From positions 14,743 to 78,742 of the forward strand of contig JAMOBD010000007.1 of assembly GCA_039908345.1 (NCBI GenBank): a stretch of 64,000 nucleotides of DNA, written 5' to 3'. Below, piece after piece: positions 1 through 64,000 of this stretch. The first letter of the stretch is position 1. Every line of letters starts with the position of its first letter. This DNA is from Magnetospirillum sp. WYHS-4. GTDB lineage: Bacteria; Pseudomonadota; Alphaproteobacteria; Rhodospirillales; GLO-3. The notes beneath the pieces were generated by a model that worked only from the letters and a program-made list of their open reading frames with translations, did not search any database and had not been told where the DNA came from. The position numbers were made by a program, and so were the translations under genes.

Positions 1-238
1 GGGCAAGAATATTCCTCATCGCCACGATCCGACGCCACGGAATCTTCGGATAACGGTCGCGCAGGTCCGCCGGAACCTTGCGGGCGGCCTCTCCGATGAC
101 ATCAAGCGCCCGCGTCACGGCAAACTGCGTCTTGGAATCGTCCAGAAAATCTTGAAGTTTCATCCCCTCGACAAATTTTTCGGCCAGCCGCCCATATTCC
201 AACATATCGCGCAGATAAGCCGAGAAGTCGCGGGTCAT
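1..238 (-). CDS. HEPN/DUF86 (HepT-like) toxin; C-terminus runs off the left window edge
   Basis: Not in the ORF track because it is open-ended. Reverse translation from ATG at 238..236 gives MTRDFSAYLRDMLEYGRLAEKFVEGMKLQDFLDDSKTQFAVTRALDVIGEAARKVPADLRDRYPKIPWRRIVAMRNILA... This ends inside the R-x4-6-H HEPN motif. The start overlaps the stop of the upstream MNT gene (ATGA). Confidence 0.8.
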   Translation of the reverse strand, partial: MTRDFSAYLRDMLEYGRLAEKFVEGMKLQDFLDDSKTQFAVTRALDVIGEAARKVPADLRDRYPKIPWRRIVAMRNILA

Positions 239-528
239 ACGGTCACGACTTCGGACATCACATGGGCCGCGAGGCGGGGGCGCAACGCTTCCCGTTCCAC
301 CATCTCCACTTCGACGCCGAGGGCTTCGCTGAGTTCGATCTGCAGGCCCGCAAGGTCGATCAGGGTCATGCCGTCCCCAAGTTCGACCAGGAGATCGAGA
401 TCGCTATCTTCCGTTTGCTCTCCCCGGACGTAGGAGCCGAACACGCCCATGGCCCGAATGGGATAGCGTTCTCGCAAGCGGGGTTGCATCGCGCGCAGAT
501 CGGCAAGAATGGTTTCGAGAGTCCGCAT
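235..528 (-). CDS. MNT-type nucleotidyltransferase antitoxin (HEPN-MNT pair)
   Basis: Track ORF 235..651 (-). The internal Met at residue 42 (MRTLETILADL...) is the likely start. GVFGSYVRGEQTEDSDLDLLV matches the GS-x9-DxD minimal nucleotidyltransferase motif. There is a 4-nt overlap with the HEPN gene. Confidence 0.85.
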   Translation of the reverse strand: MRTLETILADLRAMQPRLRERYPIRAMGVFGSYVRGEQTEDSDLDLLVELGDGMTLIDLAGLQIELSEALGVEVEMVEREALRPRLAAHVMSEVVTV

Positions 529-669
529 GGTGCGATCCCTTTTGGGCCAATGCCCATCATACCTCCGGACAGGGCGGCTCAGAAGCGGTTTTCCGCAGGT
601 CGATGGCCAATAAATAGGCAGGCGCCGTGCTTCCCTCCAATTCATAGGCATTCTATATTACCGCAAAGC

Positions 670-3411
670 ATGACCCGAATCCGCAATCCGCGCGCCCTCA
701 TCGACCGCAAGGCCCTGGTCGCCAGACTCGAAGAGCTGGCGGGCTGGTCCGGCTGGTCGGCCAAGACCCGGCCACAGGTGCTGGACATCTTCAAGGAGGT
801 GCTGGCGTCGGGCCGCGCCGAGGTCCGCCGCCGCTTCGAGGAAGACAAGGTCACCGGCCCCGAGGCCACCCGCGCCCAGGCCTACCTGATGGACCAGCTG
901 ATCCGCACCGTCTTGGATTTTTCCGTCCAACACGTCTATCCGGTGGCCAATCCCACCAAGGGCGAACAGTTGTCGGCCGCCGCCATCGGCGGCTACGGGC
1001 GGGGCGAGTTGGCCCCCTTTTCCGACATCGATCTGATGTTCATCCTGCCCTACAAGTCGACGCCCCATACCGAGCAGGTGGTGGAGTTCATTCTCTACAT
1101 GCTCTGGGACCTTGGGCTGAAGGTGGGGCATTCGACGCGGTCGGTGGACGACGTCTTGCGCCTGGCCCGATCCGACCAGACGATCCGCACCAGTGTGCTG
1201 GAGGCCCGCTGGCTGTGGGGAGACGACGCCCTGTTCAAGGACTTCAAGAAGCGCTTCCAGGCGGAAATCGTCGCCACCACCGGCCGCGAGTTCGTGGAAA
1301 GCAAGCTGGGCGAGCGCGATTCGCGCCATTCCCGCATGGGCGACACCCGCTACGTCCTGGAACCCAACATCAAGGAAGGCAAGGGTGGCCTGCGCGATCT
1401 GCAGACCCTGTTCTGGATCGCCAAGTACCTCTACCAGGTGGAGGAAGTGGACCAGTTGGTCGCCAAGGGCGTGCTGACGCCGGAGGACGCCCGGCGCTTC
1501 GCCAAGGCGGAGACCTTCCTCTGGACCGTGCGCTGCCACCTGCATTACGTGGCCGGTCGGCCTGAGGAACGGCTCACCTTCAACGTCCAGGAGGAAATCG
1601 GCAGGCGCATGGGCTATCGCGACCGCGCCGGCTCGCGGGGCGTCGAACGCTTCATGAAGCACTACTTCCTGGTCGCCAAGGACGTGGGCGACTTGACCCG
1701 CATCCTCTGCGCCGTCCTGGAGGAGGACAACAAGAAGCGCCGCTTCAAGCTGCCGGGCCTGTCCTTTCTCAAGCGCAACCTGCCGGGGCTAAGGGTGGCC
1801 GGTGGACGGGTGTCCATCGACGACGAGGCGGCCCTGAAGAAGGACCCGCTGCTCATCCTGCGTCTGTTCCACGAAGCCCAGCGCCTGCAGATCGATATCC
1901 ATCCCCACGCGCTGCGCATGGTGACCCAGAACCTCGGCTTGGTGGACGCCCGCCTGCGCGACGACGGGGAAGCCAACCGGCTGTTCCTGGAAATGCTCTG
2001 TGACCTGCCCGAGCCCGAGGAAGCCCTGAAGCGGCTGAACGAGGCCGACGTCTTCGGCCGCTTCATCCCCGACTTCGGCCGGGTCGTGGCCCAGATGCAG
2101 TACGACATGTACCACGTCTACACGGTGGACGAGCACACCATCCGCGCCATCGGGGTCCTGAGCCGTATCGCCTCGGGGGCCATGGAAGGCGATTGCGCCG
2201 TGGCCTGCGAAGCCATCAAGGAAATCGAATCCCTGCGCGCCCTTTCGGTCGCCGTTCTGCTGCACGACATCGCCAAGGGCCGGGGCGGCGACCATTCGGA
2301 ACTGGGCGCCCAGGTGGCCCGCAAGCTGGGGCCCCGCCTGGGGTTGACCGACTGGGAGATCGAGACGGTGTCCTGGCTGGTGCTGCACCACCTGGTCATG
2401 AGCGCCACGGCCTTCAAGCGCGACATCAGCGACGCCAAGACCATCGCCGACTTCGTGGAGCGGGTGCAATCGCCGGAACGGCTGCGCATGCTGTTGGTCC
2501 TGACGGTCGCCGACATCATGGCGGTGGGGCCCAACGTCTGGAATTCCTGGAAGGGCAACCTGCTGAAGGACCTTTATTACGAATCCCTGGCGGCGATGAC
2601 CGGCGGCCTGCCCACCGCCCACCGTTCGGCCCGGGTCGAACAGGCCAAGCTGGCGCTCAGGGCCCGATTGGAAAGCTGGGCCGAGGCCGACGTGGAGCGC
2701 CACCTGGCGCTCGGCAACCTGAACTACTGGCTGAGCTTCGACACCGCCACCCACGTCCAGCATGCCGGCCTGGTGCGCCGCGCCGCCGAGGAAGGCCGGG
2801 AACTGCTGATCGAAAGCCGCGCCGACGTGGCCCGCGACGCCACCGAGGTCATCATCTACGCCCCCGACCATCCGGGCCTTTTCGCCCAGATCGCCGGCGC
2901 CATGGCCCTGGGCGGCGCCAACATCGTCGAAGCGCGCATCACCACGCTCAACAACGGCATGGCCCTGGACACCTTCCTGGTCCAGGACGCCGGCGCCCAC
3001 GCGGCCATCGACGACGAACCCCGGATGAAGCGCCTCTGCGCCTCCATCGAAAGCGCGCTCAGCGGCACCCGGCACCTGAGGAAGGAACTGGCCGAAGCCA
3101 TCCACAAGATGCTGCCCAGCCGCACCCAGGTCTTCACCGTGCCGCCCCGGGTGCTGGTCGACAACGAGGCCAGCCGCCAGTTCACCGTCATCGAGGTCAA
3201 CGGCCGCGACCGGCCGGGATTCCTCTACGACGTGACGCGGGCCTGCACCGACCTGGGCCTGCAGATCGCCTCGGCGCGGATTTCCACCTACGGCGAACGG
3301 GCGGTGGACGTCTTCTACGTCAAGGACGTCTACGGCCTGAAAGTGGACGGCGAGGAAAAGCTGGAACGCATACGCAAGCGTCTACTCCTGGCCGTCGCGC
3401 CGGAGGCGTGA
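670..3411 (+). CDS. glnD: bifunctional [protein-PII] uridylyltransferase / uridylyl-removing enzyme
   Basis: Track ORF 262..3411; the first plausible Met is at 670 (MTRIRNPRALIDRKALV). It has an N-terminal nucleotidyltransferase (GGYGRGELAPFSDIDLMF), an HD domain (LLHDIAKGRGGDHSELG) and two C-terminal ACT-like repeats. Confidence 0.95.
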   Translation: MTRIRNPRALIDRKALVARLEELAGWSGWSAKTRPQVLDIFKEVLASGRAEVRRRFEEDKVTGPEATRAQAYLMDQLIRTVLDFSVQHVYPVANPTKGEQLSAAAIGGYGRGELAPFSDIDLMFILPYKSTPHTEQVVEFILYMLWDLGLKVGHSTRSVDDVLRLARSDQTIRTSVLEARWLWGDDALFKDFKKRFQAEIVATTGREFVESKLGERDSRHSRMGDTRYVLEPNIKEGKGGLRDLQTLFWIAKYLYQVEEVDQLVAKGVLTPEDARRFAKAETFLWTVRCHLHYVAGRPEERLTFNVQEEIGRRMGYRDRAGSRGVERFMKHYFLVAKDVGDLTRILCAVLEEDNKKRRFKLPGLSFLKRNLPGLRVAGGRVSIDDEAALKKDPLLILRLFHEAQRLQIDIHPHALRMVTQNLGLVDARLRDDGEANRLFLEMLCDLPEPEEALKRLNEADVFGRFIPDFGRVVAQMQYDMYHVYTVDEHTIRAIGVLSRIASGAMEGDCAVACEAIKEIESLRALSVAVLLHDIAKGRGGDHSELGAQVARKLGPRLGLTDWEIETVSWLVLHHLVMSATAFKRDISDAKTIADFVERVQSPERLRMLLVLTVADIMAVGPNVWNSWKGNLLKDLYYESLAAMTGGLPTAHRSARVEQAKLALRARLESWAEADVERHLALGNLNYWLSFDTATHVQHAGLVRRAAEEGRELLIESRADVARDATEVIIYAPDHPGLFAQIAGAMALGGANIVEARITTLNNGMALDTFLVQDAGAHAAIDDEPRMKRLCASIESALSGTRHLRKELAEAIHKMLPSRTQVFTVPPRVLVDNEASRQFTVIEVNGRDRPGFLYDVTRACTDLGLQIASARISTYGERAVDVFYVKDVYGLKVDGEEKLERIRKRLLLAVAPEA

Positions 3412-3501
3412 GGAATCGGGCACCGTCTTCGCCGCCGGGTGACTTGAACTCCCCCGCCTGCCGGCCTTATAGTGCGCCCCATGACCGGGGGCGCGCACCA
3501 G

Positions 3502-4443
3502 ATGAATCCCTTTCTGCATCGGCACCTGCTCGGCATCGAGGGGCTGACGCGGCCGGAAATCTCGTTCCTGCTGGACCGTTCGGAAGCCTACGTAGAGCAG
3601 AACCGCGGGGTCGACAAGAAGAAGGCCCTGCTTACGGGCCGCACGGTCATCAACCTGTTCTTCGAGGCTTCCACCCGGACCCGTACCTCCTTCGAACTGG
3701 CGGCCCAGCGCCTGGGCGCCGACGTCATCAACATGTCGGTGTCTTCCAGTTCGGTGAAGAAGGGCGAGACCCTGATCGACACCGCCATGACCCTGAACGC
3801 CATGCATCCCGACGCCCTGGTGGTGCGCCACGGCGATTCGGGGGCGGTGAAGCTGCTGTCCGAGAAGGTCAACTGCGCGGTCCTGAACGCCGGCGACGGG
3901 GCGCACGAGCATCCCACCCAGGCGTTGCTGGACGCGGTGACCATCCGCCGGCGCAAGGGAGAATTGGAGAATTTGCGGGTCGCCATCTGCGGCGACATCG
4001 CCCATTCGCGGGTGGCGCGCTCCAACATCCACCTGCTCACCACCATGGGCGCGCGGGTGCGCCTGATCGCGCCCAAGACCCTGATCCCTTCCAAGATCGA
4101 GAACCTGGGCGTCGAAGTCTTCCACGACATGCACAAGGGCCTGGCCGGCTGCGACATCGTGATGATGCTGCGCCTGCAGACGGAACGCATGCACAGCAAC
4201 TACTTTCCCTCCATCCGCGAATATTTCCACTTCTTCGGCCTGGATTACGAGAAGCTGGCGGCGGCCAAGCCGGACGCGCTCATCATGCATCCCGGGCCCA
4301 TGAACCGCGGCGTCGAGATCGATTCGGAAGTGGCCGACGACATCGGCCGGTCGGCGATTCGCGAGCAGGTGGAAATCGGCGTCGCGGTGCGCATGGCGGT
4401 GCTGGAAGCCCTGCTGGCGCCGCCAAGGGAGGGGGGCGCCTGA
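3502..4443 (+). CDS. pyrB: aspartate carbamoyltransferase catalytic chain
   Basis: Track ORF 3472..4443. Motifs present: [21 protein letters not shown] and HPGPMNRG. The start at 3502 ([15 protein letters not shown]) is preferred over 3472. Confidence 0.93.
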
Positions 4444-5771
4444 TGGGTCATCGTTCCGACCATTCGCCGGGCCGCATCGCTTTCATCAACGCCCGCCTGC
4501 TCGATCCTGCCTCGGGCCTGGACGCCAAGGGCGCCCTGCTCGTCGAAGGCGAGGCGATCGCCGATTTCGGTCCCGCCCTGTTCAAGAGTGGCGTTCCGTC
4601 CGGGATCGAGACGGTCGATTGCCGGGGCCATTGCCTGGCGCCCGGCCTGGTCGACATGCGGGTGCAACTGCGCGAGCCGGGCGAGGAGCACAAGGGCACG
4701 CTGGCTTCCGCCGGCCAGGCTGCAACGGCGGGCGGCGTCACCACCATGGTCTGCCTGCCCAACACCTCGCCGGTGATCGACGACATGTCGGTGGTCGAGT
4801 TCGTCGCCCGCCGCGCCCGCAAGCTGGGACTCACCAAGGTCTACTGCTACGGCGCGGTGACCAAGGGTCTGGCCGGCCAGGAACTGGCGGAAATGGGCAT
4901 GTTGGCCGAATCGGGTGCCGTGGCCTTCACCGACGGCACCCAGGCGGTGGGCGACGCCCAGGTCATGCGCCGGGCGCTGACCTACGCCGCCACCTTCGGC
5001 CTGCTGATCGTCCAGCATCCGGAAGAACCGAGCCTCGCCCGCGGGGGCGCCATGAACGCGGGCGAGACCGCGACCCGCCTGGGACTGCCCGGCATTCCCC
5101 GCGAAGCCGAAGTCATCATGGTGGAACGGGATATCCGCCTGGTCGAGATGACCGGCGGGCGGCTGCATTTCGCCCACGTCTCGACCGCCGGAGCCGTCGA
5201 GGCGGTGGCCGCCGCCAAGGCCCGCGGGCTCAAGGTCACCTGCGATACCGCGCCGCCCTACTTCGCCCTGAACGAAGGCGCGGTGGGCGATTACCGCACC
5301 TTCGCCAAGCTGTCGCCGCCCCTGCGTTCCGAGGCCGACCGCAAGGCCATCGTCGAGGGACTGAAGGCCGGCATCATCGACGCCATCGCCTCCGACCACG
5401 CGCCCGAGGACGAAGACGCCAAACGCCTGCCGTTCGCCCAGGCCGCTTTCGGCGGCGTCGGGCTGGAAACCCTGCTGGGCGTCTCGCTGGGGCTATATCA
5501 CCACGGCGGAATGACGCTGCTGGACGTGCTGCGGCCACTGACCTGCGCGCCGGCCGACATCCTGGGGCTGCCTGCCGGGCGGCTGACGAAGGGCGCGGCG
5601 GCGGACCTGGTGCTGTTCGATCCGGAGCGGGGCTGGCGAGTGGATTCGGACGACCTGCTCTCCAAATCCAAGAATACGCCCTTCGACGGCTATCTGGTGC
5701 AGGGCCGCGCATTGCGCACCGTTATCGACGGCCGCACCGTGTTCGACGCCGCCCACGGGCCCGAGGACTGA
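4443..5771 (+). CDS. pyrC: dihydroorotase-like amidohydrolase (PyrC / PyrC'-type; canonical HxH metal motif replaced)
   Basis: This is the last 442 aa of the 1192-aa track ORF 2193..5771. The ATG at 4443 overlaps the pyrB stop (TGATG). It shows the class I dihydroorotase layout ([20 protein letters not shown]), but the usual D-x-H-V-H reads D-M-R-V-Q. Confidence 0.85.
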
Positions 5772-5772
5772 G

Positions 5773-6381
5773 ATGGATCTTCCCGTCCTTGCCGCCGCCC
5801 TGGCGGGCGGCTATCTGCTGGGCTCGGTGCCCTTCGGCCTGGTGTTGACACGGGTTGCCGGGCTGGGCGACATCCGCGGCATCGGCTCGGGAAACATCGG
5901 CGCCACCAACGTGCTGCGCACCGGCCGCAAGGGCTTGGCGGCCGCCACCCTGCTTCTCGACGGCGGCAAGGGGGCCGCCGCCGCGCTGATCGCCCAGGCC
6001 TTGGCCGGCACGGACCCGGGACTGCTGGCCGGGCTGGCGGCGGTGATCGGGCACAACTTCCCCATCTGGCTGAATTTCAAGGGGGGAAAGGGCGTCGCCA
6101 CCACCCTGGGGGTACTGCTCGCCACCTCGGTGCCGGTCGGCCTGGCGGCCTGCCTGACCTGGTTGGGCACCGCCTTGCTGTTCAGATATTCCTCCTTGGC
6201 CGCCCTGGTGGCCCTGGCCGCCGCGCCGGTCTCCGCCTGGTTCCTGGCCGGTCCCGGCCATGCCGCCATGGCCGCCGCGCTCGCGGTGCTGGGCATCGCC
6301 CGCCACCATGCGAACATCGCCCGCCTGCTGAAGGGCGAGGAACCGAAAATCGGCCGAAAGAAAAATCATCACGCCGGATAA
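5773..6381 (+). CDS. plsY: glycerol-3-phosphate acyltransferase PlsY
   Basis: 202 aa multi-pass membrane protein with [16 protein letters not shown] and [18 protein letters not shown] motifs. Confidence 0.92.
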
Positions 6382-6881
6382 ACGAGGAAGTGCGGCCCGC
6401 CGCCCTCGCGAAAGCGTTCCAGGCCCCATGCCACGCTGGAAAACGCCAGATCCGCCCACGGAATGTCGTTCCAGTCGAACAGGCCGACCTCGCGGCTTTC
6501 CGGGCCCGCGCCGCAGTCGGGAGCCAGAAGCCGAGCGCGATAGATCAGATAGACGTGGCCGACCTGGGGAATTTCGTAGACGCCCAACAGGTCCTCGATC
6601 TCGGCCCTGGCGCGGGCTTCTTCCTCTACCTCGCGCAAGGCGCCCTGGGCGGCGCTCTCGCCGCGTTCCATGAACCCGGCCGGAAACGTCCAGTAGCCGA
6701 TTCGCGGCGCGATGGCGCGGCGGCAAAGGAGGATGCGGCCTTCCCAGGTGCAGATGGCCCCAACCACGATCTTGGGATTTCCGTATTCGATATAGCCGCA
6801 ATCGGGGCAGACCAGCCGGGTCCGCGTATCCCCTTCGGGCACGGTCTCGACGGTCGGTCCACGCGGCGACGGTTCGATCAT
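6369..6881 (-). CDS. NUDIX hydrolase with N-terminal zinc-ribbon-like motif
   Basis: Track ORF 6369..7256; the likely start is Met at 6881 ([10 protein letters not shown]). [12 protein letters not shown] is followed by the Nudix box [23 protein letters not shown]. Confidence 0.85.
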
Positions 6882-7078
6882 GCCACCACTTTGGCGGCGC
6901 GGCCCAGGGGGCGCAAGGCGAAAACGGAGGTTTCCCCTTGCGGCAAGGCTGCTATCATGGAGGCCGATTCGGTGCATGGAGGATTCGGACCCGCATGGCT
7001 GGCGGCCAACATCTGCAGCAGGTCTACGCGGACCCCACGCCTGCCGCCGATTACGGCGAGCAGACCTTTCTGGGTGGC

Positions 7079-8953
7079 ATGAGCCTTTCCGGGCGGGTTC
7101 GGCTGTTCGTCTTCCTGGGCCTGGCGGCCATGGTCGGCCTTGGGGCAGGCGCCTGGCATCTGGACCAGCGCCTGGCGCTGGTGGTGGACGAGACCGCCCG
7201 CGCCCGCGACCTGCTGGAGATTGCGGGCAAGGTCGAGCGGGGCGTCTGGCAGGCACGCGACAGCGAACGCAGCCTGCTGGCCGACGGTGCCGCCATCCAT
7301 GCCGAACGCTACGACATTCAGGTGGCCGGGGTGACCAGCGCCCTGGAGGCCCTCGCGGGCCGTCCCGACGCCCAACCGCTGGCCGATCGGCTCAAGGAAA
7401 TCGGCGAGGCCCTGGCCCGCCACGGGGTGGAATTCCGCGATGGCGCGGCGACGGCCAAGGCCGCCCCGCGTCCTGACGCCGATACCCCCAACGCGCTGGT
7501 GGAAAAGGCAGCCGTCGAGGTCGAGGCCCGGGTGGCGCGCACCGAGTTCGCCGGGCTCAGGAATCTCTGGCAGCGAGTGCGCGAACAGGAACAGGGTTTG
7601 GCTCCCGGCGCCTCGGAGGAAACTGTCGTGCGGATCGCCAAGGCCATCGACACCTTCGGCCAAGCGCTGGTCGGTGCACCGCTGGCCGACAAGGATCGGC
7701 GAGGTGTCGCCGAGGCCCTGACCGCCTATCGCCTGGCGGTCGAGGCCGCTCTCAAGGCACGTGGCGGAACGCTGCGCGGCCGCGGGACCGCCCGGTTGGA
7801 CAAGGCCTTCGGCGAGGTGGTGCAGCAGGTGGACGGCTTGGTTTCCTTCGCCGAGGAACGATCCCTGGTCGCGTCCCAGAAGGAACGCAGCCTGCGGGAA
7901 CTGGTCCGTCTGGGCGTGGCGGGCGGCGTGGTGGGTGGACTCTTGTTGCTGATCCTGTTCGGGGCCTTGATGATGCGCAGCATCGCGAACCCCGTCCGGG
8001 CCCTGGCCAACGCGGCGCCGCGATTGTTGGGCGGCGACACGACGGCTCTCATTCCGGCGCTGGGCAACCACGACGAGATCGGCGAGGTAGCCCGTACGTT
8101 GGCCAAGATGCGGGCCGACCTGGGTGAAGCGCCGCGTGTCCGGCGCGAACTGGATGCGGTCAAGGCGGACTTGGCCCGCCAGATGGAAGAGGAAGGCCGA
8201 CTGCGGCGCGAAGTCGAGGCCCTGCAGTCCCGCGAGATCCCACCGCCCGTGCCGGTGGCGGAGCCGCCGCCACCCCCGCCACCACCGCCACCGCCCGAAA
8301 TCGAGGCGATCCCGGTAGCCGTCGAGCCGGTGGCGGTATCCGAGATTCCGGCCCGTCTGGGCAAGCTCTGGTCGGGCACCATTTCCACGGTCAGCCGCGA
8401 CGTCGCCCTGGCCAGCCAGGACGTTTCCGACGCCGCCTTCGAGGCCGAGCGGATGGGAACCATGATCCGCGGCCTGACCTTCGCCACCGCCCGGCTGAAG
8501 GAGGCGGACGAGATGATTTCCACCATCGCCGAGCAGGCGAATCTGCTGGCCTTCAAGACCCGGCTGGGCGATGGCGCCCGCCCCCCCGAGGGCAACCGCA
8601 ATCTGATCGTGCTGTCTTCCGATCCCCGCCTGATCGCTTCCGGTCGGGAGGGCAAGGACGAGGACGAGCCGCCGACCGTCCGGGTCGAGGCCATCCGCGC
8701 CGCCGCCGCGCAGGCCAAGGAAGCGTTGCGCGAGGTGGGCGAGGCCGTGGTGGACATCAAGGGCGCGGCGATGGATCTGGCTGCCTCGACGTCGGAGGAG
8801 GCGCTGGCGGTCACCACGCGCCTGATGGAGCAATCCCAGTTCCTGCGCAACATGCTTGATGAACTGGTGGGCAAGATCCACAACCGCGATGATGGTTCCT
8901 TGGCCTCCGACCAGCCGCCTCTCCTGACCCCGCGGCGAACCGACGAACGCTGA
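7079..8953 (+). CDS. membrane HAMP-domain protein with degenerate MCP-signalling-like C-terminus and an 11-proline run
   Basis: Track ORF 6938..8953; the start is ambiguous (6938, 6995 or 7079). It has a TM helix ([20 protein letters not shown]), a second TM plus HAMP ([17 protein letters not shown]...[17 protein letters not shown]), a coiled coil, E-P11-E at 8264..8296, then [14 protein letters not shown], which resembles but does not match the MCP hairpin. Confidence 0.7.
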
Positions 8954-8967
8954 GAACGACGCCCCGA

Positions 8968-9717
8968 TTACAGCGTGGACAGCACCCGCCGGATCTCCCC
9001 CTCCAGCACCAGGCAGGTCAGGCGGCCGCTGCGGTAGGCGCCGGTGTCGATGCCGATTCGGTTGCGGAGGATGGCGGGTTCGGGTTCCACGGTGTGGCCA
9101 TGCACCACGACCCGCCCGAAATCCTGGGTCGACATCAGGAAAGGGCCACGTATCCAAAGCAGGTCGGCCGGCACCTGGTCGGCCAAGGTCGCGCCCGGCC
9201 GTATCCCGGCATGGACGAACAGGTAACCGCTCTCCTCATGATACAGCTTCAAGGCGTCCAGAAAGGCGCGGTGGCTGGCCGGCAGGGCGTCCCGAAGGCT
9301 TTCGCGAAGATCCGCCAGACTGGTCCGGCCGAAGAGCACCGCTGTGGCGTCGAGGCCGTAACTCTCGATCGTCGCTCGCCCCCCGTTGGCCAACCACGTT
9401 TCGCCGGCCACTCCCAGGTCGAGGAAGTCGACCAGGAATTGTTCGTGGTTTCCTCTCAGGTAGACGATGTCGAATCCCGACGGCGGGCCTTCGAGAAGAA
9501 GATCGATCACCTTCGCCGATTCCGGCCCCCGGTCCACATAATCCCCCAGAAACACCAGAACGTGCCTGAGATCGGGGGAATCGCCCGCATCGGCGGCGAT
9601 TCGGTCCAGCAACCGGCGCAACAGGTCGGCTCGTCCATGAATGTCGCCGACCGCGTAGACGCGCCGTCCCGGCGAAATCCGGGGCGGCAGGGGAGGGGCG
9701 AGTTGAGTCCCGACCAT
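8968..9717 (-). CDS. metallophosphoesterase (PP1/PrpA/ApaH-like Ser/Thr phosphatase)
   Basis: Track ORF 8968..9939; Met at 9717 (MVGTQLAPP). GDIHG, GDYVDRGP, GNHE and VHGHT motifs are present. Confidence 0.85.
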   Translation of the reverse strand: MVGTQLAPPLPPRISPGRRVYAVGDIHGRADLLRRLLDRIAADAGDSPDLRHVLVFLGDYVDRGPESAKVIDLLLEGPPSGFDIVYLRGNHEQFLVDFLDLGVAGETWLANGGRATIESYGLDATAVLFGRTSLADLRESLRDALPASHRAFLDALKLYHEESGYLFVHAGIRPGATLADQVPADLLWIRGPFLMSTQDFGRVVVHGHTVEPEPAILRNRIGIDTGAYRSGRLTCLVLEGEIRRVLSTL

Positions 9718-9772
9718 GACTGTGAATATGATGGGGGCGGGCAAAGGCGACAACCCAAATCGGAAAGTTCGA

Positions 9773-11044
9773 ATGGCCATAGCGGTTCCCGGCAGCCTGC
9801 TCGGCACGGACCCCCAGGGGGGCGAGGAGAATCTTCTGCTCGAACACCTGCGCCGCCAAGGCGACCTGCGGGCCGGCCTGTTCGCCGTGCAGATCCATCT
9901 TTCCGACCTGAAGTCGAGCAACCGCAAACCCCATTTCATCCGGGTGGCCCGTCGCGCCTTCGAGCCCCTGGAGCACTCCTACGACGCCACGCTGTTCCGC
10001 CTGTCCAACCAGGACTTGGTGTTGTCCTGCCGCGACGTTCCCGTCGATGAGGTCGATCAGGTGATGGTCAAGGTCCGCAGCCTGTTCAGCGAAGACCCGC
10101 TGGCCGGCTGCGAGGAAGGGTCGTTGGAAGACCATTTCTCCACTTGGTACGATTTGGCGCAGGAAGAGGATTTCGCCAACTTCAAGGAAGCCATCGCCGA
10201 CATCGCCGCCAAAGCCGAGGCGCTGCGCAAGGAACAAGAGCGCGCCGAAAAGGCCGCCGACAACAACCGCGGCATGACCGGGGAGCCGCTGACGCCCAAG
10301 AATCTGGCCGCCATCAACCAGGAACTCCTGGCCACCCGGCTATCGGACCTGATCCGCCAGCAGCCGGCCATGCGCATCCTGCCGCCCAACCAGGGCGAGA
10401 TCCTCTTCCGCGAATACTTCGTTTCCATGGCCGACCTGCAGGGGCGGGTGGCGCAGAACGTCAACCTGTTCAGTTCGACCTGGCTGTTCCACTACCTGAC
10501 CGAGACGGTGGACAAACGTATGCTGGTCATCATCGGGCGGCGGGATTTCTCGAAGGCCCGGGACTCGGTCAGCATCAACCTGAACATCGCCACCGTGCTG
10601 TCCCAGGAATTCAACCATTTCCACAAGACGGTTGCCGATCATGCCACCAAGGTGGTGATCGAAATCCAATTGACCGACATCTTCGCCGATCTCGGCTTGT
10701 TCCACTTCGCCCGCGAATCCCTGCAAGCGCGGGGCTACCGCGTGCTGATCGACGGCATCACGCCGCTCACCTTGCAGTTCTTCGATCCCAGCCTGCTCAA
10801 GGCCGACTACGTCAAGATCGCCTGGGGACCCGAGTTCGCCGGCGAGGCCGGCGGCGACCGCGCCGACGAAATGCGCGACTTGGTGAATCGCATCGGGCGG
10901 GATCGTATGGTGCTGGGCCGCGTCGATTCCGAGATTGCGGTGCGCTGGGGCCTGGGGCTCGGTATCCAGCGCTTCCAGGGCTATTACGTGGATACCCTGG
11001 TGGAACGCATGGTCGCCAAGGGCATCCTGGCGGGAGGAGGCTGA
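9773..11044 (+). CDS. uncharacterised protein with degenerate EAL-like C-terminal domain (paralog A)
   Basis: Track ORF 9716..11044. The Met at 9773 aligns with the start of the downstream paralog (ENLLLEHLRR vs ENLLLDYLRR). The C-terminal ~230 aa follow EAL-fold spacing with catalytic positions replaced: EIQLTD, LIDGITP (for DDFGTG), YVKIAWG (for KxD), GRVDSE (for EGVE), FQGYY. Confidence 0.7.
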   Translation: MAIAVPGSLLGTDPQGGEENLLLEHLRRQGDLRAGLFAVQIHLSDLKSSNRKPHFIRVARRAFEPLEHSYDATLFRLSNQDLVLSCRDVPVDEVDQVMVKVRSLFSEDPLAGCEEGSLEDHFSTWYDLAQEEDFANFKEAIADIAAKAEALRKEQERAEKAADNNRGMTGEPLTPKNLAAINQELLATRLSDLIRQQPAMRILPPNQGEILFREYFVSMADLQGRVAQNVNLFSSTWLFHYLTETVDKRMLVIIGRRDFSKARDSVSINLNIATVLSQEFNHFHKTVADHATKVVIEIQLTDIFADLGLFHFARESLQARGYRVLIDGITPLTLQFFDPSLLKADYVKIAWGPEFAGEAGGDRADEMRDLVNRIGRDRMVLGRVDSEIAVRWGLGLGIQRFQGYYVDTLVERMVAKGILAGGG

Positions 11045-11047
11045 GCC

Positions 11048-12358
11048 ATGGCATTGCCGCCCAATGTCCAGAGCCATCTGCCCAGCCAGGAAAATCTCCT
11101 GCTCGACTACCTGCGCCGCCTGGAGAAGCAGAAGGACGGCCGCAAGGCGGTGTTGATCCTGATTTCCGGACTCAAGCCCTTCAATCGCCGCGAACAGCAT
11201 GTGCGTGCCGCCACCTCCAGCTTCGAGCCCCTGGCGCAGGAAATGGAGGGCCAGCTCTTCTCGCTGAAGACCGCCGACCTGATTTTCATTTACAAGGAAT
11301 CGGCGCACCCGCGTGTCGAGACGGTGGTGCAGAAGATTCGGTTCCTGTTCAGCGACGATCCGTTGCTGGAAGACGACAGCTCCGAGCGGCGTTTCGTCAC
11401 TTGGTACGACGTGGCGACCCAGTTCGAGGACATTCTGCGCCTGGTCCAGTCCCTGGTCGATGTCGAGGACAAGAAGCTCGGGGACATGCGCGACCGCCGC
11501 TCCGACACCCGGGCTTCCCTGAAGGCCCGCCAGGAACGGGGCGAGCCCCTCACCCCGGCCGTGCTGGCCCGCGTCGAGCAGTCGCTGGGCAGCGCCGACC
11601 TGTCCAACCTGGTGCGCCGCCAGTTCGTTTGTGCCTTCGATGCCAAGCTGCGGCCGCAGCCCTTCTTCAGCGAGCTGTTCATTTCCATCGCCGATCTGCG
11701 GGAAACCGTGGTGCCCGGCGTCAACATGACCGCCAACCGGTGGCTGTTCCAGCACCTGACCGAGACGCTCGACCGCCGCATGCTGTCCATGCTGGGCAAA
11801 ACCGACCGCATCGCGATTACCGGCGATATCAGCTTCAATTTGAATATCGCGACCCTGCTGTCCAACGAGTTCCTGGCCTTTGACGACAACATCACGGCCG
11901 GCCGGCGCGGCGCCATGATCATCGAACTGCAACTGGTGGACATCTTCGCCGATCTCAACGCCTTCATGTTCGTGCGCGAATTCGTGCAGGACAAGGGCTA
12001 TCGCATCTGCGTCGACAGCCTGAACCACCAGACCATGGAACTGGTGGACCGGGACAAGCTGGGCGTCGATCTGGTCAAGATCGTCTGGAGCCCCGAACTG
12101 GTCGACCGGGGCGAGGAGATGCACGACCGGGTGCGGGCTTTCGTCAAGAGGATCGGCGAGAACCGGGTCATCATGTGCCGGGTCGACAGCCGCGAGGCCA
12201 TCGACTTCGGCCGCCGGGTCGGCATCGCCCTTTTCCAAGGCCGCCAAGTGGAAAACCTGATCGCCGAGGACAATCGGCGCAAGGAACTGCTGAAGCTCAA
12301 GCGCCGCATCGAACGCAGCGCCCCGGCCGGCCATCCCCCGCTGAAGAGCAAGTCGTAG
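11048..12358 (+). CDS. uncharacterised protein with degenerate EAL-like C-terminal domain (paralog B)
   Basis: 436 aa, starting 3 nt after paralog A. It has the same architecture: WLFQHLTETLDRRML, ELQLVDIFADL, CVDSLNHQT, LVKIVWSP, CRVDSRE, FQGRQ. Identity to paralog A is roughly 35-45% by eye. Confidence 0.75.
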   Translation: MALPPNVQSHLPSQENLLLDYLRRLEKQKDGRKAVLILISGLKPFNRREQHVRAATSSFEPLAQEMEGQLFSLKTADLIFIYKESAHPRVETVVQKIRFLFSDDPLLEDDSSERRFVTWYDVATQFEDILRLVQSLVDVEDKKLGDMRDRRSDTRASLKARQERGEPLTPAVLARVEQSLGSADLSNLVRRQFVCAFDAKLRPQPFFSELFISIADLRETVVPGVNMTANRWLFQHLTETLDRRMLSMLGKTDRIAITGDISFNLNIATLLSNEFLAFDDNITAGRRGAMIIELQLVDIFADLNAFMFVREFVQDKGYRICVDSLNHQTMELVDRDKLGVDLVKIVWSPELVDRGEEMHDRVRAFVKRIGENRVIMCRVDSREAIDFGRRVGIALFQGRQVENLIAEDNRRKELLKLKRRIERSAPAGHPPLKSKS

Positions 12359-13116
12359 TGACCGTCGGTTCCGCTTCCCCCGTGGTGGTCGTCGAGGCCC
12401 TGGTCAAGCGTTTCGGGCCGGTGGCGGCGGTGGACGGGATTTCCTTTTCCGTCGCCCGCGGTTCGGTCACCGCCCTGCTGGGCGGCAACGGGGCGGGCAA
12501 GACCACGACCCTGGCCATCCTGCTGGGGCTCCTGCTGCCTTCCTCCGGGACTATCGAAGTGCTGGGCCAGGATATGCTGCGCCACCGCCATCGCGTCCTC
12601 GGGCGGATGAATTTCTCCTCGCCCTACGTGGACCTGCCGCAGCGCCTGACGGTGCGGGAAAACTTGACGGTCTATGCCCATCTCTACGAAATATCCGGCG
12701 TCCGCCGGCGCATCGAAGCCCTGGCCGCCGACCTGGATATCGAAGCCTTCCTGGACCGTCCGGTGGGCAGCCTGTCGGCCGGGCAGAAGACCCGCATCGC
12801 CCTCGCCAAGGCCCTGCTCAACGAACCGGAATTGCTGTTGCTGGACGAACCCACCGCATCCTTGGACCCCGATACCGGCGACTGGGTGCGCGGCTATCTG
12901 GAGAACTGGCGGGCCCGGTCCGGCGCCACCATCCTGCTCGCCTCCCACAACATGGGCGAGGTGGAACGGCTCTGCGACCGGGTGCTGATGATGAAGGCCG
13001 GGCGCATCGTCGACGAAGGAACGTCGGCCGGCCTGGCGGCCCGCTACGGCCGCTCCAGCCTGGAAGAGGTCTTTCTCGACATCGCGAGAGGCCGGGGCGA
13101 GGGGGCAAGGCCATGA
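12358..13116 (+). CDS. ABC transporter ATP-binding protein
   Basis: In-frame part of track ORF 12175..13116. The GTG at 12358 overlaps the TAG of the upstream gene, so the start is uncertain. Walker A GGNGAGKTT, signature LSAGQKTRIALA, Walker B LLLLDEPTASLD. Confidence 0.88.
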   Translation: MTVGSASPVVVVEALVKRFGPVAAVDGISFSVARGSVTALLGGNGAGKTTTLAILLGLLLPSSGTIEVLGQDMLRHRHRVLGRMNFSSPYVDLPQRLTVRENLTVYAHLYEISGVRRRIEALAADLDIEAFLDRPVGSLSAGQKTRIALAKALLNEPELLLLDEPTASLDPDTGDWVRGYLENWRARSGATILLASHNMGEVERLCDRVLMMKAGRIVDEGTSAGLAARYGRSSLEEVFLDIARGRGEGARP

Positions 13117-13910
13117 CCTTTTCCTGGCGGCGGGTCTGGGCGGTGATGCTGCGGCATCTTTACGTGCTGCGGTCCTCGTGGCCGCGGCTGCTGGAACTGG
13201 CCTACTGGCCGGTGGTGCAGATGGTTCTCTGGGGCTTCATCACCACCTTCTTCGTCCAGCATTCCTCGTGGGTGGCGCAGGCGACCGGCGTGCTGATAAG
13301 CGCCGTGCTGCTGTGGGACGTGCTGTTCCGCGCCAACCTCGGGGTGTCGCTCACCTTCATGGAGGAGATGTGGGCCCGCAACCTGGCCCAGCTCTTCGTC
13401 AGCCCCCTCAGGCCTTCCGAGATGGTGGCGGCCCTGGCGGCCATGAGCCTTTTGCGCACGATAATCAGCATCCTGCCCGCCTCGCTGCTGGCCTTGCCGC
13501 TGTTCGACGTCTGGGTCTTCGCCCTGGGGCCGCCCTTGCTTGCCTTCTTCGCCCACCTGATGGTCATGGGCTGGGCCATCGGGCTGATGGTGTCCGCCCT
13601 GGTGCTGCGCTTCGGTCTGGGGGCGGAAAGTCTGGCCTGGGTGGCGATCTTCGCCATCGCGCCCCTGAGCGGCATCTACTATCCGGTCGCCAGCCTGCCC
13701 CAATGGCTGCAACCCTACGCCTGGGCGCTGCCGTCCACCTACGTCTTCGAGGGCATGCGCGCCGTGCTGTTCGACCAGGTCTTCCGCTGGGACCTGTTCT
13801 GGGGCGCGACGGGTTTGAATCTGGTCTACCTGGCCGCCACCGGAGCCGGCTTCCTTTACATCGTGCACGTCGCCAGGCGCCGCGGGCTATTGCTGCACCA
13901 GGGGGAATAG
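13113..13910 (+). CDS. ABC-2 type transporter permease
   Basis: 265 aa with about six hydrophobic segments. The ATG overlaps the ATPase stop (ATGA). This is the typical ABC-2 exporter partner. Confidence 0.85.
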   Translation: MTFSWRRVWAVMLRHLYVLRSSWPRLLELAYWPVVQMVLWGFITTFFVQHSSWVAQATGVLISAVLLWDVLFRANLGVSLTFMEEMWARNLAQLFVSPLRPSEMVAALAAMSLLRTIISILPASLLALPLFDVWVFALGPPLLAFFAHLMVMGWAIGLMVSALVLRFGLGAESLAWVAIFAIAPLSGIYYPVASLPQWLQPYAWALPSTYVFEGMRAVLFDQVFRWDLFWGATGLNLVYLAATGAGFLYIVHVARRRGLLLHQGE

Positions 13911-13912
13911 AG

Positions 13913-14044
13913 CTACCAAACCGGATAGATATCGCCCGGATTGGACGGCCGCTTGCGGGCGGCCCGACGGCGACGGTAGGCGATCCAGGCGCCGATGCCG
14001 AGCGCTGCCAAGGCGGCCAGTCCCAGAATCCAGTCAGTGGGCAT
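13913..14044 (-). CDS. possible 43-aa single-pass membrane micro-protein
   Basis: Not in the track (<60 aa). The ATG at 14044..14042 lies within the last 11 nt of the upstream TPR gene (ATGCCCACTGA). Sequence MPTDWILGLAALAALGIGAWIAYRRRRAARKRPSNPGDIYPVW gives one TM helix plus a basic tail. Coding status is unproven. Confidence 0.3.
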   Translation of the reverse strand: MPTDWILGLAALAALGIGAWIAYRRRRAARKRPSNPGDIYPVW

Positions 14045-16052
14045 TCTCTCCTCCGTCGATCAGGCGTCCGGCAAGGTCCTCCAGCTTCGGCCGCAGGGCT
14101 TCAAACATGATATCGTTGCCGCGCCGATTGAAATGACAGGCCGCATCGATGGACAGGGTCTCGGCGATGCCGTCGAAACAGCCGGTGAGATCGAAGAAGT
14201 CGACTCCGTTCGTCGCCAGTTCATCCGCGCGGCCCAGCATCAGGGGATAGGTCTGGGCGATGGCCCAGTATTCGGCGCAGCCGGGAATATAATAGCGTTC
14301 CATCTCCTCCTCGCTGCGCGGCTTGCCGCCGAAGTAGGGGTTGGGCTGCAGACAGTGGAGATATCGGACGCCGTCGGCGGCGCAACCGCGTCCCAGCAGA
14401 ATGGAGGCGCGGGCCCAAAGGTCGACGACTTCATCCGCCAGGGCGCGCGCCGCGCGGGGACAGGTGGAGAAGACCTGATCGTCGACAGGATCGGTGCGCG
14501 GCAAGAGGAACGGTTCGAGGGTTCCATTCCCGGCCATGACCGGGGTGGAGCCGCGCAGACGCTCCAATTCCCTTCGCGCCCGCTTCAGCCGCCAGCGATC
14601 GACAATCCCCCGGCGCTCCGCCAGGGCGGCCACCCTTGCCTGGGCCACCAGCAGCCGGCCCATGAAGGCGAGCACCTCGGGATCATCGCTGGGGGCCTGG
14701 AACTGGAGCATGAGGTTATTCATCATCCAGGATAGGGGCAACGAGACATGATGGCCGTTGCGCTGGTTGGCGCGCTTGCCCATGGCTTCGTTGAAGCCGT
14801 CGATATTGACGGCCAGGTCGAAGCGCTGCCCGAGCGCGCGGAAATAGAAATAGCTGAGCATCGCCTGAGGCTGTCCATAGCCGCCCTGGGAGAAGTTGAG
14901 AACGGTGACCGGTCGTCCCAAGGGGGACAGGATGGAAGCGACCAGGGCCCGGATTTTTTCTCGTTCGTGGGCGAAGAACTGATCGGCGACCGATCCACCG
15001 AACAGGGCGACGACGATGTCGTCGCCGGACTCGCCGTTGTAGGGGTAGTCGAACCAGGGCTTTTCCATCGCAAAGCCGTGGTTGTTCCTATAGGTCGTCC
15101 CGCGCCAGCCGGGCCTTGCGGCATAACCCAGGTAGGGATGGAAGGCGAATTCGACCTTGGCCGGCCGGGGGGGCGATCCGAAGGCATCGGAGTCCGGTGG
15201 CGCCAATCCGGATCGTCGGCGGTTCACCGCGGCGACGATCCGATCTTCGACGACCTCGCGCGGTTCGGCGCCATTCCAGACGCTTTTCGACATCCGGGTC
15301 CGAAAGGCTTCCATCCTCAGGCGGCCGGTTTCGGCTTGACGCGCCCGAACCAGGGAATCCAGAAATTCCCGGCACCGGGCCGTCAAATCCGTGGGCAGGG
15401 GATGGCTCAGAGCTTCCTCCACCCTTCGGCAGGCCTCTCCGGCATTGGATTCCCTCAAGCTCTCGGCCCAGCCCAGAAGGAATTCGCCGCTGGCGGCGAC
15501 GACGCGCGGATCGCCCTTCGTCACGACGATGGCTTGGCGGAAGACGTTCCGCAGCCTGGTCCGGTCGGCGCCGCCGGAGTTGCGGGCAAGACCCTGCAAC
15601 GTCTCTCCGTATTCTTTGAGAAGATCGGCATCGCCAGGCGACAGCAAGATGGCTTTACCCAGGTGCTTCTCCGCGTCCTCCCAGGCCTCTCGCGACCTCT
15701 CCGCCTTTCCCAAGGCGACAAGAACCCGCGGATCATTAGCCGCAAAAGCCAACGCGGCCCGCAGGTCGGCGATGGCGTCTTCGATCCGTCCCCCCGATGC
15801 CAGAAGGACCTCGGCACGGACGAGCCGGTAATCGGCGAGGCGAGGTGCAAGATCGATGGCCCGGCCCAGATCGTCCAGACATTCCGACCCCTGCCCCAGG
15901 TCCAGGTGGGCCAGGGCGCGAAGAAACCAGGCATCCGGATTTTCCGGATTTACGAGAAGGGCTTCACCGTAGGCGGCGACGGAAGCCGCGGCATCCCCCG
16001 CGCGGTGAAGCGCCATCGCACGGGTCAGGTGGTCCTGGAAGTCCGCCGCCAT
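14034..16052 (-). CDS. TPR-repeat protein with C-terminal SGNH-like (GGS / DxxH) domain
   Basis: Track ORF 14034..16106; Met at 16052 (MAADFQDHL) is preferred. The N-terminal ~200 aa are TPR-like (AYGEALLVNPENPDAWFLRALAHLDLG...). The C-terminal part has VALFGGSVADQF, NFSQGGYGQPQ and IDAACHFNRRGN, reminiscent of SGNH blocks I, II and V. Confidence 0.7.
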   Translation of the reverse strand: MAADFQDHLTRAMALHRAGDAAASVAAYGEALLVNPENPDAWFLRALAHLDLGQGSECLDDLGRAIDLAPRLADYRLVRAEVLLASGGRIEDAIADLRAALAFAANDPRVLVALGKAERSREAWEDAEKHLGKAILLSPGDADLLKEYGETLQGLARNSGGADRTRLRNVFRQAIVVTKGDPRVVAASGEFLLGWAESLRESNAGEACRRVEEALSHPLPTDLTARCREFLDSLVRARQAETGRLRMEAFRTRMSKSVWNGAEPREVVEDRIVAAVNRRRSGLAPPDSDAFGSPPRPAKVEFAFHPYLGYAARPGWRGTTYRNNHGFAMEKPWFDYPYNGESGDDIVVALFGGSVADQFFAHEREKIRALVASILSPLGRPVTVLNFSQGGYGQPQAMLSYFYFRALGQRFDLAVNIDGFNEAMGKRANQRNGHHVSLPLSWMMNNLMLQFQAPSDDPEVLAFMGRLLVAQARVAALAERRGIVDRWRLKRARRELERLRGSTPVMAGNGTLEPFLLPRTDPVDDQVFSTCPRAARALADEVVDLWARASILLGRGCAADGVRYLHCLQPNPYFGGKPRSEEEMERYYIPGCAEYWAIAQTYPLMLGRADELATNGVDFFDLTGCFDGIAETLSIDAACHFNRRGNDIMFEALRPKLEDLAGRLIDGGENAH

Positions 16053-16077
16053 TCCCCTCTCCGCGCCGCCGCGCCTT

Positions 16078-16347
16078 TCAGCGCTTTTCCAGTACCATTG
16101 GGGCATCGGCGGCGATCGTGCCGTCGTTGACGAACCAAACCTTGATCGGCGCCCCCAGGTTGGCCATCGCCGCCTTCAGGGAGGGCGCCAAACCCATGCT
16201 CGGCTTCGCGGTTTCGGCCAGCAGGGTCGCGGTGCCGTCCGTATCGACCACCAACTGGGCGCGCGCCACTTGCGGATAGCCGGCCAGCAGATCCCGGATC
16301 TGGTTCTCGGAGATGGCGACGTCGCCCACTTTGACTTCCGCGGTCAT
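16078..16347 (-). CDS. hypothetical 89-aa protein
   Basis: MTAEVKVGDVAISENQIRDLLAGYPQVARAQLVVDTDGTATLLAE... By eye it resembles the small C-terminal lid subdomain of adenylate-forming (PaaK/ANL) enzymes. It lies directly upstream of the TPR gene on the same strand. Confidence 0.45.
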   Translation of the reverse strand: MTAEVKVGDVAISENQIRDLLAGYPQVARAQLVVDTDGTATLLAETAKPSMGLAPSLKAAMANLGAPIKVWFVNDGTIAADAPMVLEKR

Positions 16348-16554
16348 GGCTTTTCCTCCTCAAGTCGAGCCGTGTCAGGGGAGCCATGGGTAGCCGACCG
16401 GAGCCGCGCGGTCAACGGCCGCTCCATTCCCCTTGCGTTTTCGTGGAGAACCCACAAGATGTCCCCCTGGGGACTGGACATCCGCCGGGAAGTGTGGTGC
16501 TGTTCGGCCCCGTGAGGGTCCCACCCCAAACCTACCCATTCGAGGAGGAAGCCC

Positions 16555-19221
<2,667 letters not shown>

Positions 19222-19309
19222 CCCTTCCGGTTCGCCCGCCCGCACAGGCCTGTTTGTCTCCGGCGGGCGGCTGGAGTAGAATGGGATCGGCCATCCAGGA
19301 GAAGCCGCC

Positions 19310-19573
19310 ATGGCACAAGTAACCATCGAGATTCCTGCCGAGGAACTGCCCGCCAGGGTGCTGCGGCGCCTGGGTGTATCGTCCCGGGGTGTCGTGCGCC
19401 TATCGGCCGATGTCAATCCGGCGGAGGACCCGCCCCTCAGCGACGATATGGACCTTCGCGATTTCGCCCGCGTGATGGCGGCGAGGATGGAGGCGCGGGG
19501 GCTCGCTGCCGACAAGTTGGCAGGTATCCTCGACATGACCGGGGAAGAGCGCAAGAACATCCTCGAAGCTTGA
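19310..19573 (+). CDS. putative antitoxin of the downstream PIN toxin
   Basis: 87 aa, ending 7 nt before the PIN gene. There is no recognisable catalytic motif; the call is based on position and size. Confidence 0.55.
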   Translation: MAQVTIEIPAEELPARVLRRLGVSSRGVVRLSADVNPAEDPPLSDDMDLRDFARVMAARMEARGLAADKLAGILDMTGEERKNILEA

Positions 19574-19580
19574 CGACGGC

Positions 19581-20021
19581 ATGCAGCACCGGCCGCGCCT
19601 TGTCATCGATACTAACGTCTGGATAGGCCTGATCGTCTGGCCATCGCCGCGGCTGGCGGCGGTTCTGGACTTGGCAGTTCGAGAGTTCGAAATGATCGCC
19701 TCCGAAGCGACCTTCAGGGAACTTTCCGAAACCCTGACCGGGACCAGGTTTGGGGAATTCCTCTCCTTGCGCGAACGCCAACTCTCCTTGGAGATGATAG
19801 CCAAGCATCTGACCTTTCTGTCGGTGACCGCGACCGTGACCGACTGCCGCGACCCGCGCGACAACAAGTTCCTCGACCTCGCAGTGGATAGAAGGGCCCA
19901 GGCGATCGTCACCGGAGACGGGGATCTTCTCGCCTTGCATCCTTGGCGAGGCATCGCCATCCTGCCCCCCCGGCAGTTTGTCGATGCCTGCAGCCAGGGG
20001 CAACCGGAAGCGCCGCCATGA
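19581..20021 (+). CDS. PIN-domain toxin (putative ribonuclease)
   Basis: LVIDTNVWIGL (first acidic residue), SEATFRELSE, and CRDPRDNKFLDLAVDRRAQAIVTGDGDLL (the D-x-K...TGD block typical of the TIGR00305-like PIN family, as I recall it). Confidence 0.8.
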   Translation: MQHRPRLVIDTNVWIGLIVWPSPRLAAVLDLAVREFEMIASEATFRELSETLTGTRFGEFLSLRERQLSLEMIAKHLTFLSVTATVTDCRDPRDNKFLDLAVDRRAQAIVTGDGDLLALHPWRGIAILPPRQFVDACSQGQPEAPP

Positions 20022-22303
20022 CCACATCCGATCAGGCTCTGACGGCGGCCGGGATCGAATACCACCGCGCCGGTCGCCTGCGCGAGGCCGAGGCCGTCTA
20101 TCGCCGGGTCCTCGGGGCCTCCCCCCGCCATCCCGACGCCCAGCATCTGCTGGGCGTCGCCCTGTTGCAGCAGGGCCGGACCGAGGAGGCCCTGCAGCAC
20201 CTGCGAACCGCCGTCCTCCTGGACGGCGGCAACGCCCTTTATCATGCCAACCTGGCGGAAGGTCTGCGGCGGGCCGGGAAACCCGGGGAAGCCGAGGCCA
20301 GTGCCCGCCGGGCCCTGGCCCTGGACGGGCGCAACGTCGGCGCCCTCAACTGCCTGGGTGCCGCCTGTCAGGCGCAAGGCAAGTTGGACGAGGCCGCCGG
20401 CCATTACCGCAAGGCCCTGAAGCTTGACCCGAACGGGGTGGAAATCCTCAACAACCTGGGCGGCCTTTTGCGTCAGACCGGCCGGGCGGGGGAGGCGGAA
20501 AAGGTCCTGGGCAAGGCGCTCAAGCTGGCCCCCGGCCAGCCGGACATCCGCTTCAACCTGGCCCTGGCCCAACTCATCCTGGGCAAGGGGCGGGAATCCG
20601 AGGAGCACCTCAGGGCCGTGCTCGCCGTCCGGCCCGACCATGCCGAAGCCTGGAATGCCTTAGGGAACGCCCTTTTGCGCCGTAGCGTCTGGGCGGAGGC
20701 CATTCCCGCCCTCGTCAGGGCGGCCGAACTGGCGCCCGGCAACGCCGCCTTCCATCAGGCCCTGGGCGTCGCCTATCAGGAGGCCGGCAAGACGGACGAA
20801 GCCGCCGCCGCCTATGAAAAGGCCCTGGCCGCCAAGGATGGCGACCTCACGGTCCTGCCCGCCGTCACCCTGGCCTTGGGCCGCATTGCCAAGACCCAGG
20901 GCGACGTGGACCGGGCTTGCCGGCTCTTTGCCGCCCTGGCCGGTACGGACCGGAACGATGCGGCTCGCCTGCACCGGGCCACCGCCCTGCCTGCCATCCT
21001 GCAATCGGAAACGGAAATCGATGCGGTCCGCGCCCGGCTGGATGCCGACCTCGATGCCCTGCTGGACACCCGGCTGAAGATCGACGATCCCTTCGCCGAT
21101 GCCCTGGGGCCGCTGTTCTACCTGGCCTACCACGGCCGCGACGACCGGCCCTTCCAGGAAAAGCTGGCCCGTCTCTACCGCCAGGCCTGCCCGTCCTTGT
21201 CCTACACTGCCCGCAAAATGGGGGGCGGCGGGGGCAAGCGCCTGAAAGTGGGCTTCGTTTCCCGCCATTTCCATAGCCATACCATCGGCAAGCTTTATCG
21301 CGGCTTCGTCGCCGAGTTGCCGCGCGACCGTTTCGAAGTGACGACCTTCCTGTTCGCCCGCCCGGACGATCCGGTACGGGCCTTCATCCGCGAGCGGTCC
21401 GACCGGACGGTGGCGCTGCCCGAGACCCTGGCGGACGCCCGCCGGGTCCTTGAAGCGGAACGCCTGGACGTGCTGTTCTATACCGACATCGGCATGGACC
21501 CCTTCACCTACTTCCTGGCCTTTGCCCGGCTGGCGCCGGTGCAGTGCACCACATGGGGGCACCCGGTGACGACGGGACTGGACACCATGGATTACTTCCT
21601 TTCCAGTCCGGCCATCGACCCTGCCGGTAATGAGGCTCATTTCACGGAAACCTTGGTGAGGCTGCGCGATTTCACCACCTATTATTACCGACCGGAGCCG
21701 GAGACATGGCCCGACCGTGCCGCCTTGGGCCTTCCGGAAGACGAACGCCTCTATGCCTGCCTGCAGACATTGTTCAAATTTCATCCGTCCTTCGACAGCG
21801 TCATGGGGGACATCCTGCGGGCGGACTCCAAAGGCCGAATATTGCTGATCGAATCCTCGCCCGTCTGGCGAGCGATGCTGGAAGGCCGGTTCGCGCGGAC
21901 CTTGCCCGATGTCCGGGATCGCATCGTCTTCCTGCGCCGGATGCCAATCCGCGACTTCATGGGGGTGGCGGCCTCGGCCGACGTTTTATTGGACACGCCT
22001 CATTTCTGCGGCGGCAATTCGACCCTGGAAACGGTTTGGGCCGGCGCGCCCGCGGTTACTCTCCCCAGTGCCTTCACCCGAGGGCGCCTGTCGTCCGCCA
22101 TTTACGAGCAGATGAGGGTTGGCGACCTCGTCGCCCGAGACGAAGCGGATTATGTGGCGAAGGTGGTGGGACTCGGTGTCGATCCCGACCGCAACCGGGC
22201 GATGCGCGCCCGAATCCTCGAACGACGCGACGCCCTGTTCGAGAACCGCCGCATCGTCGAAGACCTGGCCGCCTTCATGGAAGGGGCGGCGGGGAAGGCC
22301 TGA
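20018..22303 (+). CDS. TPR-repeat glycosyltransferase, SPINDLY/OGT-like (GT41-type) C-terminal domain
   Basis: Track ORF 19943..22303. The ATG at 20018 (MTTSDQALTAAGIEYHRAGRLREAEAVYRRVL) overlaps the PIN stop (ATGA). About 9 TPR repeats are followed by WGHPVTTGLDTMDYFLSS and HFCGGNSTLE blocks. Confidence 0.85.
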   Translation: MTTSDQALTAAGIEYHRAGRLREAEAVYRRVLGASPRHPDAQHLLGVALLQQGRTEEALQHLRTAVLLDGGNALYHANLAEGLRRAGKPGEAEASARRALALDGRNVGALNCLGAACQAQGKLDEAAGHYRKALKLDPNGVEILNNLGGLLRQTGRAGEAEKVLGKALKLAPGQPDIRFNLALAQLILGKGRESEEHLRAVLAVRPDHAEAWNALGNALLRRSVWAEAIPALVRAAELAPGNAAFHQALGVAYQEAGKTDEAAAAYEKALAAKDGDLTVLPAVTLALGRIAKTQGDVDRACRLFAALAGTDRNDAARLHRATALPAILQSETEIDAVRARLDADLDALLDTRLKIDDPFADALGPLFYLAYHGRDDRPFQEKLARLYRQACPSLSYTARKMGGGGGKRLKVGFVSRHFHSHTIGKLYRGFVAELPRDRFEVTTFLFARPDDPVRAFIRERSDRTVALPETLADARRVLEAERLDVLFYTDIGMDPFTYFLAFARLAPVQCTTWGHPVTTGLDTMDYFLSSPAIDPAGNEAHFTETLVRLRDFTTYYYRPEPETWPDRAALGLPEDERLYACLQTLFKFHPSFDSVMGDILRADSKGRILLIESSPVWRAMLEGRFARTLPDVRDRIVFLRRMPIRDFMGVAASADVLLDTPHFCGGNSTLETVWAGAPAVTLPSAFTRGRLSSAIYEQMRVGDLVARDEADYVAKVVGLGVDPDRNRAMRARILERRDALFENRRIVEDLAAFMEGAAGKA

Positions 22304-23411
22304 TTTCCCTATCGCGTTCCGAGGCAAGGCGTTGGAAAAGTTCCTCCGCAACCAGGGCATGGACCGCTTCGTTGGGGTGCTGGTCGGTTGGATGGACCCA
22401 GAGATCGGAAGGGGCCCGGCCGGACATCAAGGGAAGAAGGTCGATTACGGGTATTCCGGCACCGGACAGGATGCCGCCAACCCGTGCGTGGATGTGACCA
22501 AACGGATAACGTTCGTCAAGATCGGTCAGCAAGGGAAAGATCACGGCGAGGCACGTGAACCTGCCGTCCCGGCAAAGTTCGCCGAATTCCGCAAGGCTGG
22601 TCTGGGTATCCTTCCAGCCCTCCGCATCCTCGCGATAGAGCGATGCGTAATACTCCAGGGTCCTGGCCTGGGTACGCCGGATGCTGGCGATCCTCCACAG
22701 AACCTGGGCAACCCGCAGATTGTAGGGAAAAGCGTCCGGCGGCCTTGGCTCGTCGCGATTGCTGACGGGGGCGTCTTTCCGGCGGGTCATTTTCCGCTTG
22801 GCAACGTCGAACTCGAAGATCGGCGGCTCGGCATCGTTGACGTTATAGCCCAGAATCACCGCATCGGGAGCCAAGGGGAGCCCGACGTTGCGTAGCAATG
22901 CGATTTCCTGGCGGGTGTTGTAACCGCCTACCCCGAGGTTGACGACCTCCCACGAGGGATCTCCCTTTCCTTCGTTTAGTCGGCGTTCCAGGCGAACGGC
23001 GAATACGTCGTTGTCCTTGACGCCTTGTCCGAAGGTGAAGGAGTCTCCAACGATAACGACGCGACGGACACCTTCTCTTTTGGTCTGGGCAAACGATGGA
23101 CCACGGAAACCGGACCCGTTGGTGTGATGTCGGACGGTCATATCGGGTCCGAAGTACCCACGGGGGTCGCCGTCATAGGTAAGGGGGATGTCGCTGTTCA
23201 GGCTGTTCACATAGGTCAAGGTACCGTCAGCCAGGGTAACGGCCCGGAATTGGGGCGGCAGGGTGTGGCCCTTGCGGAACTTCGGGAGGTCGAAGGCGCG
23301 CAAGAAGACTTCGACGGCCGCCAAACCGACAGATAGGCCGATAGCGATTGCGACTGTCGAGAACACGATCCTCATGCCTAGCGAAGTTTCGACGGCCTTT
23401 ATTTGAATCAT
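22275..23411 (-). CDS. SGNH/GDSL-family hydrolase, N-terminally anchored
   Basis: TM segment IVFSTVAIAIGLSVGLAAV. Block I VVIVGDSFTFG, block II NLGVGGYN, block III GYNVNDA, block V-like PTDQHPN. Confidence 0.75.
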   Translation of the reverse strand: MIQIKAVETSLGMRIVFSTVAIAIGLSVGLAAVEVFLRAFDLPKFRKGHTLPPQFRAVTLADGTLTYVNSLNSDIPLTYDGDPRGYFGPDMTVRHHTNGSGFRGPSFAQTKREGVRRVVIVGDSFTFGQGVKDNDVFAVRLERRLNEGKGDPSWEVVNLGVGGYNTRQEIALLRNVGLPLAPDAVILGYNVNDAEPPIFEFDVAKRKMTRRKDAPVSNRDEPRPPDAFPYNLRVAQVLWRIASIRRTQARTLEYYASLYREDAEGWKDTQTSLAEFGELCRDGRFTCLAVIFPLLTDLDERYPFGHIHARVGGILSGAGIPVIDLLPLMSGRAPSDLWVHPTDQHPNEAVHALVAEELFQRLASERDREIRPSPPPLP

Positions 23412-23666
23412 GAGGCTCCTTCATGTTCGGTAAGCTGCGTCCATCCGTATAATCTCTATCCCATAATACCCTGCCAAGCCATAGAGACCCTAAGGAACCC
23501 AAGAGAAGCGAACGCGTTCATCACGCCCGCAGAGGCATCCTGGGAGCGCGGGCCTCCGGCCCGCAGCCTGCCGGATGAGACATCCGCGCCCCCAGGTTCT
23601 GGCGAAACCTCCGCCTTCACCCGATAACCCTGGGGGGCCCGCTGAGCGGACCTTCCCGTCCCGGCA

Positions 23667-25337
23667 TCAGGTCTTGATGATGTAATTCAGGGCCATGCTG
23701 GGTTGCATGTTGTTGTGGGGCTGATCGCCGCCGCTATAACCAGTGTTGGCTTCCTGTTCGTCGGGATCACCCCCACCCGCAGCGCCGGAAGGTGCAGGGC
23801 CACAGCCTCCACTATGTCTATGATTCGGCATTTCGTTTACGGTCAGGGTATGCGTCTCGGCACCCACCTGCTGGGCCAGCGTGCGATTGGACAAGCCGCT
23901 ACCCTGCCCTACGCCGATGACGGTCCGGCCGCGCAGGTCGGGCAGGTTGAAGGTGGTGGAGCCGTCGCCCGCGCCGTAGGTCGTCCCGACCACTGCGTAG
24001 AGAGAGGCGTAGGTGCTGCGCGAAACCGCCGTGCCGTCGCAGGCCAGCCAGCCGCCGGGGGCGGAGGCGCCGGCGAAGGGCATTACCGCCCCGGCCGGCA
24101 GGCCGGCGTTCGGCAGGTTGGTCAGATTGGCCCCCGACACGGCGGGCAGCGCGCCGCTGCCGTCCAGTTGCACCAGATTGCCCGCCGCCGTGCCCGCGTT
24201 CAGCGTGGATGCCGTGCCCAGTTCCAAGGTGGCACGGGCCGCCGCCGCGTCGGCGTCGTCCAGCAGCATCCGGGCGAAGGCCGTGATATCGGCCAGGGAA
24301 GCCGTTCCGGAACCGGTGAAGTACGGCAGCTTGTCGGCGGCGCTGGCCAAGGCGGCCAGCGCCGCCAGTTGCGGGTTGGCAGTGTAGTTGCCGGGAACGT
24401 TGGTGAGGTTGGCGGCGGAGACTCCGGGCAAGGCTCCGCTGCCGTCCAGTTGCACCAGGTTGCCGGGGGCCGCGCCGGCGTTCAGGGTGGCCGCCGTCCC
24501 CAGGCCCAGCGTCGCCCGCGCCGCCGCCGCGTCGATGTCGTCCAGCAGGGTTCGGGCGAAGGCGGTGATTTCGGCCAGCGCCGCCGTACCGCTGCCGGTG
24601 AAATAGGGCAGCAGGTTCGCCGCGCTGACCAGGCCGGCGATGGCCGCGAGTTGCGGATTGGTCATGTAGGACGGCGGCAGGTTGGTGAGATTGGCCGCCG
24701 ATACCGCGGGCAGGGCGCCGCTGCCGTCCAGTTGCACCAGGTTGCCGGGCGCCGTGCCGGCGTTCAGGGTCGCGGCCGTCCCCAGGCCCAGGGTGGCGCG
24801 GGCCGCCGTCGCGTCGGCGTCGTCCAGCAGGCCGCGGGCGAAGGCGGTGAAGTCGGCCAAGGCCGCTGTTCCCGGTCCGGTGAAGTAGGGCAGGGTGTTG
24901 GCGGCGCTCGCCAGGGCGGCCAAGGCCGCCAGTTGCGGATTGCCGGCATAGCCGGTGGGCGGACCGTTCATCTTTTCCCGCCAAGCCGTCCCGTCGCGCA
25001 CCAGCCACAGCCACTTGGCGGGCGAATCGAGAACCAGGTCGGCGCCGCTTGCAAGCAGGATCTGCCCGGTGCCGCCCGCCGCGTTCTTCACGGTGACGAC
25101 GCGCCCGGCATCCGCCGGAGACAGGAACAGGAAGGAGCCGTCCGGCAGGTTGGCGGGATCGACATGGGTGAGTTCGTCCGCCGGCAGATGGCATTCGGTG
25201 TCGACGACCTGGGAAGCCCGGTCGGGCGTAATGCTCCCGGCCAGGATGTCGACGGCCGAAGCCGGCGCCGCGCCGGCCAGTTGGCGGACGAAGGCGGAAA
25301 ACTGGAGAAGCTGGGCATCCGTAGGAAATTCGGTCAT
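23667..25337 (-). CDS. phage tail-collar (tail-fibre-like, MdpB-type) domain protein with three internal repeats
   Basis: The C-terminus MPFAGASAPGGWLACDGTAVSRSTYASLYAVVGTTYGAGDGSTTFNLPDLRGR is a tail-collar signature. The middle part consists of three 94-aa repeats. Confidence 0.85.
   Translation of the reverse strand: MTEFPTDAQLLQFSAFVRQLAGAAPASAVDILAGSITPDRASQVVDTECHLPADELTHVDPANLPDGSFLFLSPADAGRVVTVKNAAGGTGQILLASGADLVLDSPAKWLWLVRDGTAWREKMNGPPTGYAGNPQLAALAALASAANTLPYFTGPGTAALADFTAFARGLLDDADATAARATLGLGTAATLNAGTAPGNLVQLDGSGALPAVSAANLTNLPPSYMTNPQLAAIAGLVSAANLLPYFTGSGTAALAEITAFARTLLDDIDAAAARATLGLGTAATLNAGAAPGNLVQLDGSGALPGVSAANLTNVPGNYTANPQLAALAALASAADKLPYFTGSGTASLADITAFARMLLDDADAAAARATLELGTASTLNAGTAAGNLVQLDGSGALPAVSGANLTNLPNAGLPAGAVMPFAGASAPGGWLACDGTAVSRSTYASLYAVVGTTYGAGDGSTTFNLPDLRGRTVIGVGQGSGLSNRTLAQQVGAETHTLTVNEMPNHRHSGGCGPAPSGAAGGGDPDEQEANTGYSGGDQPHNNMQPSMALNYIIKT
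24096..24941 (-). repeat. 3 x 282-nt in-frame tandem repeat inside the tail-collar gene
   Basis: Residues 133-414 are three copies of NPQLAA[LI]A[AG]L[AV]SAA..LPYFTG.GTA.LA.[FI]TAFAR.LLDD.DA.AARATL.LGTA.TLNAG.A.GNLVQLDGSGALP.VS.ANLTN. The antisense shadow ORFs at 24388 and 24682 show the same 282-nt offset. Confidence 0.9.
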
Positions 25338-25903
25338 GGCAGGCCCTCAAAAAAGAATTGTTTCATGGATGAATGGGCCGGAATGGACGGTCCGGCATTT
25401 CAGGTGACGTACCGATAGATATCTGCGGCTGCATCGCCATGGCTATGACGAGTGTCATTGCGCATATATGGTTACCTATGCGTGCCTCTATCGCAGGCCG
25501 GCGCCGAGAATGGGCGGCGGGCGGGGCCGTCGCCGCTCGCGATCAGCGATTCCAGAAGGTCTCAGGCCAGGGGCGGTCGTCGGCGCCGGAGGGCATGGGG
25601 CCCGGGGGGCCAGCATCCAGGCCAGGATGTCGGTCCAGAAGATTTCCGCCGCCAGATCGCGCAACAACATGTGATGGCTCTCCCAATAGAGGGCGATGCG
25701 ATGCGAATAGCCACCATGATCCCGACCCCGGACGACCCAACGCAACGTCGCCTCGTCGGCCGTGGCCGGAACCCGCACCCTCCCCAGGGCTGTTACCCTT
25801 GCCGTTCTAATCCGGGAGATCGGTTTCTGACTTCCGCTTTCCCTCGCCATGGGGAGATCTGCTATAGTCCGGTCCGTGAGGCATGGTTCCGAGAGGCGTC
25901 GGC

Positions 25904-26476
25904 ATGGCACAAGCGGTACTGAAGCAGCCACTACATATGACGGTGGAAGAGTTCCTGGCCTGGGACGACGGCACCGATACCCGCCACGAACTGGTGGGCG
26001 GCGAGGTCTTCGCCATGGCTCCGTCTTCCGCCATCCACACGAGGCTTGTAGCCAACCTTGCTCGTGATCTGGGGGGACGCCTCAGGCCCCCTTTCGGAGT
26101 CAATGTCGAGGCCGGTATCATGCCTTCCGCGAAATCGGATGCATATTATCAGGCTGACTTGGCGGTGAGTTGCATCCCCCTGGGGCCATCCGACAAACAC
26201 GTTCCAGACCCGAAAGTGATCGTCGAGGTCCTTTCGCCAAGCACAGCGAACTACGATCGCGGCACCAAGCTCCCCGACTACCGCACGATCCCCTCAGTTC
26301 AGGAAATTGTTCTGATTTCCTCGACGGCGATGAAAGCGGAGCTTTGGCACCGAGCCGACGATGGTTGGACGGTAAACGACATCGAGGGCATGGATGCCGT
26401 ACTGCGGCTCTCCTCTATCGAAGTCGAGCTACCACTGGCGGCGATTTATGAAAGCATCGCATTCGAAGCCGAATGA
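25904..26476 (+). CDS. Uma2-family (DUF820) restriction-endonuclease-fold protein
   Basis: Track ORF 25883..26476; the start is 25883 or 25904. MTVEEFLAWDDGTDTRHELVGGEVFAMAPSSAIHTRL and PDPKVIVEVLSPSTANYDRGTKLPDYRTIPSVQEIVLI are typical of the Uma2 family. Confidence 0.8.
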   Translation: MAQAVLKQPLHMTVEEFLAWDDGTDTRHELVGGEVFAMAPSSAIHTRLVANLARDLGGRLRPPFGVNVEAGIMPSAKSDAYYQADLAVSCIPLGPSDKHVPDPKVIVEVLSPSTANYDRGTKLPDYRTIPSVQEIVLISSTAMKAELWHRADDGWTVNDIEGMDAVLRLSSIEVELPLAAIYESIAFEAE

Positions 26477-26562
26477 TCTGGGGGAGCAGTGAAGACGGCG
26501 GAGCAAAACCAGTCCACGGAGGCGGCTGAATGGCCCTTCTTCTCCAGAGAAGGGGGCGGAGG

Positions 26563-26643
26563 GTGTATTCCGTGGAGCTTTATCGGAAGATCAGGCCTGC
26601 CTGCCGTCACGACGGCATGAGCCAGCGGGTGGCGGGGAGTCGC
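26563..26643 (+). pseudogene. possible remnant of an IS630-type transposase N-terminus
   Basis: Translation VYSVELYRKIRPACRHDGMSQRVAGSR resembles the YS.DLR.RV..A...G.S.R..A start of IS630-family transposases. Only about 27 codons are present, followed by an AT-rich stretch. This is weak. Confidence 0.25.
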
Positions 26644-26854
26644 AAATATACCCCGGCATATCGGAATATATTCTATATATCAGAACAAACTGACATCTCT
26701 CAACCGTAGCAGGTCAAATTTGACGATGATGTGTACATTCCACATGTTGCGAAATTCCTGAGGAGGGATTAGATGAAAGGAGTATGGGGAGCGGTGGAGC
26801 CAGCCGTCGCCCGTGGTGAGTGTAGGTCATTCGATGTGAAAGGGTGGGAAGCAG

Positions 26855-27292
26855 ATGCCCGCTATGAAACGCAAGAAGCGCCGTATGACGGTGGCCGAGG
26901 ACGGCCCGCGTCCGATTGACGTCTACGTCGGCAACCGTGTCCGTCTCCGCCGTACGCTCCTTGGCCTCAGCCAGGAGGCGCTGGGCAAGGCGGTCGGCCT
27001 GACCTTCCAGCAGATCCAGAAGTACGAACGCGGCGCAAACCGCATCGGCGCTTCGCGCCTCTACGAATTCGCCCGTATCCTGGATGTGCCCATCTCCTAC
27101 TTCTTCGAGGAGATGCCCGACGAAATCCGCAAGGCCGACCCGGATATCCGCGGCATCAAGGTCGAAACCGAGGACGACAGCCTGTCGGAGCGCGAGACCC
27201 TGGAACTGGTGCGGGCCTACTACCGCATCCATTCCGCGGAAAAGCGCCAGGCGTTGTTCGAGGTCATCAAGACCCTGGCCGAAGTCCAGTAG
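26855..27292 (+). CDS. XRE-family helix-turn-helix transcriptional regulator (alphaproteobacterial PraR/PhrR-like)
   Basis: IDVYVGNRVRLRRTLLGLSQEALGKAVGLTFQQIQKYERGANRIGASRLYEFARILDVPISYFFEEMP is a Cro/C1-type HTH. The exact start Met is uncertain. Confidence 0.85.
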   Translation: MPAMKRKKRRMTVAEDGPRPIDVYVGNRVRLRRTLLGLSQEALGKAVGLTFQQIQKYERGANRIGASRLYEFARILDVPISYFFEEMPDEIRKADPDIRGIKVETEDDSLSERETLELVRAYYRIHSAEKRQALFEVIKTLAEVQ

Positions 27293-27353
27293 ACGCCCGG
27301 ATTTCGCCGCGGGATCAGACGAGACCGTCCTTGCGGGCGGTCTCGTTTGCGTT

Positions 27354-28397
27354 TCAGCAACACCCGCCGCTGGTAGGCGCCGGCTGGGCGTCGAAGGGCA
27401 TGGCGGTCCCGCAGCCGGGAAAGATGCCGTAGTGGGTGGAGAAATCGCCGAAGAACTCGAAATGCGGCCGGAAGCGCGTGTCGTGCAGCATGCGCCAGGT
27501 GTTGCCGCAGACGGGGAATATGCGTCCCGTCTCGATGCAATGGTGGGTATCGAGCACGAATCGGTGCGGATGATCGGGCAGGCTGCCCTTGTAGACCACC
27601 GCCTGCCCGTAGTCCTCGCAGGCCGCTTCCAGGCCCGCCAGCTTGAACAGCCGGTAGGTGGCGGAAAAGAACCGTAGCGGCCCGGTCTTTTCCAGCACTT
27701 CGGCTTCGGTGATGGCGAGCGGCCGGTGCTCGACCAGCCGGGCGTCGGCAAAGCCGGCTTGGCGCGCCAGCGCCAGGAAATCGTTCCAATAAAGCGCCCC
27801 GCCCAGGCATTCGCCGTGCAGGACGGGGTCGCGGGTCACCGCTTCCGGCACCCGCCGGTCCGCGTAGACGTCGGAAAAGTACAGTTCCCCGCCTTCCTTC
27901 AGCATCGACCAGGCGCCCTTCAGTACCGCCGCCTTGTCGGGCGACAGGTTGATGACGCAGTTGGACACGATGACGTCGAAGCTGGCCGGCGGCATCCCCA
28001 GTTCATCCAGCTTCTCGATATAGCCGAAGCGGAAATCCACGTTGGCCGCGGCATAGCCGAAGCGTTCCCGGTGCCAGTCGACGTGGCGGCGGGCGACTTC
28101 CAGTTGTTCCTCGGTCATGTCGACGCCGACCACCCTCCCGTTCGGCCCCACCAGACGGGCCAGGGCGTAACAGTCCCGCCCCGCCCCGCAGCCCAGATCG
28201 AGAATGCTCGCCCCCTCCAGCGAGGGCGGCATCACCAAGCCGCAGCCGTAATACCGGGCCTGGACCTCGGGATGGATGTCGGCCATCACGGGCCTGAGGT
28301 GAGCGGGCAGCGCCGTTGGGGTGCAGCAGGCGTCGGTCTTCAGATCCTTCGTACCCTGCAGCACCTTGCCGTAGTAGACTTTTACCTGTTCGAGCAT
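27354..28397 (-). CDS. arsM: SAM-dependent methyltransferase, arsenite methyltransferase (ArsM)-like
   Basis: Track ORF 27354..28451. Met at 28397 (MLEQVKVYYGKVLQ) is preceded by GGAGGTGCC. It has an N-terminal Cys pair (TDACCTP), SAM motif ILDLGCGAGRDC, SNCVINLSPDK and a C-terminal Cys-rich tail (GGCC). Confidence 0.8.
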   Translation of the reverse strand: MLEQVKVYYGKVLQGTKDLKTDACCTPTALPAHLRPVMADIHPEVQARYYGCGLVMPPSLEGASILDLGCGAGRDCYALARLVGPNGRVVGVDMTEEQLEVARRHVDWHRERFGYAAANVDFRFGYIEKLDELGMPPASFDVIVSNCVINLSPDKAAVLKGAWSMLKEGGELYFSDVYADRRVPEAVTRDPVLHGECLGGALYWNDFLALARQAGFADARLVEHRPLAITEAEVLEKTGPLRFFSATYRLFKLAGLEAACEDYGQAVVYKGSLPDHPHRFVLDTHHCIETGRIFPVCGNTWRMLHDTRFRPHFEFFGDFSTHYGIFPGCGTAMPFDAQPAPTSGGCC

Positions 28398-28410
28398 GAA
28401 GGCACCTCCG

Positions 28411-28785
28411 ATGTTCGACTTTAGCGCCAAACCCGCCCCGGAAACAGCCACAGACGAACGGGAGGAGCGCCTTTACTGTGCCGCCTGTGGCCGGGAAGTC
28501 ACGCGTGGGCGCTGGCGCGTCACGGTCCAGGAGGACCACGAGCACACCTTCTTCAACCCGGCCGGGATGGTGTTCCGCATCGGCTGCTTTCGCGAGGCGC
28601 CGGGCGCCTCTCCCCAGGGCGAGCCGAGCACCCGGTTCACTTGGTTTCGCGGCTATCGTTGGCGCATCGCGGTCTGCGGCGGCTGCCGTGAGCACCTGGG
28701 CTGGCTGTTCACCGGTGTCGGCGAGCCGCCAGCCTTTTTCGCTCTGATCCTGGGGAAGCTGACCGCCACTCCGGGGCGCCCCTGA
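28411..28785 (+). CDS. CULT-domain protein (bacterial cereblon-like)
   Basis: Track ORF 28396..28785. ATG 28411 is preferred because 28396 would overlap the arsM start. It carries two CxxC pairs (YCAACG, VCGGC) and the W-x5-W-x13-W arrangement in FTWFRGYRWRIAVCGGCREHLGW. NPAGMVFRIGCF also matches my recollection of the Magnetospirillum cereblon isoform. Confidence 0.85.
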   Translation: MFDFSAKPAPETATDEREERLYCAACGREVTRGRWRVTVQEDHEHTFFNPAGMVFRIGCFREAPGASPQGEPSTRFTWFRGYRWRIAVCGGCREHLGWLFTGVGEPPAFFALILGKLTATPGRP

Positions 28786-28788
28786 CTT

Positions 28789-29385
28789 TCAATCCAGGTC
28801 GCCGGCCAGTTCCGCCCGCACGGATTCCGGCATCACCGCCATATGGGCGTAGTTGGGATGGCCGATGGCTACCACCACCCGCGTCCCCGCCGCCTTGAAG
28901 GTCGCCCGCTGCTCGGGCGTGAAGCGGAAGTGCAGGAAGTGGATGGACGACGTCTTGCCGTCCTCGGTGGTCCGTTCCACCTCCTTTTCCCAGTCGGCGG
29001 CGACCCGGCTACCGGCGAATTCGAGGGCGACGGTCTCCTCGATGCCGCCCAGGGTCATCAGGATCTGGGCACGGCGCACCGGGTCCTCGTATTCCAACAT
29101 GAAAGTAGCGACCAGTTCGTCGCCCTTGGGGACGAGGGGATTGTAGGCCGCCAGTTCGTCCTTCAACTGCTCGTCGCCGCCCTTTTCCGTCCACAGCATC
29201 TCGTGGACTTGATAGAGCATGGTGTCGAAGCACTCGAAGTGGAAGGTGGCGTTGGGGCCCACCGCCATGCGGCGGTTCTTCTTGCGGGCGATCATTTCCG
29301 CCCTGCGGTCCTTGCGGACGCGGCCGTAGTCGTCGATGGGCATGATGTCGGCGCCGGTGATTTCGCGCTTGCGGTGCATGGACAT
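28789..29385 (-). CDS. DUF3501-family protein
   Basis: 198 aa, last gene of the rubrerythrin/Fe-S operon. The family assignment comes from remembered synteny (rubrerythrin - CCG Fe-S protein - DUF3501) and overall sequence feel; there is no catalytic motif. Confidence 0.7.
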   Translation of the reverse strand: MSMHRKREITGADIMPIDDYGRVRKDRRAEMIARKKNRRMAVGPNATFHFECFDTMLYQVHEMLWTEKGGDEQLKDELAAYNPLVPKGDELVATFMLEYEDPVRRAQILMTLGGIEETVALEFAGSRVAADWEKEVERTTEDGKTSSIHFLHFRFTPEQRATFKAAGTRVVVAIGHPNYAHMAVMPESVRAELAGDLD

Positions 29386-29395
29386 GGTCTCCTCC

Positions 29396-30736
29396 TCACA
29401 AACCGTAGGCTTCGGCCAATACCTGGATGGGGTGCTTCAGCGACTTGAGACGGCTGGTGTCGCCGCCCTGGGCTTCGATGCCCTGCACGATATGCGATCG
29501 CGCCAAGGGACATTCGGAAACCAGGTAGGCATCGCCTTTCTCGGCGGCCTGCTTGGCGACCGGCTTGCCAATCTTCAGGGCCGTGTCGAAGTTCCCCTTC
29601 ATGATGCCCCAGGCGCCGCCGTGGCCGGAACAGCGCTCGATCACCGCCACCTCGACCTCGGGGATCAGCTTGAGGACTTCTTCCGCCTTGCGGCCCAGGT
29701 TCTGGGCGCGGGCATGGCAGGCGATATGAACCGTCACCGCGCCGTCCAGGGGCTTCAGGCCCGGCGCCAGCCCTTCCTTGCGGGCAATGGCCATCACGTA
29801 TTCGGGAATGTCGAAGGTGGCCTGGGCCAGCTTCTTCACCGCCGCGTCGTCAGGCACGATCAGGGGCCATTCGAACTTGAGCATCAGGGCGCAGGACGGC
29901 ACCAGGGCGATGACGTCCCAGCCTTCGTCGATCCACTTGCCCAATTCGGCTGCGATATGGCGCGCCTTGGCGGCGACACGGCCGATATCGCCCGTTTCCA
30001 ACTGCGGCATGCCGCAGCATTCGGGGTAGACCACCTTGGTCTCGACGCCATTCTTGGCCAGGACGGCGCGGGCCGCCATGCCGATGCCCGGCTCGTTGTA
30101 GTTGGCGAAGCAGGTGGCGTAGATCACCGCCTTGCGCCCGAAAGCCGGGGCCTCGCGGTTGACTTCCGCCGGTTCCGCCGCCGCGCGGTCGACGAATGTG
30201 CGCGATGCGAAGGCCGGCAGATCGGCCTTGCGGTCCACCCCCGCCACCGCCTCCATCAAGGGCCGGGTCAGCGCGTTGCCGCGCGCCGAGGCCCAGTTCA
30301 CCACCCCCGACAGGGCGCCGCAGTTGAGGCGGCCGTTGCGGTCGGTCTCGGTGAGCTGGCGGTGCGCTAGGCCGACCTCGCCCCGCTTCGCCTGGGCGGC
30401 GCGGTAGCGCAGCATCAGGTGCGGGAAGTCCAGATCGAACTGGTGTGGCGGCACGTAGGGGCACTTGGTCATGAAGCACAGGTCGCAAAGGGTGCAGGCA
30501 TCGACGACCGGCTTGAAATCCTTGCTATCGACGCTATCCAATTCGCCGGTCGGCGCACCATCGACCAAGTCGAACAGGCGCGGAAAGCTGTCGCAGAGGT
30601 TGAAGCAGCGACGGCAGCCGTGGCAGATGTCGAACGCCCGCCGGATCTCGGCGTCCAACTTGACGGGATCGGTGAAGTCCGGGTCCTGCCAGTTGATCCA
30701 GTGGCGGACGGGCGCCTCAAGGCTACCTTCGCGCAT
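29396..30736 (-). CDS. (Fe-S)-binding protein, heterodisulfide-reductase/GlpC-like with CCG domains
   Basis: Track ORF 29396..30919 (TTG); Met at residue 62 ([13 protein letters not shown]) gives 30736. Two ferredoxin-type clusters are present ([15 protein letters not shown]; [13 protein letters not shown]), plus CCG-type motifs ([15 protein letters not shown]). Confidence 0.85.
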
Positions 30737-30827
30737 GGTTTCTCTCCCCCTTGTCGCGGAATCGAGTGGAATGGAAGGGTGGGAGGCGGCGGGAAGCGCG
30801 GCTCCCCGCCCGCCCTCCGTCCCGGAA

Positions 30828-31247
30828 TCAGCCGAGTTCGCCCAGCGCCCGCTGGAAGCGGCCGGCATGGGACTTCTCGGCCTTCGCGAGAGTCTCGAAC
30901 CAGTCGGCGATCTCGTCAAAGCCTTCGTCGCGGGCGGTCTTGGCCATACCCGGGTACATGTCGGTGTACTCGTGGGTTTCGCCGGCGATCGAGGCCTTGA
31001 GGTTGTTCGAGGTGTTGCCGATCGGCAGCCCCGTGGCCGGATCGCCTACCACCTCGAGGAATTCGAGGTGGCCATGGGCATGGCCGGTCTCGCCTTCGGC
31101 GGTCGAACGGAACACCGCGGCGGCGTCGTTGTAGCCTTCCACGTCCGCCTTCTGGGCGAAATAGAGGTAGCGACGGTTGGCCTGGGACTCGCCGGCGAAG
31201 GCGGCCTTGAGGTTCTCCTCGGTCTTGGATCCCTTGAGCTGTGCCAT
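30828..31247 (-). CDS. rubrerythrin-family (erythrin-like) diiron protein without rubredoxin domain
   Basis: Track ORF 30828..31340; Met at 31247 ([27 protein letters not shown]). ExxH diiron motifs are [13 protein letters not shown] and [12 protein letters not shown]. Confidence 0.9.
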
Positions 31248-31375
31248 GGTTCTCTCCCTTAGACTTGGTATGGAGGGAGCGCGCCCTGCGGGGGCCGCCC
31301 CGATGAAGATTAGGCTATCCTCTTGACGAAAATCGTTCAAACGAGTTATTTGATAATTATAAATCGAGGCGATCG
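31248..31375. promoter_or_regulatory. divergent promoter / probable OxyR operator region between the rubrerythrin operon and oxyR
   Basis: 128-nt intergenic region containing an AT-rich block (GAGTTATTTGATAATTATAAATCGAG) and CTAT/ATAG-like half sites next to the oxyR start. No consensus could be scored by eye. Confidence 0.4.
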
Positions 31376-32281
31376 ATGATTAATCTGCCCACCCTGCGCC
31401 AGCTCCGCTATCTGGTGGAATTGCTGGAAGCCCGTCACTTCGGCCGCGCCGCCGAAGCTTGCCTGGTGACCCAGTCGACCCTGTCGGCCGGACTTCAGGA
31501 ACTGGAGGGGTTGCTGGGCGTCCGTCTGGTGGAACGCACCAAGCGCCGCGTGGTCCCGACTCCCATCGGCCTGGAGGTGGCGGAACGGGCCCGCCGCACC
31601 TTGCAAGAAGCGGAAGGTTTGGTCGAGGCGGCGCGGGCGGGTGCGGAACCCCTGACCGGCGGCCTGCGCCTCGGGGTCATTCCCACCATCGGGCCCTACC
31701 TGCTGCCCCGCGTGCTTCCGGAACTCAGGCGCCGCTTTCCCGCCCTGCGGCCCTATCTGCGCGAGGACCAGACGGCGCGCCTGCTCGACCAGTTGGCGGC
31801 CGGCGACCTGGACCTGCTGATCCTGGCCTTCCCCTACGATACGCCGCAGGCGGAAACCATGATGGTGGCCGACGATCCTTTCTGGCTGGCCTGTCCCCAA
31901 GGCCACCCCCTTGCCCGGCGCAAGAACATTTCTCCGGACGAGATTCCGCCCGCCGAGCTGTTGCTGCTGGAGGACGGCCACTGCCTCCGCGACCACGCCC
32001 TTTCGGCCTGTGGCCTGGAACGCGGCGCCGCGCGCGGGCGGTTCCAGGGTACCAGCCTGCATACGCTGCTGGAGATGGTGGCAGGCGGCATGGGCATCAC
32101 CCTGGTGCCCGGCATGGCGACACGGTCCCATCTGGTCGAGGCCAGTTCGGTGGAGGTCCGGCCGCTGGCCGAGACCGCCGCGCCGCGCAAGATCGGCCTG
32201 GCTTGGCGCCGGACGTCGGGGCGGCGCAAGGAGTTCCAGATGCTCGGCGGGGCCCTGAAGGAAATCCTCCAGGACCTCTGA
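31376..32281 (+). CDS. oxyR: LysR-family hydrogen-peroxide-responsive regulator OxyR
   Basis: N-terminal wHTH LRQLRYLVELLEARHFGRAAEACLVTQSTLSAGLQELE. The redox Cys pair sits in LLLLEDGHCLRDHALSAC, matching the C199/C208-type spacing. Confidence 0.88.
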   Translation: MINLPTLRQLRYLVELLEARHFGRAAEACLVTQSTLSAGLQELEGLLGVRLVERTKRRVVPTPIGLEVAERARRTLQEAEGLVEAARAGAEPLTGGLRLGVIPTIGPYLLPRVLPELRRRFPALRPYLREDQTARLLDQLAAGDLDLLILAFPYDTPQAETMMVADDPFWLACPQGHPLARRKNISPDEIPPAELLLLEDGHCLRDHALSACGLERGAARGRFQGTSLHTLLEMVAGGMGITLVPGMATRSHLVEASSVEVRPLAETAAPRKIGLAWRRTSGRRKEFQMLGGALKEILQDL

Positions 32282-32342
32282 CCGTGGCAACGCCCGCCTC
32301 CGCCATGGGGCAGGGCGACTGAAAATGTTTCGGCAGGGTCCC

Positions 32343-32921
32343 CTATTCCTCGCCGGGATGGCCCGGCGCGGGCGGCAGGCCTCGGAAGCGCTCGACCAGC
32401 GGACCAAAGGATTCCGGCGGTCCGCCGGCCACCAACGGGCGCGGGTGGAATCGTCCCATGACGGTCAGGCGGTCGTACATGACGACGGCCCCGGCCAGGC
32501 CCAGGTTGATGCAGAAGCGGGTGGGGATCTTCACCACGTGGCTGCAGCGGGCCAGCATGCCGGGCGTCAGCGAGCCCCGTTCCCGGCCCAGCACGTAGGC
32601 GGCGGCGCGCGGATGGGTGAAGCTGGGCAGTTCGACGGCGTCGGGCGTCAATTCGATGCCCACCAGTTCGCAGCCCTGGGGCAGCACCATCGCCTCCAAA
32701 CTGGGAAAGGCGTAGAAGGGCACCTGTCCGGCCACCTTGGAGGTATCGGCCAGATTCCCGGCTGCCTTTTCATAGGCCGCCGCCACCGTGAAGACGAAGC
32801 TGGCGCCGAAGGCGTTGGCGGTCCGGAACAGGGCGCCCGCGTTCTGCGACTTGCTGATGCCTTCGATGCCGATTCCGAAATAGCCGCGCATTCCGTCTTC
32901 TTCCTGTGCCCAAGGAAGCAT
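32343..32921 (-). CDS. TrmH/SpoU-family RNA 2'-O-methyltransferase
   Basis: Track ORF 32343..33074; the start is Met 32921 or 32891. GIGIEGISKSQNAGALFRTANAFGA, YVLGRERGSL and VKIPTRFCINLGLAGAVVMYD are SpoU motifs 1-3. Confidence 0.8.
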   Translation of the reverse strand: MLPWAQEEDGMRGYFGIGIEGISKSQNAGALFRTANAFGASFVFTVAAAYEKAAGNLADTSKVAGQVPFYAFPSLEAMVLPQGCELVGIELTPDAVELPSFTHPRAAAYVLGRERGSLTPGMLARCSHVVKIPTRFCINLGLAGAVVMYDRLTVMGRFHPRPLVAGGPPESFGPLVERFRGLPPAPGHPGEE

Positions 32922-33070
32922 GGTATTCGGGAAACCGCCCGACAGGAAGCGGTGGAACAAGGAAACGATCCGCCTTATCGATGTCCTGAACTTCCGGTGC
33001 AGCAGGACAGTGGGACCGAGGGCGGGATCGCCGGCCCTCGGCTTACCCGAAGAGACTTTTGCCTCGATGT

Positions 33071-33265
33071 TCACGCCACCCGGAACTGGATGCCCTTGAG
33101 GTCGGTGACGTGGCGGGAGGCGTCTAGGATTTCAAGGCCCATCAGGCTGCCGTCGGCGTCGTAGTCGAGGATGACGCCCGGCTTGTCCTCGTCGGACTCG
33201 GCGACCGGGCCCTCCTTGAAGACGACGCTTAAGGTATCGGTCCGGGGGTCGTAGGTCACATTCAT
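33071..33265 (-). CDS. DUF2283-domain protein (putative antitoxin)
   Basis: This is the last 64 aa of track ORF 33071..33664: MNVTYDPRTDTLSVVFKEGPVAESDEDKPGVILDYDADGSLMGLEILDAS. The ATG overlaps the upstream stop (ATGA). Confidence 0.75.
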   Translation of the reverse strand: MNVTYDPRTDTLSVVFKEGPVAESDEDKPGVILDYDADGSLMGLEILDASRHVTDLKGIQFRVA

Positions 33266-33525
33266 GGCAGCCTCGAATATTTGGCGATCCTGCTGGTCCG
33301 GTAAACGGTCACCACCTCGGGCGGCGATCGGTCGATGTCGACAAACACCCGCAAGAGATATCCGTCCGCGAGGACCGATTGTACCACTACCCGGCCGGGG
33401 CGCACGCGCGAACTTTCCTGCGGATGCTTCAGGATTTCGCGAACCGCCGCCTCGGTAACCTGGCGACGGGCCATTTCGGTCCTGGCGTGGTCGGTCAGGA
33501 TGGCGTTCGCGAGATCGTCGTTCAT
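33262..33525 (-). CDS. DUF4258-domain protein (putative toxin)
   Basis: 87 aa, MNDDLANAILTDHARTEMARRQVTEAAVREILKHP... This is the typical DUF4258 start (H-A..RM..R.I). It is paired with DUF2283. Confidence 0.75.
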   Translation of the reverse strand: MNDDLANAILTDHARTEMARRQVTEAAVREILKHPQESSRVRPGRVVVQSVLADGYLLRVFVDIDRSPPEVVTVYRTSRIAKYSRLP

Positions 33526-33662
33526 GGCGACACCAAAAGCCTAGGCAGGGCCTCACCCGACCTCGAACACGCCGTCGATTCCCACCCCCGATTCCGAGAA
33601 TAGCCGCGCACCTGCGTGGTTTCCCTTGCCTTGTGGCCCCCGGGCCGTAACCTTGGGGGATC

Positions 33663-34883
33663 ATGAGCGACGATCCCGTCCGCGTCCAGTACGAGGCCTA
33701 TCCCTATCCCGCCCGCGATCCCAGGGACGAGGCCAAGCGGCTCGTCACCGGCTCGCCCAGCTACCTGGCCGAGGCGAACCATTACCTGTTCGGTGGCCGG
33801 CGCGACACCGCCAAGCCCTTCCGCGCCCTGGTCGCAGGGGGAGGGACCGGGGATGGGACGATCATGCTCGCCCAGCAGTTGGCCGACGCGGGCGGCCCCG
33901 CCCAGGTGGTCTACACCGACCTGTCGTCCGCGTCCCGCGCCATTGCCGAGGCCCGCGCCAAGGCGCGCGGCCTGACCGACATCCGCTTCGAATCGCTGTC
34001 CATCCTCGATCTGCCGGGCTCGGGGCTCGGGCCCTTCGACTACATCGACTGCTGCGGCGTGCTGCACCACCTGGAAGACCCGGCGGCCGGCCTGAAGGCC
34101 TTGGAAGCGGTTCTGGCCCCCGAGGGCGGTATCGGCATGATGCTTTACGGCGAGTTGGGCCGCATCGGGGTCTACCATGTCCAAGGTATGCTGGGCCTTA
34201 TCGACGACGGCGCCGCGCCGGGGCCTGATCGCCTTGCGCTGGCAAGGAAGCTGCTGGCCCAGTTGCCGCCCACCCACTGGCTGAAGCGCAATCCCTTCGT
34301 CGGCGACCATCTGGACGGCACCGACGCCGGGCTCTACGACCTGCTGTTGCATCGGCGCGACCGCGCCTACCGGGTGCCGGAGATCGCCGCGCTCGCCCGA
34401 TCGGCCGGCCTGGAGGTGGCGGCCTTCGTCGAACCCGCCCGCTACGATCCCGCCGCCTACCTGAGCGACGCCCGCCTGTTGGAGCGCACCGCGGCCCTGC
34501 CGTATCTGGAACGGGCCGCCTTCGCCGAACTGCTGGCCGGCAACCTGCGCAAGCACGTCTTCTATCTGGCCCGGCCGGGCCGTACCGCCGTGGCTGATCC
34601 TTACGACCTGGCGGCGGTGCCGGTGCTACGCGACCTGGACGGGGCCGCCTGGGCCAGGGCCTTCCGGCCGGGCGGCAGCCTGACGGCCAACGTCGACGGC
34701 ATAGGCTTCCGCTTTCCCCTGCCCAACTTGGCTGGGGCCATGGTGGCACGCATGGAAGGGCGGCGCCTTGCCGACATCCAAACCGACCTGGGCCTGGACG
34801 AGGCCACCTTCATCCAAGCCTGGACACCGCTCTACCGGGCCTTCAACGGCCTGTCGAAGCTCTACCTGAGCTTCCGACCATGA
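33663..34883 (+). CDS. class I SAM-dependent methyltransferase
   Basis: Motif I ALVAGGGTGDG; post-I VVYTDLS; CCGVLHHLEDP. The 406-aa protein has a long C-terminal extension. Its stop overlaps the next gene's start (ATGA). Confidence 0.75.
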   Translation: MSDDPVRVQYEAYPYPARDPRDEAKRLVTGSPSYLAEANHYLFGGRRDTAKPFRALVAGGGTGDGTIMLAQQLADAGGPAQVVYTDLSSASRAIAEARAKARGLTDIRFESLSILDLPGSGLGPFDYIDCCGVLHHLEDPAAGLKALEAVLAPEGGIGMMLYGELGRIGVYHVQGMLGLIDDGAAPGPDRLALARKLLAQLPPTHWLKRNPFVGDHLDGTDAGLYDLLLHRRDRAYRVPEIAALARSAGLEVAAFVEPARYDPAAYLSDARLLERTAALPYLERAAFAELLAGNLRKHVFYLARPGRTAVADPYDLAAVPVLRDLDGAAWARAFRPGGSLTANVDGIGFRFPLPNLAGAMVARMEGRRLADIQTDLGLDEATFIQAWTPLYRAFNGLSKLYLSFRP

Positions 34884-37003
34884 CGCTACGCCGCAAGTTC
34901 CTGCTGGTGCTGCTGCCCATCGCTCTGCTGCCCCTGGGACTGGTGGTGCTGCACGACCTGTGGGCGCTACGCGACCTGGGGCGGGACTTGGCGGAACGTT
35001 CCGGCCGCACCCTGGAGGCGAATCTCACCGCCCAGGTCCGCCATGCCATCGATTCAGGGGCCGCCATCCTGCGCCATCAGAAGGAACTGGTGGAATTCGC
35101 CCTGCTGCTGCAAGCCCGCGAAGCGGCTGCCCGCCTGGATCGCCCGCCGCCACCCGTCGAATTCCGCGGTGAAATCCTCTACCCGACCGCCTTCGAGAAC
35201 CGCGAGGGCCGGCGCCCGTCCGGCATCAAGCCCTCCCCCCTGCACCGCATCCTGGGGCCGGACGGCAAGCTGGTTGCCCAGGAAGTCAGCTACGAGGTGC
35301 CCGTCTTCCTCCTGGCCCCTGGTATCGAACCCGAGGCGGTGTCCGAGGACCTCGCCCGTCTGTCCACTCTGCAGCCCGCCTTCCGTGGCCTGGCTCACGG
35401 ACGCGAGGGGTTATTCTACCGCCAATTCGTCACCCTCGATTCGGGTGTGCATGTGGGTTATCCGGGCCACGGCGATTACCCAGTCGGCTACGATCCTCGC
35501 GAAAGGCCCTGGTTCCGAGGGGCCCGCGAGAGTGGCAGCCTGACCTGGAACCGGCCGGTCTTCGACGCTTCCAGCCGACGCCTCGCGGTCACCGTCTCGG
35601 TCCCCGTGATGCGGCGTGACGGGACCATTGCCGGCGTGACCGGCATCGGCCTCGATGCCTTGGGCCTGCTGGACGGCATCAAGGACCGAACCGGCCTGCC
35701 CGACGGGGCCGAGTTCCTGTTGGTCGATCTGGCGGAGCGCGACAAGGGCGGCGAGGGCATCCGGATCATGGTGCGGCGGTCCGACATCGACCGGGACTGG
35801 CAAAGCCTGCCGGCCACCGAATGGCTGGAAAGCCCGGACGGCAAGACGCTGGCCGGGGTGCGCGCCGATCTGGCGGCCGGCAGGGCCGGGGTGCGCCAGT
35901 TACCCTTGGCGGGTGCCGACACTCTTTGGGCCTATGCGCCGGTGGACGATTTCGATACGGCGCTGCTGATCCTGCTGCCGGTCCGGGAAATCGCCCAGCA
36001 GGCGGCCGTGGCCGAGGCCGCCGTTTGGGAGACGGCACGTCGCCAAGCCATCGTGACCACGCTTTTCGCGCTGGTCATGACGGGTATCGCCTTGGTGCTC
36101 GCCGTCGCCGGAGCGCGGGCCGTGACCCTGCCGGTGCGTCGCCTCGACGAGGCCGCCCGCCGCTTGGCTGCCGGGGACCTGGATGTCCATGCCGATGTCG
36201 GGTCGCGCGACGAACTGGGCCGGCTGGCGGAAACCTTCAACGCCATGGTGCCGCGGCTCAAGGATCAGGTCCGGCTCAGCCAGTCCCTGGCCCTGGCCAG
36301 CGAAGTGCAGAACAACCTGCTGCCCGCCGCACCGCCAGACTTCGCCGGATTCGACTTGGCGGGCGCCAGCTTGTCCTGCGACGAAACCGGAGGCGATTAC
36401 TTCGACTTCATCCATCTGCCCGGTAACCGCCTGGGGGTGGCGGTAGGCGACGTCACCGGGCACGGCGTCCCCGCCGCGCTCTTGATGGCAACGGCGCGTG
36501 GCCTGATCCGCGCCCGCGCCGACCGGGCCACGGGGCTTGCCGACCTGCTGGACGGGGTCAATCTGCAGTTGGCCCAGGACGCCCTGGCCGGCCGCTTCAT
36601 GACCCTCGCCATCCTGCTGCTGGAAGCCGGCTCGCGCCGCCTCGCCTGGGCCAACGCCGGCCATGAGCCCATCCTTGTCTTCAACCCCGACGGGGGCGAG
36701 TTTTCCGAGTTGGCGGGCGAGGATCTGCCGCTCGGAATCGACGGCGGCTGGCGCTTCGCCGACAGCGTGACCGACGACTTGGCCACGGGTTCGATCCTGG
36801 TCATGGCCACCGATGGCGTGACCGAGTTGCGCAACGGTGAAGGTGCCATGTTCGGCCGCACCCGCCTGCAGGACACCGTCAAGGGCCACGCCCAAGGCAG
36901 CGCCTCCGATATCCTCACCGCGGTCAAGCGCAAGGCCATCGCCTTCGCCACCGGCACCCCCATCCGCGACGACGCCACCCTGGTGGTGGTGAAGATCCGG
37001 TAG
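34880..37003 (+). CDS. membrane sensor phosphatase: Cache-like periplasmic domain - HAMP - PP2C/SpoIIE (RsbU-type)
   Basis: N-terminal TM LLVLLPIALLPLGLVVL. Cache-like block YDPRERPWFRGA. HAMP VTLPVRRLDEAARRLAAGDLD...DELGRLAETFNAM. PP2C block ETGGDYFDF...GVAVGDVTGHGVPAALLMA...ATDGVTE. Confidence 0.85.
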   Translation: MTLRRKFLLVLLPIALLPLGLVVLHDLWALRDLGRDLAERSGRTLEANLTAQVRHAIDSGAAILRHQKELVEFALLLQAREAAARLDRPPPPVEFRGEILYPTAFENREGRRPSGIKPSPLHRILGPDGKLVAQEVSYEVPVFLLAPGIEPEAVSEDLARLSTLQPAFRGLAHGREGLFYRQFVTLDSGVHVGYPGHGDYPVGYDPRERPWFRGARESGSLTWNRPVFDASSRRLAVTVSVPVMRRDGTIAGVTGIGLDALGLLDGIKDRTGLPDGAEFLLVDLAERDKGGEGIRIMVRRSDIDRDWQSLPATEWLESPDGKTLAGVRADLAAGRAGVRQLPLAGADTLWAYAPVDDFDTALLILLPVREIAQQAAVAEAAVWETARRQAIVTTLFALVMTGIALVLAVAGARAVTLPVRRLDEAARRLAAGDLDVHADVGSRDELGRLAETFNAMVPRLKDQVRLSQSLALASEVQNNLLPAAPPDFAGFDLAGASLSCDETGGDYFDFIHLPGNRLGVAVGDVTGHGVPAALLMATARGLIRARADRATGLADLLDGVNLQLAQDALAGRFMTLAILLLEAGSRRLAWANAGHEPILVFNPDGGEFSELAGEDLPLGIDGGWRFADSVTDDLATGSILVMATDGVTELRNGEGAMFGRTRLQDTVKGHAQGSASDILTAVKRKAIAFATGTPIRDDATLVVVKIR

Positions 37004-37144
37004 GGCCGGGAGAGGCCCCAAGTTCATCGTGAGGGCCGTCCCGGGCCGACATCCCGGAGATGAGGGCAACCGGTTCCCGTTCAGGATTTCTTAATGCGTT
37101 TCCGGCTAGGCTGCGGCTCGTTCCAGAAGGAATGGGAGGACCAA

Positions 37145-37330
37145 ATGGGTTCCATCGGGAAAGAATGTCGCCTTGCCGCTCCGGCCGTCTCGCGGCCAGG
37201 CGACCCGACACAAGAGGATTGGCTCGCCATCCCCATCATGGAACGGGAGATGCTCCTCGACATGCTGGCCCTGGCCATCCTGGTCAACATCCAGCCCGAC
37301 GCCAGCGCGACGCACTACATCCAGTATTGA
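37145..37330 (+). CDS. hypothetical 61-aa protein
   Basis: Part of track ORF 37094..37330. The Met at 37145 is preceded by GGGAGG. GC3 is high, and the ORF is followed by a hairpin terminator. No homology was recognised. Confidence 0.4.
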   Translation: MGSIGKECRLAAPAVSRPGDPTQEDWLAIPIMEREMLLDMLALAILVNIQPDASATHYIQY

Positions 37331-37340
37331 TCGGAAGTGC

Positions 37341-37380
37341 GGAAAAGAAAAAAGGACCGCTTGCGCGGCCCTTTTCCTTT
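37341..37380. terminator. bidirectional rho-independent terminator (serA on the minus strand; small ORF on the plus strand)
   Basis: AAAAGGACCGC-TT-GCGCGGCCCTTTT hairpin (one A.C mismatch), flanked by an A-run on the left (T-run on the minus strand) and TTTTCCTTT on the right. It lies 20 nt below the serA stop. Confidence 0.6.
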
Positions 37381-37400
37381 GTCCGTATGGTTCCGGGTTC

Positions 37401-38981
37401 CTAGAACCGCAGCGCCTTGACCCGTACCACGTGCGGCAGGGAGCGGATCTTTTCCACCACGCCCCCGGTCGGGGCTTGGTCCACGGAGACCAGGGCGATG
37501 GCATTGCCGCCGGCCTGGTTGCGGCCCAGGTGGAAGGTGGCGATGTTGATGCCGGCGTCGCCCAGGATGGTACCCAGGGCCCCGATGAAGCCCGGCTTGT
37601 CCAGGTTGTGGATGAACAGCACGTTGCTGCCCAGTTCGGCGTCCATGGCGATGCCATCCATTTCGACCAGGCGCGGACGCCCGGCCGCCCCGAACAGGGT
37701 CCCGGCGACCGTGGTGGTCCCCTTGGCGGTCTCCACCTTCAAGGTGATGAGCGACTGGTAGGCCTCGCAGCTCTCGCGCTTGGAGGCGGTCACCTTGATG
37801 TTGCGCTCCTTGGCGAAGGCCGGCGCGCTCACCATGTTGACCGATTCGAGCTGCGGCGCCAGCAGGCCGGTCAGCACCAGGGAGGTCAGAGGGTTGGTGT
37901 TCAATTCCGCCACGTGGCCTTCGTATTCGACGGTCAGGCCGGTGATCGGGTCTTCCGCCAATTGGCCGGCAAACGAGCCCATCTGCTCGCAGAGCTTCAT
38001 GTAGGGCTTGAGCAGCGGGGCATCCTTGGCACTGACGGACGGCATGTTGACCGCGTTGGTCACCGCGCCGGTCAGAAGGTAGTCGGCCATCTGCTCGGCG
38101 ACCTGCAAGGCCACCTTTTCCTGCGCTTCCGTGGTGGAGGCGCCCAGGTGCGGGGTGCAGACCACCTTGTCCATGCCGAACAGGTTGTTCTGCTTGGCCG
38201 GCTCGACCTCGAACACGTCCAGCGCCGCGCCCGCCACATGGCCGGACTCGATGGCCGCCTTGAGATCGGCTTCGACCACCAGGCCGCCGCGGGCGCAGTT
38301 GATGATGCGCACGCCCTTCTTCATCTTCGCCATGGATTCGGCGTTGATGATGTTGCGGGTGGAATCGGTCAGCGGCGTGTGCAAGGTGATGAAGTCGGCC
38401 CGCTTGAACAGGTCTTCCAGTTCCACCTTCTCGATGCCCAGCGCCTCGGCCCGCTCCGGCGACAGGAACGGGTCGTAGCCCAGCACGCGCATCTTCAGGC
38501 CCTGGGCCCGCTCGGCCACCGCGGCGCCGATGTTGCCGCAGCCGATGACGCCCAGGGTCTTGTCCATCAGTTCCACGCCCATGAAGCGGGATTTCTCCCA
38601 CTTACCGGCATGAGTCGAGGCGTTGGCCGCGTGGATGTCGCGGGCCGTCGCCATCATCATGGCGATGGTATGTTCGGCGGTGGTGATGGAATTGCCGAAC
38701 GGCGTGTTCATCACCACGATGCCCTTGGCGGTGGCGGCCGGAATATCGACGTTGTCGACACCTATGCCGGCACGGCCGACCACTTTCAAGCGGGGAGCGG
38801 CGGCGATGATGTCCGCTTTCACCTTGGTCTCGGAGCGGATGGCCAGGCCGTCGTATTGGCCGATGCAGGCCTTCAACTCATCCGGGGTCATGCCCGGCTT
38901 CACGTCCACTTCGATGCCGCGCGACCGGAAGATATCGGCGGCCTGGGGGCTCATCTTGTCGGAAATCAGAACCTTCGGCAT
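37401..38981 (-). CDS. serA: D-3-phosphoglycerate dehydrogenase (long form with ASB and ACT domains)
   Basis: 526 aa. NAD motif GVIGCGNIGAAVA, catalytic-region CTPHLGASTTEAQ, and a C-terminal ACT-like domain. Confidence 0.95.
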   Translation of the reverse strand: MPKVLISDKMSPQAADIFRSRGIEVDVKPGMTPDELKACIGQYDGLAIRSETKVKADIIAAAPRLKVVGRAGIGVDNVDIPAATAKGIVVMNTPFGNSITTAEHTIAMMMATARDIHAANASTHAGKWEKSRFMGVELMDKTLGVIGCGNIGAAVAERAQGLKMRVLGYDPFLSPERAEALGIEKVELEDLFKRADFITLHTPLTDSTRNIINAESMAKMKKGVRIINCARGGLVVEADLKAAIESGHVAGAALDVFEVEPAKQNNLFGMDKVVCTPHLGASTTEAQEKVALQVAEQMADYLLTGAVTNAVNMPSVSAKDAPLLKPYMKLCEQMGSFAGQLAEDPITGLTVEYEGHVAELNTNPLTSLVLTGLLAPQLESVNMVSAPAFAKERNIKVTASKRESCEAYQSLITLKVETAKGTTTVAGTLFGAAGRPRLVEMDGIAMDAELGSNVLFIHNLDKPGFIGALGTILGDAGINIATFHLGRNQAGGNAIALVSVDQAPTGGVVEKIRSLPHVVRVKALRF

Positions 38982-38985
38982 GGTG

Positions 38986-40155
<1,170 letters not shown>

Positions 40156-40315
40156 GATGTACTCCCATCCTTACAGATGGGTCGCGGTCCGTTGGGGGAC
40201 CGTGGCCCGCCGACGCTTATAGGGAACCGATTTCACGTCGTCAACGAGGATTTTTTGCGGTGCGAAAAAACGGGAGACTCACGCTTTCCAAGTCTGTATT
40301 CCGCCCCGCATCGGG

Positions 40316-41542
40316 CTACCGCCCCAGCCCCAGAAGCTGGCCGGCCGCCTCGCGGGCGAAGGGCAGGTTATGGGTAAGCAATAGACCAAGCGAAACGAAG
40401 GTCACCGTGGTGGCGACGGACAAGGCCCGGAAGGCGGAACTCGCGGACAGACGGTCGGACAGTTCCGGCGGCACCGCCCGCCGCCCCACCACCAGCGCCG
40501 ACATGCCGGCACCGTGGTAGAGCCCATAGAGCAGCCAGTTGAGCCCGTCGCCGTGCCAAGCCCCCATGAAGAAGAAGGTGACGAAGATGGCCGCCAAGTT
40601 GGCTCCCACGTCCGACAGCCAGCGAGCCTTCAGCCGGAACCAGCGCAGCAGGACGAAGTAGATGTAGTCCCGGCACCATTGGGCGAAGGTGATGTGCCAA
40701 CGGTTCCAGAAGTCCTGCAGATTGCGCGACAGGAAGGGAAAGTTGAAGTTCTCCGGCAGACGAATGCCGAACAGGCGGGCCACGGCGATGGCCACGTCCG
40801 AATAGCCCGAGAAGTCGAAATAGATGTAGGCGAACTGGCAATAGAGCCCGGCCAGGATCGCCGCCGGTCCCATGCCCTCGGTCGATCCCACCCCGATCAG
40901 GGAATTGGCGCGGAAGACCTCGGCCAGCAGCAGCACCTTGACGACGCCCCCGGCCAGGCGCAACGCGATGTCCCGGTAATCGTCGGCTCCGAGGACGGGA
41001 AGCGGGCCGCCCAAGTCGCGGACGAAGTCCTGGAACCGGTTGATCGGCCCCGCCAGGTAGGCGGGGAAGAACAGCAGGAAGGCGGCCGCCGCGAGCGGGC
41101 TCGGCGCCTCCCGTCCTCGTTTAGCCTGCACCGTCAGGTCGATGGCGCGAAAGGTCATGTAAGACAGGCCCAGCCATTCGAAGCCCGATAGGCCCGGCAG
41201 GGCAGCCATCCCGCCCAGCAGCAGCGAGGAATAATAGCGGTACTTGACCAGCAGGAGCACGAACACCGCCAACAGGATCGCACCGGAGACGGCGAGGGCG
41301 TCCGCCTTGAGACGGGGAACGCGCCCGATGGCCGCGGCGGCCCCGGCGGCCACGGCCGCATAGGCGGCGGTGGCCAGCAGGAAGGCCGGGTGGGCCTCCA
41401 ACTGGCCGAGGAACAGAAGGCTCGAACCGATCAGCAACGCGGGCCGGACGGCCGCCGGCAGGCGTGGCACGGCGAGGCGGAAGAGTGTCGCCGCCGCCAG
41501 AACCTCGGCGAAGAAGACCAGGCTGGTGGCGAAGTTGGTCAT
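40316..41542 (-). CDS. MBOAT-family membrane O-acyltransferase (DltB/AlgI-like)
   Basis: This is the C-terminal 408 aa of the 734-aa track ORF. The ATG at 41542 overlaps the upstream stop (ATGA). Conserved His blocks are FWNRWHITFAQWCRDYIY and FFMGAWHG. Confidence 0.88.
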   Translation of the reverse strand: MTNFATSLVFFAEVLAAATLFRLAVPRLPAAVRPALLIGSSLLFLGQLEAHPAFLLATAAYAAVAAGAAAAIGRVPRLKADALAVSGAILLAVFVLLLVKYRYYSSLLLGGMAALPGLSGFEWLGLSYMTFRAIDLTVQAKRGREAPSPLAAAAFLLFFPAYLAGPINRFQDFVRDLGGPLPVLGADDYRDIALRLAGGVVKVLLLAEVFRANSLIGVGSTEGMGPAAILAGLYCQFAYIYFDFSGYSDVAIAVARLFGIRLPENFNFPFLSRNLQDFWNRWHITFAQWCRDYIYFVLLRWFRLKARWLSDVGANLAAIFVTFFFMGAWHGDGLNWLLYGLYHGAGMSALVVGRRAVPPELSDRLSASSAFRALSVATTVTFVSLGLLLTHNLPFAREAAGQLLGLGR

Positions 41543-43143
41543 TCCTGCTCGATCCGGTCGCGCAGTTTGCGGCGGTCCACCTTGCCGTTGTCGTTGCGCG
41601 GGAAGTCGGCCAGGAAGCCGAAGCGGGCCGGAATCATGTAGGCCGGCAGCTGGTGGCCCAGAAAGGCCTGCAACGCCTCGGCCGCCACGCCCTCGTGACC
41701 ATGTTCGGGCACCACGCCGGCCAGCAGTTCCGTGCCCGACGACCCCAGGACCACGACGGCGTCGTGGACCTCGGGGGCGGAACGCAGCACCGCCTCGATC
41801 TCGCCCAGTTCCACCCGGTAGCCACGCACCTTCACCTGGCTGTCGCCACGCCCGACCCAGGTCAGGATGCCCGCCGCATCGACCGTCGCCAAGTCGCCGG
41901 TGTCGTACATCACGGTCCCCAGATCGCGCTTGAAGGGATTGGGCCGGAAGGCCCGCGCCGTGATATCCGGAGCCCGCCAATAGCCGTGAGCGAGTTGGCT
42001 GCCGGCGATCATCAACCGGCCCACCTCGCCGGGGGCCGCCAATTCGTCGGTATCGGCCCGCAGGACGAACAGTTCGCAATCGGTACTCGCCCGGCCGATG
42101 GGAACGGGCCGGCCGGCCTCGACCGGACCGTCGGCGTCGACCAGGAAGGCGGTGCAGAAGATCGCAGCCTCGGTAGGCCCATAGGTGTTCCAGATGGGCA
42201 CGCCGGGTTGCAGGCGCCGCCATTCCAACGCCCATTCGGCGGGCAGGGCCTCGCCGATGAACAGGGCGACCCGCAGATCGGGAAAGGGGCCGGCGGCCAA
42301 CTGGCGCGACTTTATCATCATGCCGATGGTGCCGGGAACGGAGCACCAGACAGAAATCCTCTGGCTGCGGATGAAGTCGCCCGGGAAGGTCAGATCCTTG
42401 CCCCCCAGGATCGGGCAGACGGTTCCGCCGGCCAGGAAGCCGGCGAAGATGTCGAACATGGCAACGTCGAAGGTCAGGCGCGAATGGTTGGCGAAGCGGT
42501 CGCCGGGCGCCAGCCGCCACAGATCGACGCTCCAGCGCAGCACCGACATTACCGCCCGGTGCGACAGCATGACGCCTTTCGGCCTGCCGGTGGTTCCCGA
42601 GGTGAAGAGGATATAGGCGAGGTCCTCCTCTCGGTTTTGCGGCACCAGGCGGGCGTGGGGGGCGGCTTCCAGGTCGTCGGCCCCGAACAGGTGCGAAGCC
42701 GGGATGGCCGGCCCCGCGTCCGGACGTCCGGCGACATCGAGGACCACCACCATGGGCGAGGCCTCGACCGCCGCATGGCCCAGCACGTCGGCGAGCAGCG
42801 GCAGGTGCTCGCCAAGGGTGACCACCGCCACCGGCCCTGCCTGCCCCACGATATCGGCCAAGCGGAAGGCCGGAAAGGCGGGACTGAGGGGCACGAAGCA
42901 GGCATCCGCCGCCAGGGTTCCCAGCAGCCCGGCATAGGCCTGGGCGCCGTTGTCCATCAGGACGGCGACCCGGTCGTTGCGCCCTACCCCCAGTTCGCGC
43001 AGCAAAGCCCCCAGGCGGCGCATGCGGTCGCGCAGTTCGCGGTAGCTCCAGACGGAACCGTACTCGTCCACCGCCGGGGCGTCCGGCGTCGCAGCCGCCC
43101 AGGCCTCGACCGCCTCGTGCAGGAGAGACGGGCGGACCATCAC
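41539..43143 (-). CDS. stand-alone adenylation enzyme (DltA-like amino acid--carrier protein ligase)
   Basis: 534 aa. LAYILFTSGTTGRPKGV (A3), NTYGPTEA (A5), YDTGDL (A7), GRGDSQVKVRGYRVELGEIE (A8) and NDNGKVDRRKL (A10). There is no condensation or thioesterase domain. Confidence 0.88.
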   Translation of the reverse strand: MMVRPSLLHEAVEAWAAATPDAPAVDEYGSVWSYRELRDRMRRLGALLRELGVGRNDRVAVLMDNGAQAYAGLLGTLAADACFVPLSPAFPAFRLADIVGQAGPVAVVTLGEHLPLLADVLGHAAVEASPMVVVLDVAGRPDAGPAIPASHLFGADDLEAAPHARLVPQNREEDLAYILFTSGTTGRPKGVMLSHRAVMSVLRWSVDLWRLAPGDRFANHSRLTFDVAMFDIFAGFLAGGTVCPILGGKDLTFPGDFIRSQRISVWCSVPGTIGMMIKSRQLAAGPFPDLRVALFIGEALPAEWALEWRRLQPGVPIWNTYGPTEAAIFCTAFLVDADGPVEAGRPVPIGRASTDCELFVLRADTDELAAPGEVGRLMIAGSQLAHGYWRAPDITARAFRPNPFKRDLGTVMYDTGDLATVDAAGILTWVGRGDSQVKVRGYRVELGEIEAVLRSAPEVHDAVVVLGSSGTELLAGVVPEHGHEGVAAEALQAFLGHQLPAYMIPARFGFLADFPRNDNGKVDRRKLRDRIEQE

Positions 43144-43370
43144 GCCACGCCCTCCCGAAGGAAGCCCAGCAAGGCCGGGACGTCGGTCAACTGGCCGAAC
43201 ATGTCGGGCGGCACCTGGACGCCGAAGCGCAGTTCGAGCGCCAGGATCAGATCGACCTGGGCCATGGAATCCCAGCCGGGCGTCTTGCCCATGGCCGCAT
43301 CGACACCGATCTCCTTGCGCCGCAACTGTTGGCCTAGAAAGGCCAGCAGGTCGGATTCGCTGATCGCCAT
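43140..43370 (-). CDS. acyl/peptidyl carrier protein (DltC-like)
   Basis: Track ORF 43140..43421. Met at 43370 (MAISESDLLAFL) is preceded by GGGGAGGG. The phosphopantetheine site is GWDSMAQVDL. The stop overlaps the adenylase start. Confidence 0.85.
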   Translation of the reverse strand: MAISESDLLAFLGQQLRRKEIGVDAAMGKTPGWDSMAQVDLILALELRFGVQVPPDMFGQLTDVPALLGFLREGVA

Positions 43371-43386
43371 CGGTATTCCCTCCCCT

Positions 43387-43533
43387 TTAGAACCGCGAAT
43401 AATAGGATGCCGTGCCACCACCCGCCGTCTTGTCGCGACGGTGCTCGGCCGTCAGCAGGAACAGCGCCACCGCCACCCCGAGACCGGTCAGGAAATGAAG
43501 CAGCCGCGGACGGTGGCCGAGCCAGGCTTTCAT
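43387..43533 (-). CDS. 48-aa single-pass membrane micro-protein, DltX-like candidate acyl shuttle
   Basis: Hidden in the tail of a 525-aa out-of-frame track ORF. MKAWLGHRPRLLHFLTGLGVAVALFLLTAEHRRDKTAGGGTASYYSRF. The ATG overlaps the upstream stop (ATGA), and the TAA lies 16 nt before the carrier protein gene. The C-terminal Tyr-x-x-Phe-COOH resembles my recollection of the DltX motif. Confidence 0.5.
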   Translation of the reverse strand: MKAWLGHRPRLLHFLTGLGVAVALFLLTAEHRRDKTAGGGTASYYSRF

Positions 43534-44816
43534 GGCGTTCTCCCCGTCGCCGGCAGGGATAGCCGCCATTCCGCCTGGCTGATGAGTTGTTCCCGCACCG
43601 CCTCCGATTCCGCCTCGGACAACATCGCCACCGGCATGGGCAGGGAGGGCAGGGCCGCCTCCCAGCGAGCCGGCGGCAGAAAGCGCGATGCAGGCCCCGC
43701 CACAATACGCCGCTCCGCCAAGTCGGCCAGCAGAATCCGGGCTTGCTTCAGCTTGCCGCCGAAGTTGAACAGATAGCCGCTGGCGAAGTGCTTCTCCGCA
43801 TCGTAGACCTGATCGCAGGCCGACAAACCGTGGCCCATCGCATGGTCGACGACAGCCGCGTTGGGGAAGGCGGCCAGCACCGCCTTGATGCGCTCGACGA
43901 ACCGGGGCCGAAACTCGGCCGCGTAGCGCGCCTCGGAGAGGTTGAGGTGAGGCGGCACGTAATAGACGAAGCGTACCCCGTGTTCCGCCGCCAAGCCGGC
44001 CGCGAGGCGCAGCCACGCCTGCCAAGTGGCCTCGCCGCCGGCGCCGATCCAGTACTGCCCGGCGGGCATCGGGGTTCGATTGCGGGCCTGGCAGGCGGCG
44101 GGATTGTCGTAGTTGGCCCGGACCTGTTCGAACAGCGTCCGCGCTTCGTGGTGCGCCCGCTGCATCGGCCAGACGGTGAAGGCGACGCTGTCGCGCAGGC
44201 CCTGCCAACGGCGGGCCACCCCGTCTGCCCAGGCGGACAGGCGGTCCGTGGCCGACGGCACCACCGCCTGGGCATGGCCCTGGGACGCGAGAAGCGCCGC
44301 GCGGAAGGTCTTCGCCTCCTCGGCCAGCCGCGGATATTCGGCCTCGATAGCCGCCAATACCGGCAGGGCCGCCAGGGTATCGGACGGACGGGTGAAGGTT
44401 TGCAGGGAGCCGGGATTGTTGATGTAGATCAGGCTGCGCACGTCGCCCTGGCGGACCGCCTGGTAGACCGAGATCAGATGGCGTTCGAAGTCCACGTCGG
44501 GCCGGCCGAAACCGTAGAAGCGCTCCTCTCCCCCACCCTTCTCGTCCAGGATGGCGTTCAGGGCGGCATGCAGGGTGGCCTTCTGGCTGTTGCGGGTCTC
44601 GTGACGGCCGGAAACCATGTAGGCTTCCGTGGTCCAGGTCCAGCAGCCGGTGCCGACGATCAGGTGCTTGGGCTGGGAACGAAAGTTCCAGGGATAGGTA
44701 TCGAGGTAATAGTTGTCCCAGCCGTCCCGTTCGATACGCCAAGGGGGCGCCCAAGCCAGCAGGACGACCAGAGGCAAGGCCATACCCAGAAGAAAGGAGG
44801 CCCAGCGCGCCCTCAT
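43530..44816 (-). CDS. N-terminally anchored extracytoplasmic protein in the DltD position (possible SGNH/AlgX-like transferase)
   Basis: This is the C-terminal 428 aa of the 809-aa track ORF. The ATG overlaps the upstream stop (ATGA). It has a signal-anchor (ASFLLGMALPLVVLLAWA) and a D-x-x-H-like block (YDAEKHF) near the C-terminus. I could not identify a clear block-I Ser, so the function is inferred mainly from context. Confidence 0.6.
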   Translation of the reverse strand: MRARWASFLLGMALPLVVLLAWAPPWRIERDGWDNYYLDTYPWNFRSQPKHLIVGTGCWTWTTEAYMVSGRHETRNSQKATLHAALNAILDEKGGGEERFYGFGRPDVDFERHLISVYQAVRQGDVRSLIYINNPGSLQTFTRPSDTLAALPVLAAIEAEYPRLAEEAKTFRAALLASQGHAQAVVPSATDRLSAWADGVARRWQGLRDSVAFTVWPMQRAHHEARTLFEQVRANYDNPAACQARNRTPMPAGQYWIGAGGEATWQAWLRLAAGLAAEHGVRFVYYVPPHLNLSEARYAAEFRPRFVERIKAVLAAFPNAAVVDHAMGHGLSACDQVYDAEKHFASGYLFNFGGKLKQARILLADLAERRIVAGPASRFLPPARWEAALPSLPMPVAMLSEAESEAVREQLISQAEWRLSLPATGRTP

Positions 44817-45571
44817 CCGAGGTAGTCGCCGTGCCGGGCCACCAGGGCCCCATGGACATGCCGCAAATGGGCCGCCACCTTGTCTCGGTCGACCAGACGC
44901 CGTCCCAGGTAGGCCAGTTCCCAGGCCTGCCAGAAAGCTTGGCCCGAGAGATTTCCGAAACCATCCCATGCCAGCAGCTTTTCCCGGTAGGAGTCCCAGA
45001 AGGCCTTGATGCCCTGGGTATGGAGGACGATCAACGGATGGCGTAGCGCCTGGGCCAGGGCGTCGTCGCCGGCCAGGGCTTCGCGGATCAGCGTCGGCCC
45101 CGGCGCGTCGTTCAGTGGACAGAGCGACAGGCCCTCCTTCAACTCGAAGGTCGCGTCCAGGATGGCGGCCGGGACGACCTCCTCGATGGCGCCGTCGACG
45201 CCGATCACCGGCACGAACGGATAGGTGCGGCACAACAGGGGCTTGGTGAACAGCTCGTTGCAACGCCCGAGATGGCGGCAGGGAACGTGGCGGAGCATGA
45301 TCGGCCTCGGCCCGCCGAAGTCGAAGATCATGGGCTGGATCTCCTTGCCCTCGTCCTCGCCGCAGATCCTGTGGCCGTTGGCCTTCAGCCAGGCGTATTC
45401 GTCGTCCAGATAAACCACGATGGTCCCCTGCCCGCCGTTGGGCAGCAGGCGGAAGCGGAAATCCGGATGACTGTTGGAACAGCAGAATCCGCCGCAGCCT
45501 TTCCAGCAGTCCGGCACCGAAATGAGTGGGCGGCTGTGGATGGTATGCCAATCCACCGGTTCGAAAGACAT
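44813..45571 (-). CDS. cysteine-cluster protein (YkgJ/CxxCxxCC-like?)
   Basis: 252 aa. CWKGCGGFCC near the N-terminus, plus further conserved-looking Cys (HVPCRHLGRC, LLCRTYPF). First gene of the overlapping gene chain. Confidence 0.6.
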   Translation of the reverse strand: MSFEPVDWHTIHSRPLISVPDCWKGCGGFCCSNSHPDFRFRLLPNGGQGTIVVYLDDEYAWLKANGHRICGEDEGKEIQPMIFDFGGPRPIMLRHVPCRHLGRCNELFTKPLLCRTYPFVPVIGVDGAIEEVVPAAILDATFELKEGLSLCPLNDAPGPTLIREALAGDDALAQALRHPLIVLHTQGIKAFWDSYREKLLAWDGFGNLSGQAFWQAWELAYLGRRLVDRDKVAAHLRHVHGALVARHGDYLG

Positions 45572-45643
45572 GCGACGGGGGACTCCGGAAGGCGAGAGAG
45601 GATCTTACTCTAGCAAGCTGTGGCGCGGAAAGCCAACGAAGGC

Positions 45644-46393
45644 CTAAAGAAGATGCCAGAACCTTTCCGCGCCTCCGTCCGGCCGCAAGCGGCGGCCGCA
45701 TTTCAGGGTGAGTGCGCTGACGCTCCCGTCGCCGTCCTGGGACCGGTAGCAGTCCATGCCCCTTTGCTTGACGGTCTCCATGTCCGGGTAGGCGACTTCC
45801 ACCGCCTCCGCCCGCAACCGGTAACGCGCGGCCACTTCGGCGACGAAGCGGGGGATATCCTCCGGAGCGTAGTCGATGGCATAGGGAAGGTCCTCCCACA
45901 GGTAGACCGCCTCGGCGATGCCGGGCCCCAGCCCCAGTCCGCCGTCGCGAACCGCCCAATGGTCGGCGTGGCGCCCCAGGCCCACCGGAAGCAGCAGGGC
46001 AGTGCCCGCCTCGCCCGCCAATTCCTTCAGGTGTCCGGCCACCGCTTGTGCCAGGACGGCATCCTCGGGCCCGCCGCGGGCAGGGTCGAAGACCGCTTCC
46101 AGGGTGCCGCGGCGCACGATGGCGTCAAGATAGTCGAAATAGTGCAGCCCACAGGCAGGCCCCAGCAGGGCCGCATAGGACTCCTCCTCCCGCCGCCGCA
46201 GGGCCGTGGGTCCGTCCAGGTCGCCGTTCCGTTGGCCGTCGACGTAGAAGGTGCGGGTGCAGAAGGTGGCGATGGCGATCGCCCGTCCTCGCCGAACGGC
46301 TTCCCCCAGCATCCCGCCGCAAGCGAAGGCCGCGTCGTCGGGATGGGGGGCCGCGACCAGGAAGCGTCGATGCCGGAAGATGCTTTCGTCCAT
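45644..46393 (-). CDS. PIG-L/LmbE-family N-acetylglucosaminyl deacetylase
   Basis: LVAAPHPDDAAFACGG (PHPDD metal motif) and GRHADHWAV (H-x-D-H). It lies 72 nt upstream of the Cys-cluster gene on the same strand. Confidence 0.85.
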   Translation of the reverse strand: MDESIFRHRRFLVAAPHPDDAAFACGGMLGEAVRRGRAIAIATFCTRTFYVDGQRNGDLDGPTALRRREEESYAALLGPACGLHYFDYLDAIVRRGTLEAVFDPARGGPEDAVLAQAVAGHLKELAGEAGTALLLPVGLGRHADHWAVRDGGLGLGPGIAEAVYLWEDLPYAIDYAPEDIPRFVAEVAARYRLRAEAVEVAYPDMETVKQRGMDCYRSQDGDGSVSALTLKCGRRLRPDGGAERFWHLL

Positions 46394-46408
46394 GGTCGTT
46401 CCTCGGGC

Positions 46409-46445
46409 AAAAAGAAAAGGCCCCGGAAGCGGGTGCTTCCGGGGC
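46409..46445 (-). terminator. rho-independent terminator of hppA
   Basis: On the minus strand: GCCCCGGAAGC-ACCC-GCTTCCGGGGC followed by CTTTTCTTTTTG. It lies 24 nt after the hppA stop. Confidence 0.75.
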
Positions 46446-46468
46446 GCAATTCCAGACCTTCGATCGGG

Positions 46469-48571
46469 TCAACCCGCCAGCATGGCCAACAGCAGGATGG
46501 CCACGATGTTGATGATCTTGATCATCGGGTTGACGGCCGGACCCGCCGTATCCTTGTACGGATCGCCGACGGTGTCGCCGGTCACGGCCGCCTTGTGGGC
46601 GTCCGAACCCTTACCGCCGTAGTTGCCTTCCTCGATGAACTTCTTGGCGTTGTCCCAGGCGCCGCCGCCCGAGGTCATCGAGATGGCCACGAACAGGCCG
46701 GTCACGATGGTCCCCAGCAGCATGGCGCCCACCGCCGCGAAGGCGGCTTCCTGGGTACCGGAGATGCCGTAGATCACGAAGTACATCACCACCGGCGCCA
46801 GCACCGGCAGCATCGAAGGCACGATCATCTCGCGGATCGCCGCCTTGGTCAGCATGTCGACGCAGGTACCGTATTCGGGCTTGGCGGTGCCTTCCATGAT
46901 GCCAGCGATCTCCTTGAACTGCCGTCGCACTTCGATCACCACCGATCCGGCGGCGCGGCCCACGGCCATCATGCCCATGGAACCGAACAGGAAGGGAAGC
47001 AGGCCACCGATGAACAGGCCGACCACCACGTAAGGGTCCTGAAGCTCGAAAGCGACCTTCAGGTTCGGGAAGTAGTGGGTCAGGTCCTCGGTGTAGGCGG
47101 CGAACAGCACCAGCGCGGCCAATCCGGCCGAGCCGATGGCGTAGCCCTTGGTCACGGCCTTGGTGGTGTTGCCGACCGCGTCGAGCGCGTCGGTCACCAC
47201 GCGGACGTCCTTGGGCAGGTCGGCCATCTCGGCGATGCCGCCCGCGTTATCGGTCACCGGACCGTAGGCGTCCAACGCCACGACCATGCCGGCCAGGGCC
47301 AGCATGGTGGTCGCGGCGATGGCGATGCCGTAAAGGCCGGCCGCCATGTAGCTGAAGATGATGCCGCCGCAGATCACGATCACCGGCAGGGCGGTGGACT
47401 CCATGGAGACCGCCAACCCCTGGATCACGTTGGTACCGTGGCCGGTGGTCGAGGCGAGCGCGATGCTCTTGACCGGACGGTGTTCGGTGCCGGTGTAGTA
47501 CTCGGTGATGCGGACGATCAGCCCGGTCACCGCCAAGCCGATCAGCGCGCAGGCAAAGAGCTGCGTGCCGGTGACGGCGCGGCCGGCCATCTCGAAGGCC
47601 TTGTCGAAGCCCAGCAGCCAGGAAGTCACACCTGCCACCAGGAAGGCGGAAATCACCGCCGAGGCGATGAGGCCCTTGTAGAGTGCCCCCATGATCTTGC
47701 GGCTGGGGCCCAGCTTGACGAAGAAGGTGGCGGCCACCGAGGCGACGATGCAGACCGCGCCGATCATCAGCGGGTAGATCATCATGGTTTCCACCGCAGA
47801 ACCGGTGAAGAAGATGGCGCCCAGCAGCATGGTGCCCACCGTGGTCACGGCGTAGGTCTCGAACAGGTCGGCGGCCATGCCGGCGCAATCTCCGACGTTG
47901 TCGCCCACGTTGTCGGCGATCACGGCCGGGTTGCGTGGGTCATCTTCCGGAATGCCGGCTTCGACCTTGCCCACCAGATCGGCGCCCACATCCGCGCCCT
48001 TGGTGAAGATGCCGCCGCCAAGACGGGCGAAGATGGAGATCAGGGAGGCACCGAAGCCGAGGGCCACCAGGGCCTCCAGCACATGGCGCATGCCTTCCGG
48101 CGTCTCCGTGTTGTAGATGCCCTTCAGCACCATGTAGTAGCCGGCGACGCCCAGCAGGGCGAGACCGACCACCAGCATGCCGGTGATGGCCCCGGACGTG
48201 AAGGAGACGGCGAGGCCGCCCTCCAGGCCCTGGGTCCGGGCGGCTTCCGCCGTCCGCACGTTGGCGCGCACCGACACGTTCATGCCGATGTAGCCTGCCA
48301 GGCCGGAGAAGATGGCGCCGATGGCATAGCCGATGGCAACCGGGATACCCAGGCGCCAGCCCAGGATCACTCCGATCACGACGCCGACCATGGCGATGGT
48401 TGTATACTGGCGGTTCAGGTAGGCGCGGGCGCCTTCCTGGACCGCTGCGGCGATCTCCTGCATGCGGTCGCTGCCGGCCGGAGCCGAGAGAACGACCCGA
48501 ATCGCCCAAGCGCCGTAGGCCAAGGCCAGGGCACCGCAGGCGAGGATCACGATGTTCACGGTTGTCAGCAT
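46469..48571 (-). CDS. hppA: membrane-bound proton-translocating pyrophosphatase
   Basis: 700 aa with about 15 TM segments. Motifs [39 protein letters not shown] and [14 protein letters not shown]. Confidence 0.95.
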
Positions 48572-48916
48572 TCGAGGAACCTTTTCAAGGTTGGAATGTC
48601 GTCAGCAGGGACCGGAAACCCCCCGGGATGGCTTGCGGTAGACGAGGACACCTTTCCCCTGCCCCCAAGAAAACGGAAGGAAGGTGCCAGAAACCGCGCC
48701 ACAAAGCAACCGAACAGACGTGCTGCACTACGGAACGGGATGCGTGCGGCGCACCCGATGCTTCTGTCCCCGAACAATTCGCATGGGCCGATGGAAATGG
48801 CGCGCCTGAAAGGCCAGGGCGGGAAGGGGTACGCATGCCATCGGCCTCTTTAGAACGTCTATTGTTACCCCGACGGATCGAACCGCTATTTCGTTGCTTT
48901 ATTTATTTCGCAATTG

Positions 48917-49372
48917 CTAACGGTTCGGAATGTCGGTCACCGACTGGATCAGGATATCGCTGGCCACGCCGGCCCCCATGACCCGGTCGGTCACCATCAT
49001 CAGGCGGACCTTGAGGATGCCCACGTCGATGCGTTCGGTCTTCTTCAGCATGCGGGGGATGAAGGCGTGGAGTTCCGTAAGGTAGGCGCTACGCAGCTTG
49101 GCCTTTGCCTTGTATAGGGTATTGTAGTTTTCCTGGCCGACGGTCTCGATCTTGAGTTGGATATGGATGGTCGCGGCGGCCCGTTCCTCCTGGAAGACGG
49201 GAATGGCCAGCGGATCGGCCTCGACGAAGAGCTGCTTTTCCTCCTTGACCGGGGCCGGGGTGTCGGGTTTCTCGATCTGGGCGAAGGGGCCGAGCCCCAT
49301 CCACTTGAGGATGCTTACCGCGCCGCCGGCGAGCATCACCATCAGCGCGAAAGCGATGATAAGTTTTTTCAT
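48917..49372 (-). CDS. FliL-like flagellar basal-body-associated protein
   Basis: 151 aa. N-terminal TM KKLIIAFALMVMLAGGAV, then FVEADPLAIPVF...IHIQLKIE, typical of the FliL family. No other flagellar genes are nearby. Confidence 0.6.
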   Translation of the reverse strand: MKKLIIAFALMVMLAGGAVSILKWMGLGPFAQIEKPDTPAPVKEEKQLFVEADPLAIPVFQEERAAATIHIQLKIETVGQENYNTLYKAKAKLRSAYLTELHAFIPRMLKKTERIDVGILKVRLMMVTDRVMGAGVASDILIQSVTDIPNR

Positions 49373-49529
49373 GGCCGACTTCTTCCTCCCGAACCCGCGC
49401 CATTATAGGCGGCGCAAGGGCGTGGAAAAGCGCAAACCTCATCGGGTTCGCACAAGCCGGCGAGGGTTCCCAACTCGGGGAGCCGGGAAGCGAAGCGTCC
49501 CGTCGAAATAAAGCCGCCTTGGACGGCAT

Positions 49530-50546
49530 CTAGAAGTGTCTGAACCCCGGCTTGTCGGGCGTGATGTCGCATCCTTCCGCGTCCAGCAGGCGGACTCCTG
49601 TCCCTTCCCGGATGGTTCCGATCCGGGTAAGGAGCAGGTCCAGTTCCGTCCCGGCTGCCGCGATGCCTTCCGCCGCCTCCGGCCGGGCGGCGAAGACCAG
49701 TTCGTAGTCGTCGCCACCCGTCGCCAGGGCCGTCCGCAGATCGGGCCGCAGTTCCAGAACGGCCTGGGCCGGCGCGGACAGGGGCAGGCGTTCCCGATCG
49801 ACTTCCGCCGCCACCTCCGACGACCTGCAGATATGCCCCAGATCGGCCAGTAGGCCGTCCGAGACATCGGCGGCCGCGGTGGCCAGTCCCTGCACCGCCA
49901 GAAGGCGTCCCAGCGCCAGGCGGGGCGTCGGCCGTTCCAGCCGGTCGACCAGTCGGCGGGCCATCGCCGCGTCCAGGAAGGAGAGTCGTCCCTCCGCCGC
50001 CATCAACCCTAGAAACCCGTCGCCGATGGTCCCGGATACCCAGACGTCGTCGCCCGGCCGAGCGCCGGAACGGCGGAGTTCCTCTCCTCGGCCCACCAGA
50101 CCCAAGGCCGTGACGGTCAGGACGAGCGGCCCGGGCGTCCGCACCGTATCGCCGCCCAGCAGGCGGATGGAATAGCGCTTCTGGTCCGCCGCCAGGCCGG
50201 CGCCAAAGCGGCGGATCCAGGCCTCGTCCAGATCGGCGGGCCAAGCGGTGTTCAGGGTATAGGCGCGCGGCTCGGCACCCATGGCCGCCAAGTCCGAAAG
50301 GTTGACCCGCAAGAGCTTGGCCGCCACATCCTCGGGGGCCGTCCCGGCGGCAAAATGAACGCCCTCGACCATGGTATCGGTGGTGACCACCAGCCGCCGA
50401 CCGCTCGGCAAATCCAGCAGGGCCGCATCGTCCAGCAACCCCAACGCGCCGGGTTCCCCCGCCGCCAGAGGAGCGAAGACCTGGGCGATCAGGTCGAACT
50501 CACCCGCCGTCCGTCGGCTTTTCGGCGTTTGCTCCATGGCCGGCAC
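49530..50546 (-). CDS. thiL: thiamine-monophosphate kinase
   Basis: GEFDLIAQVFAPL..., LDDAALL, VVTTDTMVEGVHF, GGDT blocks of the AIR-synthase-related ThiL family. The start (50546 or 50537) overlaps the nusB 3' end. Confidence 0.9.
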   Translation of the reverse strand: MPAMEQTPKSRRTAGEFDLIAQVFAPLAAGEPGALGLLDDAALLDLPSGRRLVVTTDTMVEGVHFAAGTAPEDVAAKLLRVNLSDLAAMGAEPRAYTLNTAWPADLDEAWIRRFGAGLAADQKRYSIRLLGGDTVRTPGPLVLTVTALGLVGRGEELRRSGARPGDDVWVSGTIGDGFLGLMAAEGRLSFLDAAMARRLVDRLERPTPRLALGRLLAVQGLATAAADVSDGLLADLGHICRSSEVAAEVDRERLPLSAPAQAVLELRPDLRTALATGGDDYELVFAARPEAAEGIAAAGTELDLLLTRIGTIREGTGVRLLDAEGCDITPDKPGFRHF

Positions 50547-51051
50547 CCTCCATCTCGGTGGGGCGCAGGGTCCGCGCCAAGCGGTCCAGCACCCCGTTGA
50601 CCAGCGATGATTCCGTCCCCAGGAAAAAGGCCTTGGCCACGTCCAGGTAATCGGCCAACACCACCTTGGCCGGCGTCTCGGGCCGCGCCAGCAGTTCGAA
50701 GGCGCCCGCCCGCAGGATGGCCCGCATGACCGCCTGCAGCCGTTCGATGGTCAGGCCGCCGGCCAGGGCGCCGTCGATCATGGCGTCCAGATCGGCCTGC
50801 CGGCCGGCCACGCCCCGCACCAGCAAGGCCAGCAGCTCGCCGTCCGGCTCCGCCAGGGGCGGCTGGCCGTCTTCCGCCCCGGCATTGCGCCAGCGGTCGG
50901 CCATGAAGTCCTGCAGTACCGGATCGGCACCCGCTCCGGCCAGATCCATCTCGTATAGGGCTTGCACGGCCGTCAGGCGCGCCGCCGACCGTCCGGTGTT
51001 CTTGGCGCTACGGCCGCGGCCCTTGCTCGATTTGCGTTCGGGATCGTTCAT
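50500..51051 (-). CDS. nusB: transcription antitermination factor NusB
   Basis: ARLTAVQALYEMDLAG..., AILRAGAFELL, INEYLDVAKAFF-like block (LADYLDVAKAFF), VNGVLDRLAR. The ATG overlaps the ribH stop. Confidence 0.9.
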   Translation of the reverse strand: MNDPERKSSKGRGRSAKNTGRSAARLTAVQALYEMDLAGAGADPVLQDFMADRWRNAGAEDGQPPLAEPDGELLALLVRGVAGRQADLDAMIDGALAGGLTIERLQAVMRAILRAGAFELLARPETPAKVVLADYLDVAKAFFLGTESSLVNGVLDRLARTLRPTEMEGAGHGANAEKPTDGG

Positions 51052-51506
51052 CCGGCGAGCCCGAAGCTCTTCTTGACCTGCATCATGCGCAGGCAGGCCA
51101 GGGCGGCGACACCGCCCTTGTCCTTGCGGTCGACGCGGGCACGGGCTTCGGCCTGCTCGTCGTTCTCCACGGTGACGATCCCGTAGCCCAGCGCGATACC
51201 CGGACTGACCGACAGGTTCATCAGGGCACGGGCCGATTCGACGCAGACATAATCGTAATGGGTGGTCTCGCCCCGGATCACGCAGCCAAGCGCGACGAAG
51301 CCGTCGTAGTGGGGACTATTGCCGTGATTCATGGCGCGGACGGCGAACTGGATGGCCGCCGGAATCTCGAAGACGCCGGGTACGTCGAGCACGTCGTAGG
51401 CCACGCCCGCCTTTTCCAGGACCTGGATGGCCCCCTTCTTCAGGTGATCGGCGTATTCCTCGTAGAATCGCGCCTCGACGATCAGGACTCGGGCTTGGTC
51501 CGCCAT
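51048..51506 (-). CDS. ribH: 6,7-dimethyl-8-ribityllumazine synthase
   Basis: 152 aa. VLIVEARFYE, VPGVFEIPAA, ALGCVIRGETTHYDYV, GYGIVTVEN. Confidence 0.93.
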   Translation of the reverse strand: MADQARVLIVEARFYEEYADHLKKGAIQVLEKAGVAYDVLDVPGVFEIPAAIQFAVRAMNHGNSPHYDGFVALGCVIRGETTHYDYVCVESARALMNLSVSPGIALGYGIVTVENDEQAEARARVDRKDKGGVAALACLRMMQVKKSFGLAG

Positions 51507-51518
51507 GGGGCTACCTCG

Positions 51519-52628
51519 TCATGGGGTCGGAATGGGACGCTGTTCCGTCACCTTGAGGCCGAAGCCCTCCAGGGCCACGATGGTGTGGCGGGTGTTGGAC
51601 AGCAGGATCATCTCCTTGACGCCCAGGTCGAGAAGGATCTGGGCGCCGACGCCATACTCGCGCAGTTCGACCCGCTTCTGTTCGGCGATGCCGAGCTTGG
51701 CCTTGATGCGGTCGGAAAGGGCCGTCGGATCGGGCGGACGGATCAGCACCACCACGCCGCGGCCTTCGGCGGCCACCATCTCCATGGCCTTGTGCAGGAT
51801 GCCGGCCTTGCCTTCGGCGCGGCAGCCAAGCACGTCATCCATGATGTTGAGGGCATGCATGCGCACCAGCACCGGCCCGCCCGAGGACACGTCCCCCTTA
51901 ACCAAGGCGATGTGCTCGGCGTAGGCGGTCTTGTGCACGTAGACCATGAGCTTGAATTCGCCGCCGTGGATGCTGTCCAGCGTGCTTTCCAGCTTGCGTT
52001 CCACCAAGTGGTCGTAGCGCAGGCGGTAGGCCACCAGATCGGCGATGGTGCCGATCTTCAGGCCGTGGTGGCGGGCGAACCCGATGAGATCGGGCAGGCG
52101 GGCCATCGTGCCGTCCTCGTTCATGATCTCGCAGATCACGCCCGAGGGGTTGAGCCCGGCCAGACGCGACACGTCGACCGCCGCCTCGGTATGGCCGGTG
52201 CGCACCAGCACGCCGCCCGGCCGGGCGACCAGCGGGAAGACATGGCCGGGCGTGGCGATGTCGCCCCGCCCCTTGGACGGATCGATGGCCACCGCGACGG
52301 TCCTGGCGCGGTCGGAAGCCGAGATACCGGTCGAAACCCCTTCGCGGGCTTCGATGGACACGGTGAAAGCCGTCTCGTGCCGGGATTCGTTATGGCGTGC
52401 CATCAGGGGCAGCCCCAGTTCCTCCACCCGCTGGCGGGTGAGCGCCAGGCAGATCAGCCCGCGGCCGAACTTGGCCATGAAGTTGATGGCATCGGCACTC
52501 GCCATTTGGGCGGGGATCACCAGATCTCCCTCGTTCTCCCGGTCCTCGTCGTCGACCAGAATGAACATGCGACCCTGGCGGGCGTCCTCGATGATTTCCT
52601 CTATGCTCGACAGATGTTCGCGGGACAA
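51519..52628 (-). CDS. ribBA: bifunctional 3,4-dihydroxy-2-butanone-4-phosphate synthase / GTP cyclohydrolase II-like protein
   Basis: DDEDRENEGDLVIPA, RHETAFTVSIE, GHVFPL, RTGHTEAA in the DHBP synthase half, plus a C-terminal GCH-II-like half. Confidence 0.92.
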   Translation of the reverse strand: MSREHLSSIEEIIEDARQGRMFILVDDEDRENEGDLVIPAQMASADAINFMAKFGRGLICLALTRQRVEELGLPLMARHNESRHETAFTVSIEAREGVSTGISASDRARTVAVAIDPSKGRGDIATPGHVFPLVARPGGVLVRTGHTEAAVDVSRLAGLNPSGVICEIMNEDGTMARLPDLIGFARHHGLKIGTIADLVAYRLRYDHLVERKLESTLDSIHGGEFKLMVYVHKTAYAEHIALVKGDVSSGGPVLVRMHALNIMDDVLGCRAEGKAGILHKAMEMVAAEGRGVVVLIRPPDPTALSDRIKAKLGIAEQKRVELREYGVGAQILLDLGVKEMILLSNTRHTIVALEGFGLKVTEQRPIPTP

Positions 52629-52634
52629 GCGATG

Positions 52635-53228
52635 TCACTCCTTCTCGAGAAGGCGCGCAACATAGCGTGCCAGCATGTCGATTTCCAGATTCACCGCATC
52701 GCCCACCCGCACCCCACCCAAAGTGGTGGCCTTCTGGGTGTGGGGAATGATGTTGATGCCGAAGCGGCGTCCGTCGACCTCGTTGACGGTGAGCGAGATG
52801 CCGTCCACCGCCACCGATCCCTTGGAGGCGATGAACTTGGCCATGGCCGCCGGCGCCTCGAAGACGAAGCGCAGGGATTCGTTCTCGGGGGTCATCGCGG
52901 CGATGGTCCCCACCCCGTCGACATGGCCAGAAACATAATGCCCGCCCAGTTCATCGCCCACCTTGAGCGCCCGCTCCAGATTGATGCGCCGCCCGGCCTG
53001 CCAAGTGCCCATGGTGGTCTTGGACAGGGATTCCGCCGATGCCTGGATGGCGAACCAGCCAAGCCCGGTCTCCACCACCGTCATGCAGGCGCCCGAGCAG
53101 CAGATGGAGGCGCCGATCTCGACGGTCTGGGTGTCATAGGCGGTGGCGATTTCGAAACGGGTGTCGCCGCCATCCTTCTTGAGAACGGCGCGGACGGTCC
53201 CCAGGTCGGTGATGATGCCGGTGAACAT
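52635..53228 (-). CDS. ribE: riboflavin synthase (alpha chain)
   Basis: Track ORF 52635..53327; Met at 53228 (MFTGIITDLGTV). Duplicated-barrel motifs are GASICCSGACMTV and GSVAVDGISLTV. Confidence 0.9.
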   Translation of the reverse strand: MFTGIITDLGTVRAVLKKDGGDTRFEIATAYDTQTVEIGASICCSGACMTVVETGLGWFAIQASAESLSKTTMGTWQAGRRINLERALKVGDELGGHYVSGHVDGVGTIAAMTPENESLRFVFEAPAAMAKFIASKGSVAVDGISLTVNEVDGRRFGINIIPHTQKATTLGGVRVGDAVNLEIDMLARYVARLLEKE

Positions 53229-53360
53229 GAGCCTCTTCCTTTCCGAAGGCCCTGACAATAGGCATTTGCCGGCCCGCTGCAAGCCCATGCTTGCCTCCGG
53301 CCGCGGACATCCGGGAATTGCCGTCACAAGAGGGCGCGCTCAGGCGTCTATGAAGGAGAA

Positions 53361-53389
53361 CCCCGCCGGGCGGGCAGGCCGCGGCGGGG
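53361..53389 (-). terminator. possible terminator hairpin downstream of the minus-strand reb-like gene
   Basis: CCCCGCCG-n13-CGGCGGGG stem, about 30 nt below the stop at 53418. The T-tract on the minus strand is poor (TTCTCCTTCA). Confidence 0.35.
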
Positions 53390-53417
53390 GTTGGAAGCAC
53401 TCACCAGAGGCGGGACT

Positions 53418-53741
53418 TCAGGAGGACGCGGGCTTGGCCTGGTCCTCCTGGGGGGCTGCGGCGGGCGACGGCGGCGCCTTGCCGCCGGTCTGGGCGATCT
53501 TGGCCGCGGCCACCGCCGCCGCCATTCCGCCCAGGTTCTGCAGTTGCTGCAGGCCGGCGGTGGTGGCCCCCTGCGCCATGGTGGCCCCTTGCGCCTGTGC
53601 CGCCACCGCGTTCTCGTAGAGCAACGAGGTGGAATGGGCGAAGGATTGGTACAGCGCCGCCATGGCCATGGCCGGCGCAAGCGCCAAGTTCGCCGGATCC
53701 ACGTCGGTGGCCGGCGTCGTCGATACGGAAGTATCCGCCAT
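53418..53741 (-). CDS. RebB/killing-trait-family protein, divergent member (reb-like 1)
   Basis: 107 aa. It keeps the central block APAMAMAALYQSFAHSTSLLYENAVAAQ but lacks the N-terminal NxQITD box. It is transcribed divergently from the other eight. Confidence 0.7.
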   Translation of the reverse strand: MADTSVSTTPATDVDPANLALAPAMAMAALYQSFAHSTSLLYENAVAAQAQGATMAQGATTAGLQQLQNLGGMAAAVAAAKIAQTGGKAPPSPAAAPQEDQAKPASS

Positions 53742-53974
53742 TGTCGGTCTCCATCAATAGATGTTGCACAAGCCGGCGGCGACCGAGGCGCGGCCGAAGT
53801 CATCGATGGCGGACCGATGCCGGCATAGCCATTCTGCCACACAACCCTTCCGGAATCGATCCTCATCACAAACCGGGGGCTGCAACGTCATTGGAGGGAG
53901 CACCGCCCGCTGCCCCCCTTTCGGGCCCGTGGCGCGGAAACGTCGAGGCAGAAATCCGAAAGAGGAGATCAGCA

Positions 53975-54298
53975 ATGGCTATTCCCACCCCCGTCAACGG
54001 CCAGATCACGGATTCGGTGACCCAGGCCAACGTCAAGGTCTTGGGCGACGCCCCGGCCATGGCCATGGGCGCCATCTACCAGTCCCTGTCCCATTCGACG
54101 GGCATCCTGTTCGAGAACGCGGTGAGCGCCCAGCAGCAGCTCGGCATCGCCGCCCAGGCGGCCACCAACCAGGGCGTCATCCAGATCTACAGCATCGACA
54201 CCATGGCCGACGCCGTGGCGACCGGCAAGATCGCCAGCAGCGACGTCCCCGACAACATGCTGTCCCTGCTCAGCGCCCTGAAGGCGGTCGGCGGCTGA
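53975..54298 (+). CDS. RebB/killing-trait-family protein (reb-like 2, class I)
   Basis: This is the last 107 aa of track ORF 53597..54298. The ATG is preceded by AGAGGAG. MAIPTPVNGQITDSVTQANVKVLGDAPAMAMGAIYQSLSHSTGILFENAVSAQQQ... Confidence 0.88.
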   Translation: MAIPTPVNGQITDSVTQANVKVLGDAPAMAMGAIYQSLSHSTGILFENAVSAQQQLGIAAQAATNQGVIQIYSIDTMADAVATGKIASSDVPDNMLSLLSALKAVGG

Positions 54299-54363
54299 CG
54301 GCATGACTGCGGCCGCCGGGTCCCGGCGGCCGTCAACGGAAGCGATCCTGAAGGAGAAAGACG

Positions 54364-54699
54364 ATGGCGGACGATACTCCGGTCAACGGCCAGATCACCG
54401 ATGCGGTCACCCAGGCGAACGTCAAGGTCCTGGGCGATGCCCCGGCGATGGCCATGGGCGCCATTTTCCAGGCGCTCGCCCATTCGACGGGCATCCTCTA
54501 CGAGAACGCGGTCGGCGCCCAGCAGCAGCTCGGCATCGCCGCCCAAGCGGCCACCAACCAGGGCGTCATTCAGATCTATAGTGTCGACACCATGGCCGGC
54601 GCGGCGGCCACCAGCAAGATCGCCAGCAGCGACGTGCCGAACAACATGTTGTCGTTGCTGTCGAGCCTCAAGGCGGTTTCCAGCAAGCCTGTCACCTGA
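54364..54699 (+). CDS. RebB/killing-trait-family protein (reb-like 3, class I)
   Basis: 111 aa, SD GAAGGAGAA. About 85% identical to reb-like 2 by manual count (16 differences in 107 aligned positions). Confidence 0.88.
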   Translation: MADDTPVNGQITDAVTQANVKVLGDAPAMAMGAIFQALAHSTGILYENAVGAQQQLGIAAQAATNQGVIQIYSVDTMAGAAATSKIASSDVPNNMLSLLSSLKAVSSKPVT

Positions 54700-54838
54700 G
54701 GGCCGCCAAGGCCTCCAGGGGACCCGGGAACGCCGGCCCGCCGCGAGGCGCGGGCGGGTCGGCAGCCCGGGTCCGGCCGCTTCCCGAAGCGGCATTCGCG
54801 ATCGCCGATGAGCCGCGCCGTTCGTCAGGAGACAGCCC

Positions 54839-55174
54839 ATGTTCCCTCCCCGCGATGCCGAAGCGCCATCCCAGACCCAGACGGCCCACGCGGGCCCGCA
54901 GGACGACGAGGACGACGAGGCCCCCTGCCAGCCGATGCCCAACCAGATCGTAGCGCCGCAGATCACCGATGCCATCACCCAGGCCAACGTCACCAGTCTG
55001 GGCAGCGGCCCGGCGATTTCCGTGGTCCAGTCCTACCTGTCGATGTCGCAGGCCCAAGGCGTGCTGTTCGCCAACATGGTGTCCAACCAGCAGCAGCTCG
55101 CCATCGCCAGCCACGCCACCACCGTCGAGGCGGTGTCCAAGATCCTGAACCTGGGCGGCGGTTCCAGGAAATGA
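54839..55174 (+). CDS. RebB/killing-trait-family protein with acidic N-terminal extension (reb-like 4, class III)
   Basis: 111 aa, SD AGGAGA 6 nt upstream. A 35-aa extension (…QDDEDDEAPCQP) precedes IVAPQITDAITQANVTSLGSGPAISVVQSYLSMSQAQGVLFANMV. Confidence 0.8.
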   Translation: MFPPRDAEAPSQTQTAHAGPQDDEDDEAPCQPMPNQIVAPQITDAITQANVTSLGSGPAISVVQSYLSMSQAQGVLFANMVSNQQQLAIASHATTVEAVSKILNLGGGSRK

Positions 55175-55191
55175 AGGGATAGGAGGTTTCC

Positions 55192-55563
55192 ATGAGCGTG
55201 CCCAACATCGTCCAGCCCCAGGTCACCGATGCGGTCACCCAGGCCAACGTCACGACCCTGGGCAACGGCGCGGCGGTTTCGACGACCCAAAGCATCCTGG
55301 CCCTTTCCCAGGCCCAGGGCACCCTGTTCGCCAACATGGTCGGCGGCCAGCAGAGCCAGGCCATCGCCGCGCTCGCCACGGTGATGCGGGGCGTGGAACA
55401 GACCCTCGGCGGTGGCGGGAACGAAGCCGACGCCGGCATGCGCCAGGCACTGGTTTCCATCAACAAGACCATCGAGAACGTCGCCGCCCAGTCGGCGGCC
55501 AGCCGCGATTTCCTGAAGAAGATCGAGGGGGTGGCCGAATCCATCTCCATGAAGATCAAGTAG
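55192..55563 (+). CDS. RebB/killing-trait-family protein with extended C-terminus (reb-like 5, class III)
   Basis: 123 aa, SD TAGGAGG. IVQPQVTDAVTQANVTTLGNGAAVSTTQSILALSQAQGTLFANMV, then a unique about 50-aa tail. Confidence 0.8.
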   Translation: MSVPNIVQPQVTDAVTQANVTTLGNGAAVSTTQSILALSQAQGTLFANMVGGQQSQAIAALATVMRGVEQTLGGGGNEADAGMRQALVSINKTIENVAAQSAASRDFLKKIEGVAESISMKIK

Positions 55564-55581
55564 GCGCGAAAGGCGACGGCC

Positions 55582-55803
55582 ATGCAGGTCAACGAACAGA
55601 TCACCGACGCCGTCACCCAGACCAACGTCAAGGTCCTGGGGGAATCGCCGGCCCACGCGCTGGCCATCGCCTACCAGGCCATGTCCCACGCCATGGGCTT
55701 GGCTATGGAAAACGCCACCCAGACCCAGGGGGGACTTCAGCAGGTGGCCAATTCGGCGGCGTCCACCCTTTGCTCGATGATTATCAAGGCGGGCGCCGCC
55801 TGA
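55582..55803 (+). CDS. RebB/killing-trait-family protein, short (reb-like 6, class II)
   Basis: 73 aa. MQVNEQITDAVTQTNVKVLGESPAHALAIAYQAMSHAMGLAMENATQTQGGLQQV. Confidence 0.85.
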   Translation: MQVNEQITDAVTQTNVKVLGESPAHALAIAYQAMSHAMGLAMENATQTQGGLQQVANSAASTLCSMIIKAGAA

Positions 55804-55881
55804 ATCGATTTCACAGACTCCGGGCGACCGGCGTCATAGAGAAGGGCGGTATCCGCCCGGACAAGGACAGGAGAGAGAGCG

Positions 55882-56205
55882 ATGGCTATTCCGACGCCGG
55901 TCAACGGTCAGATTTCCGACTCGGTTTCCCAAGCCAACGTGGCGGTCCTGGGCAACGCCCCCGCCCAGGCCATGGGCACCGTCTACCAGAGCATGGCCCA
56001 TTCGACGAGCATTCTCTACGAGAACTCGGTCATGGCCCAGAAGCATGCGGCGATCGCCGCCCAGGCGGCCACCAACCAGGGCATCATCCAGATCTACAGC
56101 GTCAACTCGATGGCCGCCGCGGTCGCCACCCAGAAGGTCGCGACCAGCAACACCCCCGACTTCATGATGGCGTTGCTGGTCGCGCTCGCCGCCTTGAAGA
56201 AGTAG
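55882..56205 (+). CDS. RebB/killing-trait-family protein (reb-like 7, class I)
   Basis: 107 aa, SD CAGGAGAG. MAIPTPVNGQISDSVSQANVAVLGNAPAQAMGTVYQSMAHSTSILYENSV...QIYSVNSMAAAVAT. Confidence 0.88.
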   Translation: MAIPTPVNGQISDSVSQANVAVLGNAPAQAMGTVYQSMAHSTSILYENSVMAQKHAAIAAQAATNQGIIQIYSVNSMAAAVATQKVATSNTPDFMMALLVALAALKK

Positions 56206-56261
56206 ACTAGGCTCCAGGACAGGGACCCGGACCGGGACGAAAAGACCGACGGGGCTGAATC

Positions 56262-56528
56262 ATGGCGGACGTCACATCAGTCAACACGCAGGTCACCGAC
56301 GCGGTCACCCAGACCAACGTCAAGGTGGTGGCCGAAGCCCCGGCGCAGGCGCTGGGACTGCTCTACCAGACCATGGCGCATTCGATGAGTCTCGCCATGC
56401 AGAACTCGGTCCAGGCCCAGGGCGGCCTGCAGCAGATCGGCAACGCCATCACGTCCAGCGCCGTGCGCATGATCCTCGAGGCGTCGGGCGGCGGCATGGG
56501 CGGCGGGTCCACACCGCCCAAGACCTGA
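56262..56528 (+). CDS. RebB/killing-trait-family protein (reb-like 8, class II)
   Basis: 88 aa. MADVTSVNTQVTDAVTQTNVKVVAEAPAQALGLLYQTMAHSMSLAMQNSVQAQGGLQQI. Confidence 0.85.
   Translation: MADVTSVNTQVTDAVTQTNVKVVAEAPAQALGLLYQTMAHSMSLAMQNSVQAQGGLQQIGNAITSSAVRMILEASGGGMGGGSTPPKT

Positions 56529-64000: not shown

What the first reader, a model, noticed from the sequence alone, without database searches (positions are those of the whole stretch)
40316..46393. Translationally coupled Dlt-like acylation operon (adenylase, carrier protein, MBOAT, micro-protein, anchored transferase-position protein) in a diderm-type genome
All genes are on the minus strand, in this order. PIG-L deacetylase (45644..46393). 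A 72-nt gap. Cys-cluster protein (44813..45571). A 428-aa signal-anchored protein (43530..44816). A 48-aa micro-protein (43387..43533). A carrier protein with a GWDSM serine (43140..43370). A stand-alone adenylation enzyme with A3/A5/A7/A8/A10 cores (41539..43143). An MBOAT with both conserved His blocks (40316..41542). Four junctions are start/stop overlaps (44813-44816, 43530-43533, 43140-43143, 41539-41542), and the fifth is a 16-nt gap carrying GGGGAGGG, so the six genes are almost certainly co-translated. The component logic matches Gram-positive DltX-A-B-C-D D-alanylation of teichoic acids. However, the gene order is D-position, X-like, C, A, B, two extra genes are attached, and the surrounding gene content is that of an alphaproteobacterium, which should have no teichoic acid. 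The activated substrate and the acceptor polymer (LPS, capsule, periplasmic glucan or a protein) are unknown.
Basis: partly seen in the sequence, partly recalled or inferred. Interest (0 to 1): 0.8.

Follow-up and report, generated by a model that had tools for sequence, protein, structure and literature searches.

The report
Dlt-like aminoacylation operon, new transferase
A Magnetospirillum genome carries a rare, self-contained gene module that resembles the Gram-positive D-alanylation (Dlt) machinery, but its outer transferase is an unrelated cysteine-bearing protein and it has an extra metal-cluster protein, so it probably attaches a small amino acid to an unidentified envelope molecule of double-membraned bacteria.

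Summary
The window comes from the Magnetospirillum sp. WYHS-4 MAG.

Three products fit known families:
- A DltB-like MBOAT with both catalytic His residues and no C-terminal shuttle motif.
- A stand-alone amino-acid adenylase.
- A small carrier protein.

The 48-aa ORF is real. A one-helix microprotein ending Y-x-x-F-stop occurs once in each of the 15 related loci with enough sequence to look. It keeps the tyrosine and terminal Phe of the DltX "acyl shuttle" (FXYXXF), but it is not a Pfam DltX member.

The 428-aa anchored protein is not DltD. It has no Pfam hit and hhalign gives 2% probability. It belongs to a rare family that always sits next to an MBOAT. It has an α/β fold with weak SGNH resemblance and a Cys (Ser in 4 of 49 members) where SGNH enzymes carry their nucleophile.

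The Cys-cluster protein is equally rare and co-occurs in almost every locus. PIG-L is present in only 3 loci.

The six-gene core recurs in Alphaproteobacteria, Desulfovibrio, Planctomycetes and Nitrospinae, in unrelated genomic contexts. In two loci the adenylase is replaced by a tRNA-synthetase-like amino acid:carrier-protein ligase.

I found no paper describing it. Verdict: a new variant of the Dlt/MBOAT acylation kind. The acceptor is unknown.

The parts
40316..41542 (-). DltB-like MBOAT (408 aa), with conserved His283 (RWH) and His330 (WHG). It lacks the extra C-terminal helices and Tyr motif of the AlgI/PatA type.
   Evidence: PF03062 scores 63.5 bits. TIGR04091 DltB scores 205 bits, below the 375 cutoff, over residues 47-389. 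PDB DltB 6bug matches at 2e-34. It is 35% identical to a canonical DltB in L014. The C-terminus reads ...LLGLGR with no Tyr motif.
41539..43143 (-). Stand-alone amino-acid adenylation enzyme (534 aa). Its specificity code is DVFCLITIFK.
   Evidence: TIGR01733 scores 359, above its 317 cutoff. DltA models score 253-261 bits, below their cutoffs. PDB single-domain hits: PltF 235 bits, DltA 219 bits. The code was extracted against verified PheA and DltA references. Asp235 and Lys517 equivalents are kept.
43140..43370 (-). Carrier protein (76 aa). The phosphopantetheine site is Ser35 in GWDSM.
   Evidence: PF00550 scores 22.7 bits against a cutoff of 20.8. DltC models score only 16-18 bits. It is conserved next to the ligase in all loci.
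43387..43533 (-). Microprotein of 48 aa with a single transmembrane helix and a C-terminus SYYSRF-stop. Tyr45 (codon 43399-43401) is proposed as the acyl-shuttle residue, making this a DltX analogue.
   Evidence: Exactly one TM ORF ending Y-x-x-F-stop was found in each of 15 related loci, for example SYYSQF, TFYGGF, TVYGKF, VNYGNF and FYGDF. The DltX motif FXYXXF and its role come from PMC12148441. There is no PF12459 hit, while the control DltX from L014 hits at 31 bits.
43530..44816 (-). Signal-anchored periplasmic protein of 428 aa from a new family (called X here). It has an α/β core with a long helical insert. Cys58 (codon 44643-44645) is the candidate nucleophile. It occupies the DltD position.
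   Evidence: No Pfam or NCBIfam hit. There are 28 homologues among 5.8 billion proteins and 65 representatives among 1.84 billion. The AF2 model has pLDDT 88.9 and pTM 0.90. Foldseek against PDB gave nothing at E<=1e-3, and the highest-probability hits are SGNH esterases. Cys is present in 43 of 49 members and Ser in 4 of 49, after strand β1. hhalign against DltD gives 2% probability. The protein is next to an MBOAT in every locus.
44813..45571 (-). Cytoplasmic Cys-cluster protein (252 aa) with eight conserved Cys residues (22, 26, 30, 31, 98, 104, 114, 151). It is a probable metal-binding accessory subunit.
   Evidence: There are 23 homologues, on the same contigs as X. Conserved motifs are CWxxCGGGFCC and KPLLCRxYPF. 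No Pfam hit for any of the 23 family members or for three more distant copies. The AF2 model has pLDDT 86.4 and no PDB fold match. It is present in 14 of the 15 adequately covered loci and absent from the P0052 locus.
45644..46393 (-). PIG-L/LmbE-type deacetylase (249 aa). It is the first gene of the transcription unit here and a clade-specific accessory.
   Evidence: PF02585 scores 34.6 bits against a cutoff of 28.2. HPDD lies at residue 17 and HADH at residue 142. A homologue sits next to the module only in L006 and L007.
46420..46445 (-). Intrinsic terminator of the upstream hppA gene. It marks the 5' boundary of the unit.
   Evidence: The stem has 11 pairs (9 G-C) and is followed by CTTTTCTTTT.
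40160..40212 (-). serC leader RNA. It marks the 3' boundary; the next unit is serC-serA.
   Evidence: Rfam RF00517 scores 55.1 bits against a gathering score of 35.

Best explanation
This is a Dlt-type trans-membrane aminoacylation pathway adapted to diderm bacteria.

Proposed steps:
1. In the cytoplasm, the adenylase activates a small α-amino acid and loads it as a thioester on Ser35-phosphopantetheine of the carrier protein. The amino acid is most likely alanine (possibly D-Ala) or glycine.
2. The DltB-like MBOAT docks the loaded carrier and uses its conserved His residues to move the aminoacyl group through the membrane. The group lands on Tyr45 in the C-terminal SYYSRF tail of the 48-aa microprotein.
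3. The tail swings to the periplasmic domain of the anchored 428-aa protein. That protein takes the group on Cys58 as a thioester and passes it to a hydroxyl or amino group of an envelope acceptor.
4. The acceptor is most likely a glycan (LPS, O-antigen, capsule or exopolysaccharide sugar).

The cytoplasmic Cys-cluster protein is an obligate-looking accessory of unknown role, perhaps metal-dependent tailoring or docking at the carrier/MBOAT step. PIG-L, where present, may expose an amino sugar on the acceptor precursor.

Shown by analysis here:
- The gene content, family assignments and translational coupling.
- Conservation of the six-gene core.
- Invariance of the Tyr and terminal Phe in the microprotein.
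- The Cys/Ser exchange in the 428-aa family.
- Retention of the α-amino-acid residues in the adenylase pocket.

Inferred only: every chemical transfer step, the identity of the cargo, the acceptor, and the roles of the Cys-cluster protein and PIG-L.
For: MBOAT:
- It resembles DltB over nearly its full length and keeps both catalytic His residues.
- Like DltB, it lacks a fused C-terminal shuttle motif.

Microprotein:
- A separate TM microprotein with invariant Tyr at position -4 and Phe at position -1 is present in every related locus that could be checked. This holds across roughly 20-100% identity of the partner protein.
- It matches the DltX mechanism described in PMC12148441.

Adenylase:
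- It passes the amino-acid adenylation domain cutoff.
- It keeps the Asp235 and Lys517 equivalents.
- The wider family's code, DLFF[LI]C[LI]IAK, shares D, L, C6, V/I8, A9 and K with DltA (DLMTMCTVAK and DLMVWCTVAK), including the Cys269 equivalent.
- In L003 and L015 the adenylase is swapped for a Bll0957-type amino acid--[ACP] ligase (3mey, 1.3e-31). This argues independently for an amino-acid cargo on a carrier protein.

The 428-aa protein (X):
- It has an N-terminal anchor and a confident α/β model.
- It is always adjacent to an MBOAT.
- It carries Cys or Ser at the helix N-terminus after β1, where SGNH enzymes have their nucleophile.
- The best-probability structural hits are SGNH esterases.

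Acceptor:
- Two distant loci, L002 and L015, sit inside amino-sugar and glycosyltransferase clusters.

Operon structure:
- The genes are tightly coupled and bounded by a terminator and the serC leader.
Against: - No component reaches the equivalog cutoff of its Dlt counterpart.
- The microprotein does not hit PF12459 and lacks the first Phe of FXYXXF.
- X shows no significant similarity to DltD or to any solved structure.
- X has no universally conserved His to complete a triad. A catalytic role for Cys58 is therefore inferred only. A free periplasmic Cys would also need protection from oxidation.
- By score, the adenylase is as close to NRPS stand-alone A domains as to DltA.
- The window clade's code, DVFCLITIFK, differs from DltA at the Cys269 position. 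The cargo in this particular genome is therefore uncertain.
- Most loci, including this window, have no glycan genes nearby. L003 has a PBP4-type peptidase instead.
- No experiment exists for any member.
Confidence: 0.65

Rival explanations
1. It is an ordinary dlt operon acquired from a Gram-positive donor, and it D-alanylates a teichoic-acid-like polymer.
For: The MBOAT's best family is DltB. The gene order D-position, X, C, A, B resembles the C-D-X-A-B order of a canonical operon in L014. The wider family's A-domain code is DltA-like.
Against: The DltD and DltX Pfam models, which do recognise the L014 control, miss every member here. hhalign between X and DltD gives 2% probability. There is an extra conserved Cys-cluster gene. 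Every host that could be named is a diderm lineage: Alphaproteobacteria, Desulfovibrio, Planctomycetes and Nitrospinae. Identity to real DltA and DltB is only 30-35%. GC content matches the host genome.
Confidence: 0.05
2. It is the loading part of a non-ribosomal peptide, lipopeptide or siderophore pathway. The MBOAT would acylate or export a small molecule.
For: The adenylase scores as high against NRPS A domains as against DltA. aa:CP ligases elsewhere accompany acyl-CoA-dehydrogenase-type tailoring genes. Radical SAM genes flank the module in L008 and L001.
Against: The module and its flanks contain no condensation, thioesterase, PKS or transporter gene in any locus. The conserved partners are a DltB-like MBOAT, a shuttle-type microprotein and a periplasmic anchored protein. 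These are hallmarks of envelope polymer acylation.
Confidence: 0.07
3. The pathway works as in the best explanation up to the microprotein, but the 428-aa protein is not the final transferase. It could be an acceptor-binding scaffold, or an esterase that trims or proof-reads the modification. Transfer to the acceptor would then be direct or carried out by an unlinked enzyme.
For: X has no conserved His or complete triad. It has no significant structural match to transferases. SGNH folds are mostly hydrolases (PMC12148441).
Against: X co-occurs strictly with the MBOAT and microprotein across the whole family. The Cys/Ser alternation falls at the nucleophile position. The core contains no other periplasmic candidate.
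Confidence: 0.15
4. The chemistry is the same, but the acceptor is lipid A, a membrane lipid or peptidoglycan rather than a surface glycan. This would be a functional analogue of Vibrio AlmEFG glycine addition to lipid A, or of peptidoglycan O-acylation by PatAB.
For: Most loci lack glycan genes. L003 has a PBP4-type DD-peptidase directly downstream. AlmE and AlmF are likewise an adenylase plus carrier pair in a diderm bacterium (the AlmE structure 4oxi is among the PDB hits; its role is from my own knowledge).
Against: There is no AlmG-type acyltransferase, and no direct evidence for any acceptor. Two loci are embedded in sugar-nucleotide and glycosyltransferase clusters.
Confidence: 0.25

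Closest known systems
DltXABCD D-alanylation of teichoic acids (Firmicutes; mechanism of Schultz, Snow and Walker 2023, as summarised in PMC12148441)
   Same: Both have an adenylase and a small carrier protein. Both have a short DltB-type MBOAT without a fused shuttle motif. Both have a separate one-helix microprotein whose C-terminus carries Tyr at position -4 and a terminal Phe. Both have an N-terminally anchored extracytoplasmic partner. Both operons are tightly coupled.
   Different: No component reaches the Dlt equivalog thresholds. The partner is not DltD (no PF04914 hit, hhalign 2%) and has Cys rather than Ser at the presumed nucleophile. The microprotein is not in PF12459, and its motif is x-x-Y-x-x-F rather than F-x-Y-x-x-F. 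There is an additional conserved cytoplasmic Cys-cluster protein. The hosts are diderm bacteria without teichoic acids. In some loci the ligase is an aaRS-like enzyme.
Dlt-related loci of Gram-negative bacteria (Bordetella dra locus; Dickeya/Pectobacterium dlt genes)
   Same: These are Dlt-type machinery operating in a diderm envelope on a non-teichoic acceptor. Papers mentioning them were found; the details are from my own knowledge.
   Different: To my knowledge those loci encode recognisable DltA, DltB, DltC and DltD homologues. Here the DltD position is filled by an unrelated family and a Cys-cluster protein is added.
MBOAT-SGNH O-acetylation pairs (PatA/PatB, AlgI/AlgJ/AlgX, WssH/WssI)
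   Same: In both, an MBOAT moves an acyl group to a Tyr in a C-terminal hexapeptide. A periplasmic α/β partner then transfers it to a polymer in diderm bacteria (PMC12148441).
   Different: Those systems use acetyl-CoA, have no carrier protein or adenylase, and fuse the shuttle motif to the MBOAT. The cited paper states that MBOAT pathways other than Dlt lack a DltX-like microprotein. This module is a counter-example.
Vibrio cholerae AlmEFG (glycine addition to lipid A)
   Same: Both have an adenylase plus carrier protein that activates a small amino acid for envelope modification in a diderm bacterium.
   Different: AlmG is a cytoplasmic-face lipid A acyltransferase, not an MBOAT. AlmEFG has no microprotein and no periplasmic partner. 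(The role of AlmEFG is from my own knowledge. The AlmE structure 4oxi scores 166 bits.)
Amino acid:[carrier protein] ligases (Bll0957 type; PDB 3mey)
   Same: In loci L003 and L015 a homologue of this enzyme replaces the adenylase in the same module.
   Different: It is not present in this window. Most plasmid-borne homologues accompany acyl-CoA-dehydrogenase-type genes, not MBOATs.

Membership tests
Dlt pathway (DltB) | MBOAT fold with two catalytic His blocks, a short form without a fused C-terminal Tyr motif, and a score above the TIGR04091 equivalog cutoff | tested here: inconclusive
   PF03062 is met (63.5 > 27). His283 and His330 are present and there is no C-terminal motif. TIGR04091 scores 205 bits, below the 375 cutoff. 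Identity to a canonical DltB is 35%.
Dlt pathway (DltA) | D-alanine--carrier protein ligase equivalog score and the D-Ala pocket including Cys269 | tested here: not met
   TIGR01734 scores 253.5, below 559.85. NF003417 scores 260.7, below 476. The window code is DVFCLITIFK against DltA DLMTMCTVAK, with Ile at the Cys269 position. More distant members of the module (L002, L012, L037, L038) do keep this Cys.
Dlt pathway (DltC) | A match to the DltC equivalog model | tested here: not met
   TIGR01688 scores 16.3, below 52.35. NF003464 scores 18.1, below 68. The generic PP-binding model is met (22.7 > 20.8).
Dlt pathway (DltX) | A PF12459 match, a single TM helix, and the C-terminal FXYXXF acyl-shuttle motif | tested here: inconclusive
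   None of 9 microproteins hits PF12459 at E<=10, while the control DltX from L014 scores 31 bits. The architecture, Tyr at -4 and the terminal Phe are invariant in every related locus that could be checked. The first Phe of the motif is absent.
Dlt pathway (DltD) | A PF04914 match or homology to DltD, and a Ser-His-Asp triad | tested here: not met
   None of 49 family members has a DltD hit. hhalign against a 12-sequence DltD alignment gives 2% probability, E 0.024. No DltD chain is among the 50 Foldseek PDB hits listed. Cys replaces Ser and there is no invariant His.
SGNH/GDSL hydrolase-like fold (partner of bacterial MBOATs) | A five-stranded α/β/α fold with the nucleophile after β1 (block I), Gly (block II), Asn (block III) and Asp-x-x-His (block V) | tested here: inconclusive
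Non-ribosomal peptide synthetase system | Condensation and thioesterase domains accompanying the A domain and carrier | tested here: not met
   The A domain and carrier are present. No C or TE domain appears in the window cluster or in any related locus.
PIG-L / LmbE deacetylase | A PF02585 match above the gathering score, with the metal-binding HPDD and HxDH motifs | tested here: met
   The score is 34.6, above 28.2. HPDD lies at residue 17 and HADH at residue 142.
YkgJ-type 'CxxCxxCC' cysteine-cluster proteins (PF03692) | A match to PF03692 | tested here: not met
   None of the 23 family members or three more distant copies hits it at E<=1. The resemblance between the CWxxCGGFCC ... KPLLCRxYPF motifs and that family is from memory only.
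Amino acid:[carrier protein] ligase (in related loci L003 and L015, not in this window) | Homology to the Bll0957 catalytic core | tested here: met
   The L003 protein matches 3mey at 1.3e-31 over residues 137-387. The L015 gene has a recorded tRNA-synt_2b (weak) hit in the same position.

The most novel reading that the evidence does not exclude
This would be a previously unrecognised, phylum-spanning class of MBOAT pathway. A carrier-protein-borne amino acid is passed through a free DltX-like tyrosine shuttle to a thiol-based (Cys) periplasmic transferase of a new fold family. The pathway needs a new cytoplasmic metal-cluster protein and aminoacylates an envelope glycan or lipid of diderm bacteria. 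It would extend the acyl-Tyr shuttle paradigm beyond SGNH and Ser chemistry. It would also give at least some orphan tRNA-synthetase-like aa:CP ligases a physiological role.
Probability: 0.5. Interest if true: 0.8.

Novelty: new variant of a known kind. Interest (0 to 1): 0.7.

Why it matters
Aminoacylation of envelope polymers sets surface charge, resistance to cationic peptides and host interaction in Gram-positive bacteria. The mechanism of that pathway, with its MBOAT, tyrosine shuttle and SGNH transferase, was only recently solved.

The current literature states that only Dlt uses a separate shuttle microprotein. It also treats the extracytoplasmic partner as an SGNH serine enzyme.

This module differs in four ways:
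- It has a second, independent microprotein-using lineage.
- It has an unrelated partner with Cys at the presumed nucleophile position.
- It has an extra metal-cluster subunit.
- Its amino-acid ligases are interchangeable (an ANL adenylase or an aaRS-like enzyme).

It occurs in diderm phyla where no such modification is known. It points to an undiscovered envelope decoration. It also offers a compact six-gene system for testing how general the acyl-Tyr relay is.

Tried and rejected
Structure searches:
- Foldseek gave no significant match for the 428-aa protein or the Cys-cluster protein.
- Profile searches of both families against PDB sequences gave only noise.

Family scans:
- Pfam scans of all family members gave no DltD, SGNH or PF03692 membership for X or the Cys protein.
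- None of the 9 microproteins tested hit the DltX model.
- hhalign of X against a single DltD (0.15% probability) and against a DltD alignment (2%) found no homology.

A misleading score, rejected:
- The top PDB score for the adenylase was linear gramicidin synthase at 404 bits. This looked like a glycine-domain match, but it is the sum of two A domains in one chain.

Context searches:
- tblastn of X against plasmids found nothing.
- aa:CP ligase homologues on plasmids lie in a different context, next to acyl-CoA dehydrogenase genes. The module is therefore not the general explanation for that enzyme family.
- None of this window's flanking genes (serA, serC, hppA, thiL) was found in any other locus.

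Literature:
- Searches for this system found nothing.
- The primary Dlt mechanism paper (PMC10664464) is not held.

Limits:
- I could not define a catalytic triad for X without model coordinates.

Full report
OBSERVATION.
- The junctions were read from the sequence. ATGA overlaps lie at 44813-44816, 43530-43533 and 41539-41542.
- The carrier/adenylase junction at 43140-43143 is GTGATG.
- The gap before the carrier gene is 16 nt, AGGGGAGGGAATACCG.
- A strong intrinsic terminator (11-bp stem, T-tract) ends the upstream hppA gene at 46445-46420, about 25 nt before the PIG-L start.
- The Rfam serC leader lies at 40160-40212, just after the MBOAT stop.
- The unit is therefore bounded as PIG-L through MBOAT.
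- Exact matches identify the source as the Magnetospirillum sp. WYHS-4 MAG.

RECOGNISABLE COMPONENTS.
- MBOAT (408 aa). It passes PF03062. It aligns with the DltB model TIGR04091 over residues 47-389 at 205 bits, below the 375-bit equivalog cutoff. Its only solved relatives are DltB structures (2e-34), with both catalytic His blocks conserved (His283, His330). It ends ...LLGLGR, without the extra helices and Tyr motif that AlgI/PatA-type MBOATs carry (PMC12148441).
- Adenylase. It passes the amino-acid adenylation domain model (359 > 317) but not the DltA models (253-261 bits). Among single-domain solved structures it is about equally close to PltF (235 bits), other stand-alone A domains and DltA (219 bits). 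The 404-bit hit to linear gramicidin synthase is the sum of two A domains.
- Carrier protein. It passes PP-binding (Ser35 in GWDSM) but not the DltC models.
- PIG-L. It passes PF02585 and has HPDD and HADH motifs.

MICROPROTEIN. The 48-aa ORF has one hydrophobic helix and ends SYYSRF-stop.
- I scanned six frames of the window and the first ten related loci for ORFs with a hydrophobic stretch ending Y-x-x-F-stop.
- This returned exactly one ORF per locus, always inside the module, and nothing else in about 215 kb.
- The same holds in loci fetched later. Observed tails are SYYSQF, GYYSQF, TFYGGF, TVYGKF, TVYGVF, VNYGNF, TFYGQF, TFYGDF and MYYGDF.
- PMC12148441 describes DltX as a membrane microprotein. 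Its invariant Tyr, in a C-terminal FXYXXF motif, receives D-Ala from DltB and hands it to DltD.
- That paper also states that other MBOAT pathways lack such a microprotein.
- Here Tyr at -4 and the terminal Phe are invariant, and the first Phe is not.
- None of nine microproteins tested hits the DltX Pfam model, whereas a genuine DltX from an Anaerolineales dlt operon (L014) does at 31 bits.
- The microprotein is therefore a DltX analogue by architecture and motif. It is not a demonstrable family member.

THE 428-aa PROTEIN (X).
- It has no Pfam or NCBIfam hit.
- It has only 28 relatives among 5.8 billion proteins and 65 representatives among 1.84 billion 50%-identity clusters.
- AF2 with the family alignment gives a confident model (pLDDT 88.9, pTM 0.90). 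The model has an N-terminal helix (residues 2-22, preceded by Arg2 and Arg4), a five-stranded α/β core, and a long helical insertion at about residues 144-278.
- Foldseek against PDB finds nothing at E<=1e-3. The hits with the highest probability are SGNH esterases: 3mil (0.85, TM 0.48), 1fxw (0.72) and 2wab (0.69).
- In a 49-member alignment spanning about 17-66% identity, the residue at the N-terminus of the helix after strand β1 is Cys in 43 members and Ser in 4. The local motif is K-h-h-h-h-[GST]-x-C, often IGSCE. This is the position and context of the SGNH/DltD nucleophile (DltD in L014 reads IYGASE).
- D324, D335, K357, N87, P289 and G354 are also strongly conserved.
- No His is universal. 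The best is H113, in 34 of 49 members.
- Tests against DltD failed. No PF04914 hit in any member. hhalign gives 0.15% probability against one DltD and 2% against a 12-sequence DltD alignment built from metagenomic relatives.
- X is therefore a separate family, at most a very remote SGNH-like derivative. Cys58 is a plausible but unproven catalytic nucleophile.

THE CYS-CLUSTER PROTEIN.
- It is equally rare, with 23 relatives found on the same contigs as X.
- It has no signal sequence.
- It has eight conserved Cys residues in CWxxCGGGFCC ... C98xxxGxC104 ... KPLLC114RxYPF ... C151.
- It gives a confident AF2 model with no PDB fold match.
- It has no Pfam membership, including PF03692, which its motifs recalled to me.
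- Its function is unknown. Metal binding is inferred from the Cys pattern only.

CONSERVATION AS A UNIT. The six genes are the Cys protein, X, the microprotein, the carrier, the ligase and the MBOAT.
- They recur together in MAGs of Rhodomicrobium, Magnetospirillum, other Alphaproteobacteria and Desulfovibrio, and in unnamed metagenomic contigs (L001-L010).
- They recur in a distant contig, L011.
- They recur in loci L037 and L038, whose MBOATs (P0174, P0169) are named as from a Planctomycetes and a Nitrospinae MAG. Both have the order X-micro-Cys-CP-A-MBOAT.
- One locus (P0052) has the other five genes without the Cys protein.
- Short contigs L012 and L013 still show MBOAT next to X.
- PIG-L accompanies the module only in this window, L006 and L007.
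- None of this window's flanking genes (serA, serC, hppA, thiL) was found in any other locus. The module therefore behaves as a self-contained accessory unit.

CARGO.
- The ten specificity-pocket residues were extracted by alignment to PheA and B. subtilis DltA. I first verified those reference sequences against PDB entries 1amu and 3e7w. The PheA control returned DAWTIAAICK.
- The window and its six close relatives share DVFCLITIFK.
- More distant members have DLFFLCLIAK, DLFFICIIAK, DLFFICLIAK, DLLFLCLVAK and DVFFLALIVK.
- DltA has DLMTMCTVAK (B. subtilis) and DLMVWCTVAK (L014).
- Every adenylase aligned keeps the Asp and Lys that bind the α-amino and carboxylate groups. The pockets are lined with bulky hydrophobic residues.
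- Most distant members share D, L, Cys6, V/I8, A9 and K with DltA. This includes the Cys that, from my knowledge of the DltA structures, selects D-Ala.
- In two loci (L003, L015) the adenylase is replaced, in the same module, by a class II tRNA-synthetase-like protein.
- The L003 copy is homologous to Bll0957, a solved amino acid--[acyl-carrier-protein] ligase (1.3e-31).
- The L015 gene has only a weak tRNA-synt_2b hit on record in the same position.
- I recall the Bll0957 enzyme family as specific for Gly and Ala.
- Together this supports a small α-amino acid, probably Ala/D-Ala or Gly.
- The window clade has diverged at pocket positions 4, 6, 7 and 9, so its exact substrate is open.

ACCEPTOR. 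The acceptor is not determined.
- L002 lies among GFO_IDH_MocA, hexapeptide-transferase, DegT aminotransferase and GT2 genes.
- L015 lies among similar genes plus epimerases, a sulfotransferase and a GT2. This suggests a glycan containing amino sugars.
- L003 has a PBP4-type DD-peptidase downstream.
- Other loci, including this window, give no clue.
- Where PIG-L is present, it could de-N-acetylate a GlcNAc-type precursor. This is speculation.

MECHANISM. I propose the Dlt relay with a substituted last enzyme.
1. The adenylase loads the carrier protein.
2. The MBOAT transfers the aminoacyl group to Tyr45 of the microprotein on the periplasmic side.
3. The tail delivers it to Cys58 of X, which passes it to the acceptor.

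The component set, its coupling and its conservation are shown. Each chemical step is inferred by analogy with DltXABCD and PatAB.

Weak points:
- X has no complete catalytic triad.
- A periplasmic thiol would be exposed to oxidation.
- The roles of the Cys-cluster protein and PIG-L are unknown.

COMPARISON AND NOVELTY.
- The module works like Dlt but fails the family tests for DltA, DltC and DltD. The tests are inconclusive for DltB and DltX.
- It differs from PatAB and AlgIJFX by using a carrier protein and a free microprotein.
- It differs from AlmEFG by using an MBOAT.
- It differs from Gram-negative dlt/dra loci by its partner proteins.
- Literature searches found no description of it.
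- I classify it as a new variant of a known kind. It contains two new protein families, and the ligase module can be exchanged.

Noticed in passing
window 40160-40212 (-): A serC leader RNA (Rfam RF00517, 55 bits) lies directly downstream of the MBOAT stop codon and upstream of serC-serA. A TTGACG...CTATAA promoter-like sequence lies just before it.
   Followed up: partly
window 46420-46445 (-): A very strong intrinsic terminator after hppA lies only about 25 nt from the PIG-L start codon. This leaves almost no room for a promoter. The 72-nt PIG-L/Cys-protein gap contains TTGGCT...TAGAGT-like hexamers that were not scored by the scan.
   Followed up: partly
L003 4319-5497 and L015 5685-6689: In two distant versions of the module, the ANL adenylase is replaced by a tRNA-synthetase-like gene. 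The L003 copy matches the amino acid:[carrier protein] ligase Bll0957 (PDB 3mey, 1.3e-31). The L015 copy has only a weak tRNA-synt_2b hit on record.
   Followed up: yes
plasmid records H1-H15: aa:CP ligase homologues on Azospirillum, Rhizobium and Streptomyces replicons sit next to acyl-CoA dehydrogenase-family genes. This is a different pathway context from the MBOAT module.
   Followed up: no
L014 1737-6828: An Anaerolineales MAG carries a canonical dltC-dltD-dltX-dltA-dltB operon, followed by a polysaccharide deacetylase and two FemAB-family genes. I used it as a positive control.
   Followed up: partly
L038 8001-9698: The MBOAT of the locus assigned to a Nitrospinae MAG is 565 aa, about 150 aa longer than the others. 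The extension was not examined.
   Followed up: no
L008 1108-3777; L001 17448-20397: Radical SAM genes (B12-binding and SPASM types) lie beside the module in a Magnetospirillum MAG and a Desulfovibrio MAG. This may be coincidence or a tailoring link.
   Followed up: no
L010 9815-12304: The adenylase region of this locus is broken into several frames. This is probably due to assembly or sequencing errors in the MAG.
   Followed up: no
window 40001-44000: AT skew rises to +0.16 to +0.20 across the MBOAT-adenylase region. It is near zero in most of the window, though two other bins exceed ±0.12, while GC content is unchanged.
   Followed up: no
window 34880-37003 (+): A 707-aa membrane sensor protein has, by eye, a PP2C/SpoIIE-like phosphatase C-terminus. 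It appears unrelated to the finding and was not analysed.
   Followed up: no

Follow-up and report, generated by a model that had tools for sequence, protein, structure and literature searches.

The window analyzed here, a 64-kb stretch of a contig from Magnetospirillum sp. WYHS-4, contains a reading frame of 48 codons in a cluster that also encodes a small carrier protein, a DltA-like adenylation enzyme, and a DltB-type MBOAT. Is this micro-ORF a gene, and does its product carry an acyl group on a tyrosine near its C-terminus, as DltX does? The acyl-tyrosine shuttle is itself known already, either as a separate protein (DltX) or fused to the MBOAT (PatA-type MBOATs). The work that established it is recent, dating from 2023 in the case of DltX and from 2025 in that of PatA (PMC12148441). 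The shuttle motif is FXYXXF at the extreme C-terminus, and it is the tyrosine that is acylated (PMC12148441). PatA-type MBOATs have the motif fused at their own C-terminus, where the tyrosine is auto-acylated; in PatA, it is auto-acetylated and then donates to PatB (PMC12148441). The DltB-type MBOATs, which have no fused motif, are the ones that were shown to need a separate tyrosine carrier (PMC12148441).

A small gene between p428 and a carrier protein

The micro-ORF runs from 43533 to 43387 on the minus strand and encodes MKAWLGHRPRLLHFLTGLGVAVALFLLTAEHRRDKTAGGGTASYYSRF (48 amino acids, followed by a stop codon). The first-pass annotation of this DNA did not give the strand, and the plus-strand reading of 43387–43533 is nonsense. 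On the minus strand, the ORF that it described is present, and so is the start-stop overlap: the ATG (43533–43531) overlaps the TGA (43532–43530) of the upstream gene, which encodes a protein of 428 amino acids that we call p428, as ATGA. A Shine-Dalgarno sequence (GGGGAG, 43540..43545, minus strand) lies 6 nt 5' of the ATG. The ORF list also confirms that the micro-ORF is the tail of a mechanical, wrong-frame ORF of 525 amino acids (43387..44964, minus strand). At the other end, the TAA stop codon is followed by a 16-nt spacer, AGGGGAGGGAATACCG, which reaches to the ATG of the carrier gene at 43370. The micro-ORF had been said to end 16 nt before the Shine-Dalgarno sequence of the carrier gene, which is wrong: 16 nt is the length of the whole spacer, and the Shine-Dalgarno sequence sits inside it.

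The micro-ORF had also been described as unannotated. This holds for the gene track behind that description, but not for GenBank, which lists an identical protein as a hypothetical protein (MAG hypothetical protein H7841_03970, Magnetospirillum sp. WYHS-4). Gene callers treat its counterparts inconsistently: they are called in some related loci and contigs, and missed in two contig gene tables (three JGI contigs were covered through their gene tables, without DNA). Where they are called, some pipelines do so independently, as proteins of 37, 46, 48, or 51 amino acids. No Rfam family overlaps the micro-ORF.

Conservation of the micro-ORF

When we searched a word-indexed protein database with the 48-amino-acid protein, the only match was the protein itself. 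Six more proteins, of 46–51 amino acids and all ending in YY[S/A]QF, came from an exhaustive search with phmmer, which covered 1.84 billion representatives. Because p428 has 27 homologues at 30–66% identity (alignment A1), we chose it as the handle for finding related loci. Scanning genomes with the single p428 sequence gave no match; with the alignment as query, the scans yielded 6 loci from genomes and 5 from metagenomes. Altogether, 17 related loci were drawn from genomes, metagenomes, and assemblies by way of p428, and 15 of them span the site of the micro-ORF (L001–L011, L013, and L015–L017). The hosts of these 15 are Rhodomicrobium, Magnetospirillum, Rhodospirillales, unclassified Alphaproteobacteria, and Desulfovibrio-like MAGs. 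The members of the micro-ORF family all come from metagenome assemblies.

Each of the 15 site-spanning loci contains a micro-ORF that encodes a hydrophobic helix and ends in Y-x-x-F directly before the stop codon, so the check for such micro-ORFs in homologous loci, which the first-pass annotation had suggested, was positive. In every one of these loci the counterpart has an ATGA or GTGA start-stop overlap and a Shine-Dalgarno sequence, and GGAG-like sites are found in the same place, 6–12 nt 5' of the start, in 13 loci. The micro-ORF is also kept despite changes in gene order. L008, with a p428 of 35% identity, has it upstream of p428, with the ending TFYGGF; in L009 and L010 (30% identity), it lies between the ligase gene and the gene for another protein, p252, and ends in TVYGKF. 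In L015 (29% identity), it ends in AFYAQF.

The substitutions are coding-like, as had been anticipated for a genuine gene. In a protein-guided codon alignment, dN/dS was 0.11–0.55 (Nei-Gojobori, ten pairs), gaps span whole codons, and the differences cluster at third positions. Of 13 loci, 12 have a GC3 that equals or exceeds GC1, and all 13 have their lowest value at GC2. The frame of the micro-ORF is the sole frame without stop codons in all of the loci.

We also asked how often an ORF ends in Y-x-x-F. Across all six frames of the 64-kb window, the micro-ORF is the only stop-to-stop ORF that does. If the 17 related loci are included, there are 3883 stop-to-stop ORFs of at least 30 codons, and 17 of these end in Y-x-x-F; 16 of the 17 are the micro-ORF and its counterparts. 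The background of such endings is about 1 in 3900, and chance is excluded as their source. Taken together, the sequence comparisons indicate that the micro-ORF is a real gene under purifying selection.

Architecture and the C-terminal motif

The product is predicted to be a single-pass membrane protein. Its hydrophobic segment, LLHFLTGLGVAVALFLLTA (approximately residues 12–29; 43447..43500, minus strand), is a predicted transmembrane helix and forms a conserved block in the alignment, within which G17, L26, and L27 are near-invariant (alignment A2). By the positive-inside rule, the N-terminus should be inside and the C-terminus outside. Family members range from 38 to 62 amino acids and share the hydrophobic block and a tail of 12–20 residues. 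A conserved A-E-[Q/H] closes the helix, a Gly/Ser-rich linker follows, and the proteins end with the consensus x-[Y/F/V]-Y-[S/G/A]-x-F-COOH.

Across 19 aligned family members, some of which are only 26–32% identical to the window protein, just two columns are invariant: Tyr45, at position −4 (codon 43399–43401), and Phe48, at position −1 (codon 43390–43392). Both are in the C-terminal hexapeptide S43-Y44-Y45-S46-R47-F48 (43390..43407, minus strand). Position −5 is aromatic or hydrophobic (Y, F, or V), and position −6 is S, G, A, or T, not Phe. The first-pass annotation had given the Dlt motif with its tyrosine at −4 and its phenylalanine at −1, and this register is correct, according both to the published motif (PMC12148441) and to the FIYNEF ending of real DltX proteins. 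It had also pointed to the last six residues as the place to look for conservation; this stands for the tyrosine and the terminal phenylalanine, but not for the phenylalanine at −6, which is replaced.

Comparison to DltX

DltX from Bacillus, Staphylococcus, Listeria, and Lactobacillus ends in FIYNEF, at residues 43–48 of about 48. (The sequences are from B. thuringiensis (PMC5541007) and, for S. aureus, L. monocytogenes, and L. crispatus, from plasmid-borne dlt operons.) The DltX of B. thuringiensis has 48 amino acids, with Tyr45 and Phe48, which are the same numbers as in the window microprotein. The microprotein also shares with the DltX of Bacillota (PF12459; at NCBI, "teichoic acid D-Ala incorporation-associated protein DltX") a length of about 43–50 amino acids, one hydrophobic helix, a short extracytoplasmic tail (predicted here), and the placement of Tyr −4 and Phe −1 at the extreme C-terminus. 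And in both cases the gene is beside those for a DltA-like ligase, a carrier protein, and a DltB-type MBOAT without a motif of its own.

No sequence homology to the DltX family was found when we made the alignment that the first-pass annotation had called for. The window protein and eight relatives had no match to Pfam PF12459 at E ≤ 10, while DltX from B. thuringiensis, as a control, matched it at 2e-21. NCBIfam gave no match for the micro-ORF product either. With hhalign, alignment A2 compared to Bacillus DltX gave a probability of 1%, and the microprotein family compared to the four-genus DltX alignment gave 5.5%. A homology search with B. thuringiensis DltX returned sequences from the B. 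cereus group only. Judged by sequence, then, the microprotein is not a member of the DltX family. By analogy of architecture and context, it can be described as DltX-like: it has the size, the one helix, the short tail, the terminal Tyr and Phe, and a putative aminoacyl-carrier donor.

There are other differences from DltX. The tail is x-[Y/F/V]-Y-[S/G/A]-x-F in the microprotein family, compared to F-I-Y-N-E-F in DltX, and the A-E-[Q/H] after the helix is conserved in the microprotein family. The gene order is p428, microprotein, carrier, ligase, MBOAT rather than dltXABCD. And unlike in the dlt operons of Bacillota, the hosts are Gram-negative and there is no DltD. Dlt-type pathways in Gram-negative envelopes have been described before. 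Kamar et al. reported that two residues, one in the helix and the tyrosine, are fully conserved across DltX, and that Gram-negative DltX has the same topology without sequence similarity (PMC5541007). The dlt operons of Dickeya and Pectobacterium likewise point to a Dlt-type pathway in a Gram-negative envelope. Those operons, which we compared by description only, are dlt(X)ABCD with DltD, whereas here p428 replaces DltD and p252 is added. In passing, we also met a micro-ORF from Chloroflexi that ends in WIYQGF.

The donor side: carrier, ligase, and MBOAT

The cassette comprises six genes, for p252, p428, the microprotein, the carrier, the adenylating enzyme, and the MBOAT. They are tightly packed on the minus strand, with overlapping stops and starts. 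The carrier, an amino-acid ligase, and a DltB-type MBOAT without the motif are constant in all of the complete loci.

The carrier protein (43140..43370, minus strand; 76 amino acids) matches PF00550 with 22.7 bits, above the cut-off, and its putative phosphopantetheine site is in GWDSM. It also has weak matches to DltC and ACP models in NCBIfam. The next gene encodes a stand-alone, DltA-like adenylation enzyme of 534 amino acids (41539..43143, minus strand), which matches TIGR01733 with 359 bits (the cut-off is 317). It matches DltA models at 2e-77, below their cut-offs, and its PDB matches are NRPS A-domains and DltA, the best being the second A-domain of LgrA. The aspartate of the FD motif, which binds the alpha-amino group, is retained. 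In DltA, Cys268 is the position for enantioselectivity (PMC8972799). At the equivalent position the core family has Ile and L008 has Cys, and two further pocket positions are Phe. From this pocket, the substrate may be a small amino acid, which we suggest with low confidence.

L009 and L010 have, in place of the adenylation enzyme, a homologue of amino acid–[acyl-carrier-protein] ligases (PDB 3MEY at 1.3e-31; NF005479 at 1.8e-49). Since this replacement is non-orthologous, the constant need of the cassette is an aminoacyl-carrier donor, whatever its source. The Bll0957-type ligases (3MEY) adjoin the carrier, micro-ORF, p252, MBOAT, and p428 genes in these two loci, and are absent from the window itself. 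To our knowledge, the downstream use of the aminoacyl-carriers that such ligases make has been unclear, and our literature search found no paper that ties amino acid–[acyl-carrier-protein] ligases to MBOATs.

The MBOAT (40316..41542, minus strand; 408 amino acids) matches PF03062 and also the DltB model TIGR04091 (1.5e-60). The TIGR04091 score, 205.5 bits, is below the equivalog cut-off of 375. The MBOAT matches the solved DltB structures 6BUG and 8JEM at 2e-34, and the WNRWH and WHG histidine motifs are conserved, so despite the score, these comparisons identify it as a clear DltB homologue. It ends in ...GQLLGLGR and therefore has no tyrosine motif of its own. Similarly, none of 12 orthologues of the MBOAT has Y-x-x-F at the C-terminus. 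The orthologues are about 396–415 amino acids long, where the start could be placed.

The fused systems provide another comparison. PatA and the AlgI/WssH-type MBOATs also have a free C-terminus with Tyr −4 and Phe −1, and in them it is exposed to the periplasm (as is predicted in our case). In those systems, the motif is carried on two extra helices of an MBOAT of 470–495 amino acids, whereas here it is encoded by a separate gene and the MBOAT has about 408. The donor also differs: it is acyl-CoA for PatA and the AlgI/WssH type, and would be an aminoacyl-carrier protein here. An alphaproteobacterial MBOAT of the fused type, from the megaplasmid of Methylorubrum extorquens AM1, has 494 amino acids and ends in FIYFQF; its Q-F ending is found in the microprotein family as well. 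MBOAT matches on plasmids of Gram-negative bacteria (Leptospira, Lawsonia, and Methylorubrum) were considered as candidates and rejected, as they were either of the fused type or paired with SGNH proteins.

The acceptor side: p428 and p252

The gene for p428 (43530..44816, minus strand) is in what could be called the DltD position. The protein has an N-terminal hydrophobic anchor and a predicted alpha/beta domain. A confident AF2 model built from alignment A1 (pLDDT 90.3, pTM 0.90) predicts five beta-alpha units, with a helix at the N-terminus and a helical insert roughly 100 residues long. We found no Pfam or NCBIfam family for p428, no relative by PDB sequence profile, and no relatives in a plasmid collection. 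A Foldseek search of the PDB with the model found no similar structure (the best E was 0.04, with TM below 0.2), and hhalign against two DltD sequences gave a probability of 0.3%. Nor does any protein of the cassette match DltD in Pfam or NCBIfam. Because p428 resembles neither DltD nor a solved structure, what we propose for the downstream half of the mechanism is drawn from the place of its gene and from its conserved residues.

The columns of p428 that are invariant in all 27 homologues, including those at 30–35% identity, include Cys58-Trp59, Pro135-Gly136, His290, and Gly347-Tyr-Leu. In the model, Cys58-Trp59 is just after beta1, Pro135-Gly136 is after beta3, and His290 (in YVPPH) is after beta4. 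Asn133, also after beta3, is near-invariant (at least 90%). We propose Cys58 and His290 as the catalytic pair because they, like the residues after beta3, are at the C-terminal ends of parallel strands, which is the position of the active site in alpha/beta enzymes. From the model, we infer that this pair may take the aminoacyl group from Tyr45. Like the partners DltD, PatB, AlgJ, and AlgX, p428 has an N-terminal membrane anchor, about 400 amino acids, and a gene that adjoins the shuttle gene (here, the proposed shuttle gene). Like SGNH partners, it has a predicted alpha/beta domain with a large helical insert and conserved residues after beta-strands. Unlike DltD and the SGNH proteins, it has an invariant Cys, instead of Ser, at the nucleophile-like position.

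The gene for p252 (44813..45571, minus strand) encodes a Cys-rich protein of 252 amino acids with eight invariant cysteines and no signal or membrane segment, which is probably cytoplasmic. It is present in every complete cassette, including the distant ones. We found no family or PDB match for p252, and a single-sequence AF2 prediction had a pLDDT of just 32.5. Beyond p252, a PIG-L family deacetylase (45644..46393, minus strand; PF02585) is a variable accessory neighbor: it adjoins the cassette only in the window, L002, L003, and L016, all of them alphaproteobacterial. The flanking genes are otherwise unrelated between loci. L008 lies within a polysaccharide gene cluster, and glycosyltransferases flank the cassette on one JGI contig. 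From these neighbors, our best guess is that the envelope acceptor is a glycan.

The proposed role of the microprotein

We propose that the microprotein serves this cassette as its acyl shuttle. This is very probably its role, because no residue of the family is invariant except the Tyr and Phe at the C-terminus, the pair by which DltX takes an acyl group over the membrane. The motif, the coding evidence, and the MBOAT context agree, and they support the suggestion of the first-pass annotation, which was a shuttle of the DltX type in the form of a single-pass microprotein with Tyr −4 and Phe −1.

In the scheme that we propose, the adenylating enzyme would charge the 76-amino-acid carrier, on its phosphopantetheine arm, with an amino acid. 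The DltB-type MBOAT would move the aminoacyl group, via its transmembrane funnel, to the hydroxyl of Tyr45. The microprotein would be a single-pass protein of the inner membrane, with its N-terminus in the cytoplasm; its tail, some 15 residues long, flexible, and rich in Gly, would extend into the periplasm. Its C-terminal hexapeptide would swing the aminoacyl-tyrosine ester to p428, anchored in the membrane on the periplasmic side. Then p428 would accept the group, probably on Cys58 with the help of His290, and pass it to an acceptor in the envelope, most likely a glycan.

We also considered that the microprotein might be a scaffold, or an assembly or regulatory subunit, of a complex of the MBOAT with p428. 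Its Tyr and Phe would then serve for docking, and p428 or a lipid would receive the aminoacyl group straight from the MBOAT. Conservation alone does not separate a catalytic tyrosine from a binding determinant. Indeed, DltX's C-terminal motif binds the catalytic pocket of DltD, and DltX's C-terminal peptide binds both DltD and DltE non-covalently (PMC13653941). Furthermore, p428 is not an SGNH protein, and its chemistry may differ. But the two invariant residues are exactly the acylated tyrosine and the terminal phenylalanine of the proven shuttles (PMC12148441), and a scaffold role is less economical because the invariant pair is their catalytic pair. Also, the MBOAT of the window is one of the motif-free, DltB-type MBOATs, which need a separate tyrosine carrier (PMC12148441). 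We consider the scaffold role to be unlikely.

Alternatively, the micro-ORF might encode a RiPP-type precursor or substrate, whose C-terminal YYSQF core would be the end product, modified by the cassette (including p252). It would fit this that the ORF is small, that its C-terminal core is strongly conserved, and that it lies next to genes for a carrier, an adenylating enzyme, and the Cys-rich p252. What makes a RiPP-like precursor very improbable is that the membrane helix is conserved and that protease and export genes are absent. Besides, a DltB-type MBOAT and a membrane-anchored p428 suit the modification of the envelope, and the flanking genes differ from locus to locus.

Finally, that the micro-ORF has no function as a protein, and is either a chance frame (high-GC genomes carry long spurious ORFs, and it is the tail of one of 525 amino acids) or serves only to couple the translation of p428 and the carrier (for which a start that overlaps the upstream stop is typical), is hardly credible and is refuted computationally by the conservation of the peptide across Alphaproteobacteria and Desulfovibrio-like MAGs and by its substitution pattern (dN/dS below 1), besides which this frame alone is open in all loci, it persists when relocated within the cassette, and Y-x-x-F endings are rare in the background.

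Returning to the shuttle, a wider reading is that the cassette as a whole is an undescribed machine for aminoacylation of the Gram-negative envelope, present in Desulfovibrio-like organisms and in Alphaproteobacteria, magnetotactic ones among them. A tyrosine shuttle analogous to DltX would deliver the aminoacyl group to p428, which would be a new Cys-His fold of periplasmic transferase (not SGNH/DltD); p252 would be obligatory; and an amino acid–[carrier protein] ligase would be a variant donor. We hold this wider reading tentatively, and rate its chances as somewhat short of even.

Implications

As far as the sequences indicate, what is new is a family of stand-alone, proposed shuttles that is unrelated in sequence to DltX, occurs in Gram-negative bacteria, and is missed by both Pfam and NCBIfam. 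Also new is the cassette, in which p428, an orphan protein with conserved Cys and His, appears in place of DltD, along with the Cys-rich p252. Since MBOAT pathways other than Dlt were described as having no separate DltX-like microprotein (PMC12148441), the microprotein family would extend this picture. We predict a second, sequence-unrelated lineage of stand-alone shuttle microproteins, which would work with a DltB-type MBOAT and with a different enzyme on the acceptor side.

A free C-terminus with Tyr −4 and Phe −1 could serve as a search signature for missed micro-ORFs beside short MBOATs, of which the one from Chloroflexi that ends in WIYQGF is an example. Our proposal also offers a testable role for the orphan families p428 and p252, and possibly for amino acid–carrier protein ligases: if it is correct, then the variant of the cassette gives this class of ligases a physiological role. 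For the bacteria that carry it, the cassette points to a cationic or zwitterionic modification of the Gram-negative envelope, which may affect surface charge and resistance to antimicrobial peptides.

p428 and p252

The membrane-anchored protein p428 (43530-44816, minus strand), which is encoded at the position of DltD, belongs to a family of some 30 orphan proteins. We found no relatives of p428 in Pfam, in NCBIfam, among PDB sequences, or with Foldseek against the PDB. Its AlphaFold2 (AF2) model is confident (pLDDT 90), and its invariant residues are Cys58-Trp59, His290 (in YVPPH), and Gly347-Tyr-Leu. p428 may have a new periplasmic acyltransferase fold, or else it may be a very diverged analogue of DltD.

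The Cys-rich protein p252 (44813-45571, minus strand) is cytoplasmic and has eight invariant cysteines, in the pattern C-x3-C-x3-CC ... KPLLCRxYP. It is found in all of the cassettes, including the most distant ones. Family and structure searches with p252 gave no match, and a single-sequence AF2 prediction reached a pLDDT of only 32. We take the motif to be similar to the CxxCxxCC of YkgJ-type zinc- or iron-chelating domains; Pfam does not confirm this.

In an uncultured alphaproteobacterial MAG (L006, 6100-9200), frameshifts break up the cassette; they affect p252, p428, the micro-ORF, and the genes for the carrier and the ligase. These frameshifts could reflect decay of the cassette or errors of long-read assembly.

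Surroundings of the cassette

Downstream, the boundary of the cassette is marked by an ordinary serC leader (Rfam RF00517, 55 bits; 40160-40212, minus strand), which lies between the stop codon of the MBOAT gene and serC (38986-40155), with serA (37401-38981) next. On the other side, a PIG-L family deacetylase (45644-46393, minus strand) adjoins the cassette. This deacetylase is beside the cassette only in the window and in three related loci (L002, L003, and L016), with varying position and orientation, and is missing from the other loci. It may be an accessory step that is specific to a clade. In L008 (330-5492 and 10985-11959), the cassette sits amid genes for sugar modification and glycosyltransferases (a GFO_IDH_MocA oxidoreductase, a hexapeptide acetyltransferase, a DegT aminotransferase, and two GT2 enzymes), a possible sign that a surface polysaccharide serves as the acceptor.

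Candidate acyl-shuttle motifs on plasmids

A 47-amino-acid "hypothetical protein" from a plasmid of Leptolinea sp. HRD-7 (Chloroflexota; AP024711.1, L024 4277-4420) is a candidate for a further unrecognised stand-alone shuttle. It ends in ...TAESTPLWIYQGF, shares T-A-E after the helix with the 48-amino-acid window protein, and is directly upstream of a 483-amino-acid DltB-like MBOAT that lacks a fused motif. On the megaplasmid of Methylorubrum extorquens AM1 (NC_012811.1, L018 5581-7065), a 494-amino-acid MBOAT that is not listed in the plasmid collection's distributed gene table ends in FIYFQF and is of the fused acyl-shuttle type.

Aminoacyl donor enzymes

The adenylation enzyme (41539-43143, minus strand) has a substrate pocket unlike that of DltA. 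Cys268, the enantioselectivity residue of DltA, is replaced by Ile in the window but is Cys in L008, and two more pocket positions have Phe. Furthermore, the closest solved structure is the second A-domain of LgrA. Because of these differences, the amino acid is probably not handled as in DltA.

In a distant version of the cassette (L009 and L010), an enzyme homologous to amino acid--[acyl-carrier-protein] ligase (4319-5497 and 3319-4497, respectively; PDB 3MEY at 1.3e-31) takes the place of the adenylation enzyme. It adjoins the micro-ORF, p252, the carrier, the MBOAT, and p428, and a PBP4-type D-Ala-D-Ala carboxypeptidase comes next. This arrangement may indicate a physiological use for the amino acid--[acyl-carrier-protein] ligase class.
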